This document shows, one piece after another, positions 1 through 64,000 of a DNA stretch of 64,000 bases. The notes below the pieces were generated by a model that was given only the letters and a program-made list of their open reading frames with translations, was not told where the DNA came from and ran no database searches. Source of the stretch: a virus (taxonomy: Duplodnaviria; Caudoviricetes); the IMG/VR virus record IMGVR_UViG_3300021429_002418, positions 1,708-65,707 of that record, one strand, 5' to 3'. Positions within the stretch are counted from its first letter, which is position 1, and the number at the start of each line of letters is the position of its first letter. A program made the translations under genes and the position numbers.

Positions 1-2
1 GG

Positions 3-221
3 TTGATTATCACCAAAGTCGGTAATACCACCGTTGGTTCTATTGTAAAAGGTACCAAAGTTACTCATCCCGATGGCACGGTATTCTTCCGTGAAGACAG
101 GCAAAAATGGGTTGCTGTTATGAATGGTAAGCAAGAGGCTGCACGGCCTACTGCTGAAGCGTGTGTTATGTTCTTGAAAAAGAAATACAATATTAAAGCA
201 ATTATTCTCAATAAGGATTAA
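3..221 (+). CDS. hypothetical phage protein (may be 5'-truncated)
   Basis: ORF at the window edge, co-oriented and tightly packed with downstream genes. Confidence 0.6.
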   Translation: MIITKVGNTTVGSIVKGTKVTHPDGTVFFREDRQKWVAVMNGKQEAARPTAEACVMFLKKKYNIKAIILNKD

Positions 222-223
222 TT

Positions 224-616
224 ATGGGTTTAGATATGTTTGCTCACCGAGTAAGTGCAGAAGATGCACTCGGTGATTTTGAGATTGCCAAAGATACCAA
301 TGGTGAATTTAAGAATGATAAAGAATTTCATTATTGGCGTAAACACCACGACCTGCATGGTTGGATGGAAAGGTTGTATCGGTCTAAAGGCGGACCAGTA
401 CAATCATTCAATTGTATTCCAGTCCGTTTAACTACAGAGGATTTGGACAAACTAGAATATGATATTCAAAACAATTTGTTGCCAATTACTCAAGGATTCT
501 TTTTTGGTGATAATCCACCAGATGAAGAATCGGTAAAATACGATTTGGAGTTTATTGAAAAGGCACGGCAAGTTATTGCTGATGGTGATGCGGTTTATTA
601 CGATTCTTGGTGGTAA
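224..616 (+). CDS. conserved hypothetical phage protein (GLDM...YWRKH type)
   Basis: 130 aa ORF; MGLDM start, YWRKH motif and YYDSWW end resemble a recurrent phage family. Confidence 0.75.
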   Translation: MGLDMFAHRVSAEDALGDFEIAKDTNGEFKNDKEFHYWRKHHDLHGWMERLYRSKGGPVQSFNCIPVRLTTEDLDKLEYDIQNNLLPITQGFFFGDNPPDEESVKYDLEFIEKARQVIADGDAVYYDSWW

Positions 617-618
617 TT

Positions 619-867
619 ATGAAAACGAATGATATTAAAAAAGGTATGCGAATCATTATGACTAATGGTTGGCAAGGCACTATGATGGATAATATGCGAG
701 GCAATATCCGTGTGGCTGAAATTGAGGGCACCTATACTGAAACTGGATCAGTATATGCATTTGATATTGCAATGGCACAACCATTGAATGATGGTATTTG
801 GCATAAAATCGAATTGACTGAAAAACAATTAGATTCTAAGAAAATGAATGAGGCCATATTCGGTTGA
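619..867 (+). CDS. hypothetical protein
   Basis: ATG at 619 just after the upstream stop at 616; the ORF-track start at 607 overlaps the upstream gene. Confidence 0.7.
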   Translation: MKTNDIKKGMRIIMTNGWQGTMMDNMRGNIRVAEIEGTYTETGSVYAFDIAMAQPLNDGIWHKIELTEKQLDSKKMNEAIFG

Positions 868-1067
868 TTATGGGCTTACTATTATCAAAATTAGTATTGT
901 CGTGGTTTATATCAATATTCGGAATTGTATTGTGTATTAAACTCTGGTTCGAATATAATTACTTGCCTAAATGGCCACTAACTAAGATTATTCGTTACGC
1001 TGTATTAATATCCACTCTTATAAACATAACGGTATTAATATTGGTCATTTTGATAAATCTACCATAA
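864..1067 (+). CDS. hypothetical membrane protein
   Basis: two hydrophobic stretches; 4-nt overlap with the upstream gene. Confidence 0.5.
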   Translation: MIMGLLLSKLVLSWFISIFGIVLCIKLWFEYNYLPKWPLTKIIRYAVLISTLINITVLILVILINLP

Positions 1068-1184
1068 TTCTACGATAAACCATCAAAAAACGACCTTTTG
1101 GATCGATCGGAGGCGCCATCGGACGCTCCAACCAAGGTCGGTGCATCACCTCAAAAGCGATCAGAATAGTCTACCGGTAGGATG

Positions 1185-1232
1185 GAGTACTTTTTCGCTA
1201 TATTGACAATTCGTCCATCACCTGTATAATGG
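1185..1232 (+). promoter_or_regulatory. sigma70-type early promoter with conserved upstream element
   Basis: TTGACA 1203-1208, 16 bp spacer, TATAAT 1225-1230; GAGTACTTTTTCGCTA at 1185-1200 is identical to 6263-6278. Confidence 0.8.
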
Positions 1233-1246
1233 ACTTCATTGATTGA

Positions 1247-1471
1247 TTGAAAGAAGGAAAGAAAATGTACCTCATGTCCACCGCGGATGCTATCAAAATC
1301 GTAAACTCTTACGGTTCACGCAACAACCTTCCAGGTTTCTTGGAATGCATGGAGAGCCTGTCGGTTGTCTGCAAACTGCCAAGGGCTGAGCGCCGGTCTT
1401 TGGTCCGTGACCATGAAGTGGAAGCTTTTCATGTGGTTATCGGTGAAATGCAGACATTCACCTATAGTTGA
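1247..1471 (+). CDS. hypothetical early protein
   Basis: ORF directly downstream of a promoter; true start may be the ATG at 1265 after AAGGAAAG. Confidence 0.6.
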   Translation: MKEGKKMYLMSTADAIKIVNSYGSRNNLPGFLECMESLSVVCKLPRAERRSLVRDHEVEAFHVVIGEMQTFTYS

Positions 1472-1499
1472 CAGGATTGGTCAAGTATTCCACGGATGC

Positions 1500-1527
1500 T
1501 TGCCATTCCATCTGGAACCTGTATAAT
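1500..1527 (+). promoter_or_regulatory. sigma70-type early promoter
   Basis: TTGCCA 1500-1505, 16 bp spacer, TATAAT 1522-1527; SD AGGAG ahead of the ATG at 1554/1557. Confidence 0.75.
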
Positions 1528-1553
1528 AGACCGTATTGATTGATTAGGAGTTA

Positions 1554-2435
1554 TTGATGATTGATGTTAAATTTGTTGCTGGTAAGTATACTGCTGTTAT
1601 TAATGGCAAGACAGTCAAGCGTGCCAAGCGTGAGCACCTTGATTATGTCATCCGTAAATCACAAAGCGAATCCAATTCTGGTTCGCCTGTGCCTGAGTCC
1701 CGTTTCTCTATCAATGAGCGCTTCGGGTTTGTGACTGACATGGTTGCTATGCTTGCCGTAGGCGCTCAGTCTTCCGTGGTGGTGACTGGTCCTGGTGGTC
1801 TTGGTAAGTCTTTCACCGTGACCAAAGCATTGACAGAATGTGGTTTCAAAGATGTTTCCACGGTCGAGCATATGCCCGTTGGTACCATTATCAAAAGCAC
1901 CAAGAGTTTCCGCGTTATCAAAGGTTACTCCACACCAAAAGGTCTTTATCGCACCTTGTTTGAGAATAAAGATGGTGTTATTGTATTTGATGATTGTGAT
2001 TCTGTACTCAAAGATCCAATTTCTTTGAATTTACTCAAAGGTGCATTAGATTCATACTCACGCCGCATTATCTCATGGCGTGCTGATATTCGTGATGATG
2101 ATTTGCCAACTACCTTTGAGTTCAAAGGTCGCGTGGTATTCATTTCAAATTTGGCATCGGCCAATATTGACCAAGCCATTATTACACGCTCGATGGCTGT
2201 TGACTTGTCTATGACTAGTAAGCAAAAGGTTGAGCGTATGCGTCACCTGCTTGATTCAGGTGAGTTTATGCCTGAGTTCTCAAAGCCTATCAAAGAAGAA
2301 GCCATGGTTTTGATTGAACGCCTGCAAGATAAAGTTAAAGAGTTATCGCTCCGCACATTGATTCAGGTAACAAAAATCCGTCAGAGTGCAGGTAAAAACT
2401 GGTCTAATTTGGCTGAATACACAATCTGTGGTTGA
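1554..2435 (+). CDS. P-loop AAA+ family ATPase
   Basis: Walker A GPGGLGKS, Walker B VIVFDDCD, FKGRVVFISN sensor-like segment. Confidence 0.85.
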   Translation: MMIDVKFVAGKYTAVINGKTVKRAKREHLDYVIRKSQSESNSGSPVPESRFSINERFGFVTDMVAMLAVGAQSSVVVTGPGGLGKSFTVTKALTECGFKDVSTVEHMPVGTIIKSTKSFRVIKGYSTPKGLYRTLFENKDGVIVFDDCDSVLKDPISLNLLKGALDSYSRRIISWRADIRDDDLPTTFEFKGRVVFISNLASANIDQAIITRSMAVDLSMTSKQKVERMRHLLDSGEFMPEFSKPIKEEAMVLIERLQDKVKELSLRTLIQVTKIRQSAGKNWSNLAEYTICG

Positions 2436-2819
2436 TATAGGTAAACTTGAGGTAAAAGAATGATTAAATCAAATCATATGGCAGGTACAGTAGGTCATTG
2501 TGAGAATTGCCTTTACGATATACTAACAGAGATTAAAGCGGATGGTTCCATTGAACAACAGCAAGCCATACATGCTGCATTATCTTCACTTGAAGATTTG
2601 TATTTTCTCTTACAGGAGGAAGAATGATTGAAGTCATTACTATTATACTAGTCGTTATTATTATTGGTGTAAATCTTCTAGTAACAATGTCACCAAGATT
2701 CCGCCGATGGATATACAAGGACAAAGAATGAACTTCTTTTGGGGATTCTTATTGGGTCTTATAGTGGGAGTGTTATACATGGCATACCGTTCTAATCAAG
2801 ATGACAGGACAACCACACC

Positions 2820-3023
2820 ATGAACGAACGAATTAAAGAACTTGCCGAACAGGCTACTTCCTACATTGACCCATCAGCTAATGATGGGGTATGTTGGTAC
2901 TTTGACAAAGAAAAGTTTGCCGAGTTGATTGTGCGAGAATGTGCTGATGTGGCAACAATTAATGCACATCAGTGGGCAAGTCCTGGTACATATGTTTTAA
3001 AACATTTTGGAGTTGAAGAATGA
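2820..3023 (+). CDS. small phage protein, MNERIKELA/KFAELIVREC/KHFGVE family, copy 1
   Basis: three motif blocks shared with 4936..5139. Confidence 0.8.
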   Translation: MNERIKELAEQATSYIDPSANDGVCWYFDKEKFAELIVRECADVATINAHQWASPGTYVLKHFGVEE

Positions 3024-3214
3024 AAACTGAAGTTTTGTGGTTCTGTTCAGGTCATGGAAATGTTGGCATTGTGAAGGTTGATGACCAGTATGATGGTATT
3101 AAGTATTATATCGGTGCGTGTTCGGGCTTGAACGAAGATATGGATATTGACTGGATTGCCAAATGGGGTTCTAAGTTCCCAAAATCTGCTGGCGATTTAC
3201 TATTTGGAGTTTAA
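3020..3214 (+). CDS. hypothetical protein
   Basis: ATGA overlap with the upstream gene. Confidence 0.7.
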   Translation: MKTEVLWFCSGHGNVGIVKVDDQYDGIKYYIGACSGLNEDMDIDWIAKWGSKFPKSAGDLLFGV

Positions 3215-3663
3215 TGATGATTGATGATGAAGATATGGACATGGATGATTTTTTTGAGAACGGTGAGTTCATAGTTAACTATGATAAAATAATTAAGTCA
3301 AAAAAATCTTTATCAGTTACACGGCTTCTTGCTGCTGATATGATGAGTAACCCTTATACAACAATTGGTGATTTTCTAAAGAGTATACACACCAAAGATT
3401 TAGAAACATTATTGTTGTTGTCTGATGATTATGATAATGAGAATTTTGCCGATTTGATATTGATGACTGAGATGTTGGTTCGAGCAGAAGGCCTTGCTGG
3501 TTCAGATTCTTCCGAGGCATTGAATGTACACCTTAAAAAGTTTATTACATTCCTTGCAATTGAAGGATTACACCGTAAAGGTTTGGTGAGGGCGTTTCGT
3601 GAGAATATGTCCTTTGGTGAAGATATGGAAGAACGAGTTATTGTGGAGAAAATTAATGATTAA
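3214..3663 (+). CDS. hypothetical protein (acidic N-terminus)
   Basis: 149 aa ORF, TAATG coupling. Confidence 0.75.
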   Translation: MMIDDEDMDMDDFFENGEFIVNYDKIIKSKKSLSVTRLLAADMMSNPYTTIGDFLKSIHTKDLETLLLLSDDYDNENFADLILMTEMLVRAEGLAGSDSSEALNVHLKKFITFLAIEGLHRKGLVRAFRENMSFGEDMEERVIVEKIND

Positions 3664-3904
3664 TACTAAACTGTTGCATATGTTTAAACTGGAGCGTGAG
3701 ATGACACGGTATCTACATGCTATCTGGGACAATCTACAACAAGGGCATGTCCTGTTTTCGATGTACTCTCAATTTGAATATCTGTGTGTCAGAGATGAAT
3801 TGCAAGAGTTGTATCTTGAATTGGATAATGAAGAGTTTGAAGAACTGTATTTGATGACATACATTGTTCGTGAGTTTCCATTCTATTTGGACTATGAAGA
3901 ATAA
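3656..3904 (+). CDS. hypothetical protein
   Basis: in-frame ATG at 3656 near the upstream stop, after GGAG. Confidence 0.6.
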   Translation: MINTKLLHMFKLEREMTRYLHAIWDNLQQGHVLFSMYSQFEYLCVRDELQELYLELDNEEFEELYLMTYIVREFPFYLDYEE

Positions 3905-4073
3905 TGTAGTTGATTGGGTATATAAAGTCAACGATGAAATTGTTGATGAAGAAACTTTTATTCGATTATCAAAAGAACATGATGCTTGGGTAAAAGAACT
4001 TGAATTGAAAAACTTAGAATTGGCCAAAGCATTGGCAAAACCTGAAAAGGTTCGTAAGTCTCGCAAGAAATAG
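3894..4073 (+). CDS. hypothetical protein
   Basis: in-frame ATG at 3894; basic C-terminus. Confidence 0.6.
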   Translation: MKNNVVDWVYKVNDEIVDEETFIRLSKEHDAWVKELELKNLELAKALAKPEKVRKSRKK

Positions 4074-4084
4074 GATGAGTTGGT

Positions 4085-4267
4085 ATGAATTCTGAAATTA
4101 GTGATATATTAAAAGCAGTTGGTTCAAATGGTAAATACACTGGCAATTTAGAAACAGCATACCAACTCGGTTTCATGGCTTCGTGGATCAACCGAATATC
4201 TAAGTATGATTGGGCAGTGAAGGCTGAATTAGATAAATTAATTGAAGATTCGAAAGATAAGAAATGA
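4085..4267 (+). CDS. hypothetical protein
   Basis: packed ORF in the early gene run. Confidence 0.6.
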   Translation: MNSEISDILKAVGSNGKYTGNLETAYQLGFMASWINRISKYDWAVKAELDKLIEDSKDKK

Positions 4268-4485
4268 ACGAAACAACAATGGAGATGGCGCATCAAGCTG
4301 GATTGAGGATTGCGTCTGTTATGGATGATATTGATCCACGCAATGTATATTTGCATGAACTTGAACGCTTTGCTGCGCTTGTCCGTGCTGATGAGAACGA
4401 GGTGAATGCAAAGCTGGTTGACCATATCTTGAAAGAAGGCGGCGGCACATGGGGCGATGCAGTCCGAGCAAGGGGGAACCGATGA
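4264..4485 (+). CDS. small phage protein, distant relative of the FAELIVREC family (LERFAALVR)
   Basis: MNE...A..AG start and ERFAALVRAD block. Confidence 0.65.
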   Translation: MNETTMEMAHQAGLRIASVMDDIDPRNVYLHELERFAALVRADENEVNAKLVDHILKEGGGTWGDAVRARGNR

Positions 4486-4823
4486 GTTTAGATGTTGATT
4501 TGGTGATGACACTACCTACTAGTGTCTATACAGCTAACATTACACACAACCTTGGTAAGATGGCGAAAGAAGTTAAACTTGATGGTGGGCTAACATTGTA
4601 TGATGTGCTCTGGCGACCAGATGAACACGGCATGGTGTTTGCTAGGGATATCTCCGATCACCTTGAAATTGGATGGAATATTTTGCTTTCTGATCCAGGG
4701 AAATATATGGAATTCGAACCTGAAAATCATTGGGGTTCGTATGAGGGTCTTTGCAATTTTGTATATAGCTATCGCAATGCATGTTGGGATAATCCAGATG
4801 CTGAACTGAGTATATCAAGATGA
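4482..4823 (+). CDS. conserved hypothetical phage protein (NITHNL..MA motif)
   Basis: ATG at 4482 overlaps the upstream TGA; ANITHNLGKMA and PENHWGSYEG motifs. Confidence 0.75.
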   Translation: MSLDVDLVMTLPTSVYTANITHNLGKMAKEVKLDGGLTLYDVLWRPDEHGMVFARDISDHLEIGWNILLSDPGKYMEFEPENHWGSYEGLCNFVYSYRNACWDNPDAELSISR

Positions 4824-4935
4824 CCGAAGGAGAACGAGCAGGACGCTGGGCTATGCTGTATATCTATACGGTGTTGTTTGCTTTATGGTTTAATATTGTC
4901 TGCATTGTTGGCTGGCACATCAAGGAGTGGTTTTT

Positions 4936-5139
4936 ATGAACAAACGAATCATAGAACTTGCAATTGAGGCGGGAATTTACACCAACAAATCCGAGATGCT
5001 TCATAAGTTCGCCGAGTTGATTGTTCGGGAATGTGCTGGATTATTCCCTAATGTGTATGTAGAAATTGAAAACGAATACGGACATACTCCTGTTGTCGCG
5101 GCGGATTATATAAAGAAACATTTCGGAGTTGAAAAGTGA
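4936..5139 (+). CDS. small phage protein, MNERIKELA/KFAELIVREC/KHFGVE family, copy 2
   Basis: SD AAGGAG at 4922-4927; blocks shared with 2820..3023. Confidence 0.8.
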   Translation: MNKRIIELAIEAGIYTNKSEMLHKFAELIVRECAGLFPNVYVEIENEYGHTPVVAADYIKKHFGVEK

Positions 5140-5340
5140 CAGTTGATGAAATTATTTCTATGGTAATTATTATAACCGTAGTCTTAACGGTACTATGGGA
5201 TATGCATAAGGACAAAGGTGAATGAATTACATATTGCAAGCATTGAAGTTCATGGCAATCACACTTGTTTTGTTTTTTTGGGCTATGATTGCATTTGTCT
5301 TATGTTATCATTTGTATAATTTTATTTTAAAACTTATAAT

Positions 5341-5544
5341 GTGGAGTGTATAATGGATGATATTGAATTGAGATGGTTGACACGCGAGTATATGGAAAAT
5401 ACAACCATCAAGACGGAAACTATATTGCAATACCGAATACGGCAATACTTGATTAACTACAGTTCAATATTGCCTTCAGGTGCATATACAAACGAACCTA
5501 TTTGGATGGAATGGGTTGATGTTCCAACCCACACACAACATTAA
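5341..5544 (+). CDS. hypothetical protein
   Basis: ORF; likely start is the ATG at 5353 after GGAG. Confidence 0.6.
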   Translation: MECIMDDIELRWLTREYMENTTIKTETILQYRIRQYLINYSSILPSGAYTNEPIWMEWVDVPTHTQH

Positions 5545-5567
5545 CATTAAAAAATTGGAGAAGTATT

Positions 5568-5993
5568 ATGAAGATTGTAATTAATCGTTGCTTTGGTGGT
5601 TATGGTTTGAGTTATGAAGCAGTTATGAGATACCTTGAAATAAAGAATATAACTGTTTACCCAGAAAAAAGTGAAGGTGGTTGGGGTTATTGGACTTATT
5701 GGTTGGTGAAGCCTGAAGATCGTTTGGAACAAAAGGAAGATGAAGACTTCCGTGCTATGTCGATGGATGAACGACAGGCTTACAATAAACAATATTCTGA
5801 CGAAACTTTTGGTGTTGAAGATATCAGCAGAGATGATCCAGTATTGATTGAAGTGATTGAAGAACTTGGTGATGCTGCCAATGGTGACCATGCTGAATTG
5901 GCCATTGTGGAAATTCCAGATGATGTTGAGTGGGAAATTAGTGAATATGATGGCAGTGAACATGTAGCAGAAAAACATAGGGTTTGGTATTAA
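5568..5993 (+). CDS. conserved hypothetical phage protein (KIVINRCFGGYGLS...RDDPVL...EYDG)
   Basis: SD GGAG; motif pattern typical of a widespread phage family. Confidence 0.8.
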   Translation: MKIVINRCFGGYGLSYEAVMRYLEIKNITVYPEKSEGGWGYWTYWLVKPEDRLEQKEDEDFRAMSMDERQAYNKQYSDETFGVEDISRDDPVLIEVIEELGDAANGDHAELAIVEIPDDVEWEISEYDGSEHVAEKHRVWY

Positions 5994-5994
5994 T

Positions 5995-6264
5995 ATGAGC
6001 ACAGAAGAAGATAAACTGAAACATTCGAAACGGTTGTTGAATGATGAAAAGGCCATCAAAAAACAATTGAGGATTGCTAAAGAACATAAGATGACAGAAT
6101 ACAATCCTGCAATCAAGGAACCACATCGGTACCATAAACACCATGCCATGGATTGTGGCAATCCAGGTTGCTTTCTCTGTAGCAATCCTAGGAGAATCCA
6201 CAAGGATTCATTGACGATACAGGAAAAGTCTTTTGAACAGACCAAAAACTGGTCTGAGGACTGA
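5995..6264 (+). CDS. hypothetical protein with CGNPGCFLCSNPR putative zinc-binding motif
   Basis: HxxxC-x4-C-x2-C motif. Confidence 0.7.
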   Translation: MSTEEDKLKHSKRLLNDEKAIKKQLRIAKEHKMTEYNPAIKEPHRYHKHHAMDCGNPGCFLCSNPRRIHKDSLTIQEKSFEQTKNWSED

Positions 6265-6310
6265 GTACTTTTTCGCTACTTGCCATTTATCCGGCAATGA
6301 TGTATAATGG
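6263..6310 (+). promoter_or_regulatory. sigma70-type early promoter with conserved upstream element
   Basis: TTGCCA 6280-6285, 17 bp spacer, TATAAT 6303-6308; 16-bp element identical to 1185-1200. Confidence 0.8.
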
Positions 6311-6336
6311 TAACATCTTTATAAAAGGAGTTCGTA

Positions 6337-7488
6337 ATGAGTTTGAATCGTAATCAGTTGGCTTTCGTTAAATCTGCTGAAGACATTTTTGGTGTTGGTT
6401 CTATCCTTACACGGGATGGCATTGACCAGGTTGTTGAAGAAGCTGGCATTTCTTTCCCATATTGGTTTGTAACCAAGTCGGATTATCGTGTTGGTCGAGG
6501 TCAATATAAATTGCCGGACATTGGCAATAAATTTAAGGTGAAAGAAATGGAAACTGAAGTTGCTGAGGTTGCATTGGCCGCACAGGTTCTAGAGTTCCGC
6601 CAACCTAAGTTGCTTGATGATTCCGACATTGCAATCCCAACAAAATATGCTGATTATGTTCCATTTGGATTCTTTAAAGATTTGCGCCATATCATTAAGT
6701 CTGGCTCTTTTTATCCTGTGTTCATTACAGGTCTATCGGGAAATGGTAAAACACTCATGGTTGAACAAGTTTGCGCTGAGTTGCAGCGTGAATGTATTCG
6801 TGTTAACATTTCAATTGAAACTGATGAGTCTGATTTGCTCGGTGGTCCAACACTTGTTAACGGCAATGTTGTTAATCGTGATGGTCCTGTTATTGTTGCA
6901 ATGAAGCGCGGTGCTGTTCTGCTGATTGATGAGGTTGACCGAGGTTCAAACAAGTTGATGTGCTTGCAAGGTATCTTGGAAGGCAAACCGTACTACAATA
7001 AAAAGAACGGCGAGTTGGTTCATCCAAAAAGTGGATTCACCGTGATGGCCACAGCCAATACAAAAGGTCGAGGTAGTGAAGAAGGTCGTTACCTTTCACA
7101 GATTCTTGATGATGCATTCCTTGAACGCTTCCCTATCACAGTTGAACAGGAATATCCTGATGTTAAAACTGAAAAGAAAATCCTTACACCACTGATTGAT
7201 GATGCGGATTTTGTTGACAAGTTGACACAATGGGCTGATGTGGTTCGGCAGTCATTCAACCAAGGTGCAACAGATGAAATTATCTCTACACGCCGTTTGG
7301 TACACATTGCAAGAGCATTTAAAATCTTTGGTGACCGCATGAAGGCAATTGAATTGTGCGTTAACCGTTTTGATACCGACACCAAGTTGGCCTTTTTGGA
7401 CCTCTATTCCAAAGTGGACGCTAAAGTCACTGGACCATCAGCAAACACCAATACAAAAACCTATGAATCGGATGAAATCCCATTCTGA
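6337..7488 (+). CDS. cobS: CobS/MoxR-like AAA+ ATPase of T4-like phages
   Basis: Walker A GLSGNGKT, DESDLLGG, Walker B LLIDEVD, ATANTKGRG, ISTRRLVH; SD AAGGAG. Confidence 0.85.
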   Translation: MSLNRNQLAFVKSAEDIFGVGSILTRDGIDQVVEEAGISFPYWFVTKSDYRVGRGQYKLPDIGNKFKVKEMETEVAEVALAAQVLEFRQPKLLDDSDIAIPTKYADYVPFGFFKDLRHIIKSGSFYPVFITGLSGNGKTLMVEQVCAELQRECIRVNISIETDESDLLGGPTLVNGNVVNRDGPVIVAMKRGAVLLIDEVDRGSNKLMCLQGILEGKPYYNKKNGELVHPKSGFTVMATANTKGRGSEEGRYLSQILDDAFLERFPITVEQEYPDVKTEKKILTPLIDDADFVDKLTQWADVVRQSFNQGATDEIISTRRLVHIARAFKIFGDRMKAIELCVNRFDTDTKLAFLDLYSKVDAKVTGPSANTNTKTYESDEIPF

Positions 7489-7503
7489 TGTAAAAAAACA
7501 ACA

Positions 7504-7540
7504 ACGGATGGTTGCCAACATGCCATCCGTGTGTTATAAT
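7504..7540 (+). promoter_or_regulatory. sigma70-type promoter with -35 enclosed by an 8-bp inverted repeat
   Basis: TTGCCA 7512-7517, 17 bp spacer, TATAAT 7535-7540; ACGGATGG 7504-7511 / CCATCCGT 7523-7530. Confidence 0.75.
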
Positions 7541-7583
7541 AACCATGTTGGTATTTTAATTATGTATTATTGAAAGGACTTAA

Positions 7584-7931
7584 ATGTCAAACACAGTTCG
7601 TATCGGCAAACAAAATCGCCATGAGAAAATCGCAGTCACTTTGCTATCCGGCAAACCAGTGTCACCAGAAGAAATCAGAGCCTGTTTTACAGGCACAGAC
7701 CAAGAATCGGTTCTATATCGATTGTCGACCAACATCTATAACATCCGAAAAGATGGTGGTGTTGTGAAGGTTCACAAAGAAGGTCGTAGTGTTAAGGCTT
7801 ATCAATTGGTTAACCACACCGAGTTCGATAAGAACGGCCGTTATATCAGCAAGTATAATGCTAAACAAACTGTAACACCAGTGACAACAGAATCAGTTGT
7901 TGAAACCGAGGCAACAGTTGAAGCAGTTTAA
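7584..7931 (+). CDS. hypothetical protein, possible winged helix-turn-helix
   Basis: SD AAGGA; helix-helix-helix then beta-hairpin pattern (LSTNIYNIRKDGGVVKVHKEGRSVKAYQLVN); fold is inference. Confidence 0.65.
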   Translation: MSNTVRIGKQNRHEKIAVTLLSGKPVSPEEIRACFTGTDQESVLYRLSTNIYNIRKDGGVVKVHKEGRSVKAYQLVNHTEFDKNGRYISKYNAKQTVTPVTTESVVETEATVEAV

Positions 7932-7935
7932 TCAT

Positions 7936-8157
7936 ATGAATGCTTGGGACCGTGACAATCTAGATTTCATTCTAGGTACAACGGAGGAAGGCTTCGACAT
8001 GTGGTTGAATCAGGCCGATGAAGATGACATTGAATATGCTCTTGAGTTGGTATACAAAGCGAAAGCTGCGTTTATCATAGAAGATATGGAACACAATGAT
8101 AATGTCATCATCTTAACTGAAGCAAAAAAATTGATTGATAGGATTAAAAATGTTTAA
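7936..8157 (+). CDS. hypothetical acidic protein
   Basis: in-frame ATG at 7936 after the upstream stop. Confidence 0.65.
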   Translation: MNAWDRDNLDFILGTTEEGFDMWLNQADEDDIEYALELVYKAKAAFIIEDMEHNDNVIILTEAKKLIDRIKNV

Positions 8158-8386
8158 GTATGTAAGTGTAGGTGTAACCTGTTTGGTTTTGTCTGCTTGT
8201 TCAACACCAAAGCTTGAAGGTTTTAACAAACCTAAAGTGATTGAGCGTGCTGAGGTAATTCAGTCATCTAAAGACTGTATCGATGCACGGTTGAGGCCGG
8301 TAATCCAAACATTGCCACAGAAGACGGAACATGGTACAATTATGTTTCCCGTATCGGTTCATTGTGAGTCGTATAGCCGTAAATAA
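8150..8386 (+). CDS. hypothetical lipoprotein-like protein
   Basis: signal-like N-terminus ending LSAC (lipobox-like). Confidence 0.6.
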   Translation: MFKYVSVGVTCLVLSACSTPKLEGFNKPKVIERAEVIQSSKDCIDARLRPVIQTLPQKTEHGTIMFPVSVHCESYSRK

Positions 8387-8398
8387 TAGGTGATTTGA

Positions 8399-8866
8399 AT
8401 GTTTTCAGGTATTTCTCAGAGTTCGTTGAATGTTGTAGCACTTGGCATTGTAGGTGTTTTCATTCTTGGTGCTATAATTTTTCTTTATTGGAAATATATT
8501 GCTGTTGGTGCTTTGGCTTTGTTTACTGTTGTTGTACTTGCAAACCAGTCATATGATAAAATTGTGGCCAATAAAGTTGAACCGCAGGTGATTGAACAAT
8601 TTATAATTGAACCACCAAAGGTTGTAGCAACACCAAAGAATGAACTTATAACCGAAGACTCTGAAGAAAAACCACTATTCATGGAAGATTGCCTGAGATT
8701 GACGGACTATACCGAAGAAAAGTGTGCAAAGATTTGGAACAAAATTCAAAGTCCTGATGTTGACCTGCTCGATGTTGAGAATGTTGAATACAAGAAACGG
8801 CGAGCAGAAGCACTGAAGAAACCTGGTGCCATTGTTGCTCAATTTACACTACAAGATAGGAAGTAA
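8399..8866 (+). CDS. hypothetical membrane protein
   Basis: two N-terminal hydrophobic segments; SD AGGTG. Confidence 0.7.
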   Translation: MFSGISQSSLNVVALGIVGVFILGAIIFLYWKYIAVGALALFTVVVLANQSYDKIVANKVEPQVIEQFIIEPPKVVATPKNELITEDSEEKPLFMEDCLRLTDYTEEKCAKIWNKIQSPDVDLLDVENVEYKKRRAEALKKPGAIVAQFTLQDRK

Positions 8867-8867
8867 T

Positions 8868-9227
8868 ATGATTAAGTTATATCGCGGCATCGTTGATATT
8901 CTATTAACACAATCGCGTGACATGGGTGGGCAGGTTAGCAAACACATCCGAGGTACTCTGACCAACAAGAATGTGGAAGAGAATGAAAATGGTACCACAG
9001 GAATATGGAACTTATTGCTCGAGGTAATCTTTTTGGTTTTTGGCCAATTGATCTTGCTTGTTGGACTTTCTATTGTTGCATCATTTGCAATTGTGTTTTT
9101 CCCAATGCAAGCTGTTTGGCGTGCTTTTATGGATATGACAAACTTTCGAACATCCTACAATAATATTGGTGAAAACCAACCGGTGAGTGTCGAACCAAAA
9201 TTAGACAAAAATACAACACAGGCTTGA
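8868..9227 (+). CDS. hypothetical membrane protein
   Basis: in-frame ATG at 8868; long central hydrophobic stretch. Confidence 0.65.
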   Translation: MIKLYRGIVDILLTQSRDMGGQVSKHIRGTLTNKNVEENENGTTGIWNLLLEVIFLVFGQLILLVGLSIVASFAIVFFPMQAVWRAFMDMTNFRTSYNNIGENQPVSVEPKLDKNTTQA

Positions 9228-9252
9228 CCTATATAAAAGTTTATGTTACAAT
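9224..9252 (+). promoter_or_regulatory. sigma70-type promoter
   Basis: TTGACC 9224-9229, 17 bp spacer, TACAAT 9247-9252. Confidence 0.6.
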
Positions 9253-9261
9253 GGAATCATT

Positions 9262-10185
9262 ATGAAAATCGCAATTTGTTCAGACCTACACCTAGAATTT
9301 GGTACAATCTCGCTTGAGAATACCGACCACGCAGATGTATTAATTTTATCAGGTGATATCTGTGTTGCAAAAGACATTCTCAAAAAGAATCAGGCTGATG
9401 TTGGATTCTCTAACCTACGCTCAGAAAAAATTCATTTATTTTTTGAAGAATGCTGTGCAAGATTTCCATATGTGGTATACATATTCGGTAACCATGAACA
9501 CTATAATGGTGATTTTAGCAACACTTTTGAACGTATCCGTGATTGCCTTGATTATCTACCTAATTTACACATTCTTGATAAGCAAGTTGTAACATTGGGT
9601 GATATCACTTTCATTGGTGGTACATTGTGGACTGATATGAATCGTGAAGATTCTATCACACTGATGCATATGACAAGCATGATGAATGATTTCCGTTGTG
9701 TTACTAACAGCAATCGTCAGGTGAATTACAAGGAGTTTGTGCCTGTAGATAAACCTGTTTTTATGACTGATGAAGAATGGTTGCAACAGCCTACTGAGGC
9801 ACGGCACAAACCTGTTTTCAAAACACGCGATGCCAAGTTTGCACCAGAAGATGCTGTGGTTGACCATCGTGAATTTTTGGAATATATCAAACTCATTGTT
9901 GAAGGTAAGCACGATCAAAAGTTTGTGGTGTGTGGTCATCATGCACCTAGCCGTGCCTCTACGCATCCAAGATATAAAGCTGATGAAATAATGAATGGTG
10001 GTTATAGTTCAGACTTATCTGAATTCATTTTGGATAGGCCACAGATTAAACTGTGGACACACGGACACACACATAACCCATTTGATTATGTGATTGGTAC
10101 GACACGGATTGTTTGTAATCCTCGTGGTTATATTGGTTATGAGCAGGAAGCTGATAACTTTGAATTGAAATTTGTTGAGGTGTAA
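9262..10185 (+). CDS. calcineurin-like metallophosphoesterase
   Basis: SDLH, SGD, GNHE, HH and GHTH motifs; CNPRGY end. Confidence 0.9.
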   Translation: MKIAICSDLHLEFGTISLENTDHADVLILSGDICVAKDILKKNQADVGFSNLRSEKIHLFFEECCARFPYVVYIFGNHEHYNGDFSNTFERIRDCLDYLPNLHILDKQVVTLGDITFIGGTLWTDMNREDSITLMHMTSMMNDFRCVTNSNRQVNYKEFVPVDKPVFMTDEEWLQQPTEARHKPVFKTRDAKFAPEDAVVDHREFLEYIKLIVEGKHDQKFVVCGHHAPSRASTHPRYKADEIMNGGYSSDLSEFILDRPQIKLWTHGHTHNPFDYVIGTTRIVCNPRGYIGYEQEADNFELKFVEV

Positions 10186-10186
10186 T

Positions 10187-10477
10187 ATGGAAAAAAAATT
10201 GTATATGGTTGAAACAATTTCAACCTTTCGTATGCGTTATGTTGTTGAAGCCAATGAAGAATCACACGCTCTTGATGAGGTAACATGCCAACTTGGTTTG
10301 GATGGTTCGTCCTTCAAAGAGTTTTCACAAAATCATGTTGATGAAACTATATTTTCTAGCCGAGAAATTACTGATGAAGAGTTCTTAAAAGAATTCGATA
10401 AAGATAATGGTTATCTAGCTTCTTGGCCAATTGAAAACAAACGCGAATACATTAACGAAATCGATTACGATAAATGA
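10187..10477 (+). CDS. hypothetical protein
   Basis: ATG at 10187 after GAGG. Confidence 0.7.
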   Translation: MEKKLYMVETISTFRMRYVVEANEESHALDEVTCQLGLDGSSFKEFSQNHVDETIFSSREITDEEFLKEFDKDNGYLASWPIENKREYINEIDYDK

Positions 10478-11310
10478 AGAAAAAGATTCTTATCACAGGT
10501 AGTTCGGGATACATTGGCCGACACCTGTGTTCCGTATTGCAACATGATTATGTTGTCGGTTTAGATTATGTTTTTCAAAAACAGATGACCGATGATTTCG
10601 TATTGCAAGACATTAATAAGGATATTTGGAATGACCAATTTGAACACTTTGATGTTGTGGTGCATCTTGCAGCATTGGTTAATGTTGCTGAATCTATGCA
10701 AAAACCAATGGAGTATTTCAAGACAAATGTGAGTGGTACATTGAAGGTGCTGGCGAATACAAGTTTCGACCATTTCATCTTTGCATCAACTGGTGCGGCT
10801 GAAAATCCAATCAGTCCATATGCATTGTCAAAGTTGCAAACGGAATCTTTGGTGCGTGAGTATTGTAGAATAAAGAAACTGAATCACACAATTTTTCGTT
10901 TCTATAATGTGATAGGTTCGAATGGTTATGATCCAACTAATCCAGATGGATTGATGTATAATTTAATGAAAGCAGGTGATACAGGTGTCTTTAATCTTTA
11001 TGGTGATAATTACGCTACACATGATGGTACCGCCATTCGTGATTATGTACACGTATTGGAAATATGCGAATCCATTCAACGTGCTATTGTACAACCTCCT
11101 GTCAATGGAGTAGTTGAGAATTTGGGTTCAGGCACTGGCCATACTGTACAGGAAATTGTAGATGCATTTAAGGTCGCCAATGGTTGCGACTTCAGGGTAA
11201 ATTATTTACCAAGGCGTGAGGGTGATTTACCTGTATCCAGATTGGCAGATGTATCTCCGTATATGCAAAAGCGGTTCACATTGGAACAAATGTTGAGGAT
11301 TAAAAAATGA
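10474..11310 (+). CDS. galE: NAD-dependent epimerase/dehydratase, UDP-glucose 4-epimerase-like
   Basis: ITGSSGYIG Rossmann motif, VVHLAA, YALSK (YxxxK), RDYVHV, RREGD. Confidence 0.85.
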   Translation: MKKKILITGSSGYIGRHLCSVLQHDYVVGLDYVFQKQMTDDFVLQDINKDIWNDQFEHFDVVVHLAALVNVAESMQKPMEYFKTNVSGTLKVLANTSFDHFIFASTGAAENPISPYALSKLQTESLVREYCRIKKLNHTIFRFYNVIGSNGYDPTNPDGLMYNLMKAGDTGVFNLYGDNYATHDGTAIRDYVHVLEICESIQRAIVQPPVNGVVENLGSGTGHTVQEIVDAFKVANGCDFRVNYLPRREGDLPVSRLADVSPYMQKRFTLEQMLRIKK

Positions 11311-12029
11311 AAGTTTATCTAAGTAACTACCGAGATCATTGGATCTCACCTTACACCATTTTAGACTATGTGTTTTTCTGGACTGATTGGTCAAAGTGCA
11401 GTCGTGATAAGAGCATTGAATTTGCACCGACACGCAAGTATATAGATCGTCCGGACTGGTGTGATAAGTGGAGTGACAGACTGGAACCTATTAGTGAAGC
11501 AATCCGTTTTGTGATGAACAAAATACACCCAAGAATTAATTATGTGAAGATTGACAAGTGGGACACTTGGTCTATGGACAGCACCCTTGCGCCGATTATT
11601 CTTCCTATGCTTAAACAGTTAAAGTTGGAAAAACAAGGTTCAGCTCTGGTTGATTTGAATGATGTTCCTGAACACCTCAGATTCACCACCACAGAAGACT
11701 ATGATAGCCAACGCACATTCGACTTCTATAAAGAAACAGTCACAGAAGAAGATGTAGGACCAAATGTACATACTCGTTGGGATTGGGTTATGGGTGAAAT
11801 GATTTGGGCCTTTGAACAACTCAGTGATGAAAATTGGGAAAATCAATATTGGACTGTACATCCCGAAATTGATTTAACCAAATATCCAGAAGATGAAGGT
11901 AAAACATCAGTGCCTCTCCGTTGGAAAGTAGAAGGTGATGCTGATTGGAAAGGCATGGAGAAACACCGAGCTCGTATTCAAAATGGCCTGCGGTTATTTG
12001 GTGTATATTTTCAAGGTCTTTGGGATTAA
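11307..12029 (+). CDS. conserved hypothetical phage protein
   Basis: 240 aa ORF; DTWSMDSTLAPIILPMLKQLK and RWDWVMGEMIWAF motifs. Confidence 0.75.
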   Translation: MKVYLSNYRDHWISPYTILDYVFFWTDWSKCSRDKSIEFAPTRKYIDRPDWCDKWSDRLEPISEAIRFVMNKIHPRINYVKIDKWDTWSMDSTLAPIILPMLKQLKLEKQGSALVDLNDVPEHLRFTTTEDYDSQRTFDFYKETVTEEDVGPNVHTRWDWVMGEMIWAFEQLSDENWENQYWTVHPEIDLTKYPEDEGKTSVPLRWKVEGDADWKGMEKHRARIQNGLRLFGVYFQGLWD

Positions 12030-12031
12030 TC

Positions 12032-12262
12032 ATGTTTTCAATATTAAATTTTATATCGTCAAGTCAGAGGTTAAAAGAATCTCATAAGACAATTCGTATG
12101 ATGGGTGGACCAGAAGAATGTAATTCAATGGTACTAGCACAACATGAAATGATTGAGTTGGAGGTCAATTACTACCGAGATGAATCCAAGAAATCTGGAG
12201 TCATTTTTGTTGTATTGATGTTTATTGTGGCGGGTGTTCTTTTATATTTGGATGTGTTATGA
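12032..12262 (+). CDS. hypothetical membrane protein
   Basis: in-frame ATG at 12032; C-terminal hydrophobic segment. Confidence 0.6.
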   Translation: MFSILNFISSSQRLKESHKTIRMMGGPEECNSMVLAQHEMIELEVNYYRDESKKSGVIFVVLMFIVAGVLLYLDVL

Positions 12263-12501
12263 TTAAAAAGATGTATGAATTTATTAAACTAAATATCACC
12301 AACTGGTTGACAACAATTCTGGCATGTGTTATACTGTATCAGGTCTATAACCTGGATAGTAAGACAACAGCTCTTACAGAATTCAAAGATGGTATTCAAA
12401 ACCATCTGTTGTGGTCTATCAGTGGTGAGTGTTATTTTGTCCGGCCGCAAACTGAAAAAACAGTTTTCTTGGTCCGTGTGTTAGATTGTGATAAAAAATA
12501 A
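12259..12501 (+). CDS. hypothetical membrane-anchored protein
   Basis: N-terminal TM-like segment; ATGA overlap. Confidence 0.65.
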   Translation: MIKKMYEFIKLNITNWLTTILACVILYQVYNLDSKTTALTEFKDGIQNHLLWSISGECYFVRPQTEKTVFLVRVLDCDKK

Positions 12502-12511
12502 GGAACTAATT

Positions 12512-12811
12512 ATGTCACTATTCGTTGAAGTCAACTCTGTTGAAAAAGGTTGTCCAGTTATTATTAACCTGGATCTTGTTGTAGAAATTGTACCTCTTGC
12601 TGCTGGCGGTTGTGCTCTGTTCACCGCAGACAATGCTGGTGTAAATTCAAAAAGTGCTATGCGAGTAACCAATAGTTACGATGAATTCAAACAATTTGCA
12701 TTGCAACCAGTAAGTGTCGCAGATGTGCAACGCATCACAGCAGGCGCTTTAGGTAAAGTTAAAGAAACTAATAAATCAAAATCAGCCGAGTTGGAAATCC
12801 CAAAATTGTAA
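12512..12811 (+). CDS. hypothetical protein
   Basis: SD AAGGA, ATG at 12512. Confidence 0.7.
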   Translation: MSLFVEVNSVEKGCPVIINLDLVVEIVPLAAGGCALFTADNAGVNSKSAMRVTNSYDEFKQFALQPVSVADVQRITAGALGKVKETNKSKSAELEIPKL

Positions 12812-12818
12812 ATTACAA

Positions 12819-13109
12819 ATGATTATTGATTTATTCAAACCAACTATACAGTGGATATATGATGATTACAAAACTAACCCATTTCGTTTCGGAGTGGAAG
12901 TTCTGGCTTGGGCTATCAGTATTGGGTGCAGCATTACGATGGCTGCCACTGTCCCTAATCCACCTTTACTTGTACTTTATCCTATTTGGATTGCTGGTTG
13001 TTCTATGTATGCTTGGGCTAGTTATACTAGGAAATCATTTGGCATGTTGGCTAACTACATCTTGTTAGTCAGCATTGATACTATTGGTCTGATTCGGATG
13101 TTAATGTGA
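12819..13109 (+). CDS. small multi-pass membrane protein
   Basis: three hydrophobic segments. Confidence 0.7.
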   Translation: MIIDLFKPTIQWIYDDYKTNPFRFGVEVLAWAISIGCSITMAATVPNPPLLVLYPIWIAGCSMYAWASYTRKSFGMLANYILLVSIDTIGLIRMLM

Positions 13110-13351
13110 TTAATTTAACTAGTAAAAAAATTTACCCACCGACACCAACCCCGATTGCTATTGATTTTGTTAAACCATTATCATATCAATTTCAGGTTGC
13201 GGAGATTCTTGGTGATGATGGCCAAGTTGCAACAGTGAAACTTCAGGTTCAAATTTGGGAACATGATGAACTTGGTTACGGTGTAGTAAAACAAGGTTGG
13301 ACTGATGTGCCTCGGGTTAAATTTGATAAATACGGCGGAATGATAGTATGA
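13106..13351 (+). CDS. hypothetical protein
   Basis: packed ORF, GTG start overlapping the upstream stop. Confidence 0.6.
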   Translation: MINLTSKKIYPPTPTPIAIDFVKPLSYQFQVAEILGDDGQVATVKLQVQIWEHDELGYGVVKQGWTDVPRVKFDKYGGMIV

Positions 13352-13380
13352 ATATCACAATGAATTGAAATATTCAAAAT

Positions 13381-13388
13381 GATAAATA
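13381..13388 (+). promoter_or_regulatory. T4-type late promoter box (GATAAATA)
   Basis: variant of TATAAATA in an intergenic gap upstream of SD AAAGGAGA. Confidence 0.6.
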
Positions 13389-13410
13389 GTTGTAAGTAAA
13401 GGAGAAAATA

Positions 13411-13908
13411 ATGTTACCTACAACCAGAAAATCTGCTCAACAACAAGGTGAAAAATATTATTTTACAGGTAAACAATGTCCACAGGGACACACCAGTAAA
13501 AGATATTCTCATAATGGAGTTTGTTATGATTGTGTTATGATATCGAATAAACGTTGGTATGATAAAAATAAAACCGACATTGAATGGAGAAAAAAACGTT
13601 TATTTACTTCATTGATGAATCGAGCTATATCCAAACATATACCTTTTAATTTAGAATATTCGGACATTGAGTGGAACACCACTTGCCCCGTGTTTGGAAC
13701 TGTGTTACAATATGATTTAATTGACGGTCCGTATGATAACTCAGCATCTTTTGATAAAGTTGATCCAAAACTTGGTTATATCAAAGGTAATGTAAAAATT
13801 ATATCACACCGGGCAAATTGGTTAAAACAAGATTCTACAACTGAACAATTAGAATCAATAATTCGTTATATGAAAGAACACAATGAACATATTTTATCTA
13901 TCACATGA
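13411..13908 (+). mobile_element. free-standing HNH/His-Me-finger (homing) endonuclease
   Basis: N-terminal FTGKQCPQGH...CYDC zinc motif; C-terminal SFDKVDPKLGYIKGNVKIISHRANWLK beta-beta-alpha-Me pattern; overlaps the next gene by 26 bp. Confidence 0.7.
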
Positions 13909-14458
13909 TGTTAAAGAATGTGCAAAATTCCACAATGACCGTCACACAATAAAAATGATTCTAGAATATGCTCAACTTCTTTCTACTGCTCACCGTGTTC
14001 TTGATGGCACTTTGTCTGTTGGCCTCTCTAAAACTGGTCGTAAACAAACTAGATATGTTCTTCCTGACGGCCGTGAGTCTAAGCTCTATGTTGCTACTCA
14101 TATCAATCATCCTTCAGCAATATGGTGCAGGCAGTCTTATGCAAATTATGTTTGGTTGTCTAAACTGTTGACAGAATTGTGCCGTGAGTACACCTATCGT
14201 TATGGTAAAGTTCATAAAGTTGAAGCATCTGGTCTTGAAGAAGAATTGATGTATCCACCAATGAACATATCACCAGTTACAGTTCCATTCACAGAACCAA
14301 CACCTGCAATGCCAGATGAAGATAAAGTTCCAGGTGATTCTATAGCTTCATATCATAATTACTATATAAATAAAAAGACACATTTGGCCAAGTGGTCAGG
14401 TAAATATAATTCTCGAAATGTACCGGAGTGGTTCAATGCCAACTTATCAGTTTTTTAA
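13883..14458 (+). CDS. pyrimidine dimer DNA glycosylase/endonuclease V-like protein
   Basis: MNIFYLS...KMILEYAQLL...THINHPSAIW...NYVWL...EYTYRYGKVH...AMPD motifs. Confidence 0.75.
   Translation: MNIFYLSHDVKECAKFHNDRHTIKMILEYAQLLSTAHRVLDGTLSVGLSKTGRKQTRYVLPDGRESKLYVATHINHPSAIWCRQSYANYVWLSKLLTELCREYTYRYGKVHKVEASGLEEELMYPPMNISPVTVPFTEPTPAMPDEDKVPGDSIASYHNYYINKKTHLAKWSGKYNSRNVPEWFNANLSVF
14365..14372 (+). promoter_or_regulatory. T4-type late promoter box (TATAAATA), inside the upstream gene
   Basis: exact T4 late consensus upstream of the ATG at 14436. Confidence 0.45.
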
Positions 14459-14717
14459 TTCAAATACAAATGAAGTCGAAGAGCACATAATGAAAATTGC
14501 TCAGTATGATGAATTCAAACAAAACAATACACATCTTGAACGATACTTTAGTGTCGAGGGTCTTGCTGGACTTGGTGATGGAATGCGTATGAGTACACCA
14601 GGAACGGGTCAGGCAGACTCCACATTTGAGAAGTATATCATTAATCGAATGAAAGAAACCATACCCGGAAACACAATGAAGGCTGGCCACAAAACGAAAA
14701 TGTCGAGGGAGTGGTAA
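14436..14717 (+). CDS. conserved T4-like small protein (FmdB-like MPTYxF start)
   Basis: ATG at 14436 after GGAG; MPTYQF start. Confidence 0.7.
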   Translation: MPTYQFFNSNTNEVEEHIMKIAQYDEFKQNNTHLERYFSVEGLAGLGDGMRMSTPGTGQADSTFEKYIINRMKETIPGNTMKAGHKTKMSREW

Positions 14718-14893
14718 TGCCCCAAGTGCCAGCTTTATTTCTACCTAAAAAGAAACCTGATACACAGGTAAAAAACATAAAAAAGAATCGTAAGAAACTT
14801 CCTACTGATTCGGATAAAAAGACTTCTGCATTATTCAAAGGGAGAAATGATGGTTACCAAAAGATCAACGGCGAAGTATACGGAACAACATGA
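14711..14893 (+). CDS. hypothetical basic protein
   Basis: 60 aa ORF overlapping the phoH start by 47 bp. Confidence 0.35.
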   Translation: MVMPQVPALFLPKKKPDTQVKNIKKNRKKLPTDSDKKTSALFKGRNDGYQKINGEVYGTT

Positions 14894-15608
14894 TGACGAT
14901 GCGAAAACTAGGCATCAACCAGTTACAAGTAATTCTTTAAAAATTAAACTGGATCATTTAAAAACCTTTGAACCACTAACCGAGAATCAAAGACTATTCT
15001 TTGAGATGTATAAAGGTGGTGCGTATTTTATGGGACTGTTTGGTAGTCCGGGTGTAGGTAAAACCTTCTTAGCATTGTACAAAGCTATTGAAGAAGTACT
15101 AGATAAAAATAACTCATTTAAACAGGTAGTGGTTGTACGCAGTCTGGTACAATTGCGTGATGTTGGATACTTGCCAGGTAACTTGGATGAAAAACAAGAA
15201 ATCTATGAGTTGCCATACAAAGAAATTTGTAATACACTATTCGGAAGACCTGATGCATGGGACAGATTGAAAGAACAGAGTTATGTGCGTTTCATTTCTA
15301 CCACTGCAATCCGTGGTATCTCCATCGATGATGCAATCATTCTTGTGGATGAAAACCAAAACTTAAATTGGTCTGAAGTCAATACAATCATTACACGGGT
15401 TGGGCATCGGTCAAAGATTATTTTCTCTGGTGACTTTAAACAGACAGACTTGATTAAGAGTAACAAAGACCAAACATCTTTCCATGATTTCCTTGAAGTG
15501 GCTCGTAAGATGCCATCGTTCCAAGAAATCTACTTTACACCAGATGACATTGTTCGAAGTAGTCTAGTGAAACAATGGATCGTGGCCTGTGAAGAACTTG
15601 GTTATTGA
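14847..15608 (+). CDS. phoH: PhoH-like ATPase
   Basis: GSPGVGKT, GYLPG, IRGISIDD, VDENQNL, TRVGHRSKIIFSGDFKQTDL, DIVRS. Confidence 0.92.
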   Translation: MMVTKRSTAKYTEQHDDDAKTRHQPVTSNSLKIKLDHLKTFEPLTENQRLFFEMYKGGAYFMGLFGSPGVGKTFLALYKAIEEVLDKNNSFKQVVVVRSLVQLRDVGYLPGNLDEKQEIYELPYKEICNTLFGRPDAWDRLKEQSYVRFISTTAIRGISIDDAIILVDENQNLNWSEVNTIITRVGHRSKIIFSGDFKQTDLIKSNKDQTSFHDFLEVARKMPSFQEIYFTPDDIVRSSLVKQWIVACEELGY

Positions 15609-15616
15609 TATAAATA
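15609..15616 (+). promoter_or_regulatory. T4-type late promoter box (TATAAATA) upstream of the radical SAM gene
   Basis: exact consensus in an intergenic gap. Confidence 0.7.
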
Positions 15617-15645
15617 TACAACTGTAATAAACTAACGGGAAAAAA

Positions 15646-17100
15646 ATGATTTTTGAAATCCAGGCCACAAAATTCGAAGATGGTGACACGAAGATGTTCA
15701 GTTATGATAACATGTCCAATGTATTGAAAGATGCTGATGGTAACATTTTTGAATATCCTGAAGATCAACGAACAGACAACTTCTTAAAACCATATAAGCC
15801 ATTTGATAAAAACCGACCACTGAAAAAAGCCAAGTTGATAAGTTGGTTGAAAATTCAAATGGGTTTGAGTTGTAACTATTCATGTGACTATTGCTCACAG
15901 AAGTTTGTTGAACGTCAACCTGAAACTTCCAAAAAAGATATCGATGTTTTTCTCGAAAAATTAGAAAACCTACATTTTGATGAAGATGTTGGACTAAAAA
16001 TTGAATTTTGGGGTGGCGAACCATTTGTTTATTGGAAAACAATGAAACCTTTGGCTGAAGCCATTGCAGAGAAATTTGATAGTTGGAAAACAAAGCCACA
16101 ATTTAGTGTCATCACAAATGGTTCAATTTTGACTGATGAAATTATTGATTGGTTGATGATGATGGACTTCTCTGTGTCTATATCACATGATGGTCCAGGA
16201 CAGTTTGTTCGTGGTCCTGATCCATTTGATGACCCAGAACAAAAAGAACGAATTCTTGGATTCTATAGAATGATGACAAGACTTGGAAAAAACATAAGCT
16301 TTAATTCCATGTTGAACGCTAAAAACCAAAGTAGAAAAGAAATTACTGATTGGTTTGTAAATTTAACAGGTGATAAGAATGTTAATTTAGGTGAAGGTTC
16401 TTTGGTTGATGCTTATGATGAAGATGGTATTTCAAATTCACTAATCACCAAACAGGACCATTTTAAATTTAGACAACGGTCATTTGGTGAATTGTACAGT
16501 GAAGGTCCAAATATTAGATTTATGGGCCAATTAGGTAAAGTCCAAGGATTAATTAATTCAATTTTAAACCACGATGAAGCAAAATATTTGGGACAAAAAT
16601 GTGGTATGGACGATGAACACACCATATCAGTTGACTTGCGCGGCAATGTTATGACATGCCAGAATGTGAGTTCATTGGAAATCTCCAAGAACGGTGAATC
16701 GCATCATGGCGGTACATTGGACGATTACTCAAATGTTGAATTGAAATCTGTCACACATTGGTCAAACCGAAAAGAATGTCCAGAGTGTCCAGTATTGCAT
16801 ATTTGCAAAGGTGCTTGTATGTTCTTGGATAAAAAGTTTTGGGACATTTCATGTGCTAATGCTTACTCAGACAATGTTGCACTATTTGCTGCTGCGTTTA
16901 CTATGGTGACAAATGGTTATATACCAACACTCATTAAAAGTGATACACTACCATTGGATAGACAAGATGTTTTTGGTACAATCTTCCAGCACGAAGAAGA
17001 AAAACAGAAAAAAATCATACCAATCAAGGTGGTTAACGAAATTATTGGTGTAGTCAATGAAATACCGGTGTATGGTAAATCACGATTAGAAACTTCATAA
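15646..17100 (+). CDS. radical SAM enzyme with C-terminal SPASM domain (peptide/protein maturase-like)
   Basis: CNYSCDYC (C76/C80/C83), FWGGEP, ITNGS, SISHDG; SPASM KCG...DLRGNVMTC and CPECPVLHICKGAC...C. Confidence 0.92.
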   Translation: MIFEIQATKFEDGDTKMFSYDNMSNVLKDADGNIFEYPEDQRTDNFLKPYKPFDKNRPLKKAKLISWLKIQMGLSCNYSCDYCSQKFVERQPETSKKDIDVFLEKLENLHFDEDVGLKIEFWGGEPFVYWKTMKPLAEAIAEKFDSWKTKPQFSVITNGSILTDEIIDWLMMMDFSVSISHDGPGQFVRGPDPFDDPEQKERILGFYRMMTRLGKNISFNSMLNAKNQSRKEITDWFVNLTGDKNVNLGEGSLVDAYDEDGISNSLITKQDHFKFRQRSFGELYSEGPNIRFMGQLGKVQGLINSILNHDEAKYLGQKCGMDDEHTISVDLRGNVMTCQNVSSLEISKNGESHHGGTLDDYSNVELKSVTHWSNRKECPECPVLHICKGACMFLDKKFWDISCANAYSDNVALFAAAFTMVTNGYIPTLIKSDTLPLDRQDVFGTIFQHEEEKQKKIIPIKVVNEIIGVVNEIPVYGKSRLETS

Positions 17101-17103
17101 ATA
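17096..17103 (+). promoter_or_regulatory. T4-type late promoter box (CATAAATA) upstream of the Asn-Cys protein
   Basis: same variant precedes gp48 (33423) and gp25 (39293). Confidence 0.65.
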
Positions 17104-17131
17104 ATAGAAACAACACTTTTAGAGTTAACAA

Positions 17132-18085
17132 ATGACAATAAAAAACTCAGGTTCATCATTAGGAGTTAGCGAAATCAACACGGAAATAGGCCGTGGTGCA
17201 GTAAATACCTCTTTAACTTTCCTCAACGGTTTTATGCTTCCAGCGCTGCGGCCGGCCGGGCCCGATGCGCCCGTAGCCACCAGCACAGCAAATGTCAATA
17301 AATTTTATGGTTTACAGTATTATCAAAAGAATAATGCTGGAAATTGTAACAATGCGAATGCCGGCAATTGTAACTGTAATAGCGGAAATGCGGCTTGCGG
17401 TCAATGTCAGAGTGCCGGTAGCCAAGCCCGGCAGTGCAATGCCACAAATAATTGTACAGCCATCAATTGTGCAAATTGTGATGCACAGAAATGGTTGCAA
17501 ACAGGTAATTGCAATGTCGGCGCAAATCCAGTATATAATTGCACCAGTAATCAAAATTGTTTTACCTTTAATTGTAATTGTTCAAAAATTATTTGTACAA
17601 AATTGTTTGATTTGGGTATGATGAAACAAAATATTTTTGAAGCCGATCAAGCATTTGGTGAACGTTTGATTAAAACTAATCCTGATATTTACAATGGATA
17701 TCGTGCATGGGCCGAAATTGTTGTTGACTGGATGGACGGCAAAGGTCCTAAAATGATGCCTTGGATGTCCGATGAAGACTTTGGTATAGCTGCTAAAAAA
17801 TGGTCAACAACATGGGCCTACGATATTGCAACACCATGGGCTGAAGAAATGGCTCACATTATGGGTGAGGATGAATCTGGCAGTCTGACGGGTAAAATGA
17901 TTATGGGTTTTGGTGTGCCAATTTGTAAGGTTGTCGGCGTCTGGCAGCGTTGGTTTGGGCCAAGTAAGAAAGAACCTGGTTTCATCAAAGGTGCAGGCCT
18001 TGTTATAATTTTTGTTATGTTTAAACTAGTTGCAGAACTTGGTCGTTTAATTGAAAGAATTATTCCAAAGAAAAAGGTGGCTTGA
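17132..18085 (+). CDS. Asn-Cys repeat protein; candidate substrate of the adjacent rSAM/SPASM enzyme
   Basis: 14 Cys in aa 72-150, 11 as NC and 2 as QC; N-terminus SG.SLG.SEINTEIG; separate C-terminal domain starting KIICTKL. Confidence 0.85.
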   Translation: MTIKNSGSSLGVSEINTEIGRGAVNTSLTFLNGFMLPALRPAGPDAPVATSTANVNKFYGLQYYQKNNAGNCNNANAGNCNCNSGNAACGQCQSAGSQARQCNATNNCTAINCANCDAQKWLQTGNCNVGANPVYNCTSNQNCFTFNCNCSKIICTKLFDLGMMKQNIFEADQAFGERLIKTNPDIYNGYRAWAEIVVDWMDGKGPKMMPWMSDEDFGIAAKKWSTTWAYDIATPWAEEMAHIMGEDESGSLTGKMIMGFGVPICKVVGVWQRWFGPSKKEPGFIKGAGLVIIFVMFKLVAELGRLIERIIPKKKVA

Positions 18086-18381
18086 TGGCAACATATACAA
18101 ATCAAAGACCAGTTAAAATAACAGCCGATGGCAATGATGAAAAATATTTTGGTGACCACGTAACACATTTTTTCAACACAACCAGTTACGAAATTATCAA
18201 TGCCCTTTCACAGGTTGACAAAGAAAGATTTTTTAAAATGTTGACTGACCATGAAAGTTTGATTCACAAGTTGTATGGTGAACCATCAACGAATTCTGTA
18301 CTTTTTTTACCGGCAAGTGCAAGAAAAAATATTAATAAAAAATTAATCAACGAATATAAAGTGTGGTTGGAGAAACAATGA
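18085..18381 (+). CDS. hypothetical protein, paralog A
   Basis: TGATG coupling; aligns by eye with 18378..18725. Confidence 0.7.
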   Translation: MATYTNQRPVKITADGNDEKYFGDHVTHFFNTTSYEIINALSQVDKERFFKMLTDHESLIHKLYGEPSTNSVLFLPASARKNINKKLINEYKVWLEKQ

Positions 18382-18725
18382 TAAACAGTTACACAACTAT
18401 GGAAACTTTTAAAGCATCTGACGGCAATATAATTATATATGATTTTAATTGTGTACATATTTTTTTAAAGAAAACTTTTGAAGAAAATTTCTTAAAGCTT
18501 TCAGATGAAGAAAAAAAAGAAACTTTTTATATTAGCCAAGAATATGCTGATTTACTAAAAAAATTGTTGGATGAGCCTCTTGGTGAAGATCGTGGAGACA
18601 TAAAAGAAGAATATGAATATTTTATTTCTACACCTAGAACTGACGTCATCGGTGGATCTGTATATGATATAAAAGCGGAAAGATTGAGACTACAAAAAGA
18701 ATGGTTGGAATCGCAAAATAACTAA
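18378..18725 (+). CDS. hypothetical protein, paralog B
   Basis: ATGA coupling; H.F..T..E...LS..K..F...L..KL..EP...WLE.Q pattern shared with paralog A. Confidence 0.7.
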   Translation: MINSYTTMETFKASDGNIIIYDFNCVHIFLKKTFEENFLKLSDEEKKETFYISQEYADLLKKLLDEPLGEDRGDIKEEYEYFISTPRTDVIGGSVYDIKAERLRLQKEWLESQNN

Positions 18726-18740
18726 TATCGGTTTTATATT

Positions 18741-19436
18741 ATGACAACAAAAGAAGATAGAGATAGATATCACTGGTATCAAAATGCACAGAATATGTTT
18801 TGGCAAAGTCCAATATGGGAAGAACAAACTCGCTTTGATGAGCAATTCAACGAAACTTTATTGGACGAAATCTACGGTATAGGTAAAGATATCGTATTGG
18901 GTAAAGACAAAGACCCAAACAATAGTATATGGGACTACAGTAGACCCAACTTAGATATACTAAAACAAGAAATTATAGATATTGTAACCAAGAAGATTGT
19001 ACAGAACATTCCACAATTGAGAATGTTAAACATTCGTGGTTGCGAACATTTCATGGGTTGGATTAATGTACGAGAACCAAATGAACGTTTGGAAGTACAT
19101 GGACACACCGAATCTGCAATTGCTGCAACATACTACATCAAAGCTAAGGAAGGGTGTGGAGACTTGGTGGCATTTGATTCCTCACATTCTATTGATTGGT
19201 TGAATAATAGGTTGAGTGGTAGTCCATTCATGCGTGAACGTAGATTTAAACCTGTCGAAGGTCGGTTAATTTTTTTCCCATCTTACGTTTTACATGGTGT
19301 TGATGAAAACAAATCGGATGACCTACGCATTTCACTATCAACTGACCTGAGAAAAGTGGTAGAAAAGGATGCATCAAATACTGTTATTCTGAAGAGCTGG
19401 GCCGGCCGTATGGCCAAAATTAAAGATTGGAAGTAA
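18741..19436 (+). CDS. Fe(II)/2-oxoglutarate-dependent oxygenase (TIGR02466-like)
   Basis: HGH..SAIAATYY, PVEGRLIFFPSYVLHGV, RISLS. Confidence 0.85.
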   Translation: MTTKEDRDRYHWYQNAQNMFWQSPIWEEQTRFDEQFNETLLDEIYGIGKDIVLGKDKDPNNSIWDYSRPNLDILKQEIIDIVTKKIVQNIPQLRMLNIRGCEHFMGWINVREPNERLEVHGHTESAIAATYYIKAKEGCGDLVAFDSSHSIDWLNNRLSGSPFMRERRFKPVEGRLIFFPSYVLHGVDENKSDDLRISLSTDLRKVVEKDASNTVILKSWAGRMAKIKDWK

Positions 19437-19966
19437 TGTTTATCAAACTGGAAAATACATTTGAAAAACCACTTTACGCAATTACTGATCCGCTAAAATC
19501 ATTTCAAGTCGAGGGTAAAGGCATTGACTATAAAAAGATATGGTCACCAGAAGCGGAAAAGATATATGGCATTTTACCAAAAAGGTACTGGCCAGATTTC
19601 CACTTGACAGTTATGACAATTGATTGTATAATCCCACCACATACAGACACAGAAATCATAACCTCAATTAATTTTTATCTCCAGACAGAAGGTTGCACAA
19701 CAACATTTTATAAGCCAAAGGTTGAGAAACCAAGAACGGTGCAAGTTAAAAATCAAACAAATGGTCATATATATTTTGAGGAAGATTTAGTTGAAGTTGA
19801 TAGTTTTGTGGCCAAAGATTTTGAAATTTGGTTACTTGATGTAAGTCGAATACATGGCGTTAAGGGTGAATTCAATTTGCGTAAAGCCATCACCTTAGGA
19901 ACTTTTGTTCATGGGTATGAGAACGTAATTCGGATGTTAAAGGAAACCAAAAATGTCATTTGTTAA
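19436..19966 (+). CDS. Fe(II)/2OG oxygenase-like cupin, paralog 1
   Basis: PPHTD...SINFY...LLDVSRIHGV...RKAITL (HxD...H...R); TAATG coupling. Confidence 0.75.
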   Translation: MFIKLENTFEKPLYAITDPLKSFQVEGKGIDYKKIWSPEAEKIYGILPKRYWPDFHLTVMTIDCIIPPHTDTEIITSINFYLQTEGCTTTFYKPKVEKPRTVQVKNQTNGHIYFEEDLVEVDSFVAKDFEIWLLDVSRIHGVKGEFNLRKAITLGTFVHGYENVIRMLKETKNVIC

Positions 19967-20621
19967 ATTAAAGAACCTTTATGAGTACATGCCTCACACA
20001 GTTATACCACGAGGACGAGCAGATTCGTTTGCCGGTAAATATGGTTTAGGTGTTAGACACAATACCATTTGGACACCAGAACCTGAATTGGAAAAATTGT
20101 ATAAGGTTATTCCGGAACGTTATCATAAAGATTTTCAGGTAACAAGAATGTCGATCAACAGTTTGTTGTTACCACATGTTGACAATGATTTTATAACCAC
20201 AATTAATTTTTATTATGAACCACAAAATTATAAAACTAACTTCTTTAAACCAAAAGAAGGAGTAAGTTCTTGGAAAACAGAAGAAGATAGGCACACAGAT
20301 GTTACAACTGAACGTATGGAAGAAAAAGATATAGATATAGAGGCACTAAAAACCCGTGTCAAAGAATTTGTATCAGAAAAACAAAATATGCCGACATGTG
20401 AAGATATCACATATGTTGACGCCGTTTATACATTTGATGATGTATATGAGATTGGTTGTTTTGTAGCTCAACCTAACGAAGCATATATGTTGGATGTTAG
20501 AGTGGCTCACAATGTTGAACCACTAGGTGAAGTTAAAATCAGAAAGGCTTTTTCTCTGAGAACTAGACATTATGATTACGGTCAAGTTTATGATATGTTA
20601 AAAGAAACTGGAAATTTATAA
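19953..20621 (+). CDS. Fe(II)/2OG oxygenase-like cupin, paralog 2
   Basis: LPHVD...TINFY...MLDVRVAHNV...RKAFSL; colinear with paralog 1. Confidence 0.75.
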   Translation: MSFVKLKNLYEYMPHTVIPRGRADSFAGKYGLGVRHNTIWTPEPELEKLYKVIPERYHKDFQVTRMSINSLLLPHVDNDFITTINFYYEPQNYKTNFFKPKEGVSSWKTEEDRHTDVTTERMEEKDIDIEALKTRVKEFVSEKQNMPTCEDITYVDAVYTFDDVYEIGCFVAQPNEAYMLDVRVAHNVEPLGEVKIRKAFSLRTRHYDYGQVYDMLKETGNL

Positions 20622-20631
20622 AGGACAAAAA

Positions 20632-21426
20632 ATGTTTTTTGAGAAATTAAACTACACGGTAAATATTGAAAAATTAAAAAACGAAGTTCGTGAAAGTGTT
20701 TTTACTTTGGGTGACCAAGTCATACAGGGTGAAGAATATGAAACACCAAAATATAATGGTTTTGGTGGATGGAGTTTATTGTGTAGAGAGGCCACATGGA
20801 CAGGTGGTTGGGAAGCAATTCAACTTGAACATGGACAATCACTGGAAAATTTTCTTCCAACAGAAGAATTGATATACAAAGCATATAAACACTTTAATAT
20901 TTCTCATGGATTGGAACATGATAAGCCAACTGAAGCTTATGTTGGTGAAATTAAAAAAGTACTGGATGACATACGCGAGATGGGGTTTCATCCTACAAGA
21001 GCCAGAGTGACTTGTTTAAAAGCACATTCAAAAAGTTTGGTACATAAAGATGCCAATGAAACTGAATATATGGCACGAATACACATACCGTTATGGACAA
21101 ACAAGAAATGTGTACATATTTGTCAAGGCAAGAATTTACATATGCCAGCCGATGGTGGTGTGTGGATTCTTTGGACAAATCAGTGGCATCAAATAAGAAA
21201 TGATTCCGATGAAGATAGATATCATATTATAATGGATGCATACGACACCAAAAAAATAACTAAATTTTTCAATTATGATGGTGAATTTGAACAATTAGAA
21301 AATTACGTAAGAGGTTATAGAGAAAAAATTGATTCTTCAGACTTAACTGAAGAGGACATTGATTTTTTTGAAGCCATTAGACAAAAATATGTCACCAAAA
21401 AAGTTAGAGACAACGAACTTATTTAA
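20632..21426 (+). CDS. aspartyl/asparaginyl beta-hydroxylase-like oxygenase
   Basis: RARVTCL...VHKD...RIHIPLWTN...HMPADG...WHQIRNDSDEDRYHII. Confidence 0.8.
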   Translation: MFFEKLNYTVNIEKLKNEVRESVFTLGDQVIQGEEYETPKYNGFGGWSLLCREATWTGGWEAIQLEHGQSLENFLPTEELIYKAYKHFNISHGLEHDKPTEAYVGEIKKVLDDIREMGFHPTRARVTCLKAHSKSLVHKDANETEYMARIHIPLWTNKKCVHICQGKNLHMPADGGVWILWTNQWHQIRNDSDEDRYHIIMDAYDTKKITKFFNYDGEFEQLENYVRGYREKIDSSDLTEEDIDFFEAIRQKYVTKKVRDNELI

Positions 21427-21428
21427 TT

Positions 21429-22946
21429 ATGATTGATACACACGGTATTATTTTTACCGGCATGGAAAGAACTAGAACAATTAGTCGACCAGCTGGTGCA
21501 GCAAGATTAAGAACAGTTTTAGACCAACATGGTTACAACATTGAGGTTGTTGACTATTTTGGTAATTTCACCGAAGAAGAAATAGAAACAGTTTGTGCTA
21601 GGTTTATTGGACCAAAAACTCTGTTTGTTGGTATCAGTATCACATTCATTTATGCATTCGATAAAATTAATTTTTTGTTTAATCATATCAGAGAAAAATA
21701 TCCTCATGTAAAAACATTAATTGGCGGAAATGAAACACCAATTGATGGTGTCGACCTATTGAAGGTTGATAGAGTATTCTGGGGTTATGCTGAGGAAGCG
21801 GTACTACACTATATTAAATTTTTAACCAAAAAGCGTTTGGATGATTTGAAGTGGGTTCCATATAGAGGTACATTGGCTATTAATGCCGAAATGATTTATA
21901 AAAACGATGATAGTGATTTGTCTATTAAATGGTTAGAAAGTGACCTGATTAAAAATAACTTTTTACCAATTGAAATTAGTCGCGGTTGCATTTTTAGATG
22001 TAGATTCTGTGCATTTCCGTTGTTGGGTAAAAAGAAAAATGACTATATTCGTCATGTTGATAATTTGTCAGCCGAACTAAGAAGAAATTATGAGATGTTT
22101 GGTGTCAATAACTATTGGTTCAATGATGACACCTTCAATGACAATGTTGTCAAACTAGAGTATGTTGCCGAAGCTATTGCAAAAAGTGGTGTTAAAATTA
22201 CATACACTGCATTTTTAAGAGCAGATTTGATTGAGAGATTTCCGGAAACTATTCCCATGTTGGCAGATACTGGATTGGTTGCTGCAACTTTTGGTTTGGA
22301 AACATTTCACCCCGAAGCAAAGAAAGCAATTGGAAAAGGTTTAGATAATGAAAGACAATTTGAAGCAATTCGAAAACTTAAAAAGTACAAACCAACTTAC
22401 ACATATACAGGTATGATTTGTGGTTTACCAGGTGAACCATTATCGAGCGTATACAATAGTCAAAAGATGTTAGTGGAACAAAATTTTGAAGTATTTGATA
22501 ATTGGGATTGGTGGCCTTTGGTAATCAGAAAAAATTCAGTAAGTCGGCTGAGTGAATTTGAAAAAGAATACGGCAAATGGGGTTACACTGAAATGATATC
22601 AGGTGAATATAACATATCTAAATATGATGACGATACAAGATACAACAATGATGATAGCAACTTGATGATGTGGAAAAATAAATATTTAAATTATTTTAGT
22701 GCCAGAACAATTGCGACCCTTTTGAATAAAGAGACTGAACAATTGCGGATCAAGGCCGGCAAATCAATCTATGGAAATGCTGACAAAGGTGTTAGTATCA
22801 ACCATGATGTGTATGAGTTGGTTGGTTTGGGAGTTGATGTGAAAGATATAATTGATGGAACATTTGATAAGTCTGCTTTAAATAGAAAAATTGAAGAAGC
22901 CGATCAAACCATCCTTGAATACAAAAAACTGAAGTTAGGATTATAA
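21429..22946 (+). CDS. radical SAM enzyme with B12-binding-like N-terminus (class B methyltransferase-like)
   Basis: IEISRGCIFRCRFC, DDTFN, GLETFHPE, ICGLPGE; N-terminal PAGAARL...GY.IEVVD...VGIS...IGG. Confidence 0.8.
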   Translation: MIDTHGIIFTGMERTRTISRPAGAARLRTVLDQHGYNIEVVDYFGNFTEEEIETVCARFIGPKTLFVGISITFIYAFDKINFLFNHIREKYPHVKTLIGGNETPIDGVDLLKVDRVFWGYAEEAVLHYIKFLTKKRLDDLKWVPYRGTLAINAEMIYKNDDSDLSIKWLESDLIKNNFLPIEISRGCIFRCRFCAFPLLGKKKNDYIRHVDNLSAELRRNYEMFGVNNYWFNDDTFNDNVVKLEYVAEAIAKSGVKITYTAFLRADLIERFPETIPMLADTGLVAATFGLETFHPEAKKAIGKGLDNERQFEAIRKLKKYKPTYTYTGMICGLPGEPLSSVYNSQKMLVEQNFEVFDNWDWWPLVIRKNSVSRLSEFEKEYGKWGYTEMISGEYNISKYDDDTRYNNDDSNLMMWKNKYLNYFSARTIATLLNKETEQLRIKAGKSIYGNADKGVSINHDVYELVGLGVDVKDIIDGTFDKSALNRKIEEADQTILEYKKLKLGL

Positions 22947-23605
22947 TGTTTGTTTATTGCCCACCAAAAGAGATTCCAAAAATTGAGTCTCAAACTTTTC
23001 CTGACGGGAAAAGATACTATGTTACACCAGATGGTAAAAAGTTGCCGTCAGTCACAACCGTGGTGGGTGCTCAAAAGAAACAGGCCATCATGGAATGGCG
23101 TAGGCGTGTTGGTGAAGAAGTTGCTAACAAGATATCTAAACAAGCGACCTCCCGTGGTACCAATGTACACACCTTGTGTGAACATTATCTGAACAATGAA
23201 CCTAAACCACCAGGTGTAGTTATGCCTGACGCTAAGGAAATGTTCATTTCCCTCAAACCACTACTAGATAAAATTAATAACATACATTATCAAGAGGTTG
23301 GATTGTGGTCCACTCAATTAGGTTTAGCTGGTCGAGTAGATTGTATTGGTGAATATGAAGGTGTTTTGTCGGTAATTGACTTTAAGACTTCCAAAAAGTT
23401 GAAGGACATTAAAGATATCCAAGATTACTTTTGGCAAACAACAGCATATGCATTGATGTATGAAGAGTTGGTCGGTCAACCTATTGATGATATTGTTATC
23501 ATTATGGCCGTGCAAGATTCCGGACCTGTGGTATTTAAACAAAAGACACAAGATCACATTGAGGGGCTTGTGAGAGCTATTGACTACTACCACAAAAATA
23601 GTTAA
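22946..23605 (+). CDS. PD-(D/E)XK (RecB/Cas4-like) exonuclease of T4-like phages
   Basis: LPSVTTV, RGTNVH, AGRVDCIGEY, IDFKTS, QTTAYALM. Confidence 0.88.
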   Translation: MFVYCPPKEIPKIESQTFPDGKRYYVTPDGKKLPSVTTVVGAQKKQAIMEWRRRVGEEVANKISKQATSRGTNVHTLCEHYLNNEPKPPGVVMPDAKEMFISLKPLLDKINNIHYQEVGLWSTQLGLAGRVDCIGEYEGVLSVIDFKTSKKLKDIKDIQDYFWQTTAYALMYEELVGQPIDDIVIIMAVQDSGPVVFKQKTQDHIEGLVRAIDYYHKNS

Positions 23606-23608
23606 AAC

Positions 23609-24205
23609 ATGACACAAAGTATTTGGCGTAAAGAAGAAATTATAATTGCGGATGAGTTGCAAGAATTAATTCCAAAACTACGACAAGAGTTTTTGAATTA
23701 TCACAAAGATTTCTATACGGAGTTTCGTGGTGGTGTGTCATACGCTGATTCAAATGAGAATGCAACAATCACGGAAGAAGAGCGTAATGTTTGGAAAGTT
23801 GAAGGTCTACGTTATGTATTACCGGAAAAAAATGTGGAACATAACATGTTCCTTGATCCAAAATTACAAATGATTTTACCTACTGCGGCCGCACTAACCA
23901 AAAAGTATTTTAAATACTGTGGTTGTAGTGGTTACAGCATATTGGATGCGGGTGGTGTCATTAAGACTCACACCGATATTGAAAATAGGGATAGAAGAAC
24001 CGTCAGAATACATATACCGTTAATTATACCAGAAGGTGACACCTTTTTGCAAGTAAATGTTGTACGGTGTGATTGGTCAAACATATTTGCGTTTGACAAT
24101 GAAGAACCACATAGCGCATACAATAACACAGGTGAACGGCGATTAATTTATATCATAGATATAGCTAGATCATTTTTAGGAATTCCAGCAGGTAAGAGAC
24201 ATTAA
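23609..24205 (+). CDS. aspartyl/asparaginyl beta-hydroxylase-like oxygenase
   Basis: YSILDAGGVIKTHTD, RIHIPLIIPEG, FDNEEPHSAYN...RLIYIID. Confidence 0.85.
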   Translation: MTQSIWRKEEIIIADELQELIPKLRQEFLNYHKDFYTEFRGGVSYADSNENATITEEERNVWKVEGLRYVLPEKNVEHNMFLDPKLQMILPTAAALTKKYFKYCGCSGYSILDAGGVIKTHTDIENRDRRTVRIHIPLIIPEGDTFLQVNVVRCDWSNIFAFDNEEPHSAYNNTGERRLIYIIDIARSFLGIPAGKRH

Positions 24206-24209
24206 CCGC

Positions 24210-24238
24210 TTGACAAATATAAATGAATGTCGTATAAT
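24210..24238 (+). promoter_or_regulatory. consensus sigma70 promoter
   Basis: TTGACA 24210-24215, 17 bp spacer, TATAAT 24233-24238; late-like ACTAAATA at 24272-24279. Confidence 0.8.
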
Positions 24239-24347
24239 TTGGTCTAAAAGGTTCGTTCTAATAAAAGAATGACTAAATAAGATATGGGTTTGGTGGAACC
24301 CATTCAAAAAAGTACCATTACACATTACACACAACTAAGGAGATACT

Positions 24348-24626
24348 ATGTCAAACATGACACCTTTTGAAATCCGTCTTGAACTATTAAAAATGGCCAG
24401 AGACATGTTATATGATACTTATCACGCAGATAGAGAACGTCTTTCACAAGACTGGAATATCAAATGCGATACAGCAAGGTCTAAGGGTGAAATTCCACCC
24501 GAACATCCGGCTTTGCCAACAACCCCCTCTGAATCCGACATTATCAACAAGGCTCATAGCTTGAATGGATTCGTGTCGAACATTGCTGCGCCTGAAGCAG
24601 TCAAGGTTACTAGAAAATCTAGTTGA
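24348..24626 (+). CDS. conserved hypothetical protein (TPFEIRLELLKMA)
   Basis: SD AAGGAGA; recognisable T4-like conserved start. Confidence 0.8.
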   Translation: MSNMTPFEIRLELLKMARDMLYDTYHADRERLSQDWNIKCDTARSKGEIPPEHPALPTTPSESDIINKAHSLNGFVSNIAAPEAVKVTRKSS

Positions 24627-24671
24627 GGGGTTAGGGGGAGGAAACTCCTCCTTAACACACAAGGAGATAGA

Positions 24672-25160
24672 ATGAAGTTTTCATCAACTTTATTAATTGT
24701 TTTAGCAACAATGTGTTTACCACTATTTGCACAACAACAAAAAATTACTATTGAACAACAAGTCGGCGATAACATTAACAAACAAATAATGTGTATTGCA
24801 AAAAACATTTATTATGAGGCTGCATCAGAATCACATGAAGGTAAATTGGCTGTTGCACAAGTAACAATCAACCGAGCAAACAGCAAAAAATATCCGTCAG
24901 ATTTTTGCGGTGTTGTATATCAGAAAACAGGTTCAACCTGTCAATTCTCATGGACATGCGAGAAGGTTAATCCCATCAAGAACCCTTATGCTTGGGAAGA
25001 ATCACTCTATATTGCCAAACGAGCACTTACCGAAAATGTATTGCACCGAGAGCTTGCCAAAAGTCAAGCAATGTTCTACCATGCAACCTATGTTAATCCA
25101 GGTTGGTCTCTTAAAGTAGTTAAGACGATTGGTAACCATATATTTTATAAGAAAGCTTAA
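24672..25160 (+). CDS. SleB-like cell wall hydrolase (Hydrolase_2)
   Basis: CIAKNIYYEA...GKLAVAQVTINR...CGVVYQ...CQFSW...FYHA...IGNHIFY; signal peptide. Confidence 0.9.
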   Translation: MKFSSTLLIVLATMCLPLFAQQQKITIEQQVGDNINKQIMCIAKNIYYEAASESHEGKLAVAQVTINRANSKKYPSDFCGVVYQKTGSTCQFSWTCEKVNPIKNPYAWEESLYIAKRALTENVLHRELAKSQAMFYHATYVNPGWSLKVVKTIGNHIFYKKA

Positions 25161-25162
25161 TT

Positions 25163-25384
25163 GTGCCTACGAAAACTGAAATTAATGAATTTAGTGAGAT
25201 GATTACTCTAATCACTAAAGCGAATAAGATTACACACATGGATGCAATAGTACACCACTGCGAACAAACAGGCATGGAGGTTGATATTGCATCATCTTTG
25301 GTATCTACAGCACTTAAAGCAAAAATCCGTGAAGAGGCGCAGGAATTAAATCTACTAAAGAAAAGTGCCACATTGCCATTTTGA
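25163..25384 (+). CDS. gp33: late promoter transcription accessory protein
   Basis: DAIVHHCEQTGMEV...SLVSTALKAKIREEAQELNLLKK; adjacent to gp59. Confidence 0.8.
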   Translation: MPTKTEINEFSEMITLITKANKITHMDAIVHHCEQTGMEVDIASSLVSTALKAKIREEAQELNLLKKSATLPF

Positions 25385-25387
25385 TTT

Positions 25388-26002
25388 ATGTCGGACACTA
25401 CTGGTTACGAAGCTTATGCACTCTTTCAGAGCATTAAGTTGCATTTTACTACTGATAGCTACAATTTTTTCCGTTATAACGGAAAGACCAATACGACAAA
25501 AGATTCCTTTTCCGTACACAAAGCTAAGTATTCCTTTTACAAATTGTCACGCAAATATGACATAACGGATCTCCGTGACTTTTATGTTGCCAACTTTTTG
25601 GAAAGTGATATCAAGTGGATCGGAGAACTTACCGGTCCAGATAGTGAGTTGGTATATAAGAAGTGGCAAAAAAGAAACCAGAGCTTGACTTATCTCTTCG
25701 AACAAGATATAATAAGACTGTTGGTTGAAGTTGAGTCACCAAATAAACTTCTGACAGTAGAAGACGGTCAATACCCAATCCTACTAAAAGAAATGACACA
25801 CAACGACACCAACATAGAAACGGTGTGCATACTAAATGACATTATGAATTTTCTGCCAATGTGGAACAAAAAAATATCGGATGATGTTGTTTGGCCTTCA
25901 TTAAAGAGAAGAATTGAAAAGTATACACCGTTTCTAACTTATGATAAAGAGAAGTTTAAATTGATCCTGAAAGAAAGTTTGAAAGAACATGCCGAAAATT
26001 AA
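25388..26002 (+). CDS. gp59: helicase loader
   Basis: YALFQSIKLHFT...YNFFRYNGK...FYVANF; T4-like synteny gp33-gp59-gp32. Confidence 0.85.
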   Translation: MSDTTGYEAYALFQSIKLHFTTDSYNFFRYNGKTNTTKDSFSVHKAKYSFYKLSRKYDITDLRDFYVANFLESDIKWIGELTGPDSELVYKKWQKRNQSLTYLFEQDIIRLLVEVESPNKLLTVEDGQYPILLKEMTHNDTNIETVCILNDIMNFLPMWNKKISDDVVWPSLKRRIEKYTPFLTYDKEKFKLILKESLKEHAEN

Positions 26003-26483
26003 TTGCATTTATTTGGATATGGACGGTGTTATCGCCGATTTTGAAAAACGGTATGAGGAATTGTTTTCAATAAGTCCAGAAAAAACTAGAGATCGTGGAG
26101 AATTTGATACTTACTTTGATAAATTCATTGCAGAGGGTAACTTTGAAACATTGGAGTTAATGCCAGATGCAATGGAGTTGGTTCAAGCATTGCGTAATGC
26201 ATTACCACCAACACAGATTCTATCGTCCACAGCCAATGAGGCTAGATATGATGCAATCTCAAAACAGAAAATGATTTGGTTGGAAAAACATGGTATAGAT
26301 TTTCAAAAAAACTTTGTACCAGGTAAAAAACTAAAGAAAAAATACGCTCGAACAGATACGTTAATCATTGATGATACGGAAAGTGTTATCAGAGATTGGC
26401 GCGCTGCAGGTGGTACGGCAATCTTACACAAGAATGTTGCAGACACCTTGGTACAGTTAAAGTTTATACTTGACAGTGCCTAA
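25989..26483 (+). CDS. HAD-family 5'(3')-deoxyribonucleotidase-like protein
   Basis: YLDMDGVIADF, LIIDD...W..AGG..ILH. Confidence 0.85.
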   Translation: MPKINCIYLDMDGVIADFEKRYEELFSISPEKTRDRGEFDTYFDKFIAEGNFETLELMPDAMELVQALRNALPPTQILSSTANEARYDAISKQKMIWLEKHGIDFQKNFVPGKKLKKKYARTDTLIIDDTESVIRDWRAAGGTAILHKNVADTLVQLKFILDSA

Positions 26484-26498
26484 ATATTATTATATAAT
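26470..26498 (+). promoter_or_regulatory. consensus sigma70 promoter of gp32
   Basis: TTGACA 26470-26475, 17 bp spacer, TATAAT 26493-26498. Confidence 0.8.
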
Positions 26499-26558
26499 GC
26501 ATCATGTGGATAATCCGTTTAATACAAATATACTCCGTTAATACTAGAAAGGTAAATT

Positions 26559-27443
26559 ATGGTAGATTTCTCTAATCTTAAAAGAAGTTCAGGCAATCTG
26601 GACAAATTGAAGGCGAAAGTCTCTGAGCTCAATGCATCCACTGAGGGTGCAACCGACAAGGAAAAGTTCTGGCGACCAGAAGTTGACAAGGCCGGTAATG
26701 GCATGGCAACAATTCGATTCCTCCCGGCATCTGCACAAGATGGTGATGATGGATTGCCTTGGGTAAAAATCTTCTCACATGGTTTTCAAGGACCAGGCGG
26801 TTGGCTTATTGACAACTGTTTGACAACCAAGAGCCAACAGTGTCCAGTCTGTGAACACAACAACAAATTGTGGAACTCTGGCATCGAAGCCAACAAAGAA
26901 ATCGTTCGCAAACAAAAGCGTAAGCTTAATTATATTGCAAACATTTACATCGTTAGTGATCCGAAACATCCAGAAAATGAAGGTCAAGTTAAACTCTTCA
27001 AATTTGGTAAGAAGATTTTCGACAAAATCACTGAAGCGATGAATCCGGCTTTTGAAGATGAAACACCAATCAATCCGTTTGACTTCTGGAAAGGTGCAAA
27101 CTTCAAACTGAAGATCACTAAGGTTGCTGGTTATCAAAACTACGACAAGTCTGAATTCACTTCAGCTGCACCGTTGTCTGAGAATGATGAAGAACTTGAA
27201 AAAATCTGGAAATCAGAATCAGCTCTATCTGAGTTGGTTGCTGACAAAGAATTCAAGTCTTATGATTTCTTGAAGAATCGGTTGGAAAAAGTTCTTGGTT
27301 TGAATGATGATGGTGATGCTCCACGAGCACGTACCACTGTTGAACAAGCAAAAGCTGCACCTAAGAAGCCTGTTGCATTTGATGCACCATCGGAAGATGA
27401 TGACGATATGGCATACTTCAGTAAGTTGGCTGAAGAAGACTAA
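26559..27443 (+). CDS. gp32: single-stranded DNA-binding protein
   Basis: FWRPEVDKAGNG..IRFLP, HGFQGPGGW, CLTT...CPVC, GANFKLKI, acidic tail. Confidence 0.97.
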   Translation: MVDFSNLKRSSGNLDKLKAKVSELNASTEGATDKEKFWRPEVDKAGNGMATIRFLPASAQDGDDGLPWVKIFSHGFQGPGGWLIDNCLTTKSQQCPVCEHNNKLWNSGIEANKEIVRKQKRKLNYIANIYIVSDPKHPENEGQVKLFKFGKKIFDKITEAMNPAFEDETPINPFDFWKGANFKLKITKVAGYQNYDKSEFTSAAPLSENDEELEKIWKSESALSELVADKEFKSYDFLKNRLEKVLGLNDDGDAPRARTTVEQAKAAPKKPVAFDAPSEDDDDMAYFSKLAEED

Positions 27444-27465
27444 AACTATCCCACTGGAAAGTTAG

Positions 27466-27490
27466 AACCCCGCCTTGTGCGGGGTTTTTT
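27466..27490 (+). terminator. rho-independent terminator between convergent genes
   Basis: AACCCCGC-CTTGT-GCGGGGTT hairpin followed by a T run. Confidence 0.9.
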
Positions 27491-27492
27491 GT

Positions 27493-28929
27493 TTATACTA
27501 CTCTAGTGGACTTCATTATGAGGTCCATAAATGTCTCCTCATCGTTCCTGACAGATATTTCACTAGGTCTTAGACCAACTCTTTGTTGAGTCTGAGATAC
27601 ATTAGTTACCGTTTTATTAACAACATCATTCAAACTATTGTCCCTAGCCACACTTTGCATATTCAAGTCAATATTGTTGTTTGTGAGATTGCTGACTGGT
27701 GAAGCAGGTGGAACAGGTATTGCCATTGTTGAAGGTGCGGCCGCAGCAGGTGGTGTATCTGTTGCCGGAGCCATTGGAGTTACCTTGCCTGTAGAAACCC
27801 TTGGATTTACCTCAGGTGTTGGTATCGGTGTGGCAGTTTGTGGTACACTCAATCCTTGCATTGGCACCTGATACATTGCGCCTCTGTTGGGGTTTTCTTG
27901 CAACCACTGTTTTAAACCGGTCCTATCTTTACCTAACTCGCGTACTAACTCATCATCTGTTTGGTTGGAATTAACAAATTCCTCAACAGTTTGCCTATTC
28001 ACTTGTTTCATTGATTTGGCTCTGAGTTGTTCTGTAGCCTGACCCTCTGTAAGGTTGCCACCTTCTTTTTTGCTTCTAACACTTAAAGCATAAGCGTTAT
28101 TATCATATTCTTTAGAGTATGGGTCATCATCTATTTTACGTTTTTCTATTGCGGATAACATAAACGGAGTAGCTATAACTGCTGCAGCAATTGACGCGAG
28201 CCCCAAAGGACTCAAAACGGCACCAAGAGCCCACTTCATAGCTGGCGCGGCCACTTGTGCAGCTGTTCTAGCAATTGATTTAGCTAAATCTATGGCAAGC
28301 CCAGCAACCTTTGCACCCAATTGAGCTAATAAAACTCCAAAATTTGATAACATTTCAAACAAACTATCAAACATAGATTTTGATCCTTCAGGTTCTGCGG
28401 TTGCGTTAGGATTAATTCGTTTCATTAGTTCTTTGAGTGTTGTCATCAACTCATCATGCCGGCGTTTTTTCTCCATAGACACTTCTTCTGCAAAATTCTC
28501 CGACTTTTGTTTTAAGTTCTTTTGATTTTCATATGAACTTTTTAGAAAACCGTAAATTTTAGCCAACTGTTCGTTTATACCCGCATCACCTTCACCCTGG
28601 CCTCCCAATTTATTCAATTTTTCAGACTTACCACCAAAACGAATATGACGTAATCTACCAGTGAAGTAGTCAATATCTTCTTGCTTTCGACCCATCATCT
28701 TACCCAAGAGAGCTGGACCCAATTTAGAACCAAATGTCATAAACTTAGCAACAGCCAAAGGATCAAATTTCTCTTTGATACCTTTCATTCTGGCCTGAGT
28801 TTTCATCGATATTGTTTTACCGATTGCACCGGCTACACCTTTGGTGGCCAATTGGTCAACAAAAAGGTCCTTGAAACTTGTGCCGCGAACCCTTTTAGCT
28901 TGTTGATAATTCAGTTTATTGTCTGCCAT
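27493..28929 (-). CDS. tape-measure/baseplate hub-like (gp29-position) protein
   Basis: helical N-terminus, Pro/Ala/Thr-rich linker; lies downstream of gp26/gp51; assignment by synteny. Confidence 0.55.
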   Translation of the reverse strand: MADNKLNYQQAKRVRGTSFKDLFVDQLATKGVAGAIGKTISMKTQARMKGIKEKFDPLAVAKFMTFGSKLGPALLGKMMGRKQEDIDYFTGRLRHIRFGGKSEKLNKLGGQGEGDAGINEQLAKIYGFLKSSYENQKNLKQKSENFAEEVSMEKKRRHDELMTTLKELMKRINPNATAEPEGSKSMFDSLFEMLSNFGVLLAQLGAKVAGLAIDLAKSIARTAAQVAAPAMKWALGAVLSPLGLASIAAAVIATPFMLSAIEKRKIDDDPYSKEYDNNAYALSVRSKKEGGNLTEGQATEQLRAKSMKQVNRQTVEEFVNSNQTDDELVRELGKDRTGLKQWLQENPNRGAMYQVPMQGLSVPQTATPIPTPEVNPRVSTGKVTPMAPATDTPPAAAAPSTMAIPVPPASPVSNLTNNNIDLNMQSVARDNSLNDVVNKTVTNVSQTQQRVGLRPSEISVRNDEETFMDLIMKSTRVV

Positions 28930-28932
28930 CTT

Positions 28933-30669
28933 TTACTTCCTTTTGTGTGCTGGTCTATCATCAACTTTTGCTGGTGTGGATGATTCACTTGTATTCGACA
29001 CATTTGTTGTATTTTGTTGAACATTCACGGGTGCAGGTTTATCTTGTACCTTCATATCTTTGTTTTCTTTGGAAACATTATCTATTTGAGAACCAACACC
29101 TTCATAATTTTTTGAATAATTATTCACCGTTGATAGTAACTTGGCGCCAATACCTTTATCCAAATTTAGTTTTGCACCACCAATTGTTTGTGTGACTGCA
29201 CGATTGGCTTCTTCTTGATTTGTAAATTCAAGGCCCTTTTTACCCCTTCCACGTTTAATAAATTCCGCAGAAATTTTTGCCGCAATATCAGGTTGCAATA
29301 GTGCGTCTGGATTTTTTACTAAATCTATACCTGCAATTTTACTATACTCTTTATAGTTATTTTTTCCAGTTAGTTGAATAAAACCACGGCCTCTGTACTT
29401 ATAACCATCACCTTCTTCTGTATTTCCCATTGATTGACCAATGACAGTATTTTTACCATAAACTAATTCACCAAATTTGTAAGGATCTTTTTTAATTACA
29501 TCTATTTCAGAGTCATTTAAATGTTTAACTCTCGTAGTAAACACTTCTCTTATTCTATTAGCAGAAGTACCTTTGTATTTCAATAAATTTTCTTCTAGCT
29601 CAGTACCTTGAGTTTCTTTCTGAACATTTGCCAAAATTGCTCTTTGTGCATATACATTTGTTATACCTGCTGCGACCATGGCACCAATAATTGGGCCGGC
29701 AACTGCGGACATACCTTTAGGTAATTTTGATGCGGTTGTTACCGGTGGCTTTGTAGTCACAGAAGGTTTCTGTGTTGCAGTAGGAGGTTTAACCGTTTCT
29801 GGTGCTTTTACTGGTTCCGCAGGTTTTGGTGCCGCTGGTTTTTGTGTTTGTTTAACTGGTTCAGCTGTCTTAGGAGCTTCCTTCTTAGGTGCCTCTGTCT
29901 TAGGAGCTTCTTTTTTGGCTTTAGTTTCGGCTTCCTTTTTTGCTCTATCTTCAGCTATCCGTTTTTTGCTGGCATCATCAGCAGCTCGTCTAGCATCTGA
30001 AGCCTTTTTGGCTTCTTCTGCTGCCTTAGCGTCATCTGCTTTTTTCTTGGCCGCTTCTTGAGCTCGATCAGCTTCTTTTTTTTGTGCTGAGGTTTTTGCG
30101 TCTGCTGTTTTTTTATCGGCGGCCGCCTTGGCATCATCTGCTGATTTTTTATCTTTTTTTATCTGTTCATCTTTTGCAGAAGATTTTTGTTCTTTTCTTT
30201 TATCCTTTTCTGCATCTGTAGGTTTCTTGGCTGGTTCATCCTTCTTGGCTGGTTCACCTTTTTTAGGTACTTTCGGTTTTTTAGTTTTTTTACCGACAGT
30301 AGATTTTGCAGTTTTCTCAACTTTTTCAGATTGCTTTTGTTCTTTACTAATACCTTTTTTTCGTTTTGGTTCTCTGCGTAAAGTCAAGGCCTTGATAATT
30401 TCTTGGTGTTGTCTCTGTTCCTCAGAATCACTTTCCTCTTTTAGATTTAGTTCTCTCTGATATTCCAATCTTCTCTCTTCATCAGAATCAACCATCAATT
30501 GGTATATTGATCCAAGATACTGTGTATTGGACATACTGCCAGAGGTTTCACTCATGGCAGGTTCAATTTTTTTCGATTTAAATACTGAACTTAATTTCGA
30601 TAATCCACGGCCGAAACCGCCAGTAATTTTACCAGCTGTCTCTTTTAAACTTTTTGTTATTTCAGCCAT
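28933..30669 (-). CDS. tail-associated protein with Lys/Ala/Glu-rich stalk and C-terminal GH19 (chitinase/lysozyme-like) domain
   Basis: GNTEEGDGYKYRGRGFIQLTGKNNY...DLVKNPDALLQPDIAA; TolA-like KAAEE/EAPKK low-complexity middle. Confidence 0.85.
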   Translation of the reverse strand: MAEITKSLKETAGKITGGFGRGLSKLSSVFKSKKIEPAMSETSGSMSNTQYLGSIYQLMVDSDEERRLEYQRELNLKEESDSEEQRQHQEIIKALTLRREPKRKKGISKEQKQSEKVEKTAKSTVGKKTKKPKVPKKGEPAKKDEPAKKPTDAEKDKRKEQKSSAKDEQIKKDKKSADDAKAAADKKTADAKTSAQKKEADRAQEAAKKKADDAKAAEEAKKASDARRAADDASKKRIAEDRAKKEAETKAKKEAPKTEAPKKEAPKTAEPVKQTQKPAAPKPAEPVKAPETVKPPTATQKPSVTTKPPVTTASKLPKGMSAVAGPIIGAMVAAGITNVYAQRAILANVQKETQGTELEENLLKYKGTSANRIREVFTTRVKHLNDSEIDVIKKDPYKFGELVYGKNTVIGQSMGNTEEGDGYKYRGRGFIQLTGKNNYKEYSKIAGIDLVKNPDALLQPDIAAKISAEFIKRGRGKKGLEFTNQEEANRAVTQTIGGAKLNLDKGIGAKLLSTVNNYSKNYEGVGSQIDNVSKENKDMKVQDKPAPVNVQQNTTNVSNTSESSTPAKVDDRPAHKRK

Positions 30670-30672
30670 CTA

Positions 30673-30867
30673 TTATTTTCTCATGCGTTCTTTTAATTTC
30701 TGATTCTCTTCTTCCAAATATTGAATTAGCATGGCGACATAGATATCTCGTTCCCAAGGTATCATATTCTCAAGTTCAGTAAGACTATACTTATGGTGTT
30801 GCATCAAAGAAAAGTTAGTCTTAAAGTAATTTTTTAAATCATCATAACAAAGTATTAAACGAAAAAA
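30673..30867 (-). CDS. gp51: gp51-like baseplate hub assembly domain, probably a -1 frameshift extension of gp26 (absent from the ORF track)
   Basis: hand translation FFRLILCYDDLKNYFKTNFSLMQHHKYSLTELENMIPWERDIYVAMLIQYLEEENQKLKERMRK*; no ATG before the conserved NY..TNF block. Confidence 0.8.
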   Translation of the reverse strand, partial: FFRLILCYDDLKNYFKTNFSLMQHHKYSLTELENMIPWERDIYVAMLIQYLEEENQKLKERMRK

Positions 30868-31583
30868 CTTTCGAGTCCCTCCACATCCAACTTATGTGGA
30901 AAACCACATTTTGAACATGTGATATCAACCGACTTTCTTAACTTTGGAATACTATTGAAAAAGTTTTCCAATTTCTCAAATTGTTCTTGGCTTAATTGTT
31001 CGACAAATTCAACCAATTCTTGTGTTGTCTGTTCTTTTGCATAATGAAACTGTTCACCATCATATATGTGTTCTATAGACTGAGCCAACATGTTGAAGGT
31101 AACATCAGTGATGTTGTCAATATCAACCGAATCTTTTATTAACTTGAATGGTGGATAACGCATCTTAATAACAATTTTGTCAGTCAATTGAATTTCAGGA
31201 TCAATATGTTCCTGATATTCAGGCTTAATTTCCATCAAATTAATCTTTACTTCCATAACATTGCCGCATGTCTTACCGTCTTCGACTTCATTATTGCAAC
31301 GATATTTTGTTTCTGAAATTTCACCAACAGACTTTGCTCTCAGGTGAATAAAGTAATACTCAACATCAACTATCGAAAGCTCATCGATATCAAAATCTTT
31401 GGTTAATGTACAAACATCCAAGATTTCTCGTACATTGTGTTGTATGCTGTGTGCATCACCAGATTCCATTGCCATCAAAAGAGCTTTCTGCTCCTTTACT
31501 AAAAACGGTCTGTATTTTATCTTCTTCTTAGAAAGCGGTAATTCCAGTTCATAAGTTGGCACTTCAAGTTTTGGTAAAGCCAT
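30855..31583 (-). CDS. gp26: baseplate hub subunit/assembly chaperone
   Basis: MALPKLEVPTYEL...YRPFLVKEQKALLMA...C.KCG...EGLESFF. Confidence 0.92.
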   Translation of the reverse strand: MALPKLEVPTYELELPLSKKKIKYRPFLVKEQKALLMAMESGDAHSIQHNVREILDVCTLTKDFDIDELSIVDVEYYFIHLRAKSVGEISETKYRCNNEVEDGKTCGNVMEVKINLMEIKPEYQEHIDPEIQLTDKIVIKMRYPPFKLIKDSVDIDNITDVTFNMLAQSIEHIYDGEQFHYAKEQTTQELVEFVEQLSQEQFEKLENFFNSIPKLRKSVDITCSKCGFPHKLDVEGLESFFV

Positions 31584-31592
31584 AATATCTCC

Positions 31593-32267
31593 TTAATTAT
31601 TTTCAATTTTAACGGTCGACTCCAATGATTGTGCAATTGAGTTGAAACCTATTCCGATGCCGCCAGCAGCGCCGCCACCAAGTCCACCTAAACTTGTGGC
31701 CACCGAGTTTAAACCAGCATCGATCAGTTCCATACCTAATGCTTGCAACGAATTGTTTTTCCAATAAGTATATGCAAAAGTTACTGACAGTTTATGGTAA
31801 CCATCTGCGTTCCAATCTAAGTCTAGTTGGTTCATGGAAATAGGGAATGCATCATATAAATTCACAGAATACGACAGTTTGTTTCCAACATCATATTGGT
31901 TGACTGTGATCGTTGTTGCATAATTTTCTTTATATCTCATATTGTAATTAAACATTGGATTAATATAGTTTAACCATGCATCAAAAAACACTTTTGATTC
32001 CATGTTGTCATCAATTATAAAAGTCAAATCTATGTCAGCATATGTAGTGAGATATGGATGTTTCTCAACTGGTCCATAAGTTTTTTGTTCAGTTGTTGCA
32101 AGAGTTCTACCTGGAAGTTGTGCGTTTTCACATCTGTATGTAAGAGCTCTTGCTGTTGAGATGTACGGAATCAATGTCACTGGTATAGGAATGTTCACAT
32201 CAAATCTATTTGGTCTGGCCAAATCACCTGAAAAACTTGATTTAAAATCACTGATTGATCTAGGCAT
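31593..32267 (-). CDS. gp54: baseplate tail-tube initiator (gp19-fold)
   Basis: LARPNRFDV...CENAQLPGR...DIDLTF...AFPISM...LSVTFAYTYW. Confidence 0.75.
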   Translation of the reverse strand: MPRSISDFKSSFSGDLARPNRFDVNIPIPVTLIPYISTARALTYRCENAQLPGRTLATTEQKTYGPVEKHPYLTTYADIDLTFIIDDNMESKVFFDAWLNYINPMFNYNMRYKENYATTITVNQYDVGNKLSYSVNLYDAFPISMNQLDLDWNADGYHKLSVTFAYTYWKNNSLQALGMELIDAGLNSVATSLGGLGGGAAGGIGIGFNSIAQSLESTVKIENN

Positions 32268-32885
32268 TTAATTGTTCCTTATTTCTTCTAGTGAATCTTT
32301 CCAGACTTCTTTTGGTTGTGCTTTTTTGAACTGGTGTACTGGCAAATATGTTGCAACATCCCATTCTTCTGGTTCAACAGCAAGAATCCTGGATTTTATG
32401 TGACTGTACAGGTACTTCTTCAGGCAAGGTCTAAACTCTTTTAGTCTAGATGACGCATCCAACATAGGATAAGTCACCCTGACTCGTTTAATTTCATCCT
32501 CGTCATTATATAAAGCAAAACTCAACAACTTCTTTAGGAAGATTACACGATATCTAAGTGGTAAGTAATGTATGTTTAAACCAATGAATCCATCAGATTG
32601 CCGTTTTAGTGGTATCACCAAAGGGAATCTGTCATAATAAGGCAAGTCATTCTTGGTTTTAGGATCATACACAAAGTAATACATACCACCCATCAAGAAT
32701 TTTTGTCTATCGGCTGGTCTTGTCCATCTTTCCTTTTCTTTTGTGATAGGAACAGACAATCGACCTGGATTTCTCAGGCCTGCAATTTTTTGCATCAACC
32801 ATTTCAAAGACTGGCTGCTCATCGTTGGATGTTCAGCTGCGATCTTCTGTTCGGTCAGTGTGGTTAGTATGGATTTTGTTATCAT
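32268..32885 (-). CDS. gp2: DNA end protector protein
   Basis: MYYFVYDPKTK..LPYYDRFPLV...GLNIHYLP...CLKKYL...LPVHQFKK. Confidence 0.92.
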   Translation of the reverse strand: MITKSILTTLTEQKIAAEHPTMSSQSLKWLMQKIAGLRNPGRLSVPITKEKERWTRPADRQKFLMGGMYYFVYDPKTKNDLPYYDRFPLVIPLKRQSDGFIGLNIHYLPLRYRVIFLKKLLSFALYNDEDEIKRVRVTYPMLDASSRLKEFRPCLKKYLYSHIKSRILAVEPEEWDVATYLPVHQFKKAQPKEVWKDSLEEIRNN

Positions 32886-32889
32886 TGGA

Positions 32890-32897
32890 TATTTAGT
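32890..32897 (-). promoter_or_regulatory. late promoter box ACTAAATA 4 nt upstream of the gp2 ATG
   Basis: reverse complement of TATTTAGT 32890-32897. Confidence 0.6.
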
Positions 32898-33331
32898 TAC
32901 AGTCCAAGGTCATCTTCTGTAATAATCTGGAAGGCCCAGCCCCTATCTTGACAATATTCATTTGCTGCCTTCCATTTAGCACTGTTAACACCCCATGTAG
33001 TGACTTCATTTATGTACTGTTTAGTGACACGCTTTTGTTTTTTCGGTTCTTGTGTCTGTTTTTTAGGTTTAACCTCAATCATCAATGTCTTTAGTTTACC
33101 CTCTTTGGTGCGTACTTTGACTAAGAAGTCTGGATAATAACGATGAAACTTATTATCCACTGGAGATTTGTAAGGAACTATCAACTCTTCTGATGCCCAC
33201 GATATAATATTTGGATTTTTATCGAGCCAGTGCATCACTCGACACTCCCAACTCGAGCGATATATGATATTTTTGTGGTCACCCATGTATTTTTGTGGGT
33301 TTGTTGGTTTAAATGTGCCGGAATATGCCAT
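32897..33331 (-). CDS. gp4: head completion nuclease
   Basis: MAYSGTFKP.NP.KY.GD...YRSSWE...WASEE...HRYYPDF...EVKP...KWKAA. Confidence 0.95.
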   Translation of the reverse strand: MAYSGTFKPTNPQKYMGDHKNIIYRSSWECRVMHWLDKNPNIISWASEELIVPYKSPVDNKFHRYYPDFLVKVRTKEGKLKTLMIEVKPKKQTQEPKKQKRVTKQYINEVTTWGVNSAKWKAANEYCQDRGWAFQIITEDDLGL

Positions 33332-33422
33332 AGTTCATAAATAATTGTGTATATACCAATCCAACGCCGGTGTGGAACGTCAGTTATGAATATATATGCG
33401 ATTTCTTTTTGTGGATATGATA

Positions 33423-33430
33423 CATAAATA
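33423..33430 (+). promoter_or_regulatory. late promoter box CATAAATA upstream of gp48
   Basis: intergenic; a second copy lies at 33336-33343. Confidence 0.65.
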
Positions 33431-33462
33431 GATTTTATACACACTCTTTTCTAAGAAAAACA

Positions 33463-34461
33463 ATGGCACTCATCACAATACCAACATCTATAGGTGGTTT
33501 AAACATTCCCGCAGGAATATTTGGCGGACCTTTGGGGTCACTATATCGAAAAGGTGGACTGGAATATGTACAATATCCGAGAGATTTGGGTAGTGCAACA
33601 AAATCACATTCGGTTCTATTTACGATAGAAGAGATACAAGAGACAAAATTTCAGGACGTTTTAAATAAGATTGAATCTTTGTTCAAATCCAAGTCTGATC
33701 CAATTCCTGAAGGTGCAGCCACAGTTGATGAACAAAATGCAATAAATGAGGCCTTAGCTGACCAGCGGGCTGGCACCACAGATAGAAGCTTTGTACAGAG
33801 TGCTGGTGATATGCTGAACTCCGGTTTAAATTCTCTTGGTGAATCCGTAAAAGAATTTAATAGTAGAAAAGGTGTGCCAGTAGGTTATATTGCGCTCTAT
33901 ATGCCGGAAAATTTTAACATCACATCAAATATGTCATATGATGACACTACAACAATAGCCTCGGCAGCAGGTGCATTACCATTAATTGGTAGTGTAGTTA
34001 GTAAAGTAACTGACAAACTTCAGAATAATGACGCTGCTAAACTTGCTTTAAACAGAGCCGGTTATGTTTTTAATCCACAAAAACAAATGTTGTTTCAGGG
34101 TATTGAGTTTAGAGAATTCAATCTATCTTTCACTTTCACACCATATTCACAAAGGGAAGCGGAAGATGTTAAGAAAATTATCAAAATGTTTAGGATGTGG
34201 TCGGCACCAAAAACATCTTCGGCTGGAGCTGGTATGTTCTTTGTTCCGCCTGCGTTATTTGGTGTGGAATTTCAGTTTCAAGGTAAGATAAATCCAAATT
34301 TACCAAAGTTAGAAAGATGTGTTGTAGAATCGGTTGATGTTAATTATGCACCAAACGGATGGGCTGCACACAGTGACGGTGCACCAATACAAACGACCAT
34401 GGCAATTCAATTGAAGGAAATCGTACTGATTGACCGTGCAAAAGTGAATGCTGGATACTAA
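33463..34461 (+). CDS. gp48: baseplate tail-tube cap
   Basis: YPRDL...ALYMP...FNPQKQMLFQGIEFREF.LSFTF.P.S..EA..V..II..F...VNYAPNG. Confidence 0.85.
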   Translation: MALITIPTSIGGLNIPAGIFGGPLGSLYRKGGLEYVQYPRDLGSATKSHSVLFTIEEIQETKFQDVLNKIESLFKSKSDPIPEGAATVDEQNAINEALADQRAGTTDRSFVQSAGDMLNSGLNSLGESVKEFNSRKGVPVGYIALYMPENFNITSNMSYDDTTTIASAAGALPLIGSVVSKVTDKLQNNDAAKLALNRAGYVFNPQKQMLFQGIEFREFNLSFTFTPYSQREAEDVKKIIKMFRMWSAPKTSSAGAGMFFVPPALFGVEFQFQGKINPNLPKLERCVVESVDVNYAPNGWAAHSDGAPIQTTMAIQLKEIVLIDRAKVNAGY

Positions 34462-34462
34462 A

Positions 34463-35083
34463 ATGCAATACTTTAATTCTTTACCTAAAGTTCAATATAC
34501 CAATAAAAATGGTGTTTCTACAGTGTACACCAACTTATTGGCTAGAGCAAGCATAATTCCAAGTCTGTTGAACAATACATTAAATTTTTATGATTATGAC
34601 ATACAAGACGGTGACACACCGGAAATTGTAGCATACAAATATTATGGTGATTCTTATAGATATTGGGTGGTACTATATGTGAATCAAATAAATGATGCAC
34701 AATGGGATTGGCCATTAGATGATAGAAATTTTCGTGAGTATATGAATGAAAAATATGCCGATAATACCGCGGAGAATGTTCACCATTATGAAAAGACTAT
34801 TACACAAACAAATAGAACATCTGGCACAGACTACGATATAAAAACCACAACAAATAGCTTTTCGATTACAGAAGAAGAATACACCGAACTGCAAAATGCA
34901 GGTGGAATAGAAACAAATACATATGTTCTGCCAACCGGTTCAGTTGATGTTACAATAGAATCAAGAATAGTTACAAATTATACATATGAGCTTGAACTGA
35001 ATGAATCTAAAAGAAGTATAAAATTGTTAAACAAAGCATTTATTGACCAATTCGAAAAAGATTTTATGGATTTAATGAAATAA
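34463..35083 (+). CDS. gp53: baseplate wedge subunit
   Basis: MQYFNSLP...YDIQDGDTPEIVAYKYYGDS..YWVVL..N...WDWPL...NESKRSIKLL. Confidence 0.9.
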   Translation: MQYFNSLPKVQYTNKNGVSTVYTNLLARASIIPSLLNNTLNFYDYDIQDGDTPEIVAYKYYGDSYRYWVVLYVNQINDAQWDWPLDDRNFREYMNEKYADNTAENVHHYEKTITQTNRTSGTDYDIKTTTNSFSITEEEYTELQNAGGIETNTYVLPTGSVDVTIESRIVTNYTYELELNESKRSIKLLNKAFIDQFEKDFMDLMK

Positions 35084-35084
35084 T

Positions 35085-36446
35085 ATGGAAGATACGGATG
35101 CACCAAATGGTGGTTTTTATTATCCACAAGATTTTAGTTTAGAAGCTGTAGATATAACTACAGATTCTGGAAATGTATATAAACTAAAATATCTTGTTGT
35201 TGAATTGTCTTTCTTTGAAGACATATACGCTTTTGCGTGTTCGGGCAATGTAGTATTGCGGGATGCTGTTGGCTTAATTGAAAAGCTTAAATTAGATGGT
35301 TCAGAAATAATTGAAATTACTTATGGTAAATCAAGTTCACAAAAAAAATCTGAAAAGAATTCTAGAAAATATAGACTGTATAAAATTGGTAACAGAAAGC
35401 CGTTAGGCAATAAAACAACAGAATTTTTTACAATGTATTTCTGTTCAGAAGAATTGTTTTTATCTGAACAAATAAAAATATCCAAATCTTTTAAGGGACA
35501 AACGATATCTAAAATTGTTGGTAGTATATTATCGGATACTAACAATGGTCTAAACGTAAACAGATCAAAAATACAAAAAATTGAAAATACTTATGGTGTT
35601 TATGATTTCGTTATACCAAAACTAAAACCACTTGAAGCCATTAGTTGGTTGTCTACATATGCTAGGCCAGAACGCCGAAGCGGTGCAGATTCAGGTGCAG
35701 ATATGTTGTTCTATGAAACTAATGATGGATTTTATTTTCAGTCATTACAATCTATGTTTACGGCGGCACCATATGCAACCTACAAATATCAACCATCCGA
35801 TTTAGATTTCAAAAATAGTTACGAAAATAATTTTAATATTATAGACTATGAATTTATCAAAACTTATGACACACTTGATGCAACAGCTTCTGGTATATAC
35901 GCAAATAGATTGATAAGTATTGATCCGTTGTTGAGAAAAAGGACTATTACCGATTTCAATAAAGACAAATTGACTGGTTACTCAAACTCTGGATCACCGA
36001 GTAATAGATTTGGTAAAAAATTAACGGATATGTATGATAGTTCGTTAAAACTTGCGTTTAGTAATTCCAATCAAATTAACGGGCCATATATAAAGCAAGG
36101 CGAAAGTCAAGTCGGAAAAGATATTTTTATAGAAACTTCTGTGCCAAATAGGTCAGCACAAATTGCTTTGTCTAACTACACAGTGATGAAAGCAATAATA
36201 CCTGGTGATAGTAACATAACAGCAGGAAGAACTGTTAATATTTTACTTTACTCATTACAATTTGGTGGCGATGCGGAGAATGCAACCCGAGCGCTCGATA
36301 CATATTTTTCTGGCATATATTTGGTGACAGCTGTTCGACACATCATACAAACACAAGGTGTATATCAAACAGTTTTGGAATTGGCAAAAGAAAGTTTGAA
36401 ATCTAGTTATGATACACAGGGAAATTCAGGAAGATTAAATGAATAA
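35085..36446 (+). CDS. baseplate hub protein (gp27/VgrG-like position)
   Basis: ELSFFEDIY...SGNVVLRD...G.E.I.I...LFYET..GFYF.S...GIYLVTAVRH; lies between gp53 and gp5. Confidence 0.65.
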   Translation: MEDTDAPNGGFYYPQDFSLEAVDITTDSGNVYKLKYLVVELSFFEDIYAFACSGNVVLRDAVGLIEKLKLDGSEIIEITYGKSSSQKKSEKNSRKYRLYKIGNRKPLGNKTTEFFTMYFCSEELFLSEQIKISKSFKGQTISKIVGSILSDTNNGLNVNRSKIQKIENTYGVYDFVIPKLKPLEAISWLSTYARPERRSGADSGADMLFYETNDGFYFQSLQSMFTAAPYATYKYQPSDLDFKNSYENNFNIIDYEFIKTYDTLDATASGIYANRLISIDPLLRKRTITDFNKDKLTGYSNSGSPSNRFGKKLTDMYDSSLKLAFSNSNQINGPYIKQGESQVGKDIFIETSVPNRSAQIALSNYTVMKAIIPGDSNITAGRTVNILLYSLQFGGDAENATRALDTYFSGIYLVTAVRHIIQTQGVYQTVLELAKESLKSSYDTQGNSGRLNE

Positions 36447-36732
36447 TTTTATTGGTAAAGATGGATTTATTTGGTGGGTTGGTGTTGTTGAAGACAGAGC
36501 CGACACACTGGCTTTAGGTAGGTGTAAGGTCCGCATATTCGGTTGGCATACAGACAATGTTATGGATTTACCGACTGGTGATTTACCTTGGGCTCTACCA
36601 ATATATCCAATAAATAATTCAAAATCGTTTTCAGCACCAAGAATTGGTGACTGGATAGTTGGTTTCTTTATGGATGGAGAATCCGCACAAGCACCTGTTA
36701 TGATGGGTGTTCTACCTGGAATACAAGCATAA
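36439..36732 (+). CDS. gp5: gp5 N-terminal OB-fold domain as a stand-alone gene
   Basis: WWVGVVEDR.D.L.LGRCKVRIFGWH...DLPWA...VGFFMDGE.AQ.P..MG.LPG. Confidence 0.9.
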   Translation: MNNFIGKDGFIWWVGVVEDRADTLALGRCKVRIFGWHTDNVMDLPTGDLPWALPIYPINNSKSFSAPRIGDWIVGFFMDGESAQAPVMMGVLPGIQA

Positions 36733-37532
36733 TGGCAACACATAGTTTACCTCGGACAAGTAATCAAAATCTGAGACCATTATTTACTAATGATGGTCCA
36801 ACATCTGGCAATCCAACAATACCAGCATTAGCTCGAGGCGTTCTTGCAGACACGATGATTGCATTTTCAAATAAAAACCTATCTCATGTTTGTGATTTTG
36901 TTGATGAAATGCGTAAAAATGTCGCATTGAAAAAGTTTCTTAAAGCTGTTGCGGATAAACTAAGAGATGGCATACGTGCAATTATGTTGGCTTTAGGAGC
37001 AAGTGATCTTACCGGTATGCTCGCTAAATATGTGGATCAATTGAAAACCGCAACTAGGTGGTTGAAACGAATACAGAAAGAAATAATACAACCAATTTTA
37101 GATTTTCAAAAATATGTTCTTGCTTTCATCACAAATATACGTGCAATAATTCAATGGATTCTTGGACTTCCTGCAAAATTTTTGGCTGTGTTGCGAGATT
37201 GCTTAAGTAGATTACTATTATTGATATCTAATGTGTTCAGTGATTTTTTTGTAGAATTAACAGCTGGTACCGATACCGGTTTGGGTGATCTAATTGCTGC
37301 AGGTAAAGAATTTGCTGAAGAAGCTTACCGAACTGTTAATCTGACTGCACAAATTGCGGTTGGCGCTGTTACTATTGTTAGTGCAGTTACAGTTGGTCTT
37401 TTAAATCCCGTAAGTGAATCTGAGTTAATAGACGCAAACAGAACAATTGATACATATGCAAGTACATTACCAACGGTAGAAAGTATTGCTGCATCTACAG
37501 CACCAGAAGATCAAAAGAAATCGGCACCTTAA
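36732..37532 (+). CDS. helical hypothetical protein between the two gp5 halves
   Basis: TAATG-coupled to gp5-N; PALARG linker-like start; amphipathic helices. Confidence 0.75.
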   Translation: MATHSLPRTSNQNLRPLFTNDGPTSGNPTIPALARGVLADTMIAFSNKNLSHVCDFVDEMRKNVALKKFLKAVADKLRDGIRAIMLALGASDLTGMLAKYVDQLKTATRWLKRIQKEIIQPILDFQKYVLAFITNIRAIIQWILGLPAKFLAVLRDCLSRLLLLISNVFSDFFVELTAGTDTGLGDLIAAGKEFAEEAYRTVNLTAQIAVGAVTIVSAVTVGLLNPVSESELIDANRTIDTYASTLPTVESIAASTAPEDQKKSAP

Positions 37533-37535
37533 AAT

Positions 37536-38402
37536 ATGAGTGATATAAAATTACCCCCAGCAGGTCAACAATGGACAGAACCGGAGTCTGCGGCCAATAC
37601 AGATTATCAGCCAACTTATCCATACAATAGTGTGACACAAACGGAATCAGGTCATACATTTGAGATGGATGACACACCGACCCGTGAACGCATACGATTG
37701 AACCATCGATCCGGAACATTTATTGAAATGCATCCTGATGGTGATGAAGTACACAAAGTTTATGGTGATGGTTACGAAATCATTGTTAAGAACAAAAATG
37801 TAAGAATTGTAGGAACCTGTAATCTATCTATAGAGGGTAATTACAATATTGATGTAAAAGGTGACATGAATGTACAGGTTGGTGGTGATTACACATCTCT
37901 CGTAAAAGGTAGAACCGACATGCGTTCTCGCGGAGACATTTCTATTTCAGGTGATGATGATGTTTCAATCAGTGCAAATGAAAATTTTGGAGGTGCTTTA
38001 CGATTATCTGCATGTGACCACTTTCATCTCGCTTCGGACTTGGTAGTTGCAGGTTCAATCAGTGCAGACATTATAACTTCTAAAACAAGGATAGATGCTC
38101 TTGGGGGCATATCTGCTGGCCCAGAAGGATTCGTGTCGGGTCTGGGAGGTTTATCCTTGGGATTTCCTACGCCGGCATCACCTATTGCAGTTCCTGGTTC
38201 TATTAATACAACAGGAGCAATCAATTCATTGACGGCAGTAAATGCACCACTGGCCAACTTCGGATTGGCAAAGATTGGTATTATGGATGCAGTTTTAATG
38301 ACAGATGTTATAAATTCAGCAGTTTTTAATGGCCACATACATCAATCTACAGGTCCATATTCACCAACCACACCTTCACTAATTCAATTCTTGAGTTTAT
38401 AA
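37536..38402 (+). CDS. gp5: gp5 C-terminal spike/beta-helix part
   Basis: YPYN.VTQTESGHTFEMDDTP..ERI...HRSGTFIEMHPDG; VxGxxxxxVxG repeats; C-terminal GHIH. Confidence 0.88.
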   Translation: MSDIKLPPAGQQWTEPESAANTDYQPTYPYNSVTQTESGHTFEMDDTPTRERIRLNHRSGTFIEMHPDGDEVHKVYGDGYEIIVKNKNVRIVGTCNLSIEGNYNIDVKGDMNVQVGGDYTSLVKGRTDMRSRGDISISGDDDVSISANENFGGALRLSACDHFHLASDLVVAGSISADIITSKTRIDALGGISAGPEGFVSGLGGLSLGFPTPASPIAVPGSINTTGAINSLTAVNAPLANFGLAKIGIMDAVLMTDVINSAVFNGHIHQSTGPYSPTTPSLIQFLSL

Positions 38403-38403
38403 T

Positions 38404-39207
38404 ATGACAACTGTAAATAATGCTTCCGGAATTTATGCATCTTTAGGTTACAACTTTGATGATCCTAATGATGCTATAACCACACTCTCAGCCGACACGC
38501 AAGCCCACTTGAATACTATGCCGGCCTTTATCACTACATGGCAGGCACAAGACATTGCTAACAATGATGTTGGTGGTTATTATCAGAATCCGATGCAGAC
38601 TAGTGCAATGTTGGTGAGAACCGCAGCAATAGAGTTATTTACTTTAGCGAATGGTGTGATAAATTTAGCAAATGTGGCTAATACTTCATGGGCACTATCA
38701 AATACCGCAAATTCATTCCTAGCACATACTAATAGAATTTCGGGTGTAACAGCATTTGCAGGTGACAATACAGTACCACATTTAGATATGGCTATGAGTG
38801 CTGGTAAAACTGCACTGTATATTACAAATCAAACTGATGGCATAATTGACACCTCTCCAATTTTAGGAAGTTTCACCAGCCTTTTTATTAAACCACAATT
38901 AGATGCAAATACACAAACATTGATACAAATCATATCAAATTTGAATATAGCGAACACAATCTCAAACACACAACCATACACATCGAATCTGGCCGGCTCG
39001 CTTGCACAGAACGTAAATTCTTTTATGGCTCAAATCAATACTTTTATGACTTATAGACAAACTAGTGATGTATCATACTATCAAAACTTGACGGCATTCA
39101 TTGAAAAATACAATCAAACGAAAAGGTTCAATAATATGGGTCAGTCGGAGAACTATCTTGTGATGAATTACATCGGTACCGACAAACTAAAGACTAGAAT
39201 CTCATAA
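38404..39207 (+). CDS. hypothetical baseplate-region protein
   Basis: 267 aa ORF between gp5 and gp25. Confidence 0.75.
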   Translation: MTTVNNASGIYASLGYNFDDPNDAITTLSADTQAHLNTMPAFITTWQAQDIANNDVGGYYQNPMQTSAMLVRTAAIELFTLANGVINLANVANTSWALSNTANSFLAHTNRISGVTAFAGDNTVPHLDMAMSAGKTALYITNQTDGIIDTSPILGSFTSLFIKPQLDANTQTLIQIISNLNIANTISNTQPYTSNLAGSLAQNVNSFMAQINTFMTYRQTSDVSYYQNLTAFIEKYNQTKRFNNMGQSENYLVMNYIGTDKLKTRIS

Positions 39208-39292
39208 TTGCCGAAATTTTCGAAATTTTCGTTCCGGCCTAAGAATTTTTTGCGAGAGCTTCAAAAGTTCAATAAAGCGCTTTACTCCTACA

Positions 39293-39300
39293 CATAAATA
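39293..39300 (+). promoter_or_regulatory. late promoter box CATAAATA 4 nt upstream of the gp25 ATG
   Basis: CATAAATA-AAAG-ATG. Confidence 0.65.
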
Positions 39301-39304
39301 AAAG

Positions 39305-39697
39305 ATGGCAACATTACAAAAGATTTATTCGGACATAGATTTCACACTCGCAAAGAGACCTGCGGTGGGTGATATTGCTTTGAGTTATGATTCCCAAGCA
39401 ATTATACGTTCAATAAGAAATATATTACTCACAAAGAGGTATGAAAAGTTGTTCGATCCACAGTTTGGGTCAAATATAGACGCTTTGTTGTTTGAAAACA
39501 TATCTAGCATTACAGCTTCTGCTTTAGAAAAAGAAATTTCTTTTGCACTGACGAATTATGAACCTAGGGTGAGTATTCAAAGTGTTGTTGTTTCGTCTTT
39601 TCCAGAAAAAAATGGTTACAGTGTGACTTTAACTTTTTACCTGATAAATGCAACGCAACCAACTACAGTAACAGTCTTTTTAGAGAGAAACAGATAA
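39305..39697 (+). CDS. gp25: baseplate wedge subunit
   Basis: YSDID...AIIRSIRNILLT...EKLFDPQFGS.I..LLFE...NYEPRV. Confidence 0.93.
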   Translation: MATLQKIYSDIDFTLAKRPAVGDIALSYDSQAIIRSIRNILLTKRYEKLFDPQFGSNIDALLFENISSITASALEKEISFALTNYEPRVSIQSVVVSSFPEKNGYSVTLTFYLINATQPTTVTVFLERNR

Positions 39698-39698
39698 A

Positions 39699-41777
39699 AT
39701 GGCAGGTGCTAATTCAAATTTCAACATAACCGAACTTGATTTTAATAATATTAAAACCAGTTTGAAGAATTATATGAAGGACAATGGCGTTCTTCAAGAC
39801 TATAATTATGAAGGCTCTGCAATATCCACATTGTTGGATGTTTTGGCGTACAACACTCAATACAATGCATACTATTTAAATATGGTAGCTAACGAGATGT
39901 TTTTAGACACCGCGTTACAAAGAAATTCTGTAGTTTCACAAGCAAAATTGTTAAACTACATACCAAAATCTGCACTTGCACCATCTGCAAGCATCAATAT
40001 AAGAGTAAATGGTGTTACGGATACATCTCTGACATTACCAAAATACACAAACTTTTTATCTGAAGCCATCGATGGTGTGAATTACAATTTTGTTAACACA
40101 GATGCAACTACAGTGAATGTTGTAAACGGTGTTGCAAATTTTACAGATATAACACTGAAGGAAGGTACGGCCAGTAACTATTCATATTTGGTTGATGGTG
40201 GAAACACTACACAAAAATTTAAATTACCTGAACTGAATGTAGATACAACCACATTGTTAGTTTCTGTACAGGAATCAACATCAAACAATTACACCAGAAC
40301 ATTCACATCAGCAGCAAACTATCTTACATTAAATAACTCCTCTGAAGTATATTTCTTGCAAGAAGGTATGAACGGTTACTTTGAGATATATTTTGGTAAC
40401 AATATTTTAGGTAAAAAATTAAATGATGGTAACATTGTAAGAGTTTCGTACATTACAACCGGAGGAACAAACGCATCTGGTGCAAACAATTTTGTATTAA
40501 TGAATACGATAAATGGTTATTCGAACACAGTTCTGACACCTATAACCTCTGCTTCTCAAGGTGCATTGAGAGAAACACTGGATTCTATCCGTTTACAAGC
40601 ACCAAAATCATATTCAGCACAAGGGCGTGCTGTTACCAAAGATGATTATATTACCGCAATTCAACAGAATAATTTAGGGTATTCATTTGATGCAGTAAAT
40701 GTTTGGGGTGGGCAAGAGAATGATCCTCCAGTTTACGGGCAAGTATTTGTGAGTATGAAACCAACCGGTGCATACGTAATGACACAAAACCAGAAGGTGA
40801 AATTGGTCAAAGATGTTCTCAGACCAATATCTATGATGACGATTGAACCAACTATTGTTGATCCTGATTACACATACATTCAAATAACTGCAAATGTGTT
40901 ATATGATCCTAAAAAGACAACATCAACCGCAGCGCAAATTAAATCTGCTGTAAGAACAACTATCAATAACTTTGCAAAAACAACTCTGAACACTTTCAAT
41001 TCAACGTTTAAGTCTTCAGAATTCAACAACAGAATTAATTTGGTAGATTCATCTATCATAACAAATGAAATTTCTATACACCTGCAAAAGAAATTTTATC
41101 CAAATCTAAGTACACCAACAACATATAAACTATATTACGGTGCACCTTTGGCCAAAGGTATGTTTTTAAGTGGTATATTGAGTTCTCCAACCATTGTGTA
41201 TAGAAATCCACTGAATCTGGCACAAACTATTGAAGGTTTATATATTGAAGAAGTTCCTTCCTCAACAGGTGGCATTGAGAGTATCACGGTTACTAATCCT
41301 GGTTTTGGTTATCAGTATCCACCAACAATTGAAATCTTAGGTGATGGCTCTGGCGCAACGGCTGAGGCAGTGATTACAACCAATGGTGTTATTCGGTCAA
41401 TAAATGTATTAACTCCAGGTACAAACTATACATCAGCAATAATCAAGATTACAAATTCAAGTGGAGACACCACAGGTTCTCTTGCGGCTGCGACTGCATC
41501 ACTTGAAGGTCGATATGGAACACTAAGAACATACTTTAATGACACATTAAATGTGAAAACTATTTTTAATAGTAATGTAGGTACAGTTGACTATAACCTA
41601 GGTATAGTAACATTGAATGCACTCTCTCCAATAAGTGTTGATAATGAATTAGGACAACTAACTCTGTCTGCTAATCCAACATCAACAATTGTGTCATCAT
41701 CTTTCAACAGAATAATTACAGTTGATGAGTTTGATCCACAGGCTATCATTGTAAATGTAACTGCTAAAACAACATGA
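39699..41777 (+). CDS. gp6: baseplate wedge subunit
   Basis: TELDFNNIK.SLK...DYNYEGS..S.LLDVLAYNT.YNA.YLNM.ANE.FLDTA..R.SVVS; RAVT.DDY. Confidence 0.95.
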   Translation: MAGANSNFNITELDFNNIKTSLKNYMKDNGVLQDYNYEGSAISTLLDVLAYNTQYNAYYLNMVANEMFLDTALQRNSVVSQAKLLNYIPKSALAPSASINIRVNGVTDTSLTLPKYTNFLSEAIDGVNYNFVNTDATTVNVVNGVANFTDITLKEGTASNYSYLVDGGNTTQKFKLPELNVDTTTLLVSVQESTSNNYTRTFTSAANYLTLNNSSEVYFLQEGMNGYFEIYFGNNILGKKLNDGNIVRVSYITTGGTNASGANNFVLMNTINGYSNTVLTPITSASQGALRETLDSIRLQAPKSYSAQGRAVTKDDYITAIQQNNLGYSFDAVNVWGGQENDPPVYGQVFVSMKPTGAYVMTQNQKVKLVKDVLRPISMMTIEPTIVDPDYTYIQITANVLYDPKKTTSTAAQIKSAVRTTINNFAKTTLNTFNSTFKSSEFNNRINLVDSSIITNEISIHLQKKFYPNLSTPTTYKLYYGAPLAKGMFLSGILSSPTIVYRNPLNLAQTIEGLYIEEVPSSTGGIESITVTNPGFGYQYPPTIEILGDGSGATAEAVITTNGVIRSINVLTPGTNYTSAIIKITNSSGDTTGSLAAATASLEGRYGTLRTYFNDTLNVKTIFNSNVGTVDYNLGIVTLNALSPISVDNELGQLTLSANPTSTIVSSSFNRIITVDEFDPQAIIVNVTAKTT

Positions 41778-44700
41778 TAGAAACCGGACACTTAACCTCC
41801 GCACTGGTGCAGAATCAGTTACCGGAACACATTCGGGATAATCCGGAGTACAGTAATTTCCATGAGTTCCTACAAGCATATTACCAATGGATGGAACAAA
41901 CAGGTAAGGTTTCGGATAGGTCACAGAATTTATTAAATTATAAAGACATTGATTCTACAACGAATGAATTTCTGGACTATTTTACAAACGAATTTCTGCC
42001 ATTTTTTCCAAAAGATACTCTATTAAGTAAACAGGAATCTATTAAAGTTGCAAGACAATTGTACCAGACAAAAGGTACACCAGCATCTTATGAGTTTCTC
42101 TTTCGTATACTATTTAACTCTGAGTTTGAAGTTTTCAATACAAAAGATGCGGTATTTAAAGCCTCAGCCGGAACATGGTACATTGCCAGAAGTTTAAAGT
42201 TAGCTTCAAGTAACAGAAAATTCTTAGATACACAAAATCTAAGAGTTTTTGGTGAAGAATCTAAATCAATCGCAACGATTGAAAGTTGTGTATTATCTGG
42301 TGATAAAACCGAAATCTTCATTTCAAATATCGAAAGACTATTTGAATCTGGTGAATTTGTTCGCATTGTTGACAGCAATAACCAAGATGTTGAGTTTGAT
42401 GGTGAAATACTAAGAGCTAAAGTTGTTGGTCAAATCAGTCAGATTAAAATTGATACTGTTCGTAGAGGTTCATTGTATCAACCGGGTGATCCTGTTGTTG
42501 TTTATGGTGGTATAGAAGATACTGTCAATGGTATTGGTGCATCAGCTATCATTGGTGATACAACCAAAGGAGCAATACAACGTATCAATGTGGTTGAGGG
42601 TGGTTTTGGTTACAGTTTAAAACCAAATACCACAATAAGAATATTAAATGCTGGTGGTGCTAAGGCCAATGTTGGTTCTCTGGCATTCTTCCTACCCCCA
42701 TCATACAGAATTGTCAGTGCGGGCCAAGGCTATAAAATAAATGATAGAATAAACTATGATGATGCAGCATTCGCATATGTTTCTGGTGTAAGTGCTAATG
42801 GGTCAATCACAAGTATAAAATATGTCCCTTCCGTAAATGCACAAGCGATTGTTGGACTCACTGGTGTTGTAGTATCTTCAAATGCTTTGGCATCAGGTGC
42901 TGTTATAACAACATCATCAGCTATAGGTAATGCAAGGTCTAATGTAAGTTTTCTACCAACGGATGTTATTGGATTTAAAAGTAATACAATATTAAGCAAT
43001 GCTAATTTTCTTTTTGCTAATTTAGCCAGTGCAAATGCAAACACAAGACTCATTGAAGCTCTTTCTTTTATCACACTTGAAACCGGACCAATCTTTAACA
43101 TAGTTGTAGAGAATGGTGGCGGCGGATTAGCAACTATACCAGAGATTGAAGTCACATCAACATACTATACCGAAGATGAATTTAATGAATATGAAGCTTC
43201 AAACTCAGACATTACGCCGTTGGGTATATTAGCCCCAGTGCAGGTAATCCGAGGTGGCGGTGGATATGCAGCCAATGATAAGATTGTGTTTACTGGTGGA
43301 TCAGGCACAGGTGCATTTGCAAATGTTACCTCGGTTGGTTCCAATGGCGCCATCACCGGCATAACCTATGTGTTTAATTCATTGGATCAGTTTGCAAAAA
43401 CGCCACTGGGTGGTATGGGTTATAAGAATGAATATCTACCAACGGCAACTGTAGTTTCATCAAATGCTTCTGCATCTGGAGCAGTACTATCGGTACCAGG
43501 TATACTGGGAACCGGTGCAACATTCTCCTTGGTTGTTGATAGAGTTGGTTCTATCACAACAATCGAGGTTTTAAATTATGGTGAAGATTATGAAGCTAAA
43601 CCACAAGTTTCGTTGCAAGTACAGGACATAGTAGTTTCAAATGTTGCAATTCAAAACTTGCCAATTAAAGGTGAATATATCTATCAGGGTCCTACTATCA
43701 ATCTGTCTTCATATGCAGCTGTAGTTAATTCTGTTTCTCTGTTGGCACCTGATGCAAACACACAGTTATCATTGTACAATCTGCAAGTGTTTAATTATAA
43801 TGCAAATCCAAATCCAGATTTACAGCTAAAAATTGTGGGTGACACTAGAAATATTAACTTGAAAATGGCCAACTCGGCTTTTCCACAGTTTCAAAAATCG
43901 TATCGATATTTTGATTCATTGGGCAACCAAACAATTTTTACAAGAGATTATAACAAACAAGGTTACATCTCATATGGTGATGGTTCGGCCAAGGCAAATG
44001 CAACCTTCTTAAATGGTTTGGTGATCGGTGAAGGTCAATATCTAACGACTCAGGGACAACCAAGTTCGTTTGACATTATGCAGGACAAAAGATTCAACAA
44101 TTTCACTTACTTAATTACCGTTGAGAAAGAAATTGCAAAGTATAGAGATGTTCTACTGGGGCTATTGCATCCATTAGGCACAAATGTCTTAGGTCGTTAT
44201 GGTTTAAAATCAAATAATAGCGTAGATTACCATACATATTCAGCACTAAATGATGGAAGAAACTTATCTTATCACCTTGGCGGAGATGTTTCTAATGCTG
44301 TGAGCATTGTGACAACATTTACGAATAGAAGCAACAACATAATTAAATTCAACAATTTGTTAGGTGCAAATCTGGCGAACATATTCACTGCAAATGTGAG
44401 TTCGATTCAAATTTCCACAAAAAATGGTCCGAATGTTTACTCTGAGGTTGTCTCTGTTAGTACTGCTGCAAACACAATCACTCTTGCGAGTAATGTATGG
44501 TTGACATATTCAAATGTTGCCACAGTTACAGGCAATACTGGTTCCAATACACTAAATATTACATCGTTAACAGGTCTATATGACTTGATGAACAACGGAC
44601 AATATACAGATGCAGATTATCCAATAAGAGATATTGTTTTTGTGGGTGACTCGGTTCTAGTTGATAATAATGCAAGCAAAATTGTTAACCAGATTGATTA

Positions 44701-44911
44701 TGTGAATGGTAAAATATACTTAACAGCCAATTTATCATCAACTACAAATTCGTATCTACAAGTTATCAGAAACTTTATTGCAAACAGTTCAACATCATCA
44801 AGTCAAATTAAGGTATATGGATCGGTTGGTCTATCATATATACCAGAACTCATCACACAGTCCGGACAAACTTTAAAAACAGAAGACGGAAAACTAATCC
44901 TATTGGGGTAA
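41774..44911 (+). CDS. gp7: baseplate wedge initiator, gp7-like
   Basis: QLPEHIRD...F.EFL.AYY.WME...KGT..SY..LFR.LF; FTY...Y...L..L.HP.G; follows gp6. Confidence 0.7.
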   Translation: MIETGHLTSALVQNQLPEHIRDNPEYSNFHEFLQAYYQWMEQTGKVSDRSQNLLNYKDIDSTTNEFLDYFTNEFLPFFPKDTLLSKQESIKVARQLYQTKGTPASYEFLFRILFNSEFEVFNTKDAVFKASAGTWYIARSLKLASSNRKFLDTQNLRVFGEESKSIATIESCVLSGDKTEIFISNIERLFESGEFVRIVDSNNQDVEFDGEILRAKVVGQISQIKIDTVRRGSLYQPGDPVVVYGGIEDTVNGIGASAIIGDTTKGAIQRINVVEGGFGYSLKPNTTIRILNAGGAKANVGSLAFFLPPSYRIVSAGQGYKINDRINYDDAAFAYVSGVSANGSITSIKYVPSVNAQAIVGLTGVVVSSNALASGAVITTSSAIGNARSNVSFLPTDVIGFKSNTILSNANFLFANLASANANTRLIEALSFITLETGPIFNIVVENGGGGLATIPEIEVTSTYYTEDEFNEYEASNSDITPLGILAPVQVIRGGGGYAANDKIVFTGGSGTGAFANVTSVGSNGAITGITYVFNSLDQFAKTPLGGMGYKNEYLPTATVVSSNASASGAVLSVPGILGTGATFSLVVDRVGSITTIEVLNYGEDYEAKPQVSLQVQDIVVSNVAIQNLPIKGEYIYQGPTINLSSYAAVVNSVSLLAPDANTQLSLYNLQVFNYNANPNPDLQLKIVGDTRNINLKMANSAFPQFQKSYRYFDSLGNQTIFTRDYNKQGYISYGDGSAKANATFLNGLVIGEGQYLTTQGQPSSFDIMQDKRFNNFTYLITVEKEIAKYRDVLLGLLHPLGTNVLGRYGLKSNNSVDYHTYSALNDGRNLSYHLGGDVSNAVSIVTTFTNRSNNIIKFNNLLGANLANIFTANVSSIQISTKNGPNVYSEVVSVSTAANTITLASNVWLTYSNVATVTGNTGSNTLNITSLTGLYDLMNNGQYTDADYPIRDIVFVGDSVLVDNNASKIVNQIDYVNGKIYLTANLSSTTNSYLQVIRNFIANSSTSSSQIKVYGSVGLSYIPELITQSGQTLKTEDGKLILLG

Positions 44912-44914
44912 ACA

Positions 44915-45853
44915 ATGTCAACAGTAAAAATTTCGCAACTACCAAATCTAATTAACTTAGATGCAAACACATCAAATACAATATTGATTGGTGTGAATGT
45001 TTCATCTTGTGTTACCTCACAATTTACCATACAAACCTTATCAGCAAGTCTCTATGCCAACAACACATTAAATGTTGGTAATATTATCTTTACTGACGGC
45101 ACTTCCCAAAATACTTCTTCACTATCAGCTCGGGTGTATGCAAATGGTGCTTTCATTCAGTCTAATGCTGCGTTCTTACAGGCAAATACCACATCAGGTG
45201 TTGCAAATTCAGCCGCACTGTATGCAAATGGTGCTTTTATACAAGCCAATACACCATCGTCAACAGCAAACTCAGCAGCACTTTATGCCAATAGTGCATT
45301 CATTAAAGCCAATACACCACCAGCAATTGCAAATTCAGCCGCACTATATGCGAATGCCGCTTTCATACAAGCTAATACACCACCAGCAATAGCAAACTCT
45401 GCGGCATTGTATGCCAATGGTTCATTTGTACAGGCCAATGCAGCATTTATTAAAGCAAACAATGCATTAGCAAATACAACAGGTCTGCTTGCTGGTAATC
45501 TAACTGTCACCGGTACTACTACTGCACAAAAAGGTTTTGTATACACAACAAAAGTATTTCCTGGCGCACAGACTGCTATAACCATCGATATAACAAATGA
45601 TTCGGTAGTAAGAGCACAAACCGCAGCAGGTTTAACAGTAACAGTATCGAATTTATTATCTGGTAAAGAAGTTTCCCTCTGGATAACAAACACATCAGGT
45701 AGTAATCAAACATTTACACACGGTTTACCAGCAATACAATCAACCGCCAACGCAACAACATATGCTATTCCATCCACATCAACAATTTGTGCGAAATATA
45801 TGTGTTTTGATGAAACATCTCAGAATAGTTTTGTATCCATTATACACGCATAA
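44915..45853 (+). CDS. virion structural/fibre protein with ANSAALYAN.AFIQANT repeats
   Basis: tandem heptad-type repeats at about 45130-45470. Confidence 0.75.
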   Translation: MSTVKISQLPNLINLDANTSNTILIGVNVSSCVTSQFTIQTLSASLYANNTLNVGNIIFTDGTSQNTSSLSARVYANGAFIQSNAAFLQANTTSGVANSAALYANGAFIQANTPSSTANSAALYANSAFIKANTPPAIANSAALYANAAFIQANTPPAIANSAALYANGSFVQANAAFIKANNALANTTGLLAGNLTVTGTTTAQKGFVYTTKVFPGAQTAITIDITNDSVVRAQTAAGLTVTVSNLLSGKEVSLWITNTSGSNQTFTHGLPAIQSTANATTYAIPSTSTICAKYMCFDETSQNSFVSIIHA

Positions 45854-45859
45854 TAAATA
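45852..45859 (+). promoter_or_regulatory. late promoter box AATAAATA 4 nt upstream of the gp8 ATG
   Basis: AATAAATA-AACC-ATG. Confidence 0.6.
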
Positions 45860-45863
45860 AACC

Positions 45864-47231
45864 ATGGCAAATAAAAACATACTCACAAATAACGCAAAAG
45901 TCTCACAGATAGACTTGTTGTATTACGCACCAGTGGCCGTGGTGCCACCTGCAATTACAACACCTATCAATTCTTTCTATTGCTTTCTGTCTAAGCCAAC
46001 ACCTTGGGCAAACGATGCAGAACCAACAACACCCAGTGCCGATTTAAAATCAATCAAACAAATCTACAAAAATATATTTGTTGCAAAACAAATTAAGACA
46101 AGTGACATTTCTCCAATCATACAACGCATTGACTGGACAGCAAATGAAACTTATGATTATTTCCAAGATGATGTTGACATGACAGCAAAAGATGCCAATG
46201 GTTATTTGGTGAAACACTTCTATGTGAAGAACAAATATGACCAGGTATTCAAATGTTTATGGAATAACAAAGGTAATCCATCGACACGCGAACCATATTT
46301 TGAACCAGGAACATATTCAACCAACAAAATATTCCAGGGAGACGATGGTTATAAATGGAAATTTATGTACACCATTGACACCGGATTGAAATTGAAGTTT
46401 ATGGACAGAGAATGGATTCCAATACAGATTGGATCCAACACACCAAACCCACTTGTTACGACAGCTGGTGCAGGAAGTATTGATGTTATCAATGTAGAAA
46501 ATGGTGGTAGTGGTTTCGACACCGTTAATGCTGTTGTGTATGTGACTATAACAGGTGATGGCACTGGCGCATCAGCATCAGCTAATGTAAGTGCTAATGG
46601 TGTTGTACAAGATATCATCGTCAACAGTCCAGGTGGCAATTACACATTTGCAAATGTATCTGTTACCTCCACAATTGGTGGTAATTGTGTAGTCACAACT
46701 GCAACATCACCTGTTGGCGGTCACGGTTTCGATTCAATATCAGAGTTAGGTTGTGGGCATGTTATGATGACAGCACAGTTTGATGGTGATGAAAATAATT
46801 TTGTACCGACCGATATCGACTATCATCAGGTCGGTATATTGGTGAACCCAACAACAAGACAATATAATCCAAGTCCAGCCAATGGAAGTATATACAGTGC
46901 GACAACAAATATTGTTGTTGCTCCCGGAACAGAAGGTTATGTACCGGACGAGTTTGTATATCAAGGATCGTTAAGTGATCCATCTTTTTATGCTACAGTT
47001 TTGAGTTTTGATACTGGTTCCAACCTAATTAAGCTGATAAATACATCGGGAACTCCGTCAAATAATAGTCCAATATTTGGACAAACATCCAAAACAACAA
47101 GAACACTATTGTCTTACAGTATACCAAACTTTGCAGTACACTCAGGTTACATGATCTATATTGAAAATCGTTCAGGTGTACAGAGAAGTGTTGATGGTAT
47201 AGAACAATTCAGATTCGTATTAGGTTTCTAA
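45864..47231 (+). CDS. gp8: baseplate wedge subunit
   Basis: RIDWT...YDYF...FYV.N...VFKCL.N...DGYKWKFMYTI...YHQVGILVNP...YIENR...R...E.FR.VL.F. Confidence 0.9.
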   Translation: MANKNILTNNAKVSQIDLLYYAPVAVVPPAITTPINSFYCFLSKPTPWANDAEPTTPSADLKSIKQIYKNIFVAKQIKTSDISPIIQRIDWTANETYDYFQDDVDMTAKDANGYLVKHFYVKNKYDQVFKCLWNNKGNPSTREPYFEPGTYSTNKIFQGDDGYKWKFMYTIDTGLKLKFMDREWIPIQIGSNTPNPLVTTAGAGSIDVINVENGGSGFDTVNAVVYVTITGDGTGASASANVSANGVVQDIIVNSPGGNYTFANVSVTSTIGGNCVVTTATSPVGGHGFDSISELGCGHVMMTAQFDGDENNFVPTDIDYHQVGILVNPTTRQYNPSPANGSIYSATTNIVVAPGTEGYVPDEFVYQGSLSDPSFYATVLSFDTGSNLIKLINTSGTPSNNSPIFGQTSKTTRTLLSYSIPNFAVHSGYMIYIENRSGVQRSVDGIEQFRFVLGF

Positions 47232-47240
47232 GGAAAAAAA

Positions 47241-50200
47241 ATGGCTTTAAATTTTAATGTTGATCCTTATTTTGATGACTTCGATCGAGCAAAAAACTTT
47301 CATCGAGTGTTATTTAAACCTGGTGTTGCGGTACAAGCAAGAGAATTAACTCAAGCACAAACAATTTTACAAAATCAAATCACCAGTTTTGCGGACAACA
47401 TATTCAAACAGAATTCTCCAGTTTCTGGAGGTCAAGTTACAACCGACTTCAACGTACACTATATTAAAATACAATCCACATACAGCAGTGTCAACATTGA
47501 TATAGAACTATTTCAAAATAAATTATTGCGTAATGCTGATGGAACAGTTGTTGCAAGGGTACTCACAACAGCTGTAGCTACAGGTACAGCCGGCGAAGGT
47601 GATCCACCAACACTAATCGTTACTTATAAAACAGGTACACAATTTGCAGATAATGATGTTATCTATGATTCAAATTCAAACTTAACCTGTCAGGCAATCC
47701 CTAGTGCAGCAACAGGATCTTCTTCTGTTGTTTCAATTTCACAAGGTGTTTTCTACATCTTGGGTAATTTTGTACAAGTTTCACCACAAACAATCATACT
47801 AGATAAGTATGATAACACACCATCTAAACGGGTTGGTTTGGAAATTACCGAAACAGTTTTTGATTATGCAAATGATAACTCATTATTAGATCCAGCTGTA
47901 GGTGCATCCAATTATCAGGCACCAGGTGCAGATCGTTATGTAATTAGCTTACAACTCTCTTCAAGACCACTCTATTTTGGTGACGATAATCTATTCATTG
48001 AATTGGTTCGTATTGAAGATGGTAGTGTATATAAAATGGTTGACGGCTCTGTCTATGCAACTATCGATGACTACTTTGCAAAAAGAGATTATGAAACCAA
48101 TGGTGATTATGTCGTTGAAGATTTTAGATTTACACCAAAAACTTATGTTGGATATTCCGATAAGTATTTAATGAATGTTGGCAAAGGTTTAGCCTATGTT
48201 CGTGGCCACCGTGTGGAAAATCCATCACCAATCAATATCATTTCCAATAGAGCAAGAACAACAGCAACACAAAATAATGAACCAGCTTTCATAGATTTTG
48301 GTAGTTACTTTTTGGTAAGTAATGTTGCCGGTTCAGGAACATCAACCTTTCCAGTTACAACAGCTAATACTGTAGACTTCCACTGCGTAAGTCAGGCCAA
48401 TATCAACACAGCAAATGCAACTACATACAACTCAACCTTAGTTGCTACCGCTTACATTCGTGGGTTACAATTTGATAGTAGCCCAACAAATGGACAATCA
48501 AACACTTACATATACAAAGCTCAGGTGTATGACATACAAAACAAATCAATAACTGCCAATGTAGCCTCAGCAAACTCAACATCTGTAACACTACCGATGA
48601 TTAACGGACAAACATCAACAGTTAATGGTGCATATGTTGGTGTTGAAATTGTACTTACACAAGGTACAAATGCTGGTGAGTCTAGAACAATTGCAACATA
48701 TAATGGAACAACCAGAGTAGCAACACTCAATCAATCTTGGAGCATAACACCAGACTCAACTTCGGTTTTTGTTTTGAATTTTGATACGCCTGATATTGAA
48801 ACTATGGCATTCGTAAATAAAACATCATACCCAGCTACGGTGATTGCTAGTGCAAAAATTGATACGACAGGTAAAGTTGGTAATGTTGAAGCGGGTGATA
48901 CAATATTTCAAAATCCTAATGTGCCAGAGATGATTTACCCAATCGGTAATCCATATGTTTCTAGTATATCTTCACCATCGTATACAACACATCAAGAAAT
49001 AACAGGTGTGAACTTCAACGTTTCTGGCGCTTCAATATCAGCATCATTGGCTTATACTGGAAGTTATGCGGGTGTTATCAAACATTTAGGTAATGAAGGC
49101 ACAACACTTTCATCTGATGTTGTTGAACAGTGTTACACTATCATTGTGACAGATAAACAATCTAACGCAAATGTACAAAACGGCCAGATTATTCCTTGGA
49201 CAATAAACTCAAGAAGCGTTTCATTAAATAATGATGGTTCAGTTGCAACATTTAGTACAGCAACTTCTGACCTGTCAGCCTTCACTGCGACAATTATTGC
49301 TAAAGTATTTGTTACAGACGCAACTAATACGAGCCATATTTTAAGAATAAAGAACTTGGTGGTTGCAAACTCAAACACAGCAATCAGCAACACTTCAGGT
49401 ACACAAGTTAACACCAACACATATGTTGATGATTCTGCAACATCTACGGGTCAAGTCTACATCAAAGCTGCAGGTGTGCTAACACCCGGACAACCACAAT
49501 CTCTGTATCTGTCCGATGTTAAACGCATTGTTAAAATTATAGACACCAAAGCGTCAGGCACTGTGCCTACGGTTGCAATGTTAACCAATAGTTCTCATGA
49601 TGTTACAAGCAGATACACGTTTGACAACGGACAAAGAGATAGTTACTACGATCACGCATCAATTACATTGCGACCTGGTGCAACGAAACCTATTGGCAAT
49701 ATACTTGTACTATTGGATTACTACAAACATACCGGCGGCGATGGTTACTTTAGTAAAATGTCATACATAGATAACTCAAGTTCGCCTGAAGATTACAGAG
49801 AAATTCCTGTACACATAAGTAAATATGGTGCATCATATGCATTGAGGGATTGTCTCGATTTTAGACCAGCTCGTCGGAATGCACAGACCAACTTTGAGTT
49901 CCGTTACTCTAATCCAGGATCAACCAGAATAGGTGTACTACAGCCAGTAGATTTGAGCACCTTTGTTTGTGACTATTCGTTCTATCTTGGTCGTAAAGAT
50001 AAATTGGTTTTAACTAAAGACAAGTCACTACAAATTATTGAGGGTTCACCATCAATTAATCCTCTTACACCAAATGAACCTGACGGTTCTTTGATGTTAG
50101 CAAACATAACACACAGGCCATATACTGGTTATCTACCAACAGAATTGTCAACAGGACTATCAGATTTGTCTGTTGAAGCTAAACAACACCGCCGTTACAC

Positions 50201-53200
50201 AATGTCGGATATTTCTGATTTGGATACCAGAATTAACCGTATTGAATATTATACAGCACTAAATTCTTTAGAACAAAATGCAAATTCATTACAAATTTCA
50301 GATGTTTATGGATTGAATCGTTTTAAAAATGGTATTATGGTTGATGACTTTTCAAGTTTTGCGGCCGCAGATGCAGGAGTCGCCGACTTTGGTGCGTCTA
50401 TTAATCGTAGAACAAAACAAATGACAGCAAAACAAACTGTCGATAATTTTCCATTAAAAAATATATCATTAGCTTATAATATGGGTAGACCAACAGTTAG
50501 TACTCTTTCTGCATTAAATCATTCCATAACATCAGATGGATACACCAACTATTTCTCGCTGCCTTATACCTCAACGAATGTTATTTCACAGAGATTGGCA
50601 AGTAGAACTATTAACATCAATCCATTTTCAGTAACAAATTCAAAAGGTATATTGTCATTGTCACCAAATGTGGACAATTGGGTTGACACAACCATTTCAC
50701 CATCATTATTGATTGTGGACCCTAACTTACACGTATATCAGAGTTCAAATGAGTTAACTACTTTACTGACTGGTGATTGGCAGACGGTTTCAGGAACAAC
50801 CACATTAATTGGTGAATCCACAACAACTGAATTTTCTCAGAAAAATGTTGAGAATCATGGAAGATTTGATGGTCCTTTTGGTAGAAATGTTGGTTATACA
50901 GAAAATTTAACTACAACTACAACCACCTCAACATATGAGAATGTAGCAAATCAGACTCAGAGCAATTTGATGGGTCACTATAGTAAAATAGATAATACTT
51001 ATGCTTTGAACAACGGATATCTTACTGATATTAGTGTATTGCCATGGATGAGACCACAAGAAATTGTTGTTAGGTCTACAGGACTATTATTTAAAACCGA
51101 AATACATAATTTCTTTGATACTGTTAACGTTGATGCTTATGTACATAAAACAAATATAATTGAACTTAGTAACGTTGTTGGTGTATTAAGCCAAGGTGAT
51201 GCTATTGGTTATTTTAGTTCAGGACAATTTATTGTAACTGGTGTTGTTGTTGGTGTGTATGATTATCCAGACTCAGACAACCTGAGACTCTATGTTGCCG
51301 GTGACGGTAAAACGACAACGTATAACAATGGTTTAACTTTACAGAATGGATTCTTTGATGCCGCAGGTGCATATCAAACAAGCACAGGTCAAGGAACTTT
51401 TGTAAGTACAGAACATTTTGGTGGTCTGGTGCAATCTGTTCAAAACTCAACAACAATAACCTTGTCTTCAATGGCACCATCTTCAAACACATCGTATGTT
51501 GGTAGTACATTTTACATCAATACAGGCACAGGCCAAGGACAATCCGCGGTTATTTCTGCATACAACGGTGTGTCAAAACGGATAACATTGGCAACAGCAA
51601 TAAGTTGTGCTGCGAATGATTTATATTCAATAGGAAAATTTGAAAGCAATGAAGAAGGTAGTTTCTATGGCATCTTTATTGTTCCAGGAAATACATTTCA
51701 CACAGGCACTAGAGTATTTCGCACAGACAATCGTTTCAACAACAATGAGGAAACAGTAACAACATTTGCGGAAGGTACCTTCTATGCATCTGGACTACAA
51801 ATAAATAAACAAAATCTTGATTTTGGTGCATCACCAGCTGGAGCTAAAGACACATTCACACAAACTCTGAAGAGAGATGTGGTGACAACAACGAACACAA
51901 CTGAAAAACAATATTCCAGATTTTACACACCTTATGATCCTGTTGCACAAACATTTATCGTAGACCAAACAAACTTTCCTAATGGTGTATTTGTTTCATC
52001 AGTTAAATTATTCTTTGCTACGAAGCCTGCAACCGATGTTTCACCCGTAACACTTTTTATTGTCGGCACACTAAACGGATATCCAAATGGTACGACATTA
52101 GACAACTCGATTGTTACATTGCCAGCAAATCAGGTAAAAGTTTCAGCGACACCACAACACCTAGACTCAACAGCATACACAGAGTTTGTGTTTAGTTCAC
52201 CAGTTTACATTCAACCTAACACTTTATATTCCTTTATAGTTAGAAGTTCATCGAATGAGTATACTCTGTATACTGCCGCAAATGGTGATGTTGCTCTTCC
52301 TTCTTCGGTTAAGAACCTTGCAACAGATCCATATCCAAGTTCTATCACTAAGATTTCAGCTGCACCGTATGTTGGTTCATTATTCTTATCACAGAATTCA
52401 CAGACATGGACAGTCGATCAAAATCAAAGTTTAATGTTCTCTATAGACCGTTGTAAGTTTGATATAACACAAACACCAACAGTGCGAATGGTTGTGCCTA
52501 AGAAATTACCAAAGAGAACTTTGGTTACCAATGGTATCGAATACTTCACAAATGCAAACACAATGAGTGATGTTGTTTCAACAATTTCAAATGAAAATAT
52601 TTTGTTTGATGCATTAAATGTAACCACTACAGATTTTATTCCATCTTCGACAAGTGTAAATTATACATATGATGCAACATTGCAGAACGGAACAAACACA
52701 GCTGCAGTGAATATAAATCCAGGTAAATATGGAACAACAATGTTTGACCACATTTATTTAAATGACAATAAAGGCTCGCGTGTGTTGGTTGCAAACTCGC
52801 AAACTTCTTTCTCACTTTACGGTCTATTAAATTCATCTGACGATGCGGTTAGCCCTATTATTTCTGATGCAGGCACTTCAATGTTTGCAGTTAAATATGA
52901 TATTAATAATTGTGTACTGTCGAACAATTTAATTTCAATTACTTCTGGTGGTTCTGGTTATAATGTCACAACAACCACTGTTACCATTTCGGCACCAACA
53001 GGCAAAGATGGTGAACAAGCGTATGCAACGGCCAATGTGGCAGGTGGTGTTATTGATGCGATATTTATTACAACACCTGGCGCAGGTTACATTGAGACAC
53101 CAACAATTACAATCGTTGATGCAAATACAACACCTGGTACAGGCGCAACTGCAATAATATCAGGTGAAACATCAGTTATTGGTGGTCCTGCACGTACAAG

Positions 53201-53615
53201 ATACATAACCAAAAAGGTTGTACTTGATGGTGGTTTTGATTCAGGAGACTTAAATGTGTACCTATCAGCTTACAGACCTGTCGGCACGGATATCAATGTC
53301 TATTATAAAATTTTGAGTAGAAACGACACTCAAGGTTTTGATGAAGGTTACTGGCAGTTAATGACAAAAACAAATAGTTGTGATGCATTGCATTCACTAA
53401 CAAGAAATAATGTACATGAATATACATTTTCACCAGGAATTTCCGGTAGAGAAACTGGTCAAGTATCTTATTTGGCCAATAATGGACAGACATATTACAC
53501 ATTCAGCCAGTTCTCAATTAAGATTGTATTGACAACAACGGACAACACACTCGTTCCATATGTGACAGATATGAGATGTATTGCATTGCCTTCAAATGGT
53601 GTTGTTGCTGCTTAA
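47241..53615 (+). CDS. very large virion structural protein (DUF4815/VrlC-like)
   Basis: NFNVDPYFDDFD..KNF.RVLFKPG.AVQARELTQ.QTILQNQI start; NRFKNG..VDDF; DPVAQTF; D.R.IAL end. Confidence 0.85.
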   Translation: MALNFNVDPYFDDFDRAKNFHRVLFKPGVAVQARELTQAQTILQNQITSFADNIFKQNSPVSGGQVTTDFNVHYIKIQSTYSSVNIDIELFQNKLLRNADGTVVARVLTTAVATGTAGEGDPPTLIVTYKTGTQFADNDVIYDSNSNLTCQAIPSAATGSSSVVSISQGVFYILGNFVQVSPQTIILDKYDNTPSKRVGLEITETVFDYANDNSLLDPAVGASNYQAPGADRYVISLQLSSRPLYFGDDNLFIELVRIEDGSVYKMVDGSVYATIDDYFAKRDYETNGDYVVEDFRFTPKTYVGYSDKYLMNVGKGLAYVRGHRVENPSPINIISNRARTTATQNNEPAFIDFGSYFLVSNVAGSGTSTFPVTTANTVDFHCVSQANINTANATTYNSTLVATAYIRGLQFDSSPTNGQSNTYIYKAQVYDIQNKSITANVASANSTSVTLPMINGQTSTVNGAYVGVEIVLTQGTNAGESRTIATYNGTTRVATLNQSWSITPDSTSVFVLNFDTPDIETMAFVNKTSYPATVIASAKIDTTGKVGNVEAGDTIFQNPNVPEMIYPIGNPYVSSISSPSYTTHQEITGVNFNVSGASISASLAYTGSYAGVIKHLGNEGTTLSSDVVEQCYTIIVTDKQSNANVQNGQIIPWTINSRSVSLNNDGSVATFSTATSDLSAFTATIIAKVFVTDATNTSHILRIKNLVVANSNTAISNTSGTQVNTNTYVDDSATSTGQVYIKAAGVLTPGQPQSLYLSDVKRIVKIIDTKASGTVPTVAMLTNSSHDVTSRYTFDNGQRDSYYDHASITLRPGATKPIGNILVLLDYYKHTGGDGYFSKMSYIDNSSSPEDYREIPVHISKYGASYALRDCLDFRPARRNAQTNFEFRYSNPGSTRIGVLQPVDLSTFVCDYSFYLGRKDKLVLTKDKSLQIIEGSPSINPLTPNEPDGSLMLANITHRPYTGYLPTELSTGLSDLSVEAKQHRRYTMSDISDLDTRINRIEYYTALNSLEQNANSLQISDVYGLNRFKNGIMVDDFSSFAAADAGVADFGASINRRTKQMTAKQTVDNFPLKNISLAYNMGRPTVSTLSALNHSITSDGYTNYFSLPYTSTNVISQRLASRTININPFSVTNSKGILSLSPNVDNWVDTTISPSLLIVDPNLHVYQSSNELTTLLTGDWQTVSGTTTLIGESTTTEFSQKNVENHGRFDGPFGRNVGYTENLTTTTTTSTYENVANQTQSNLMGHYSKIDNTYALNNGYLTDISVLPWMRPQEIVVRSTGLLFKTEIHNFFDTVNVDAYVHKTNIIELSNVVGVLSQGDAIGYFSSGQFIVTGVVVGVYDYPDSDNLRLYVAGDGKTTTYNNGLTLQNGFFDAAGAYQTSTGQGTFVSTEHFGGLVQSVQNSTTITLSSMAPSSNTSYVGSTFYINTGTGQGQSAVISAYNGVSKRITLATAISCAANDLYSIGKFESNEEGSFYGIFIVPGNTFHTGTRVFRTDNRFNNNEETVTTFAEGTFYASGLQINKQNLDFGASPAGAKDTFTQTLKRDVVTTTNTTEKQYSRFYTPYDPVAQTFIVDQTNFPNGVFVSSVKLFFATKPATDVSPVTLFIVGTLNGYPNGTTLDNSIVTLPANQVKVSATPQHLDSTAYTEFVFSSPVYIQPNTLYSFIVRSSSNEYTLYTAANGDVALPSSVKNLATDPYPSSITKISAAPYVGSLFLSQNSQTWTVDQNQSLMFSIDRCKFDITQTPTVRMVVPKKLPKRTLVTNGIEYFTNANTMSDVVSTISNENILFDALNVTTTDFIPSSTSVNYTYDATLQNGTNTAAVNINPGKYGTTMFDHIYLNDNKGSRVLVANSQTSFSLYGLLNSSDDAVSPIISDAGTSMFAVKYDINNCVLSNNLISITSGGSGYNVTTTTVTISAPTGKDGEQAYATANVAGGVIDAIFITTPGAGYIETPTITIVDANTTPGTGATAIISGETSVIGGPARTRYITKKVVLDGGFDSGDLNVYLSAYRPVGTDINVYYKILSRNDTQGFDEGYWQLMTKTNSCDALHSLTRNNVHEYTFSPGISGRETGQVSYLANNGQTYYTFSQFSIKIVLTTTDNTLVPYVTDMRCIALPSNGVVAA

Positions 53616-53617
53616 TT

Positions 53618-53839
53618 ATGGAATATCTGAAGGTTAAGGGAACTAAATTGGTGAGGGATCCACGCAGTGGTGCCATCATCAACCAGGACAAAAGTGGGTT
53701 GGAAGATTATCTTGCCAAACGCCGTGTCCTGGAGTCTCAAAAAGAAGAAATAAATAAGGTCAAATCCGAAATGAAAAGTGTGAAAGACGATTTGATAGAA
53801 ATTAAAAGTTTGTTACTAAAACTATTAGAAAAAGGTTAA
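53618..53839 (+). CDS. small conserved coiled-coil protein
   Basis: KVKG..LVRD..SGAIIN.D...I..L..L; in-frame ATG at 53618. Confidence 0.75.
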   Translation: MEYLKVKGTKLVRDPRSGAIINQDKSGLEDYLAKRRVLESQKEEINKVKSEMKSVKDDLIEIKSLLLKLLEKG

Positions 53840-53840
53840 A

Positions 53841-56800
53841 ATGGCTAATACAGTTACCTCTTTAAGTTATGCCAACACATTTGGCCACTGGCTAAATTCA
53901 ACTGACGCACTGATATCAGAAAATAATATACTGGCAACAGGCAACTATGTTAAGGATACAGGTACGCTGTTTTTGTCCGAATCAACACTCAGTGCATTAC
54001 AAGCTAACGGCAATATAATTGCACAAAAACAATTGTTAGTTCAAGGTGTAGGTTCTTCTGCAACTATTCAAAACAATTTAACGGTACAGGGACAAGGCCT
54101 TTTTACAAATACAGGACTCAGCATCAGTACAACAGCGAATGCAAATGTTGGTGGAATTTTAACCGTCTTAGGATCAGGATTTGGTTTAGAGGTTGCAAAT
54201 GATGCTAGGGTTTCTGGTGACTTGGTTATTGGTGGTAATTTGGAATTAAATGTATTGGAAGCCAGACTTCGTGTTAACACAGCAAACATTTCTATTACAG
54301 GAACAACATACACAAACCGATTGGCTGCAAACGGCCATGTTTCTTCAGGTAGTTTGGTAGCCAACACAGACATTTTTACAAGTCGCCTTCAAGCAAACAC
54401 ATCGATAACAACAACATCGTTGCAGGCAAATACGATCATAAATGCAGCTGCCATCTCGGCAACAACAGGCATTTTTTCGAACACAATACAAGCTAATACG
54501 AGTGTTAACACTGCAACAGCTTCAATAATGAATACAATGTTTGCAAATGTTGTACAAGCAAATACATCTACGAATACAGCAAATGCATCTGTAACAGGTA
54601 CAGTATATACAAAAAATTTAGTAGCAAATACCTCAATTATAGGATTGAATATTTTTGCCACTGCAAACGTTTCTGGTAATAATTTCTTTGCATTAGATTC
54701 TGTTCATGCTGCTGCCAATGGATATATTTCCGATACTGTATTTACTGATACAATTCTTGCAAACACAGTGATTATACAGAACAATGTCGATGTTGGTAAT
54801 ACTATAACCACATCACAATTGGTGGTTTCTTCAAATATAATTACGCCTGAAATATTTTCAGTAACTAATTATTCAGATTACTTTGAAGCAAACACGGATA
54901 TAATAACACCAACCATAACTGTTGAAGGTACAGGATTCATCCGAGTATTACAGGCAGACTCATCTACAAATACTTCTAATGCAAGTGTAACGAACACAAT
55001 ATATGTAAACAATTTAGTTGCAAATACTTCTGCAATAATTCCTGCTGTGTTCACATCTGGTATAACAACCACAGATGTATTGCAGGCAAATTCAAGAATC
55101 GGTAGTGCGTTGTCAACCATATCAGGTGTTTCGACAACAGGTAGTTTACAAGCAAACACATCGACAAATACATCGAATGCTTCAATTGTAAATACAACCT
55201 ACACTAAACATCTGGTAGCAAACACCAGCGTTATCACACCAACAATATTTGTGTCTGGTGCAACAGTTACCAGTACGTTGCAAGCTAATGTGTCAACAAA
55301 CACACAGACGATAAGTGTGTCTCAATTAATTGATGGCAATACTGCTACAGCATTTTTGAACAATCTAAGTATTGGAAATCAATTGTCTGTTGCTGGTGAT
55401 TTTGTTATTAGTGGTACAACTGTTTATAATTCTGATAAATTTACAATCAATGCTGGTTCCAATATACCAGAAATAAGTTATTTTGAAGTGAATCGTGGTA
55501 CTGGAAGTACAAACGCACACATTCGATGGAATGAACCACAAAAACTTTTTGATGTTATTGATGTTGTTTCAAATAGTTACTATCATATATTAACATCTAA
55601 TTTAATTAGTGGTTCGTTAACATCAACAAGTTCATCCACTCTTGCATCTTCTGCTGCAGCAAACACACTGAACAATACAATTACAGCAGCAAATAATTTT
55701 CTACAGGCTGCTGTTGCTTCATCAGGTTCATATGCAAATGCAGCATTCATTGCCGCAAATACAGCAGATACAAAAGCTGTTAACTCTGGATCGTATGCGA
55801 ATGCGGCATTCTTACATGCTAATGCGGCTTTCATTTCAGCAAACAACGTTGCACCACAAATTGAACCTGCATTTCGCCACGCTAATGCCGCATTTGCAAA
55901 AGCAAATAGTGTTATTGCAAGTGTTACTGGTACATCAGGTTCAGTGACAGCTAGTGATGCAGGTGTTACACTTGGAAGTAACAACGGCATAACTATTAAT
56001 TCCACAAGTGCAAACACCTTAATAATTAGTACCGCACAAGACATACGAACAACTGCAACACCAACATTTGCTGGATTGGATCTAACAACACCACTTCCTA
56101 TTAGTGAAGGTGGCACTGGTGTAACATCAACATCAGCTATTTTAAATGCAATACTGCCAGCTGGTGCAACATCGGGTTATGTATTGACAACTGGTGGTGT
56201 CGGCAATTATTTTTGGGCTGCAGGCAGCGGCGGTGGTGGCGGAGGTGCAACACCAGGTACCACAATAACCTCTACGAGATTAACATATTCTGGTGATAGT
56301 TCAAATACTAAATTTATAACACCAACTTTTAATAATTCAACACAACTAAGAGCATACATCAACGGTGTTCGTCAGTTGGAATCTGAATACCATGCAAATA
56401 CAGCCAACTCAAGAATACTATTCTCGACAGCACCAGCTGTAGGAGACTCAATACTCCTTGAAGTTGATGGTTATGCTGTATACGAATACTTTGCAAACAA
56501 TATTGCTTATACAACAAATGAATTGTTAGGTGCAGCAAATACAATACAGAGTGCAATCGATACATTAACAACAAGTGCAGCATTTGAAAGTGGTGCAGAC
56601 TTTGTGGGTAGGGTTACCGGTCTAACAATGAATATTGCAGCTAGTAATACCTCATTTGCAACCACAGCATATGTTAAAAATGTTTTAGGTAGCACAGGTA
56701 CATATGCAATCAATACAACCGGAAATGCTGGCACAGTAACCAATGGCGTTTACACTTCCGGTTCATATGGAAATCCATCGTTTATAACATCACTTGCAAA

Positions 56801-58067
56801 TACCAAAATTACTGGAGTAATAACAGCTGGTCAACTTGCAAGCACAGCAGTTAGTGCATCGTCTGTTGGTTCAGCCAACCAGGTATCAAGATTTACTGTT
56901 GATGCACAGGGTCGATTGACTTCAGCAAACAGTGTTGCGATTTCAATTCCAATATCTCAAATATCTAACTTTCCAACACTAGTAGCATCAGCTACAACAG
57001 ACACAACCAGTGCAACCAACATTACTTCTGGAACATTACCGGATGCAAGACTCTCTGCAACTGGTGTGACAGCGAATCCTTATGGCGGCGCAAATAAGGT
57101 TGGTACATTTACAGTAGATGCAAAAGGCAGAATTACGACCGCAGCAGATACACAAATTTCAATTCTGAAATCACAAGTATCCGATTTTCCAACATTAGCA
57201 GCATCAGCTACAACTGATACAAGTAATGCGACTAATATTTCATCTGGTACCTTGGCTGAAGCCAGATTGCCAGCATCATTTGCAAAACTTACTGGTTCAA
57301 TATTCACTGGTGAGACCTCTGTAACTAATGGTAGTGGTAAAATTAGATTACTACCAGGTGGCGACATTTATGCATATAGATCCACAGGAGATTCAGGTAC
57401 AGGGGTTCTATATTTAAATAGTACAGGAACAAGATACCTATTCAACGATGGAACAAAATACATTCTTAACGGACAAGCACTGGAGATTAATGGTTCACAG
57501 GCCACAACACTAGGAACTGGTGGAATTGTTACTGGAGGTTATAACTTCAGATCAACATTGTCTGTTGGAACAAATGGACAATCAGGAACTTTGGCTGCCT
57601 ATGGTTCAGGCGCCTTAGCTGATAGTGCTTCTATGTCTTTCCATAGACCATCTGCATATGGAATCAACATGGGACTAGATTCAGACGGTGCATTCAGATT
57701 AGGTGGATGGTCAAACGGAACCAATGCTTATAGATGGACTTCTGATACAGCAGGCAACTTTGTTGCAAGTGGTAACGTTACTGCTTACTCTGATGAGAGA
57801 TTGAAAACAAACATCAAAACAATTGAAAATGCTTTAGACACCGTATCTAAAATGCGCGGTGTAACTTATGAAAGAATTGATTCTGGCATAAAAGGTGTTG
57901 GTGTTATTGCACAAGAAATGAAAGAGGTTCTACCAGAAGTAGTTATGGAAGCGTTGAGTGATGATGAATATATGTCCGTTTCATATGGCAACATTGTTGG
58001 TGTTTTGATTGAAGCAATTAAAGAACTTAAAGCCGAGATTGAAGAATTAAAAGGACAGAATAAATGA
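53841..58067 (+). CDS. long tail fibre with C-terminal intramolecular chaperone (peptidase S74)
   Basis: many L.ANT repeats, TVDAxGR repeats, SDERLKTNIKTIENAL..V..MRGVTY...GVIAQE...V.PE.V...SV.YG..VG.LIEAIKEL. Confidence 0.9.
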   Translation: MANTVTSLSYANTFGHWLNSTDALISENNILATGNYVKDTGTLFLSESTLSALQANGNIIAQKQLLVQGVGSSATIQNNLTVQGQGLFTNTGLSISTTANANVGGILTVLGSGFGLEVANDARVSGDLVIGGNLELNVLEARLRVNTANISITGTTYTNRLAANGHVSSGSLVANTDIFTSRLQANTSITTTSLQANTIINAAAISATTGIFSNTIQANTSVNTATASIMNTMFANVVQANTSTNTANASVTGTVYTKNLVANTSIIGLNIFATANVSGNNFFALDSVHAAANGYISDTVFTDTILANTVIIQNNVDVGNTITTSQLVVSSNIITPEIFSVTNYSDYFEANTDIITPTITVEGTGFIRVLQADSSTNTSNASVTNTIYVNNLVANTSAIIPAVFTSGITTTDVLQANSRIGSALSTISGVSTTGSLQANTSTNTSNASIVNTTYTKHLVANTSVITPTIFVSGATVTSTLQANVSTNTQTISVSQLIDGNTATAFLNNLSIGNQLSVAGDFVISGTTVYNSDKFTINAGSNIPEISYFEVNRGTGSTNAHIRWNEPQKLFDVIDVVSNSYYHILTSNLISGSLTSTSSSTLASSAAANTLNNTITAANNFLQAAVASSGSYANAAFIAANTADTKAVNSGSYANAAFLHANAAFISANNVAPQIEPAFRHANAAFAKANSVIASVTGTSGSVTASDAGVTLGSNNGITINSTSANTLIISTAQDIRTTATPTFAGLDLTTPLPISEGGTGVTSTSAILNAILPAGATSGYVLTTGGVGNYFWAAGSGGGGGGATPGTTITSTRLTYSGDSSNTKFITPTFNNSTQLRAYINGVRQLESEYHANTANSRILFSTAPAVGDSILLEVDGYAVYEYFANNIAYTTNELLGAANTIQSAIDTLTTSAAFESGADFVGRVTGLTMNIAASNTSFATTAYVKNVLGSTGTYAINTTGNAGTVTNGVYTSGSYGNPSFITSLANTKITGVITAGQLASTAVSASSVGSANQVSRFTVDAQGRLTSANSVAISIPISQISNFPTLVASATTDTTSATNITSGTLPDARLSATGVTANPYGGANKVGTFTVDAKGRITTAADTQISILKSQVSDFPTLAASATTDTSNATNISSGTLAEARLPASFAKLTGSIFTGETSVTNGSGKIRLLPGGDIYAYRSTGDSGTGVLYLNSTGTRYLFNDGTKYILNGQALEINGSQATTLGTGGIVTGGYNFRSTLSVGTNGQSGTLAAYGSGALADSASMSFHRPSAYGINMGLDSDGAFRLGGWSNGTNAYRWTSDTAGNFVASGNVTAYSDERLKTNIKTIENALDTVSKMRGVTYERIDSGIKGVGVIAQEMKEVLPEVVMEALSDDEYMSVSYGNIVGVLIEAIKELKAEIEELKGQNK
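56871..57074 (+). repeat. 204-bp fibre module, copy in the 53841 gene
   Basis: colinear with 58280-58483, including the identical stretch AACATTACTTCTGGAACATTACC. Confidence 0.8.
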
Positions 58068-59032
58068 CAACAAAGATCACGCCATCGGTACTGGCAAACA
58101 CAGCAGTAAGTGCCGGATCCTATGGTAGTGCGACTGAAATGTCGGTCGTTACAATCGATGCACAAGGTAGAATCACTGCCGCTTCTGCGGCTGCAGCCAG
58201 TTTAAACACTTCACAAATTACAAGTGGTACATTAGCTGACGCAAGACTTCCAGATAAAGTAACAGCAACATCGGCAGGTTCAGCCACACAAGTATCAAGG
58301 TTTACTGTTGATGCCAAAGGTAGAATCACCTCAGCAAACAGTGTTGCAATTGCAATTCCAAAATCACAAATAACAGACTTTCCAACACTAGTAACATCAG
58401 CCACGACAGACACAACCATTGCAAGTAACATTACTTCTGGAACATTACCAGATGCAAGACTGTCTGCAACTGGTGTGGCAGCGGCTTCTTATGGTAGAGT
58501 TGATTATGCGATTAGTCTGACTGTTGATGCCAAAGGTAGACTCACATCAGCAAACAGTGGACCTATTGCAATAACCTCTGCCGCAGTCTCTGGATTGTCA
58601 CCCTCTGCCACCACAGATACAACAAATGCGGATAACATATCTACAGGTACATTGGCTGCAGGTCGTTTACCTGCGTCTGGTGTAGTTGCACAATCTTATG
58701 GTGGACAAGCTAGTGTTCCTAGGTTTACAATTGATGCTGCAGGAAGAATAACTAGAGCAAACAATATTGCAATTGGTATTTCAGCAGGTGCGGTTACAGG
58801 ATTATCTGGTGTTGCAACATCTGGTTCATATTTTGATCTGTCAAACAAACCAACCATACTCAGTAGAGTAGAAACATTGGAAGCAGTGTATCCTGTCGGC
58901 ACAATTTACATGAATTATTCAAATAGTGAAACACCAAACACACTATTGGCCGTTGGAACATGGCAAGCTGTTTCAAATAGTAACTTTACACCAAGTATTT
59001 CTCCACTATATGTGTGGAAACGAATTTCCTAA
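58064..59032 (+). CDS. tail fibre-like protein with TVDAxGR repeats
   Basis: four T[VI]DAxGR[IL]T units; C-terminal YPVGTIYM...P..L...GTW. Confidence 0.8.
   Translation: MTTKITPSVLANTAVSAGSYGSATEMSVVTIDAQGRITAASAAAASLNTSQITSGTLADARLPDKVTATSAGSATQVSRFTVDAKGRITSANSVAIAIPKSQITDFPTLVTSATTDTTIASNITSGTLPDARLSATGVAAASYGRVDYAISLTVDAKGRLTSANSGPIAITSAAVSGLSPSATTDTTNADNISTGTLAAGRLPASGVVAQSYGGQASVPRFTIDAAGRITRANNIAIGISAGAVTGLSGVATSGSYFDLSNKPTILSRVETLEAVYPVGTIYMNYSNSETPNTLLAVGTWQAVSNSNFTPSISPLYVWKRIS
58280..58483 (+). repeat. 204-bp fibre module, copy in the 58064 gene
   Basis: colinear with 56871-57074. Confidence 0.8.
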
Positions 59033-59063
59033 TGTGATAAATACCTCCAAAAGGGGTTAACAA

Positions 59064-59405
59064 ATGCCAGCAGGTTACCAAGAACTATTTCTAGAGCAAG
59101 GCTCAAACTTTAACACATCGGTAGCTCTCGATCAGGCCGATGGAACACCGTTCTCTTTAACCGGCGCACAGATTAAAGCCGTTATGAAGAAGAGTTATTA
59201 TTCCAGCAGCACTACAGCTCAATTTGTTATCACTGTCAATGATCCAACAGAAGGTATACTTCTTTTATCGTTACCTTATGCGAATACTGCAAACATTGCT
59301 GCAGGCCGTTATGTTTATGATGTTGTTATTAAAGATTCATCAAACACAGTGTCTAGAGTTTTAGAGGGAATTGTTAATGTTTTACCTCAAGTTACTGTAT
59401 TTTAA
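59064..59405 (+). CDS. small virion structural protein (Ig/BppU-like)
   Basis: LEQG..F...GRYVYDV.I......RVLEG.V.V.P.VT; late box GATAAATA at 59036-59043. Confidence 0.75.
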   Translation: MPAGYQELFLEQGSNFNTSVALDQADGTPFSLTGAQIKAVMKKSYYSSSTTAQFVITVNDPTEGILLLSLPYANTANIAAGRYVYDVVIKDSSNTVSRVLEGIVNVLPQVTVF

Positions 59406-59414
59406 AGGACTAAC

Positions 59415-59948
59415 ATGGCGACAGTAACAGTTAGACAACCAGCGACCATTAAGGTTCGCGTTGAGGGTCAAAAAACAAGAGTACAAACACTAACGTATGG
59501 TACCAAAACAATGAGAAGTCTGACAGACTTAACATTGGAAGGTGCAAATACGGGTGATGTAATTATTTACAATTCACAAACAAAATCTTTCAGTGCAAAA
59601 GGATTAGGTGCAGACACACCTGTACATGGTAGTTTATTACCAACACAGTCCAGAACATTTGACTTGGGTAGTAGAACACAAAAATTTCGAAGTCTGTATT
59701 TGAGTGGTAATACAATTGACCTTGATGGTACAGTTATCAAGTCTGAAGCCACAACAGGTGCAATTTCTTTTGCAGCTGCACCAACTGCTATCAATCCAAA
59801 TCCTATTGCGATTGTTGTGTCACCAGTAGGTGGTTTTGTTCCTGTTCAAACTACAAACGGTGTAATTTCAGAAACAGAAATTCAAAATGCTGTGGCTAAC
59901 TCAATAACTTATCTGGCGTTCACAGGCGCTGATGCAGGCTTCTTTTAA
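59415..59948 (+). CDS. fibre-associated structural protein
   Basis: L.DL......G..I.YN; LLP...FDLGS...FRSLYLSGNTIDL; ends DAGFF. Confidence 0.7.
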   Translation: MATVTVRQPATIKVRVEGQKTRVQTLTYGTKTMRSLTDLTLEGANTGDVIIYNSQTKSFSAKGLGADTPVHGSLLPTQSRTFDLGSRTQKFRSLYLSGNTIDLDGTVIKSEATTGAISFAAAPTAINPNPIAIVVSPVGGFVPVQTTNGVISETEIQNAVANSITYLAFTGADAGFF

Positions 59949-60142
59949 TGTCAAATACAACCATACAGATCCTAAGATCGTATGCAAATACTCAACCGTC
60001 AACATTAGCTGATGGTGAGTTGGCTTATTCTTTTCTCTCAAACACTCTTTTTATTGGCGACCAAAGCAATAATGTTATAGGTATTGGCGGTCCCGATTTC
60101 GTGGCCAATGCAATTAGCATAATTGACGGTGGCAGTTTTTAA
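59948..60142 (+). CDS. Mtd_N-like single-domain protein
   Basis: TIQILRS...P..LADGELAYS...LFIGD; ends IDGGSF. Confidence 0.7.
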   Translation: MSNTTIQILRSYANTQPSTLADGELAYSFLSNTLFIGDQSNNVIGIGGPDFVANAISIIDGGSF

Positions 60143-60186
60143 TAAATAGAAGATAGTATTCAAACCATATAACAAGGATAATAATA

Positions 60187-61962
60187 ATGGCAAATACCTC
60201 AATTCTGATTAAACGTTCCACTACGACAGGAACACCAGCGAGTTTGTCTGCCGGTGAGTTCGCGTATTCTTATCAATCTAATACATTATTCCTTGGTTCT
60301 CCAGACGGAACAGGAGTAGTTAATGTTGGTGGGCAATACTACACTTCACAGGTAGACAATGCAACATCTGCATCAACGGGTGGAACACTTGTTCGCCGCG
60401 ATGCAAACGGTAATGCTGCGTTCGGTTACATCACAGCAACTAACATTTCTGGCTCAGTTTCTGGTAATGCAAATTCTGCAACACAATTCCAGACAGACAG
60501 ATATATTAGTGTGTCTGGTGGAGACATTACGGCAACAGCACAGTTATTTAACGGCACTGCAAATGCAACATTGAGTGCATCTCTTAGTGCTGTGGCTGGA
60601 CTTACTGCTGGTGTATACGGTGGTTCTACAACGGTACCTATCGTTACTGTTGCTGCAAACGGTCGAATCATGTCGATTGCCAATTCGGCAGCTATCTCAA
60701 CATCTTTAGGTATTGCTGGTGACACCGGTACAGATACTGTTTCACTCGCTACAGACACACTGACATTCACTGGCGGTGTAGGTATTACATCAACAGTAAC
60801 AGACAACACTGTAACTTTAGATGTTGACAATACTGTTGTTCGTTCAAACACTGCAAGCTTGAACCAGATCATTGACGGCAATGTTCAAATTAGTGGTAAC
60901 TTGAGTGTTTTAGGTACACAAACAGTTATCAACACAAGCGTATTAGAAGTTAAAGACCCATTAATCTATTTGGGTGGAAACAATTATGTATCAGACATTG
61001 TTGATATTGGTTTTGTTGGTAACTATAATTCAGGTGCAGCGAACCTTCGCTCTGGTTTAATTCGCCATGCTGGCACAAAAGAATTCTACGCATTTGATAG
61101 TTACACCGGTAGCCTTGACAGCAATAGTATAGATGTTACAAGTGGTGGATTCAATACGGCCAATCTTGTACTCAATGTCGCTAAAGCAAATGTTATTGGT
61201 AATTATGTTAGAACATCAAGTGTTACAGCTCCAACTGGTAACCTAAGTGTTGGACCAGCTGCAAACGCAACAGTCTTCTATTCGACAGGTAATGTTACTG
61301 TTCCAGGAAAAATTACTGCTAACGGCATAGACCTACAAGAATACATTGCAGGTGCTTACAATGTGGGTAATGCTGCAGTTACATCAACATCGACACTAAC
61401 AAGTGGTGCAATCGTTATTGGTGCTGGTGGTAACAATGTAACTACACTATCAAACTCAACCTACACATTAACAGGTACTCTTGGTGCAGCCAAAACAATC
61501 ACTTCACTTACTGTTGATGCATATGGCAGAGTGACAGCAGCGACTGCTGCCGATATTTCTGGACTAACAGTTGCTCAAGGTGGTACTGGCGCAGCAACAT
61601 TCAGTAACGGTGGTCTATTGGTTGGTTCTGGTACAGGCGCAATTGGCGTACTTGCAAACTCAACCTACACACTAACAGGTACTCTTGGTGCGGCCAAGAC
61701 GATTACATCGTTGACTGTTGATGCTTACGGCCGTGTAACTGCTGCAACTGCCGGTGATATATCCGGTCTAACTGTTGCTCAAGGCGGTACAGGTGCTTCG
61801 ACATTTACCTCAAAGGGTATTGTATACGGCGATGGCACAAACGCAATGGCAGTTACTGCTGCAGCAGGCACTTCAGATCAAACATTCTCTAATCAAATAC
61901 TCACTGTCACAAATGCTGGTGTACCGGTATGGACAACCACTCTGGACGGAGGACAATTTTAA
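60187..61962 (+). CDS. tail fibre with Mtd_N-like N-terminus
   Basis: SILIKRS...P.SL.AGEFAYS...LFLG; internal 47-aa duplication; ends LDGGQF; late box AATAAATA at 60141-60148. Confidence 0.8.
   Translation: MANTSILIKRSTTTGTPASLSAGEFAYSYQSNTLFLGSPDGTGVVNVGGQYYTSQVDNATSASTGGTLVRRDANGNAAFGYITATNISGSVSGNANSATQFQTDRYISVSGGDITATAQLFNGTANATLSASLSAVAGLTAGVYGGSTTVPIVTVAANGRIMSIANSAAISTSLGIAGDTGTDTVSLATDTLTFTGGVGITSTVTDNTVTLDVDNTVVRSNTASLNQIIDGNVQISGNLSVLGTQTVINTSVLEVKDPLIYLGGNNYVSDIVDIGFVGNYNSGAANLRSGLIRHAGTKEFYAFDSYTGSLDSNSIDVTSGGFNTANLVLNVAKANVIGNYVRTSSVTAPTGNLSVGPAANATVFYSTGNVTVPGKITANGIDLQEYIAGAYNVGNAAVTSTSTLTSGAIVIGAGGNNVTTLSNSTYTLTGTLGAAKTITSLTVDAYGRVTAATAADISGLTVAQGGTGAATFSNGGLLVGSGTGAIGVLANSTYTLTGTLGAAKTITSLTVDAYGRVTAATAGDISGLTVAQGGTGASTFTSKGIVYGDGTNAMAVTAAAGTSDQTFSNQILTVTNAGVPVWTTTLDGGQF
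61451..61797 (+). repeat. internal duplication in the 60187 fibre gene (copies start 61451 and 61655)
   Basis: 46 of 47 aa identical, with many synonymous differences. Confidence 0.85.
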
Positions 61963-62006
61963 GTTGACTATATAATGTATTATGTTTTTTATGATAGGAG
62001 TTTGAA

Positions 62007-62696
62007 ATGGGAAATGACAAGTATATAAATTATTACATTGAGACATTGACGGCCACCATGACCGATTGTGTGATTCGAAATGTCTCAATGCAAGCTAATG
62101 CAAAAATTACCGATGAGGTTGTTAAGGAACAGATTGAGAAGATTGATGTTTTGACAAAATCAAATGATGAGTTAAAACAAGTTATTGAAGAGTTAAAACA
62201 AAATATTAATAAAGCTGATAATGAAACAATCCAAAACTTAAAAGTTAAGGTTGCGGAAAGTGAATTGAATGTATCCAATTTAACCAATCAACTCACAGAG
62301 CTTAACAACAAATATAGAGACTATGATAGTGTAAGGAATCAGGCAACGCATGTCGATACCTTTAAGTCAGAATTGATTAGAGCCAGAGAAGAAACGAATA
62401 AAACTCGCGGAGAACTGGAAGTAAAAATCAATTCTTTGATAAGTGAGAATAATGGTAAAATTGAAGCATTAAATGGTCAACATGAAAAGAATATTAGTTT
62501 ACTGATACAAAAGCATGAAACTGAAAAGAGTGTATTCAACTCAAAGGTTGAAGAACTTGTTTCAAAAATTGAATACTTACAACTACCTCCTGCCAAAAGA
62601 AAAAAAATTGATGAGCTAAATAAAGAAGCAACACCAACCGTACTCACGGATTTGGTCGGTGTTGATGGCGTAATCAAAGATGGTGGAACGTTCTAA
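62007..62696 (+). CDS. long coiled-coil protein ending DGGTF
   Basis: heptad-rich; SD AGGAG. Confidence 0.75.
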   Translation: MGNDKYINYYIETLTATMTDCVIRNVSMQANAKITDEVVKEQIEKIDVLTKSNDELKQVIEELKQNINKADNETIQNLKVKVAESELNVSNLTNQLTELNNKYRDYDSVRNQATHVDTFKSELIRAREETNKTRGELEVKINSLISENNGKIEALNGQHEKNISLLIQKHETEKSVFNSKVEELVSKIEYLQLPPAKRKKIDELNKEATPTVLTDLVGVDGVIKDGGTF

Positions 62697-62700
62697 GTAA

Positions 62701-63132
62701 ATGTCAAACACAGCAATCCAGTTAAAAAAATCAGGCATAACAGGAAACACACCAAGTTCTTTATCGTTTGGTGAGGTTGCACTTAACTATGCCGATGGAA
62801 AGCTGTTTTATAAAAATGGACTTGGTGGTACATCATTCATCACCAACCAATTTTCTTTTGATACAATCAATGCTAACAACAGTTTGGTGTTGGCATCTGG
62901 TTATTCAGACACACTTTCGTTGGTTGCTGGTAATAATATTACCATCAGCACCAATACGACAACAAAAACAATCACATTCAATGCAACCTCAGGTGGCGAT
63001 GTTGCGCCAGCATTTGAAAAGGCTAATGCGGCTTATATTCATGCCAATGCGGCTTTTGCAAAGGCAAACACGGGTACAACATTATTGGATGTAGACGCAC
63101 AGATTGTTGCTTTCACTATCGCATTTAGTTGA
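62701..63132 (+). CDS. Mtd_N-like fibre adaptor
   Basis: AIQLKKSG..G..P.SL.FGEVALNY.DGKLFYKN; ANAAF heptads; hydrophobic C-terminus VAFTIAFS. Confidence 0.75.
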   Translation: MSNTAIQLKKSGITGNTPSSLSFGEVALNYADGKLFYKNGLGGTSFITNQFSFDTINANNSLVLASGYSDTLSLVAGNNITISTNTTTKTITFNATSGGDVAPAFEKANAAYIHANAAFAKANTGTTLLDVDAQIVAFTIAFS

Positions 63133-63163
63133 CACGATAAATATACAATATCAGGAAATTTAA

Positions 63164-63490
63164 ATGGCAAATGTTTTTAAAAATCAACTTCAAGCTGCGG
63201 TAGGCACATCACCCGTAACAATATATACGGCAGGTGCCGGTGTTTCCACGACTGTCATTGGTATGACTATCGCAAACATATTGAATGTACCTATAACAGC
63301 AAATGTTATTGTAACTTCTTCATCTTCAGATTACTATATGGTTAAGATGGCAACTATCGATCCGGGAAGTTCACTAATCACAATTGGTGGTGAACAAAAG
63401 CTTGTTCTGGAAGCCACAGATTCACTTAAAGTATCTACAAGCAACGCATCGGCAGCTGATGTAATTCTAAGTCTGTTGGAAATAACGTAA
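63164..63490 (+). CDS. small beta-sandwich virion protein (MAN.FKN type)
   Basis: KLVLEATDSLKV...D.ILSLLEIT end; late box GATAAATA at 63136-63143. Confidence 0.75.
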   Translation: MANVFKNQLQAAVGTSPVTIYTAGAGVSTTVIGMTIANILNVPITANVIVTSSSSDYYMVKMATIDPGSSLITIGGEQKLVLEATDSLKVSTSNASAADVILSLLEIT

Positions 63491-63491
63491 C

Positions 63492-64000
63492 ATGAAGTTC
63501 TCCTACATCGGCAACCAGGAAAACAAAGACGTAAGAATAGCAGGTTCGTATGCGAACTCTGCATTCTCACACGCTAATGCAGCTTTCCTTGCGGCTAATA
63601 CTGGTGGTAGTGGTTCAGTAAGTGTTGGAACAATAGCAATAACTGTTGACAACTTTACATCAAACGGTAATACGACCACATACACATTAAGTACAACACC
63701 AACAGCTGAGCAATATGTAACAGTTGGTGTTGATGGTTTAACTCAATTTCGTAATACATACAACACTTCTGGCAACATAATAACTTTTGATTCCGTATTT
63801 GAAAACGGAGCAAACATAGAAGTTACAACAATAACTTCAGCTATTGCTGTAGAGACTTCTGCAAACAATACGAATGCAGCATTCGCTGTAGCCAATAGTG
63901 CTGCACAATATGCTAATGCGGCTTTCGTACAAGCCAATGCTGCATTTGCAGTTGCTAATTCTGGTTCAGGTGCAGCATCAGCTGGGTTATATGCTAATGC
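63492..64000 (+). CDS. fibre-like structural protein, runs off the window end (absent from the ORF track)
   Basis: hand translation from ATG 63492 (MKFSYIGNQENKDVRIAGSYANSAFSHANAAF...) stays open to 64000. Confidence 0.8.
   Translation, partial: MKFSYIGNQENKDVRIAGSYANSAFSHANAAFLAANTGGSGSVSVGTIAITVDNFTSNGNTTTYTLSTTPTAEQYVTVGVDGLTQFRNTYNTSGNIITFDSVFENGANIEVTTITSAIAVETSANNTNAAFAVANSAAQYANAAFVQANAAFAVANSGSGAASAGLYAN

Follow-up and report, generated by a model that had tools for sequence, protein, structure and literature searches.

A phage cassette pairing a radical SAM/SPASM enzyme with an Asn-Cys protein: a candidate modification system for a fibre-type part

The radical SAM (rSAM)/SPASM enzyme encoded in the window (the whole stretch of 64,000 nucleotides analysed, from the genome of an uncultured T4-like phage) and its relatives are tightly linked, in both directions, to genes for Asn-Cys cores and tails, including those of tail fibres. 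Viruses with this cassette probably modify a fibre-type part chemically. The reading to which we give slightly better than an even chance is that the cassette serves to modify a fibre-type protein of the phage, yielding a fibre-tip or adhesin-like virion part cross-linked by enzymes, probably through Cys thioethers. In the published literature no paper was found which describes this phage modification of a fibre-type part.

The cassette genes are all on the + strand and lie directly 3' of phoH. Their surroundings in the window are genes of DNA metabolism (phoH, exonuclease, gp59, gp32) and not tail genes. The features are:

14847-15608, + strand: phoH (phrog_170)
15609..15616, + strand: T4 late-promoter-like box TATAAATA, read in the sequence, 30 nt 5' of the rSAM start
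15646..17100, + strand: rSAM/SPASM enzyme, 484 aa (Pfam Radical_SAM, NCBIfam SPASM)
17096..17103, + strand: late-promoter-like box CATAAATA, 28 nt 5' of the Asn-Cys gene
17132-18085, + strand: Asn-Cys protein, 317 aa, whole gene
17132..17326, + strand: its N-terminal module, aa 1-65, conserved in alignments
17327..17596, + strand: its Asn-Cys core, aa 66-155, with conserved Cys columns, ending at the NCNCSKIIC junction
17597..18085, + strand: its helical C-terminal domain, closing with a hydrophobic helix, aa 156-317 (AlphaFold2)
18082..18381, + strand: small acidic protein of 99 aa, without a family
18363..18725, + strand: small protein of 120 aa, weakly paralogous to the 99-aa protein
18741..19436, + strand: 2OG-Fe(II) oxygenase of the Oxy_5 type, 231 aa (Pfam PF13759, phrog_81)
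19427..19966, + strand: oxygenase-type protein of 179 aa, without a sequence family, assigned by conserved residues and fold
19953..20621, + strand: 222-aa paralog of the 179-aa oxygenase, 39% identity
20632..21426, + strand: Asp/Asn beta-hydroxylase-like oxygenase, 264 aa (Pfam PF05118)
21429..22946, + strand: B12-binding-type radical SAM, 505 aa (Radical_SAM)
22946-23605, + strand: exonuclease (phrog_298), an ordinary neighbour
23609..24205, + strand: second Asp/Asn beta-hydroxylase-like oxygenase, 198 aa (Pfam PF05118)

The initial annotation had described this block as holding an rSAM/SPASM enzyme, an Asn-Cys protein, five 2OG-oxygenase-type genes and a B12-type rSAM, and both content and coordinates hold. 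It had also called the two small genes paralogs; the relationship is detectable, but weak (26% identity, pairwise BLASTP E 0.008). Late-promoter-like boxes (xATAAATA) similar to TATAAATA are present in the closest relatives too, and 29 of 56 distinct related loci have a [TCA]ATAAATA box no more than 60 nt before their Asn-Cys gene, despite diverged surroundings. The identification of the TATAAATA box as a late promoter is suggestive only, the 8-mer not being rare in a 63% A+T genome.

The linkage was followed from both sides in IMG/VR. From the enzyme side, 145 stretches encoding rSAM relatives were matched and 80 loci kept (62-96% identity), in 76 of which an Asn-Cys gene adjoins the rSAM gene. 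Of the other four, one (L084) has a 129-aa form just upstream, two (L027 and L046) are cut off by the contig edge and one (L082) starts inside the rSAM gene, and among the enzyme-side loci there is no informative rSAM locus without an Asn-Cys gene. From the substrate side, 77 loci were found with the core motif, and in 76 of them the rSAM gene adjoins the core, the exception ending about 150 nt past the core gene. The initial annotation had raised the point whether rSAM homologs occur mostly without the Asn-Cys gene; these neighbourhoods strongly uphold the pairing. Two classes can be told apart among the 75 distinct cores: in 44 long forms the rSAM gene precedes the core, and in 31 short, Hint-fused or S74-like forms the core precedes the rSAM gene, most of the gaps being below about 60 nt. 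Judged by these neighbourhoods, the rSAM enzyme and the Asn-Cys core appear to constitute the minimal system.

The position of the cassette between phoH and replication genes would also suit auxiliary metabolic or nucleic acid-modifying enzymes, acting on DNA, nucleotides or host proteins, with the Asn-Cys protein as a mere neighbour. T4-like cyanophages commonly carry 2OG oxygenase genes of unexplained role. Radical SAM enzymes are reported to participate in phage thymidine hypermodification (PMC8989533). A nucleotide or DNA target of the rSAM enzyme is hard to reconcile with the two-way pairing, which extends over 27-96% identity and over differing phage types and gene orders, and we consider this explanation very improbable for the cassette, while it may be true for some of the accessory oxygenases.

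More distant rSAM relatives (27-48% identity) were found in 38 loci; Achromobacter phage JWF and Ralstonia phage RSP15 are among the carriers, as are many bacterial loci of a prophage-like kind. These rSAM genes sit 3' of fibre-type proteins ending in N-C-x-C. A tail, defined as a same-strand ORF within 6 kb upstream ending in [ND]CxC or carrying the motif just before a Hint domain, is present in 23 of the 38 loci versus 4 of 2518 background ORFs; in the other 15 loci this simple rule detects no N-C-x-C tail. In JWF the tail fibre gp028 carries NCNCDCNCNCSC followed by a Hint domain, and the C-terminal end of the RSP15 side tail fibre ORF048 is NTNCQCGN. The core itself is found as a stand-alone protein of about 130 aa and as fusions to Peptidase_S74 (tail-fibre chaperone) or self-cleaving Hint domains, and short cores lie directly 3' of S74-bearing fibre genes. 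One neighbouring protein gives a weak match to Pfam gp38 (E 0.0075, under cut-off). Such an arrangement resembles Peptidase_S74 chaperones and the T-even gp38 adhesin, both in the small gene directly 3' of the distal fibre gene and in the tip maturation domains, some Asn-Cys cores carrying S74 and others Hint in the same place. To our knowledge, tail-fibre tip maturation of the S74/gp38 type involves no radical SAM or oxygenase step.

The initial annotation had allowed for either a virion appendage or a released effector, made by a RiPP-like system. In the latter case a bacteriocin, signal or anti-defence factor, released or intracellular, would be cut from its precursor and not be part of the virion; a leader-like N-terminus followed by a Cys-rich core and a maturase, stand-alone forms of about 130 aa, and a cassette outside the structural genes of the window would fit this. 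We regard such a product as decidedly unlikely. No protease, exporter or immunity gene was seen in the cassette or the related loci inspected. The N-terminal motif (MTLPxSGxIxVSxINxEIG...FLNG...FYG) also heads other phage proteins, a local HMM of this module matching the N-termini of three non-Asn-Cys phage ORFs, and it is thus a general phage N-terminal module and no private leader. The system is then not a RiPP system in the strict sense, and the fusions to S74 and Hint domains, the positions next to and after fibre genes, the full-length tail fibres with Asn-Cys tails and the late-promoter-like boxes favour the appendage.

The Cys residues of the core are at positions 72, 80, 82, 89, 92, 102, 108, 113, 116, 127, 137, 143, 148 and 150, confirming the earlier count of 14 Cys in 79 residues with 13 preceded by Asn or Gln (Asn eleven times, Gln twice, Ala once); two further Cys lie outside this set, at 155 and 265. 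Among 80 family members the residue before a core Cys is Asn in 74% of cases versus an Asn background of 23% in the core, so that the Asn-Cys pattern is conserved and not due to chance. Conservation comprises the Cys columns, the NCxNCDxQxWLQ and CTYNC blocks and the invariant NCNCSKIIC junction. The core could not be modelled (pLDDT under 50).

The rSAM/SPASM enzyme contains CNYSCDYC and CPECPVLHICKGAC, matches phrog_1802, and scores above cut-off for Pfam Radical_SAM (39.6 bits, cut-off 29.5) and the NCBIfam SPASM domain TIGR04085 (32.7 bits, cut-off 27). Across 35 homologs ten cluster Cys are unchanged, three of cluster 1 and seven of SPASM. The top named NCBIfam models are the PapB, geopeptide, CcpM and QhpD maturases, all far under their own cut-offs: PapB (NF047865) gives 77 bits against a cut-off of 340 (E 1.1e-21, nearly the whole profile aligned) and QhpD 59.9 bits against 453 (E 1.7e-16). 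Further Cys-thioether maturase models matching below cut-off are SCIFF and TIGR04463 (48.7 bits against 525, E 4.5e-13). The nearest solved chain is 8vpo, followed by CteB (5wgg). As the enzyme is below every equivalog cut-off, its reaction is not readable from family membership.

The core could also be a structural element that binds metal or is rich in disulfides; the CxC motifs of three chains might, for instance, hold metal ions. The task of the rSAM enzyme could then be sactionine formation, epimerisation, conversion of Cys to formylglycine or cluster insertion. At the T4 gp37 tip HxH motifs hold metal ions, and the metal sites of gp37 and gp12 offer a comparison for CxC. CxC spacing is the most conserved feature of the core (for a given Cys, a second one stands at +2 or -2 in 31-33% of cases), CC pairs are avoided, a trimer is suggested by the S74 fusions, the JWF enzyme had been given the annotation of anaerobic sulfatase maturase, and for the window's enzyme the match to the anSME model has E 1.3e-10. 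We hold this explanation to be possible, if unlikely: thioether maturase models outscore anSME (1e-21 versus 1e-10), the anSME target motif C/S-x-P/A-x-R is absent, and metal binding alone leaves the 74% Asn at -1 unexplained.

For the thioether-linked fibre part, the mechanism which we infer is that the rSAM/SPASM enzyme would work on the 317-aa protein encoded next to it, at the Asn-Cys core, most likely abstracting a hydrogen from an Asn or Asp side-chain carbon and joining this carbon to a Cys sulfur. The links would be thioethers to carbons other than the alpha carbon, as in ranthipeptide and NxxC-type systems, and the end product a fibre-tip or adhesin-like part of the virion, compact and stapled by covalent bonds.

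Among known systems, the PapB/CteB ranthipeptide and SCIFF maturases share with the phage enzyme a full seven-Cys SPASM domain and an adjoining Cys-rich substrate, PapB being its best NCBIfam model and CteB its second-best solved match. They differ in several respects. The phage enzyme falls far short of the PapB cut-off, and a PqqD-type recognition element was not detected. In place of a short peptide, the substrate would be a protein of 130-317 aa or a tail-fibre end, Asn would take the place of Asp or Glu as acceptor, and the cassette is without protease or exporter. In streptococcal NxxcB/NxxcA a thioether is formed from Cys to the Asn beta-carbon within NxxC motifs. The phage proteins have the same Asn/Cys register, since N-C-x-C, the minimal motif of all tails, includes a single NxxC unit, with overlapping units in runs of NCNC; this likeness is a lead from the motif only, and host, substrate size and biological setting differ (system reviewed in PMC9389541). 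That a whole Cys-rich protein can be cross-linked by a SPASM radical SAM enzyme was described for CrpC/CrpA of Methanococcus voltae (PMC13692751, 2026). CrpC/CrpA and QhpD/QhpC are alike in the installation of Cys thioethers in whole Cys-rich proteins, not peptides, but are cellular, with unrelated substrates and no oxygenase set, and the TIGR04463 and QhpD scores are under the cut-offs.

The C-terminal domain of the 317-aa protein is all helical in the AlphaFold2 model (residues about 150-312, pLDDT 78-93). The same domain terminates many phage proteins of 150-1859 aa (glycine-rich, DUF4815 or Ig-domain), where it comes after a run of poly-Gly and a junction of the [KS]IIC type, in most cases KIIC. 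In 46 loci with the domain on other proteins no rSAM or oxygenase was found within 7 kb, in contrast to 26 of 26 loci with Asn-Cys cores having the rSAM gene. This helical membrane-anchor domain is an independent module, and the enzymes track the core instead. It would serve for assembly or anchoring, in the place taken by the self-cleaving Hint or S74 chaperone domains in other family members, and it may be removed. A C-terminal predicted membrane helix is unusual for a virion part unless removed.

The oxygenases, including the two Asp/Asn hydroxylase-like ones, and the B12 rSAM would add lineage-specific hydroxyl and perhaps methyl groups. The 231-aa protein matches 2OG-FeII_Oxy_5 with 60.4 bits, and the 264-aa and 198-aa proteins match Asp_Arg_Hydrox with 38.1 (cut-off 22.6) and 49 bits (above cut-off). 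The 179-aa and 222-aa proteins match no family and keep invariant H72, D74, H143 and R152; the predicted 179-aa fold is a double-stranded beta-helix (pLDDT 92), with the ribosomal oxygenases NO66, YcfD and MINA53 as best Foldseek matches (E 2e-4 to 6e-4, TM 0.43-0.46). The B12 rSAM scores 71.9 bits for Radical_SAM and 28.5 bits for B12-binding, under the cut-off of 32.1, its best NCBIfam model being the PhpK family (94.5 bits, cut-off 600). The two Asp_Arg_Hydrox genes next to an Asn- and Cys-rich candidate target recall AspH acting on Cys-rich EGF domains; in distinction, the EGF hydroxylation consensus C-x-[DN]-x4-[FY]-x-C-x-C was not found by eye in the phage core.

Both the 179-aa oxygenase and the 264-aa AspH-like oxygenase are present in 24 of 26 long-form loci. 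Short-form loci do not have the 264-aa gene, and AspH-like and 179-aa oxygenases are mostly missing from them; in this comparison of loci the 179-aa oxygenase and the first AspH-like gene appear to travel only with the long form, and these oxygenases may serve another purpose. The stop of the 179-aa gene overlaps the start of the next gene in many relatives. Most long-form loci have an Oxy_5-type gene, as do some short-form loci more weakly, and in distant prophage-like loci the interval from the fibre genes with Asn-Cys tails to the rSAM gene contains Oxy_5 and Oxy_3 genes. As a separate copy, the 222-aa paralog is mainly in the closest subclade, the second AspH-like gene, whose position relative to the exonuclease varies, is only there, and the B12 rSAM is in this subclade, with distant B12-rSAM genes (27-33% identity) in 11 short-form loci. 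Relatives of the 99-aa gene were detected by tblastn in 29 distinct loci, the small gene coming after many long-form Asn-Cys genes, and the 120-aa gene is found in the closest relatives only. Hydroxylation of Asn would target the very carbon needed for an Asn thioether, putting the two reactions in competition.

The phage of the window is T4-like, and its source record in IMG/VR is 65.7 kb long with a completeness estimate of 37%; no nucleotide-level relatives of the window were found among cultured phages. The cassette, that is the enzyme genes located after phoH around the gene of a 317-aa Asn-Cys protein, is flanked upstream by genes for an endonuclease, a DNA-binding protein and PhoH, and downstream by genes for an exonuclease, a SleB-like endolysin, the gp59 helicase loader, a 5'-deoxyribonucleotidase and gp32. 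The interval from phoH to the exonuclease contains ten co-oriented genes, and one further cassette gene follows the exonuclease. Gene listing, family scores and motifs confirmed the gene content described in the initial annotation. Features of the window are:

15646-17100, plus strand, radical SAM/SPASM enzyme (rSAM)
17132-18085, plus strand, Asn-Cys protein
17597-18085, plus strand, C-terminal helical domain of the Asn-Cys protein
21429-22946, plus strand, B12-type rSAM
24672-25160, SleB-like cell-wall hydrolase (phrog_938, endolysin), sited among replication genes and with a hydrophobic signal-like segment at its N-terminus

The rSAM carries the SAM-cluster motif CxxxCxxC (C76, C80 and C83, CNYSCDYC; invariant in 35 homologs) and scores 39.6 bits with Pfam PF04055, for which the cut-off is 29.5. 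The seven-Cys SPASM motif CX9-15GX4C ... CX2CX5CX3C ... C is present as C319-x13-G-x4-C338, C378-x2-C381-x5-C387-x3-C391 and C403, all invariant, and TIGR04085 (SPASM) scores 32.7 (cut-off 27); the PqqD Pfam has no match on the 75 residues N-terminal to the cluster motif. The closest named families are PapB, CcpM, QhpD, SCIFF and CrpC, which are Cys-thioether maturases for Cys-rich substrates, every score being under the respective family cut-off. With the PapB-family ranthipeptide maturase model NF047865 the enzyme reaches 77.4 bits, below the equivalog cut-off of 340; as judged by this profile it is not a PapB-family member, and its action would be PapB-like at best. Among solved structures, CteB is the second-best match.

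The initial annotation had presented the Asn-Cys protein as the substrate of the rSAM, a proposal on which both the frequency of rSAM homologs without the Asn-Cys gene and the conservation of this neighbourhood in IMG/VR bear. From 145 IMG/VR stretches encoding rSAM relatives, 80 loci (62-96% identity) were kept, and the Asn-Cys gene adjoins the rSAM in 76 of them. Of the remainder, one (L084) carries, immediately 5' of the rSAM, a version of 129 aa, two (L027 and L046) stop at a contig edge and one (L082) starts within the rSAM, so that there is no informative locus on the enzyme side without an Asn-Cys partner. On the substrate side, a motif taken from stand-alone cores (the Cys-rich Asn-Cys part of the protein) gave 77 further loci, some of which share contigs with the first set; the rSAM is present in 76/77, and the sole locus without it ends about 150 nt past the core gene. 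The pairing is thus conserved in both directions. Gene order among 75 distinct cores follows the form of the protein, the rSAM preceding the core in 44/44 long forms (core plus C-terminal helical domain) and the core preceding the rSAM in 31/31 short, Hint-fused or S74-like forms, with gaps mostly below about 60 nt. Late-promoter-like boxes are found upstream of both the rSAM gene and the Asn-Cys gene, in the latter case within 60 nt 5' of the gene in 29 of 56 distinct loci; as a motif only, they are compatible with late expression.

With a profile built from 30 full-length Asn-Cys members, 1590 hits were obtained among 1.84 billion representative proteins, and these fall into two independent modules. 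The first, an N-terminal motif plus core, is found stand-alone as proteins of about 125-135 aa, with tails such as NCNCACDCGGRC or CACACW, in fusions with Hint domains, with Peptidase_S74 tail-fibre chaperone domains or with another unnamed domain, and fused to the helical domain, which is the form seen in the window. An ESM Atlas search returned unnamed viral clusters only, and as a word-index query the first 66 residues of the Asn-Cys protein found close relatives only. A local HMM of the N-terminal motif matches the N-termini of three non-Asn-Cys phage ORFs, and the motif MTxPxSGxISLSxVNTELG is located on other phage proteins at:

L029:5371-6417
L013:8009-9100
L208:15861-16445

Of the phage proteins headed by the motif, one has BNR-like repeats and one a weak gp38-adhesin match. 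By its distribution the motif looks like a general phage N-terminal module, not a private RiPP leader.

In alignments of the core the Cys columns are fixed and the conserved blocks are GNCNNGNC, CGNIQC, NCxNCDxQxWLQ, NCNCACTYNC and SYNCNC. The residue before a core Cys is Asn in 74%, and Cys-Cys pairs are avoided. One short form (L096:6001-6483) has a long repetitive (CPVDCAC)n-like tail (…CNCPVDCACNCPVDCACDCPVDCACDCNCDCGG), and the Cys ladder is thus expandable. The core may also, with lower probability, be read as a metal or disulfide element, the rSAM then performing chemistry of another kind; the avoidance of Cys-Cys pairs speaks for this rival, the kinship of the rSAM to Cys-thioether maturases against it.

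The second module, the helical domain, was modelled with confidence as a bundle of helices, the terminal one hydrophobic. It terminates many phage proteins of 150-1859 aa, whose N-terminal parts are glycine-rich or have DUF4815, Ig-like or Hint domains, and in L254-L300 giant glycine-rich proteins of up to about 1870 aa; the junction lies mostly after a poly-Gly run and carries a [KS]IIC-type motif, KIIC in most, and in some proteins the domain directly follows a Hint domain (…VHNKKIIC). Where the helical domain ends such other proteins, an rSAM or oxygenase within 7 kb was found in 0/46 loci, whereas in the same search the rSAM was present in 26/26 loci with the domain after an Asn-Cys core, 24 of which also have the AspH-like and 179-aa oxygenases. 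The enzymes therefore track the core, not the helical domain, an observation to be set against the rival explanation that the cassette enzymes are unrelated auxiliary enzymes. Since Hint or S74 domains occupy the place of the helical domain in other members, the C-terminal part is suggested to be a removable assembly module, and the helical domain might serve as an anchor, pro-domain or cleavage site. Foldseek gave no hit for it below E 0.001, and the best VIA-align matches, the NEL E3-ligase domains of SspH1 and SlrP (Z 6.4), are within noise for helical bundles.

Several lines of genomic context connect the Asn-Cys proteins to tail fibres. Short cores lie directly 3' of S74-bearing fibre genes in three loci (L084, L100 and L136), and in other relatives the gene preceding the rSAM has a fibre-like end. 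Among cultured phages a clear rSAM relative (42-46% identity) is limited to the Achromobacter phage JWF (gp030) and the Ralstonia phage RSP15 (ORF045), where it sits in the tail modules; the tail fibre gp028 of JWF has NCNCDCNCNCSC and then a Hint domain, and the C-terminal end of the RSP15 side tail fibre ORF048 is NTNCQCGN. An alternating-Cys run elsewhere in the RSP15 genome was discarded because it falls in a frame that an Ala-rich structural gene does not use for coding, the real tail being the NCQC end of ORF048. A bacterial genome scan for rSAM relatives yielded 61 loci, including Burkholderia paludis, Limnohabitans, Polaromonas, Castellaniella, Magnetospirillum and many Rhodobacteraceae and Rhodospirillaceae. 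Out of a distant set of 38 loci, made up of JWF, RSP15 and 36 scan loci, 23 have, on the same strand and within 6 kb upstream of the rSAM, an ORF with an [ND]CxC end or with [ND]CxC before a Hint domain (e.g. FNCNCNCRC, NCNCNCACCGCC), against a background of 4/2518 other ORFs. Together, the S74 and Hint fusions, the adjoining fibre genes and the tails on annotated tail fibres are context evidence for a putative fibre or adhesin nature of the Asn-Cys proteins. The less likely reading of the product as a released effector has this context against it, and in its favour the occurrence of the core as a stand-alone protein.

Between the Asn-Cys-tailed gene and the rSAM the distant loci have one to three 2OG oxygenases and a protein of about 255-300 aa outside the named families; the oxygenase and rSAM combination is accordingly old and widespread. 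A protein of about 235-306 aa with no family match and a GFKYFS-like end, usually sited between these two genes, may be a further conserved partner of the rSAM, which it accompanies in distant modules at:

L173:4957-5790
L207:6396-7163
L001:6314-7129
L084:11481-12401 (here just after the rSAM)
L122:6993-7700

In the window three cassette oxygenase genes exceed the Pfam cut-offs for the 2OG-Fe(II) class. The family of the 179-aa oxygenase and its 222-aa paralog has invariant H72, D74, H143 and R152; a sequence profile of the 179-aa proteins brought up no convincing relative among solved structures, and the predicted fold is closest to NO66, MINA53 and YcfD. On these grounds the cassette oxygenases fit the 2OG-Fe(II) class, which is marked by an HxD...H iron triad and a 2OG-binding Arg on a double-stranded beta-helix. 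The B12-type rSAM scores 71.9 bits for Radical_SAM and 28.5 bits for B12-binding, below the 32.1 cut-off, its best NCBIfam model being the PhpK family (94.5 vs 600). The particular set of oxygenases and B12 rSAM in the window is specific to its lineage. Two members, the 179-aa oxygenase and the first AspH-like gene, accompany the long form. The Oxy_5-type gene is shared by the majority of long-form loci and, with weaker matches, by some of the short-form ones. The B12 rSAM, the 222-aa paralog, a 120-aa gene and the second AspH-like gene are wholly or largely confined to the closest subclade; B12 rSAM genes of distant kinship are present in 11 short-form loci. The 179-aa gene and its paralog overlap by 14 nt (19953-19966), and in many relatives the stop of the former overlaps the AspH-like start (…GNL* / MFYE…), which suggests translational coupling. 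An apparent AspH-like/B12 rSAM fusion in L015-L017 (764-aa ORF) is an artefact, with an in-frame TAA then ATG. The 99-aa small protein showed no similarity to the small gene after a cyanophage protein with the same helical domain.

The "RiPP-like" system of the initial annotation stands in so far as the rSAM has an Asn-Cys partner, not as a strict RiPP pathway with short precursor and private leader: neither the cassette nor the related loci inspected showed a recognisable protease or transporter, the substrates are proteins of 125-500 aa, and the N-terminal motif is also on other ORFs. The minimal common motif N-C-x-C holds one NxxC unit, which is reportedly the register of streptococcal NxxcB; this is a motif lead only. 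Enzymes of this type are able to cross-link whole proteins, as described for CrpC/CrpA (PMC13692751). Given the maturase kinship, the CteB match, this precedent and the NxxC unit, we favour a mechanism in which the rSAM would install Cys-to-Asn or Cys-to-Asp side-chain thioethers, these would staple together a compact fibre-tip or adhesin-like element, probably a trimer, and the oxygenases and B12 rSAM would act as tailoring enzymes. Tentatively, and with confidence a little short of even, we extend this to T4-like, siphovirus-like and Ackermannviridae phages and numerous prophages, which would staple their host-contacting fibre tips via radical-SAM-installed Asn-Cys thioethers, plus hydroxylation, methylation and, in some lineages, halogenation.

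Phage host range is decided by tail-fibre tips, whose maturation is not known to involve more than folding chaperones and self-cleavage. With a radical-SAM enzyme and oxygenases dedicated to Asn-Cys fibre ends, virion assembly would gain an enzymatic, covalent step, and RiPP-type chemistry would reach from peptides to viral structural proteins. If true, fibre stability or receptor binding would have a new determinant, and a virus particle would, as far as our literature search showed, be described for the first time as carrying a post-translational modification made by a radical enzyme. The search found no description of a phage rSAM/Asn-Cys system; the radical SAM gene of cyanophage S-SCSM2R is called an antibiotic-synthesis gene only, with a Cys-rich partner or fibre link unmentioned (PMC12801897). 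Aquatic T4-like phages have many 2OG oxygenases that are unassigned, and the system could account for part of them.

Tryptophan halogenase genes (Pfam PF04820) are located a few genes 3' of the rSAM in short-form loci:

L084:12409-13620, 101 bits
L090:9683-11074, 307 bits

The Asn-Cys protein has Trp as its C-terminal residue in L090 and in several more short-form loci (e.g. CACACW, CACLW).

Follow-up and report, generated by a model that had tools for sequence, protein, structure and literature searches.

A probable tail-fibre-associated phage protein whose Asn-Cys core co-occurs with a radical SAM/SPASM enzyme

Radical SAM (rSAM) enzymes with a SPASM domain are known as maturases of small secreted peptides and of one bacterial enzyme subunit. 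In ranthipeptide and sactipeptide systems such as PapB/PapA (freyrasin), NxxcB/NxxcA, CteB/SCIFF and CcpM, a full-SPASM rSAM enzyme is found beside a Cys-rich substrate in which short motifs recur; NxxcB acts on NxxC motifs, where it bonds Cys to the Asn beta-carbon. In the QhpD/QhpC system, the rSAM/SPASM enzyme installs several Cys thioether cross-links in a subunit that stays in a larger assembly. Among virion proteins, the HK97 capsid forms an autocatalytic Lys-Asn isopeptide chainmail, and tail-fibre genes such as those of T4 gp37/gp38, with gp57A, and lambda Stf/Tfa are accompanied by a small downstream assembly chaperone.

Here we analysed a 64,000-nt stretch from the genome of a T4-like marine tailed phage (IMG/VR record IMGVR_UViG_3300021429_002418, positions 1,708 to 65,707; hereafter the window), in which an rSAM/SPASM gene directly precedes the gene of a protein designated P0001. 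The arrangement resembles the ranthipeptide and sactipeptide systems, whose thioether-forming maturases (PapB, CcpM, SCIFF and CteB) are the best profile and PDB relatives of the window enzyme, and the NxxC spacing used by NxxcB is contained in NCNC. In contrast to those systems, the substrate would be a 130-700-aa phage structural-type protein rather than a short secreted peptide, there is no dedicated leader, protease, exporter or detected RRE, and the enzyme scores far below the equivalog cutoffs. The QhpD model TIGR03906 is also among the matches of the enzyme (E 1.7e-16, 59.9 versus a cutoff of 453), whereas the QhpC subunit is part of a periplasmic enzyme of bacteria, has Cys-Asp/Glu links and comes from a different sequence family. 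The likeness to HK97 lies in the proposed covalent cross-linking of a virion protein for stability; the difference is that HK97 modifies its capsid autocatalytically, while a dedicated Fe-S enzyme would act here on a fibre-type protein. Our literature search found no published description of a fibre-protein/rSAM system, and rSAM cassettes have been reported in the host-recognition cluster of pelagimyophages (PMC7029224). We propose, with a probability of roughly 0.6, that P0001 is a late-expressed, fibre-associated virion protein with a docking N-module, a core cross-linked by the rSAM enzyme and a removable or dispensable C-terminal assembly domain.

Three modules of P0001 and their genomic setting

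P0001 is encoded by a stop-free ORF of 317 aa at positions 17132-18085 of the window (+ strand), and it consists of three real, separable modules: an N-module (aa 1-65), an Asn-Cys core (aa 66-150) and a C-terminal KIICT domain (aa 151-317). The initial annotation had proposed such a three-part architecture, which was borne out by the module boundaries, homologies and gene linkages described below. The abrupt switch in composition that it placed at KIICTKL is real, with eight of the nine Trp residues located after aa 150 and the AlphaFold confidence rising from ~35-40 to ~90 at aa 151. The boundary of the first part at aa 65 was likewise kept, with one correction: the FYG described as its end occupies aa 58-60, and aa 61-65 are LQYYQ.

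Scans of P0001 against Pfam, PHROGs and NCBIfam assigned no family, a search of the ESM Atlas returned unnamed viral clusters only, and a BFVD fold search with the full model retrieved uncharacterised phage proteins only. The sole tblastn match of P0001 to cultured phages was the KIICT domain of one cyanophage protein, and no full-length homologue was present in any cultured phage of the searched collection.

The P0001 gene is located in a phoH/oxygenase block, with the baseplate and fibre genes encoded later in the window. A CATAAATA box (17096..17103, + strand), which is a T4 late-promoter-like motif with one mismatch, overlaps the stop codon of the rSAM gene and lies 28 nt before the ATG of P0001; another late-promoter-like box, TATAAATA (15609-15616), precedes the rSAM gene itself. 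Judging from their sequence, these boxes may act as promoters. Protease and transporter families were absent from the ten neighbouring genes, and none was conserved across the related loci.

The Asn-Cys core and the radical SAM/SPASM enzyme

The core (17327..17581, + strand) has a conserved Cys framework and contains 14 Cys residues, whose listed positions were confirmed by script (72, 80, 82, 89, 92, 102, 108, 113, 116, 127, 137, 143, 148 and 150); Cys beyond the core are found at positions 155 and 265. The preceding residues are also as initially annotated, namely Asn in 11 cases, Gln in two (C92 and C102) and Ala in one (C89), as are the two CNC (80-82 and 148-150) and two CxxC (89-92 and 113-116) motifs. 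With Asn making up 27% of the core (23 of 85 residues, 14 of the 85 being Cys), the binomial probability of finding Asn before at least 11 of the 14 Cys by chance is ~9e-5, and the Asn-Cys pattern is retained in hundreds of homologues. An alignment of 91 sequences revealed that C72, C137, C148 and C150 are invariant and that C102, C116 and C127 are at least 90% conserved. The non-framework residues C89 and C92 fall within a loop (aa 83-101; 17378..17434, + strand) that varies in length from 6 to 20 aa and has a mean pairwise identity of 29%, compared with 64% for aa 102-150. The check for hypervariability of the core among homologues thus turned out negative, since a conserved Cys framework carries a single variable loop. 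AlphaFold gave no confident monomer fold for the core (pLDDT 32-50 with alignments of 59 and 91 sequences), and in a second run on aa 1-152 with the 91-sequence alignment the core still reached only pLDDT 36-42. A 'cytochrome c555 trimer' row obtained when the core profile was compared with the PDB had no passing stretch and no CxxCH, and was discarded as a summed compositional artefact. An EGF-type Asn-hydroxylation site (C-x-[DN]-x4-[FY]-x-C-x-C), considered for a nearby AspH-like gene, was not matched in the core by eye; because of this and the absence of the gene from short-clade loci, the AspH-like gene was not tied to the substrate.

The genomic association of the core with the enzyme was assessed in loci fetched with KIICT-domain patterns, a selection blind to rSAM. 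An rSAM homologue was found beside the N-module and Asn-Cys core in 48 of 48 such loci, compared with none of the 30 in which the KIICT domain follows something else, and rSAM-seeded loci contained an adjacent N-module and Cys-rich ORF in 77 of 80 cases, the three exceptions being cut by contig ends; the loci linked in this way include many close relatives, and independent events are fewer than these counts suggest. Among 80 loci from bacterial genomes, with rSAMs of 35-67% identity, ~60 had an ORF upstream on the same strand that terminates in (NC)n, and six of eight such ORFs sampled scored as tail fibres in PHROGs, with the (NC)n tract at the C-terminus of tail fibres of 300-700 aa. Furthermore, gp028 of Achromobacter phage JWF is a tail fibre that ends in NCNCDCNCNCS followed by a Hint domain, with a 43%-identical rSAM (gp030) encoded two genes away, and one KIICT-seeded locus (L040) has (NC)5-6 tails with a 43%-identical rSAM at a distance of 4 kb. 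No (NC)n tails were found in real ORFs of controls totalling 428 kb; in Ralstonia phage RSP15, whose fibre cluster encodes a 46%-identical rSAM, no (xC)n tail was found up to 5 kb from that gene.

The placement of the substrate gene relative to the rSAM gene varies (downstream, upstream or ~1.5 kb off) and the short clade has not retained the oxygenase genes; therefore, the conserved unit consists of the enzyme and the Asn-Cys protein. The core is the only part of P0001 whose presence tracks the rSAM gene, and its co-occurrence with the enzyme extends beyond shared genome ancestry. Because this co-occurrence is strict across distant contexts, the adjacent rSAM/SPASM enzyme very probably acts on the Asn-Cys part as its substrate, in line with the role first assigned to this part. 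Within the (xC)n runs, x is Ala in 17% and Asp in 8%, and the 110 runs examined were followed by the end of the protein in 52 cases, by KIICT in 34, by Hint in three and by S74 in two. Many rSAM-linked Asn-Cys proteins lack the KIICT domain, and short forms of 129-173 aa occur.

The probable Asn-Cys maturase is a protein of 484 aa (15646..17100, + strand), recognized through Pfam (Radical_SAM, 39.6 bits), NCBIfam and alignment; its score of 32.7 bits for the SPASM domain TIGR04085 exceeds the cutoff of 27 and places it among the SPASM proteins. The NCBIfam models that fit it best over their full length are those of the PapB, geopeptide and CcpM maturases, each scoring far under its equivalog cutoff (77.4 bits versus a cutoff of 340 for the PapB-type equivalog NF047865), and by these sequence scores the enzyme represents a related but separate subfamily from the PapB-type ranthipeptide maturases. 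Alignment with four distant homologues showed that the CX3CX2C motif (C76, C80 and C83) and seven SPASM Cys (C319, C338, C378, C381, C387, C391 and C403) are invariant. Among solved structures, its closest sequence relatives are 8vpo and CteB (5wgg), and Pfam detected no RRE/PqqD-like recognition domain in the enzyme at E <= 0.01. By analogy with its relatives, the enzyme may form thioethers, with other catalysis being possible.

The Cys arrangement could also be read without thioethers, the core being a metal-thiolate domain (Zn, Cu or Fe-S, metallothionein-like) or a disulfide knot formed after lysis in oxic seawater, and the rSAM modification being minor or different. The needle of T4 gp37 contains HxH iron sites, and CxC faces could line the axis of a trimeric fibre in a similar way. 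The CxC, CxxC and (xC)n motifs put Cys on one strand face, CxC runs are typical of metal-thiolate proteins too, the poor AlphaFold confidence at 91 sequences would be expected if a cofactor or oligomer were needed, and the Ala and Asp tolerated in the (xC)n runs indicate that Asn is not essential. This alternative, however, leaves unexplained the rSAM/SPASM gene beside every Asn-Cys protein or tail in phages that share little else, and neither a metallothionein nor any other Cys-rich Pfam family matched P0001. We regard it as unlikely, although the core could both bind metal and be cross-linked by the enzyme, and favour an enzyme-modified core in a fibre-associated protein.

Flanking modules and the tail-fibre context

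The N-module (aa 1-65, MTIKNSGSSLGVSEINTEIG ... FYGLQYYQ; 17132..17326, + strand; AF2 pLDDT 65-75) was characterized by its profile-profile match and genomic neighbours. It matched the N-terminus of Gly-rich and KIICT proteins that have no rSAM neighbour (hhalign probability 94.9%, E 4e-8), and in phages JC1, ST4 and YL1 the proteins starting with this module are encoded directly after S74-ended tail-fibre genes, which agrees with the earlier remark that such an N-terminus is common in small phage fibre-tip proteins. The leader had been assigned to either enzyme recognition or virion docking; since the N-module is present on proteins without an rSAM nearby, docking is the likelier of the two, and the module is more likely a fibre-docking module than a dedicated leader. 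A contribution to enzyme recognition is less likely but conceivable. The fibre of Burkholderia phage JC1 was also considered as an rSAM-less Asn-Cys fibre and rejected, as it aligns to aa 54-223 of an S74-bearing homologue and has no Cys-rich tract.

Two homologues of the core (L149 and L139) carry a Peptidase_S74 domain after it (29-32 bits versus a cutoff of 22) and match ~20 tail-fibre PHROGs. Homology and synteny with known fibre proteins thus link the modules of P0001 to tail fibres. This context bears on whether P0001 might be a RiPP precursor of the classical leader-core-follower type, from which the core would be freed as a bioactive peptide such as a toxin or infection signal, as would suit a Cys-rich tract adjoining a SPASM maturase of the peptide-modifying kind and the existence of the 129-173-aa forms. 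The N-module, however, also occurs on maturase-less proteins beside tail-fibre genes and does not behave as a dedicated leader; the cluster has no conserved protease or exporter that would excise and export the core; the core is a conserved framework and not a diversifying one; the (NC)n tract is also C-terminal on 300-700-aa tail fibres; some homologues bear the fibre chaperone domain S74; and the enzyme has no PqqD/RRE family. A released peptide is accordingly very improbable, and a structural, fibre-associated role remains the preferred reading.

The KIICT domain (aa 151-317 and the stop codon; 17582..18085, + strand) was delineated by AF2 and profile search and is predicted to form a six-helix bundle with pLDDT ~90. 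Its profile retrieved 1,681 cluster representatives, and every complete protein among those listed ends with the domain. KIICT is independent of rSAM, most KIICT-bearing proteins among the ~1,700 clusters having no Asn-Cys tract at all. Sequence identity is 62-75% across otherwise unrelated proteins, with C155, A171, D172, Q173, G176, G189, Y190, W193, P235 and W236 invariant. It is the last domain of Gly_rich_2 and DUF4815 proteins and, in the cultured cyanophage SynMITS9220M01, of a 616-aa protein whose gene follows that of a 'fiber protein'. No significant fold match to the P0001 model was obtained (best Foldseek E against the PDB, 0.26; best VIA Z, 6.1), the top VIA match, to helical regions of SspH1/SlrP, being within the noise for helical bundles, and the KIICT profile found nothing in the PDB.

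In relatives, the position after the core either holds a self-cleaving domain (Peptidase_S74 or Hint) or is empty, which makes a removable assembly chaperone a plausible role for KIICT by analogy. The S74 (L149 and L139) and Hint (JWF gp028, L181 and L172) domains directly follow the (xC)n tract, and S74, like KIICT, is a well-conserved C-terminal module on diverse fibre-like proteins. KIICT differs from both in that it is all-helical, has no sequence or fold match to them and is accompanied by a separate small partner gene, its self-cleavage being putative: aa 151-317 have no Pfam match to Peptidase_S74 (PF13884), with a helical fold and no SDxxxK cleavage motif, and as a predicted helical bundle they did not match the Hint family. 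The invariant C155 lies four residues into the domain.

The hydrophobic, basic-tailed C-terminus noted at the outset was confirmed (aa 283-301, Kyte-Doolittle 2.03 over 19 aa, then PKKKVA). This one TM-like helix could make KIICT a membrane anchor, and P0001 might be a non-virion protein held in the host inner membrane by it, its modified Asn-Cys domain acting there, for example in superinfection exclusion or host takeover, with the small downstream protein as partner or antagonist. Conserved Gly residues ~7 apart in the last helices, the dedicated partner gene and the position of the P0001 gene outside the structural block of the window would fit such a protein. Yet KIICT ends fibre-like proteins, including the Gly_rich_2, DUF4815 and 616-aa cyanophage proteins, and is missing from many rSAM-linked Asn-Cys proteins; in the AF2 model the hydrophobic helix is an integral part of the packed bundle (pLDDT ~90), and the helix holds the near-invariant K298, plus E302 in P0001. 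A membrane protein is therefore improbable, and we retain KIICT as a putative assembly domain of a fibre-associated protein.

The stop codon of the KIICT gene and the start codon of the partner gene (18085..18381, + strand; 98 aa from the ATG) overlap as TGATG. A partner HMM built from nine ORFs matched at most 400 nt downstream of 101 of 125 KIICT genes and essentially nowhere in KIICT-less loci, and in long-clade loci homologues of the partner gene come after the P0001 homologue. This arrangement of a fibre-type C-terminal domain followed by a small, translationally coupled and co-occurring gene resembles T4 gp37/gp38 with gp57A and lambda Stf/Tfa; in contrast to these, the partner protein showed no similarity to the Tfa, gp38 or gp57A families in Pfam and PHROGs scans. 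A second small ORF (18378..18725, + strand), whose position is conserved in related loci, is a possible weak paralogue of the first (BLASTP, 25% identity over 96 aa, E 0.027), and the partner HMM did not match it.

Proposed fibre assembly and its implications

We infer the virion location, thioether chemistry and C-terminal processing of P0001 from the associations described above. The three modules would be exchangeable, with an N-terminal docking module common to small Gly-rich proteins beside tail-fibre genes and an Asn-Cys domain modified by the rSAM/SPASM enzyme encoded directly upstream. Like its nearest characterized relatives, the enzyme would most likely install Cys-sulfur-to-carbon (thioether) cross-links. 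Disulfides cannot form in the reducing cytoplasm, where virions are assembled, and thioethers could yield a rigid scaffold independent of them, bearing one variable loop that possibly contacts a receptor. KIICT and the small partner protein may constitute an assembly or registration module, with KIICT probably removed or dispensable in the mature particle, like S74 and Hint in relatives. More tentatively, at slightly less than even odds, several tailed-phage lineages (marine T4-like myophages, freshwater Burkholderiales phages and prophages, and Achromobacter phage JWF) may staple (Asn-Cys)n tracts of the distal fibre by rSAM/SPASM thioethers, the KIICT, S74 or Hint domain then being removed to expose the modified tip.

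Taken together, our analysis defines two unnamed modules, the KIICT domain with its small partner and the LPxSGxI...E.G N-module, through which thousands of 'hypothetical' phage proteins can be annotated. It pairs rSAM/SPASM machinery with viral fibre-type proteins, a combination found widely and in abundance in marine and freshwater viromes. If the proposal is true, virion assembly would gain enzyme-made cross-links that need no oxidising compartment, a class of enzymatic post-translational modification of virions not yet described, and the core would provide a compact, genetically encoded and hyper-stable scaffold with a variable loop. The 'radical SAM cassettes' reported where pelagimyophages encode host recognition (PMC7029224) would then acquire a function as well.

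Composition and gene setting of the Asn-Cys protein

The window ORF 17132-18085 (+) encodes 317 aa (protein P0001), comprising an N-terminal module (aa 1-65), an Asn-Cys core (aa 66-150) and a C-terminal domain termed KIICT (aa 151-317). The source record comes from a T4-like marine phage and is a fragment of 65.7 kb, in which PhoH shares only 47% identity with cyanophage PhoH. The P0001 gene belongs to a one-strand array in which phoH is followed by a radical SAM/SPASM enzyme gene (rSAM; 15646-17100), the P0001 ORF, two small ORFs (18085-18381 and 18378-18725) and, farther along, several Fe(II)/2OG-type oxygenase genes and a B12-type rSAM gene; the boxes TATAAATA and CATAAATA were found ahead of the rSAM and P0001 genes. 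A script-based count of the core reproduced every Cys position, preceding residue and motif of the initial annotation (11 NC, 2 QC and 1 AC, with CNC twice and CxxC twice); given 27% Asn in the core, the chance of 11 of 14 Cys being preceded by Asn is ~9 × 10−5.

Among more than 450 homologues of P0001 in marine metagenomes, family alignments revealed C72, C137, C148 and C150 to be invariant and C102, C116 and C127 to be at least 90% conserved, together with conserved N-C pairs and a CD.Q.WLQ motif. Mean pairwise identity was highest in aa 151-310 (67%), followed by the core (55%) and aa 1-65 (41%). Within the core, identity is 29% in aa 83-101, a loop whose length varies between 6 and 20 residues, and 64% in aa 102-150; judged from these alignments, the core is thus a Cys framework with a single variable loop, unlike a hypervariable RiPP-type core. 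Across all loci we identified 110 distinct (xC)n runs, with x being Asn in 68%, Ala in 17% and Asp in 8%. In a 160-aa homologue with 29 Cys (L162, 6490-6972), the (xC)n tail is expanded, and the protein ends in repeats of CPVDCAC(N/D)C. Both AlphaFold runs, using alignments of 59 and 91 sequences, gave core pLDDT values of 32-50; a fold dependent on cross-links, metal or oligomerisation could account for this, but the low values favour none of the three. The main rival to cross-linking by the adjacent rSAM, which we consider unlikely, is that the core is a metal or disulfide domain.

Linkage of the core to the radical SAM/SPASM gene

The window rSAM carries CX3CX2C and a complete seven-Cys SPASM motif, both invariant across four distant homologues. 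Its top profile matches were PapB, geopeptide, CcpM, QhpD and SCIFF-type maturases, all scoring far under the respective equivalog cutoffs, and the nearest solved structures by sequence were 8vpo and CteB; homology thus predicts that it forms its own subfamily among enzymes of the peptide- or protein-cross-linking kind.

Eighty viral loci were fetched using patterns from the KIICT domain only, making the sample blind to rSAM. An rSAM homologue (65-96% identical) adjoined the N-module plus Asn-Cys core in all 48 such loci with upstream DNA present, and in none of the 30 in which the KIICT domain follows poly-Gly, a Gly-rich domain or a Pro-rich linker. In the one remaining locus (L040, 7707-9360 and 12728-14718), three small fibre-like paralogues lie in tandem and share the ending NCYNCNCNCNC(NC), which precedes a KIICT domain in one of them and is terminal in the other two; a 43%-identical rSAM/SPASM gene lies 4 kb downstream, and a 2OG oxygenase gene is also found a few kb downstream. 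When viral loci were instead seeded by rSAM, 77 of 80 had an adjacent ORF with an N-module and Cys-rich core, the three exceptions all being cut by contig ends. The presumed substrate gene lies downstream in the clade of the window and ~1.5 kb off in some loci; a further clade, in which it is directly upstream, has proteins of 129-173 aa that lack the C-terminal domain and loci that do not retain the oxygenase genes. The 2OG, AspH-like and B12-rSAM genes (window 18741-22946) are syntenic in the long clade only and missing or weakly matched in short-clade loci, which places them outside the minimal rSAM and Asn-Cys unit. One protein (L155, 311-1405) combines an N-module, a long Gly-rich domain and an Asn-Cys core, indicating that Gly-rich and Asn-Cys cassettes are stackable as well as swappable.

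Among cultured phages, Achromobacter phage JWF and Ralstonia phage RSP15 carry the closest rSAMs (43-46% identical), in both cases within a tail-fibre cluster. The JWF fibre protein gp028 ends in ...RQNCNCDCNCNCS with a Hint autoprocessing domain immediately after (PF05203, 47.5 bits versus a cutoff of 32.1). RSP15, whose 46%-identical rSAM lies at 5001-6341 of the fetched locus, is an exception to the pairing, with no (xC)n tract or tail within 5 kb of this gene. In a bacterial survey of contigs at one genome per species (80 loci, rSAMs 35-67% identical; mostly Burkholderiales MAGs, with Limnohabitans, Burkholderia paludis and Ferrovibrio among them), about 60 loci contained a same-strand ORF 1-4 kb upstream of rSAM that ended in (NC)n, for example ...NCNCNCACDCCC, or (NC)n plus Hint. 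Six of eight sampled ORFs scored against tail-fibre PHROGs, and 29 control loci (428 kb) yielded only spurious short antisense matches. Our literature search found no description of an Asn-Cys protein paired with rSAM; radical SAM cassettes have been noted in the pelagimyophage host-recognition cluster, with no function given (PMC7029224).

Terminal modules and a partner gene

A profile of aa 1-62 matched the N-terminus of Gly-rich/KIICT proteins lacking rSAM (probability 94.9%, E 4 × 10−8), and the same N-terminus opens proteins of many cultured phages. In Burkholderia phage JC1, Aeromonas phage ST4 and Ralstonia phage YL1, the N-module gene starts a few bases from the end of a tail-fibre gene carrying a Peptidase_S74 (S74) domain. 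Because the module occurs on rSAM-less proteins and next to such genes, the sequence comparisons favour a fibre-docking role; of the two functions initially proposed, virion docking is thus the more likely and a dedicated enzyme-recognition leader the less likely.

The C-terminal aa 151-310 are predicted by AlphaFold to form a six-helix bundle (pLDDT ~90), for which a structural search returned no significant match, and the final helix is sufficiently hydrophobic to span a membrane. A KIICT profile search retrieved 1,681 cluster representatives. In the 150 that were listed, which are roughly 230-1,860 aa long and several of which carry DUF4815 or Gly_rich_2, the domain occupied the extreme C-terminus of every complete protein. 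Its invariant residues are C155, A171, D172, Q173, G176, G189, Y190, W193, P235 and W236. The 110 (xC)n runs were followed by the protein end (52), KIICT (34), Hint (3) or S74 (2), and the others by short Cys-rich continuations; homologues L149 and L139 contain S74 above cutoff and match ~20 tail-fibre PHROGs. Since two of the domains that can take the place of KIICT are assembly domains known to cleave themselves, and since half of the tails already form the protein end, KIICT may plausibly serve in assembly and then be removed. In a metagenomic KIICT protein that may be a truncated gene call (P0101), the called N-terminus resembles a C-terminal Hint/intein block (...THTYICEGLLSHN) and leads through a Pro/Ala-rich linker into the KIICT domain.

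A new element is a small ORF of 57-99 aa directly after the KIICT-domain gene, the start of its window copy (18085-18381) overlapping the P0001 stop as TGATG. For 101 of 125 KIICT genes, whatever their N-terminal part, an HMM built from nine such ORFs had a match no more than 400 nt downstream, and it had none in loci truly without the domain; ten apparent exceptions proved to have variant KIICT motifs. Both small window ORFs (18085-18381 and 18378-18725) are acidic and translationally coupled, the second being at best a weak paralogue of the first (E 0.027). In L036, L041 and L044 (~8696-9142), the KIICT gene is succeeded by its partner ORF (66-67 aa) and then by a separate Gly-rich ORF of 148 aa.

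Taken together, the observations in the initial annotation stood, and its interpretation was supported in part. The most likely reading, with a probability of roughly 0.6, is that P0001 is a virion protein associated with fibres, that the adjacent rSAM cross-links its Asn-Cys framework, and that it carries a modular C-terminal assembly domain.
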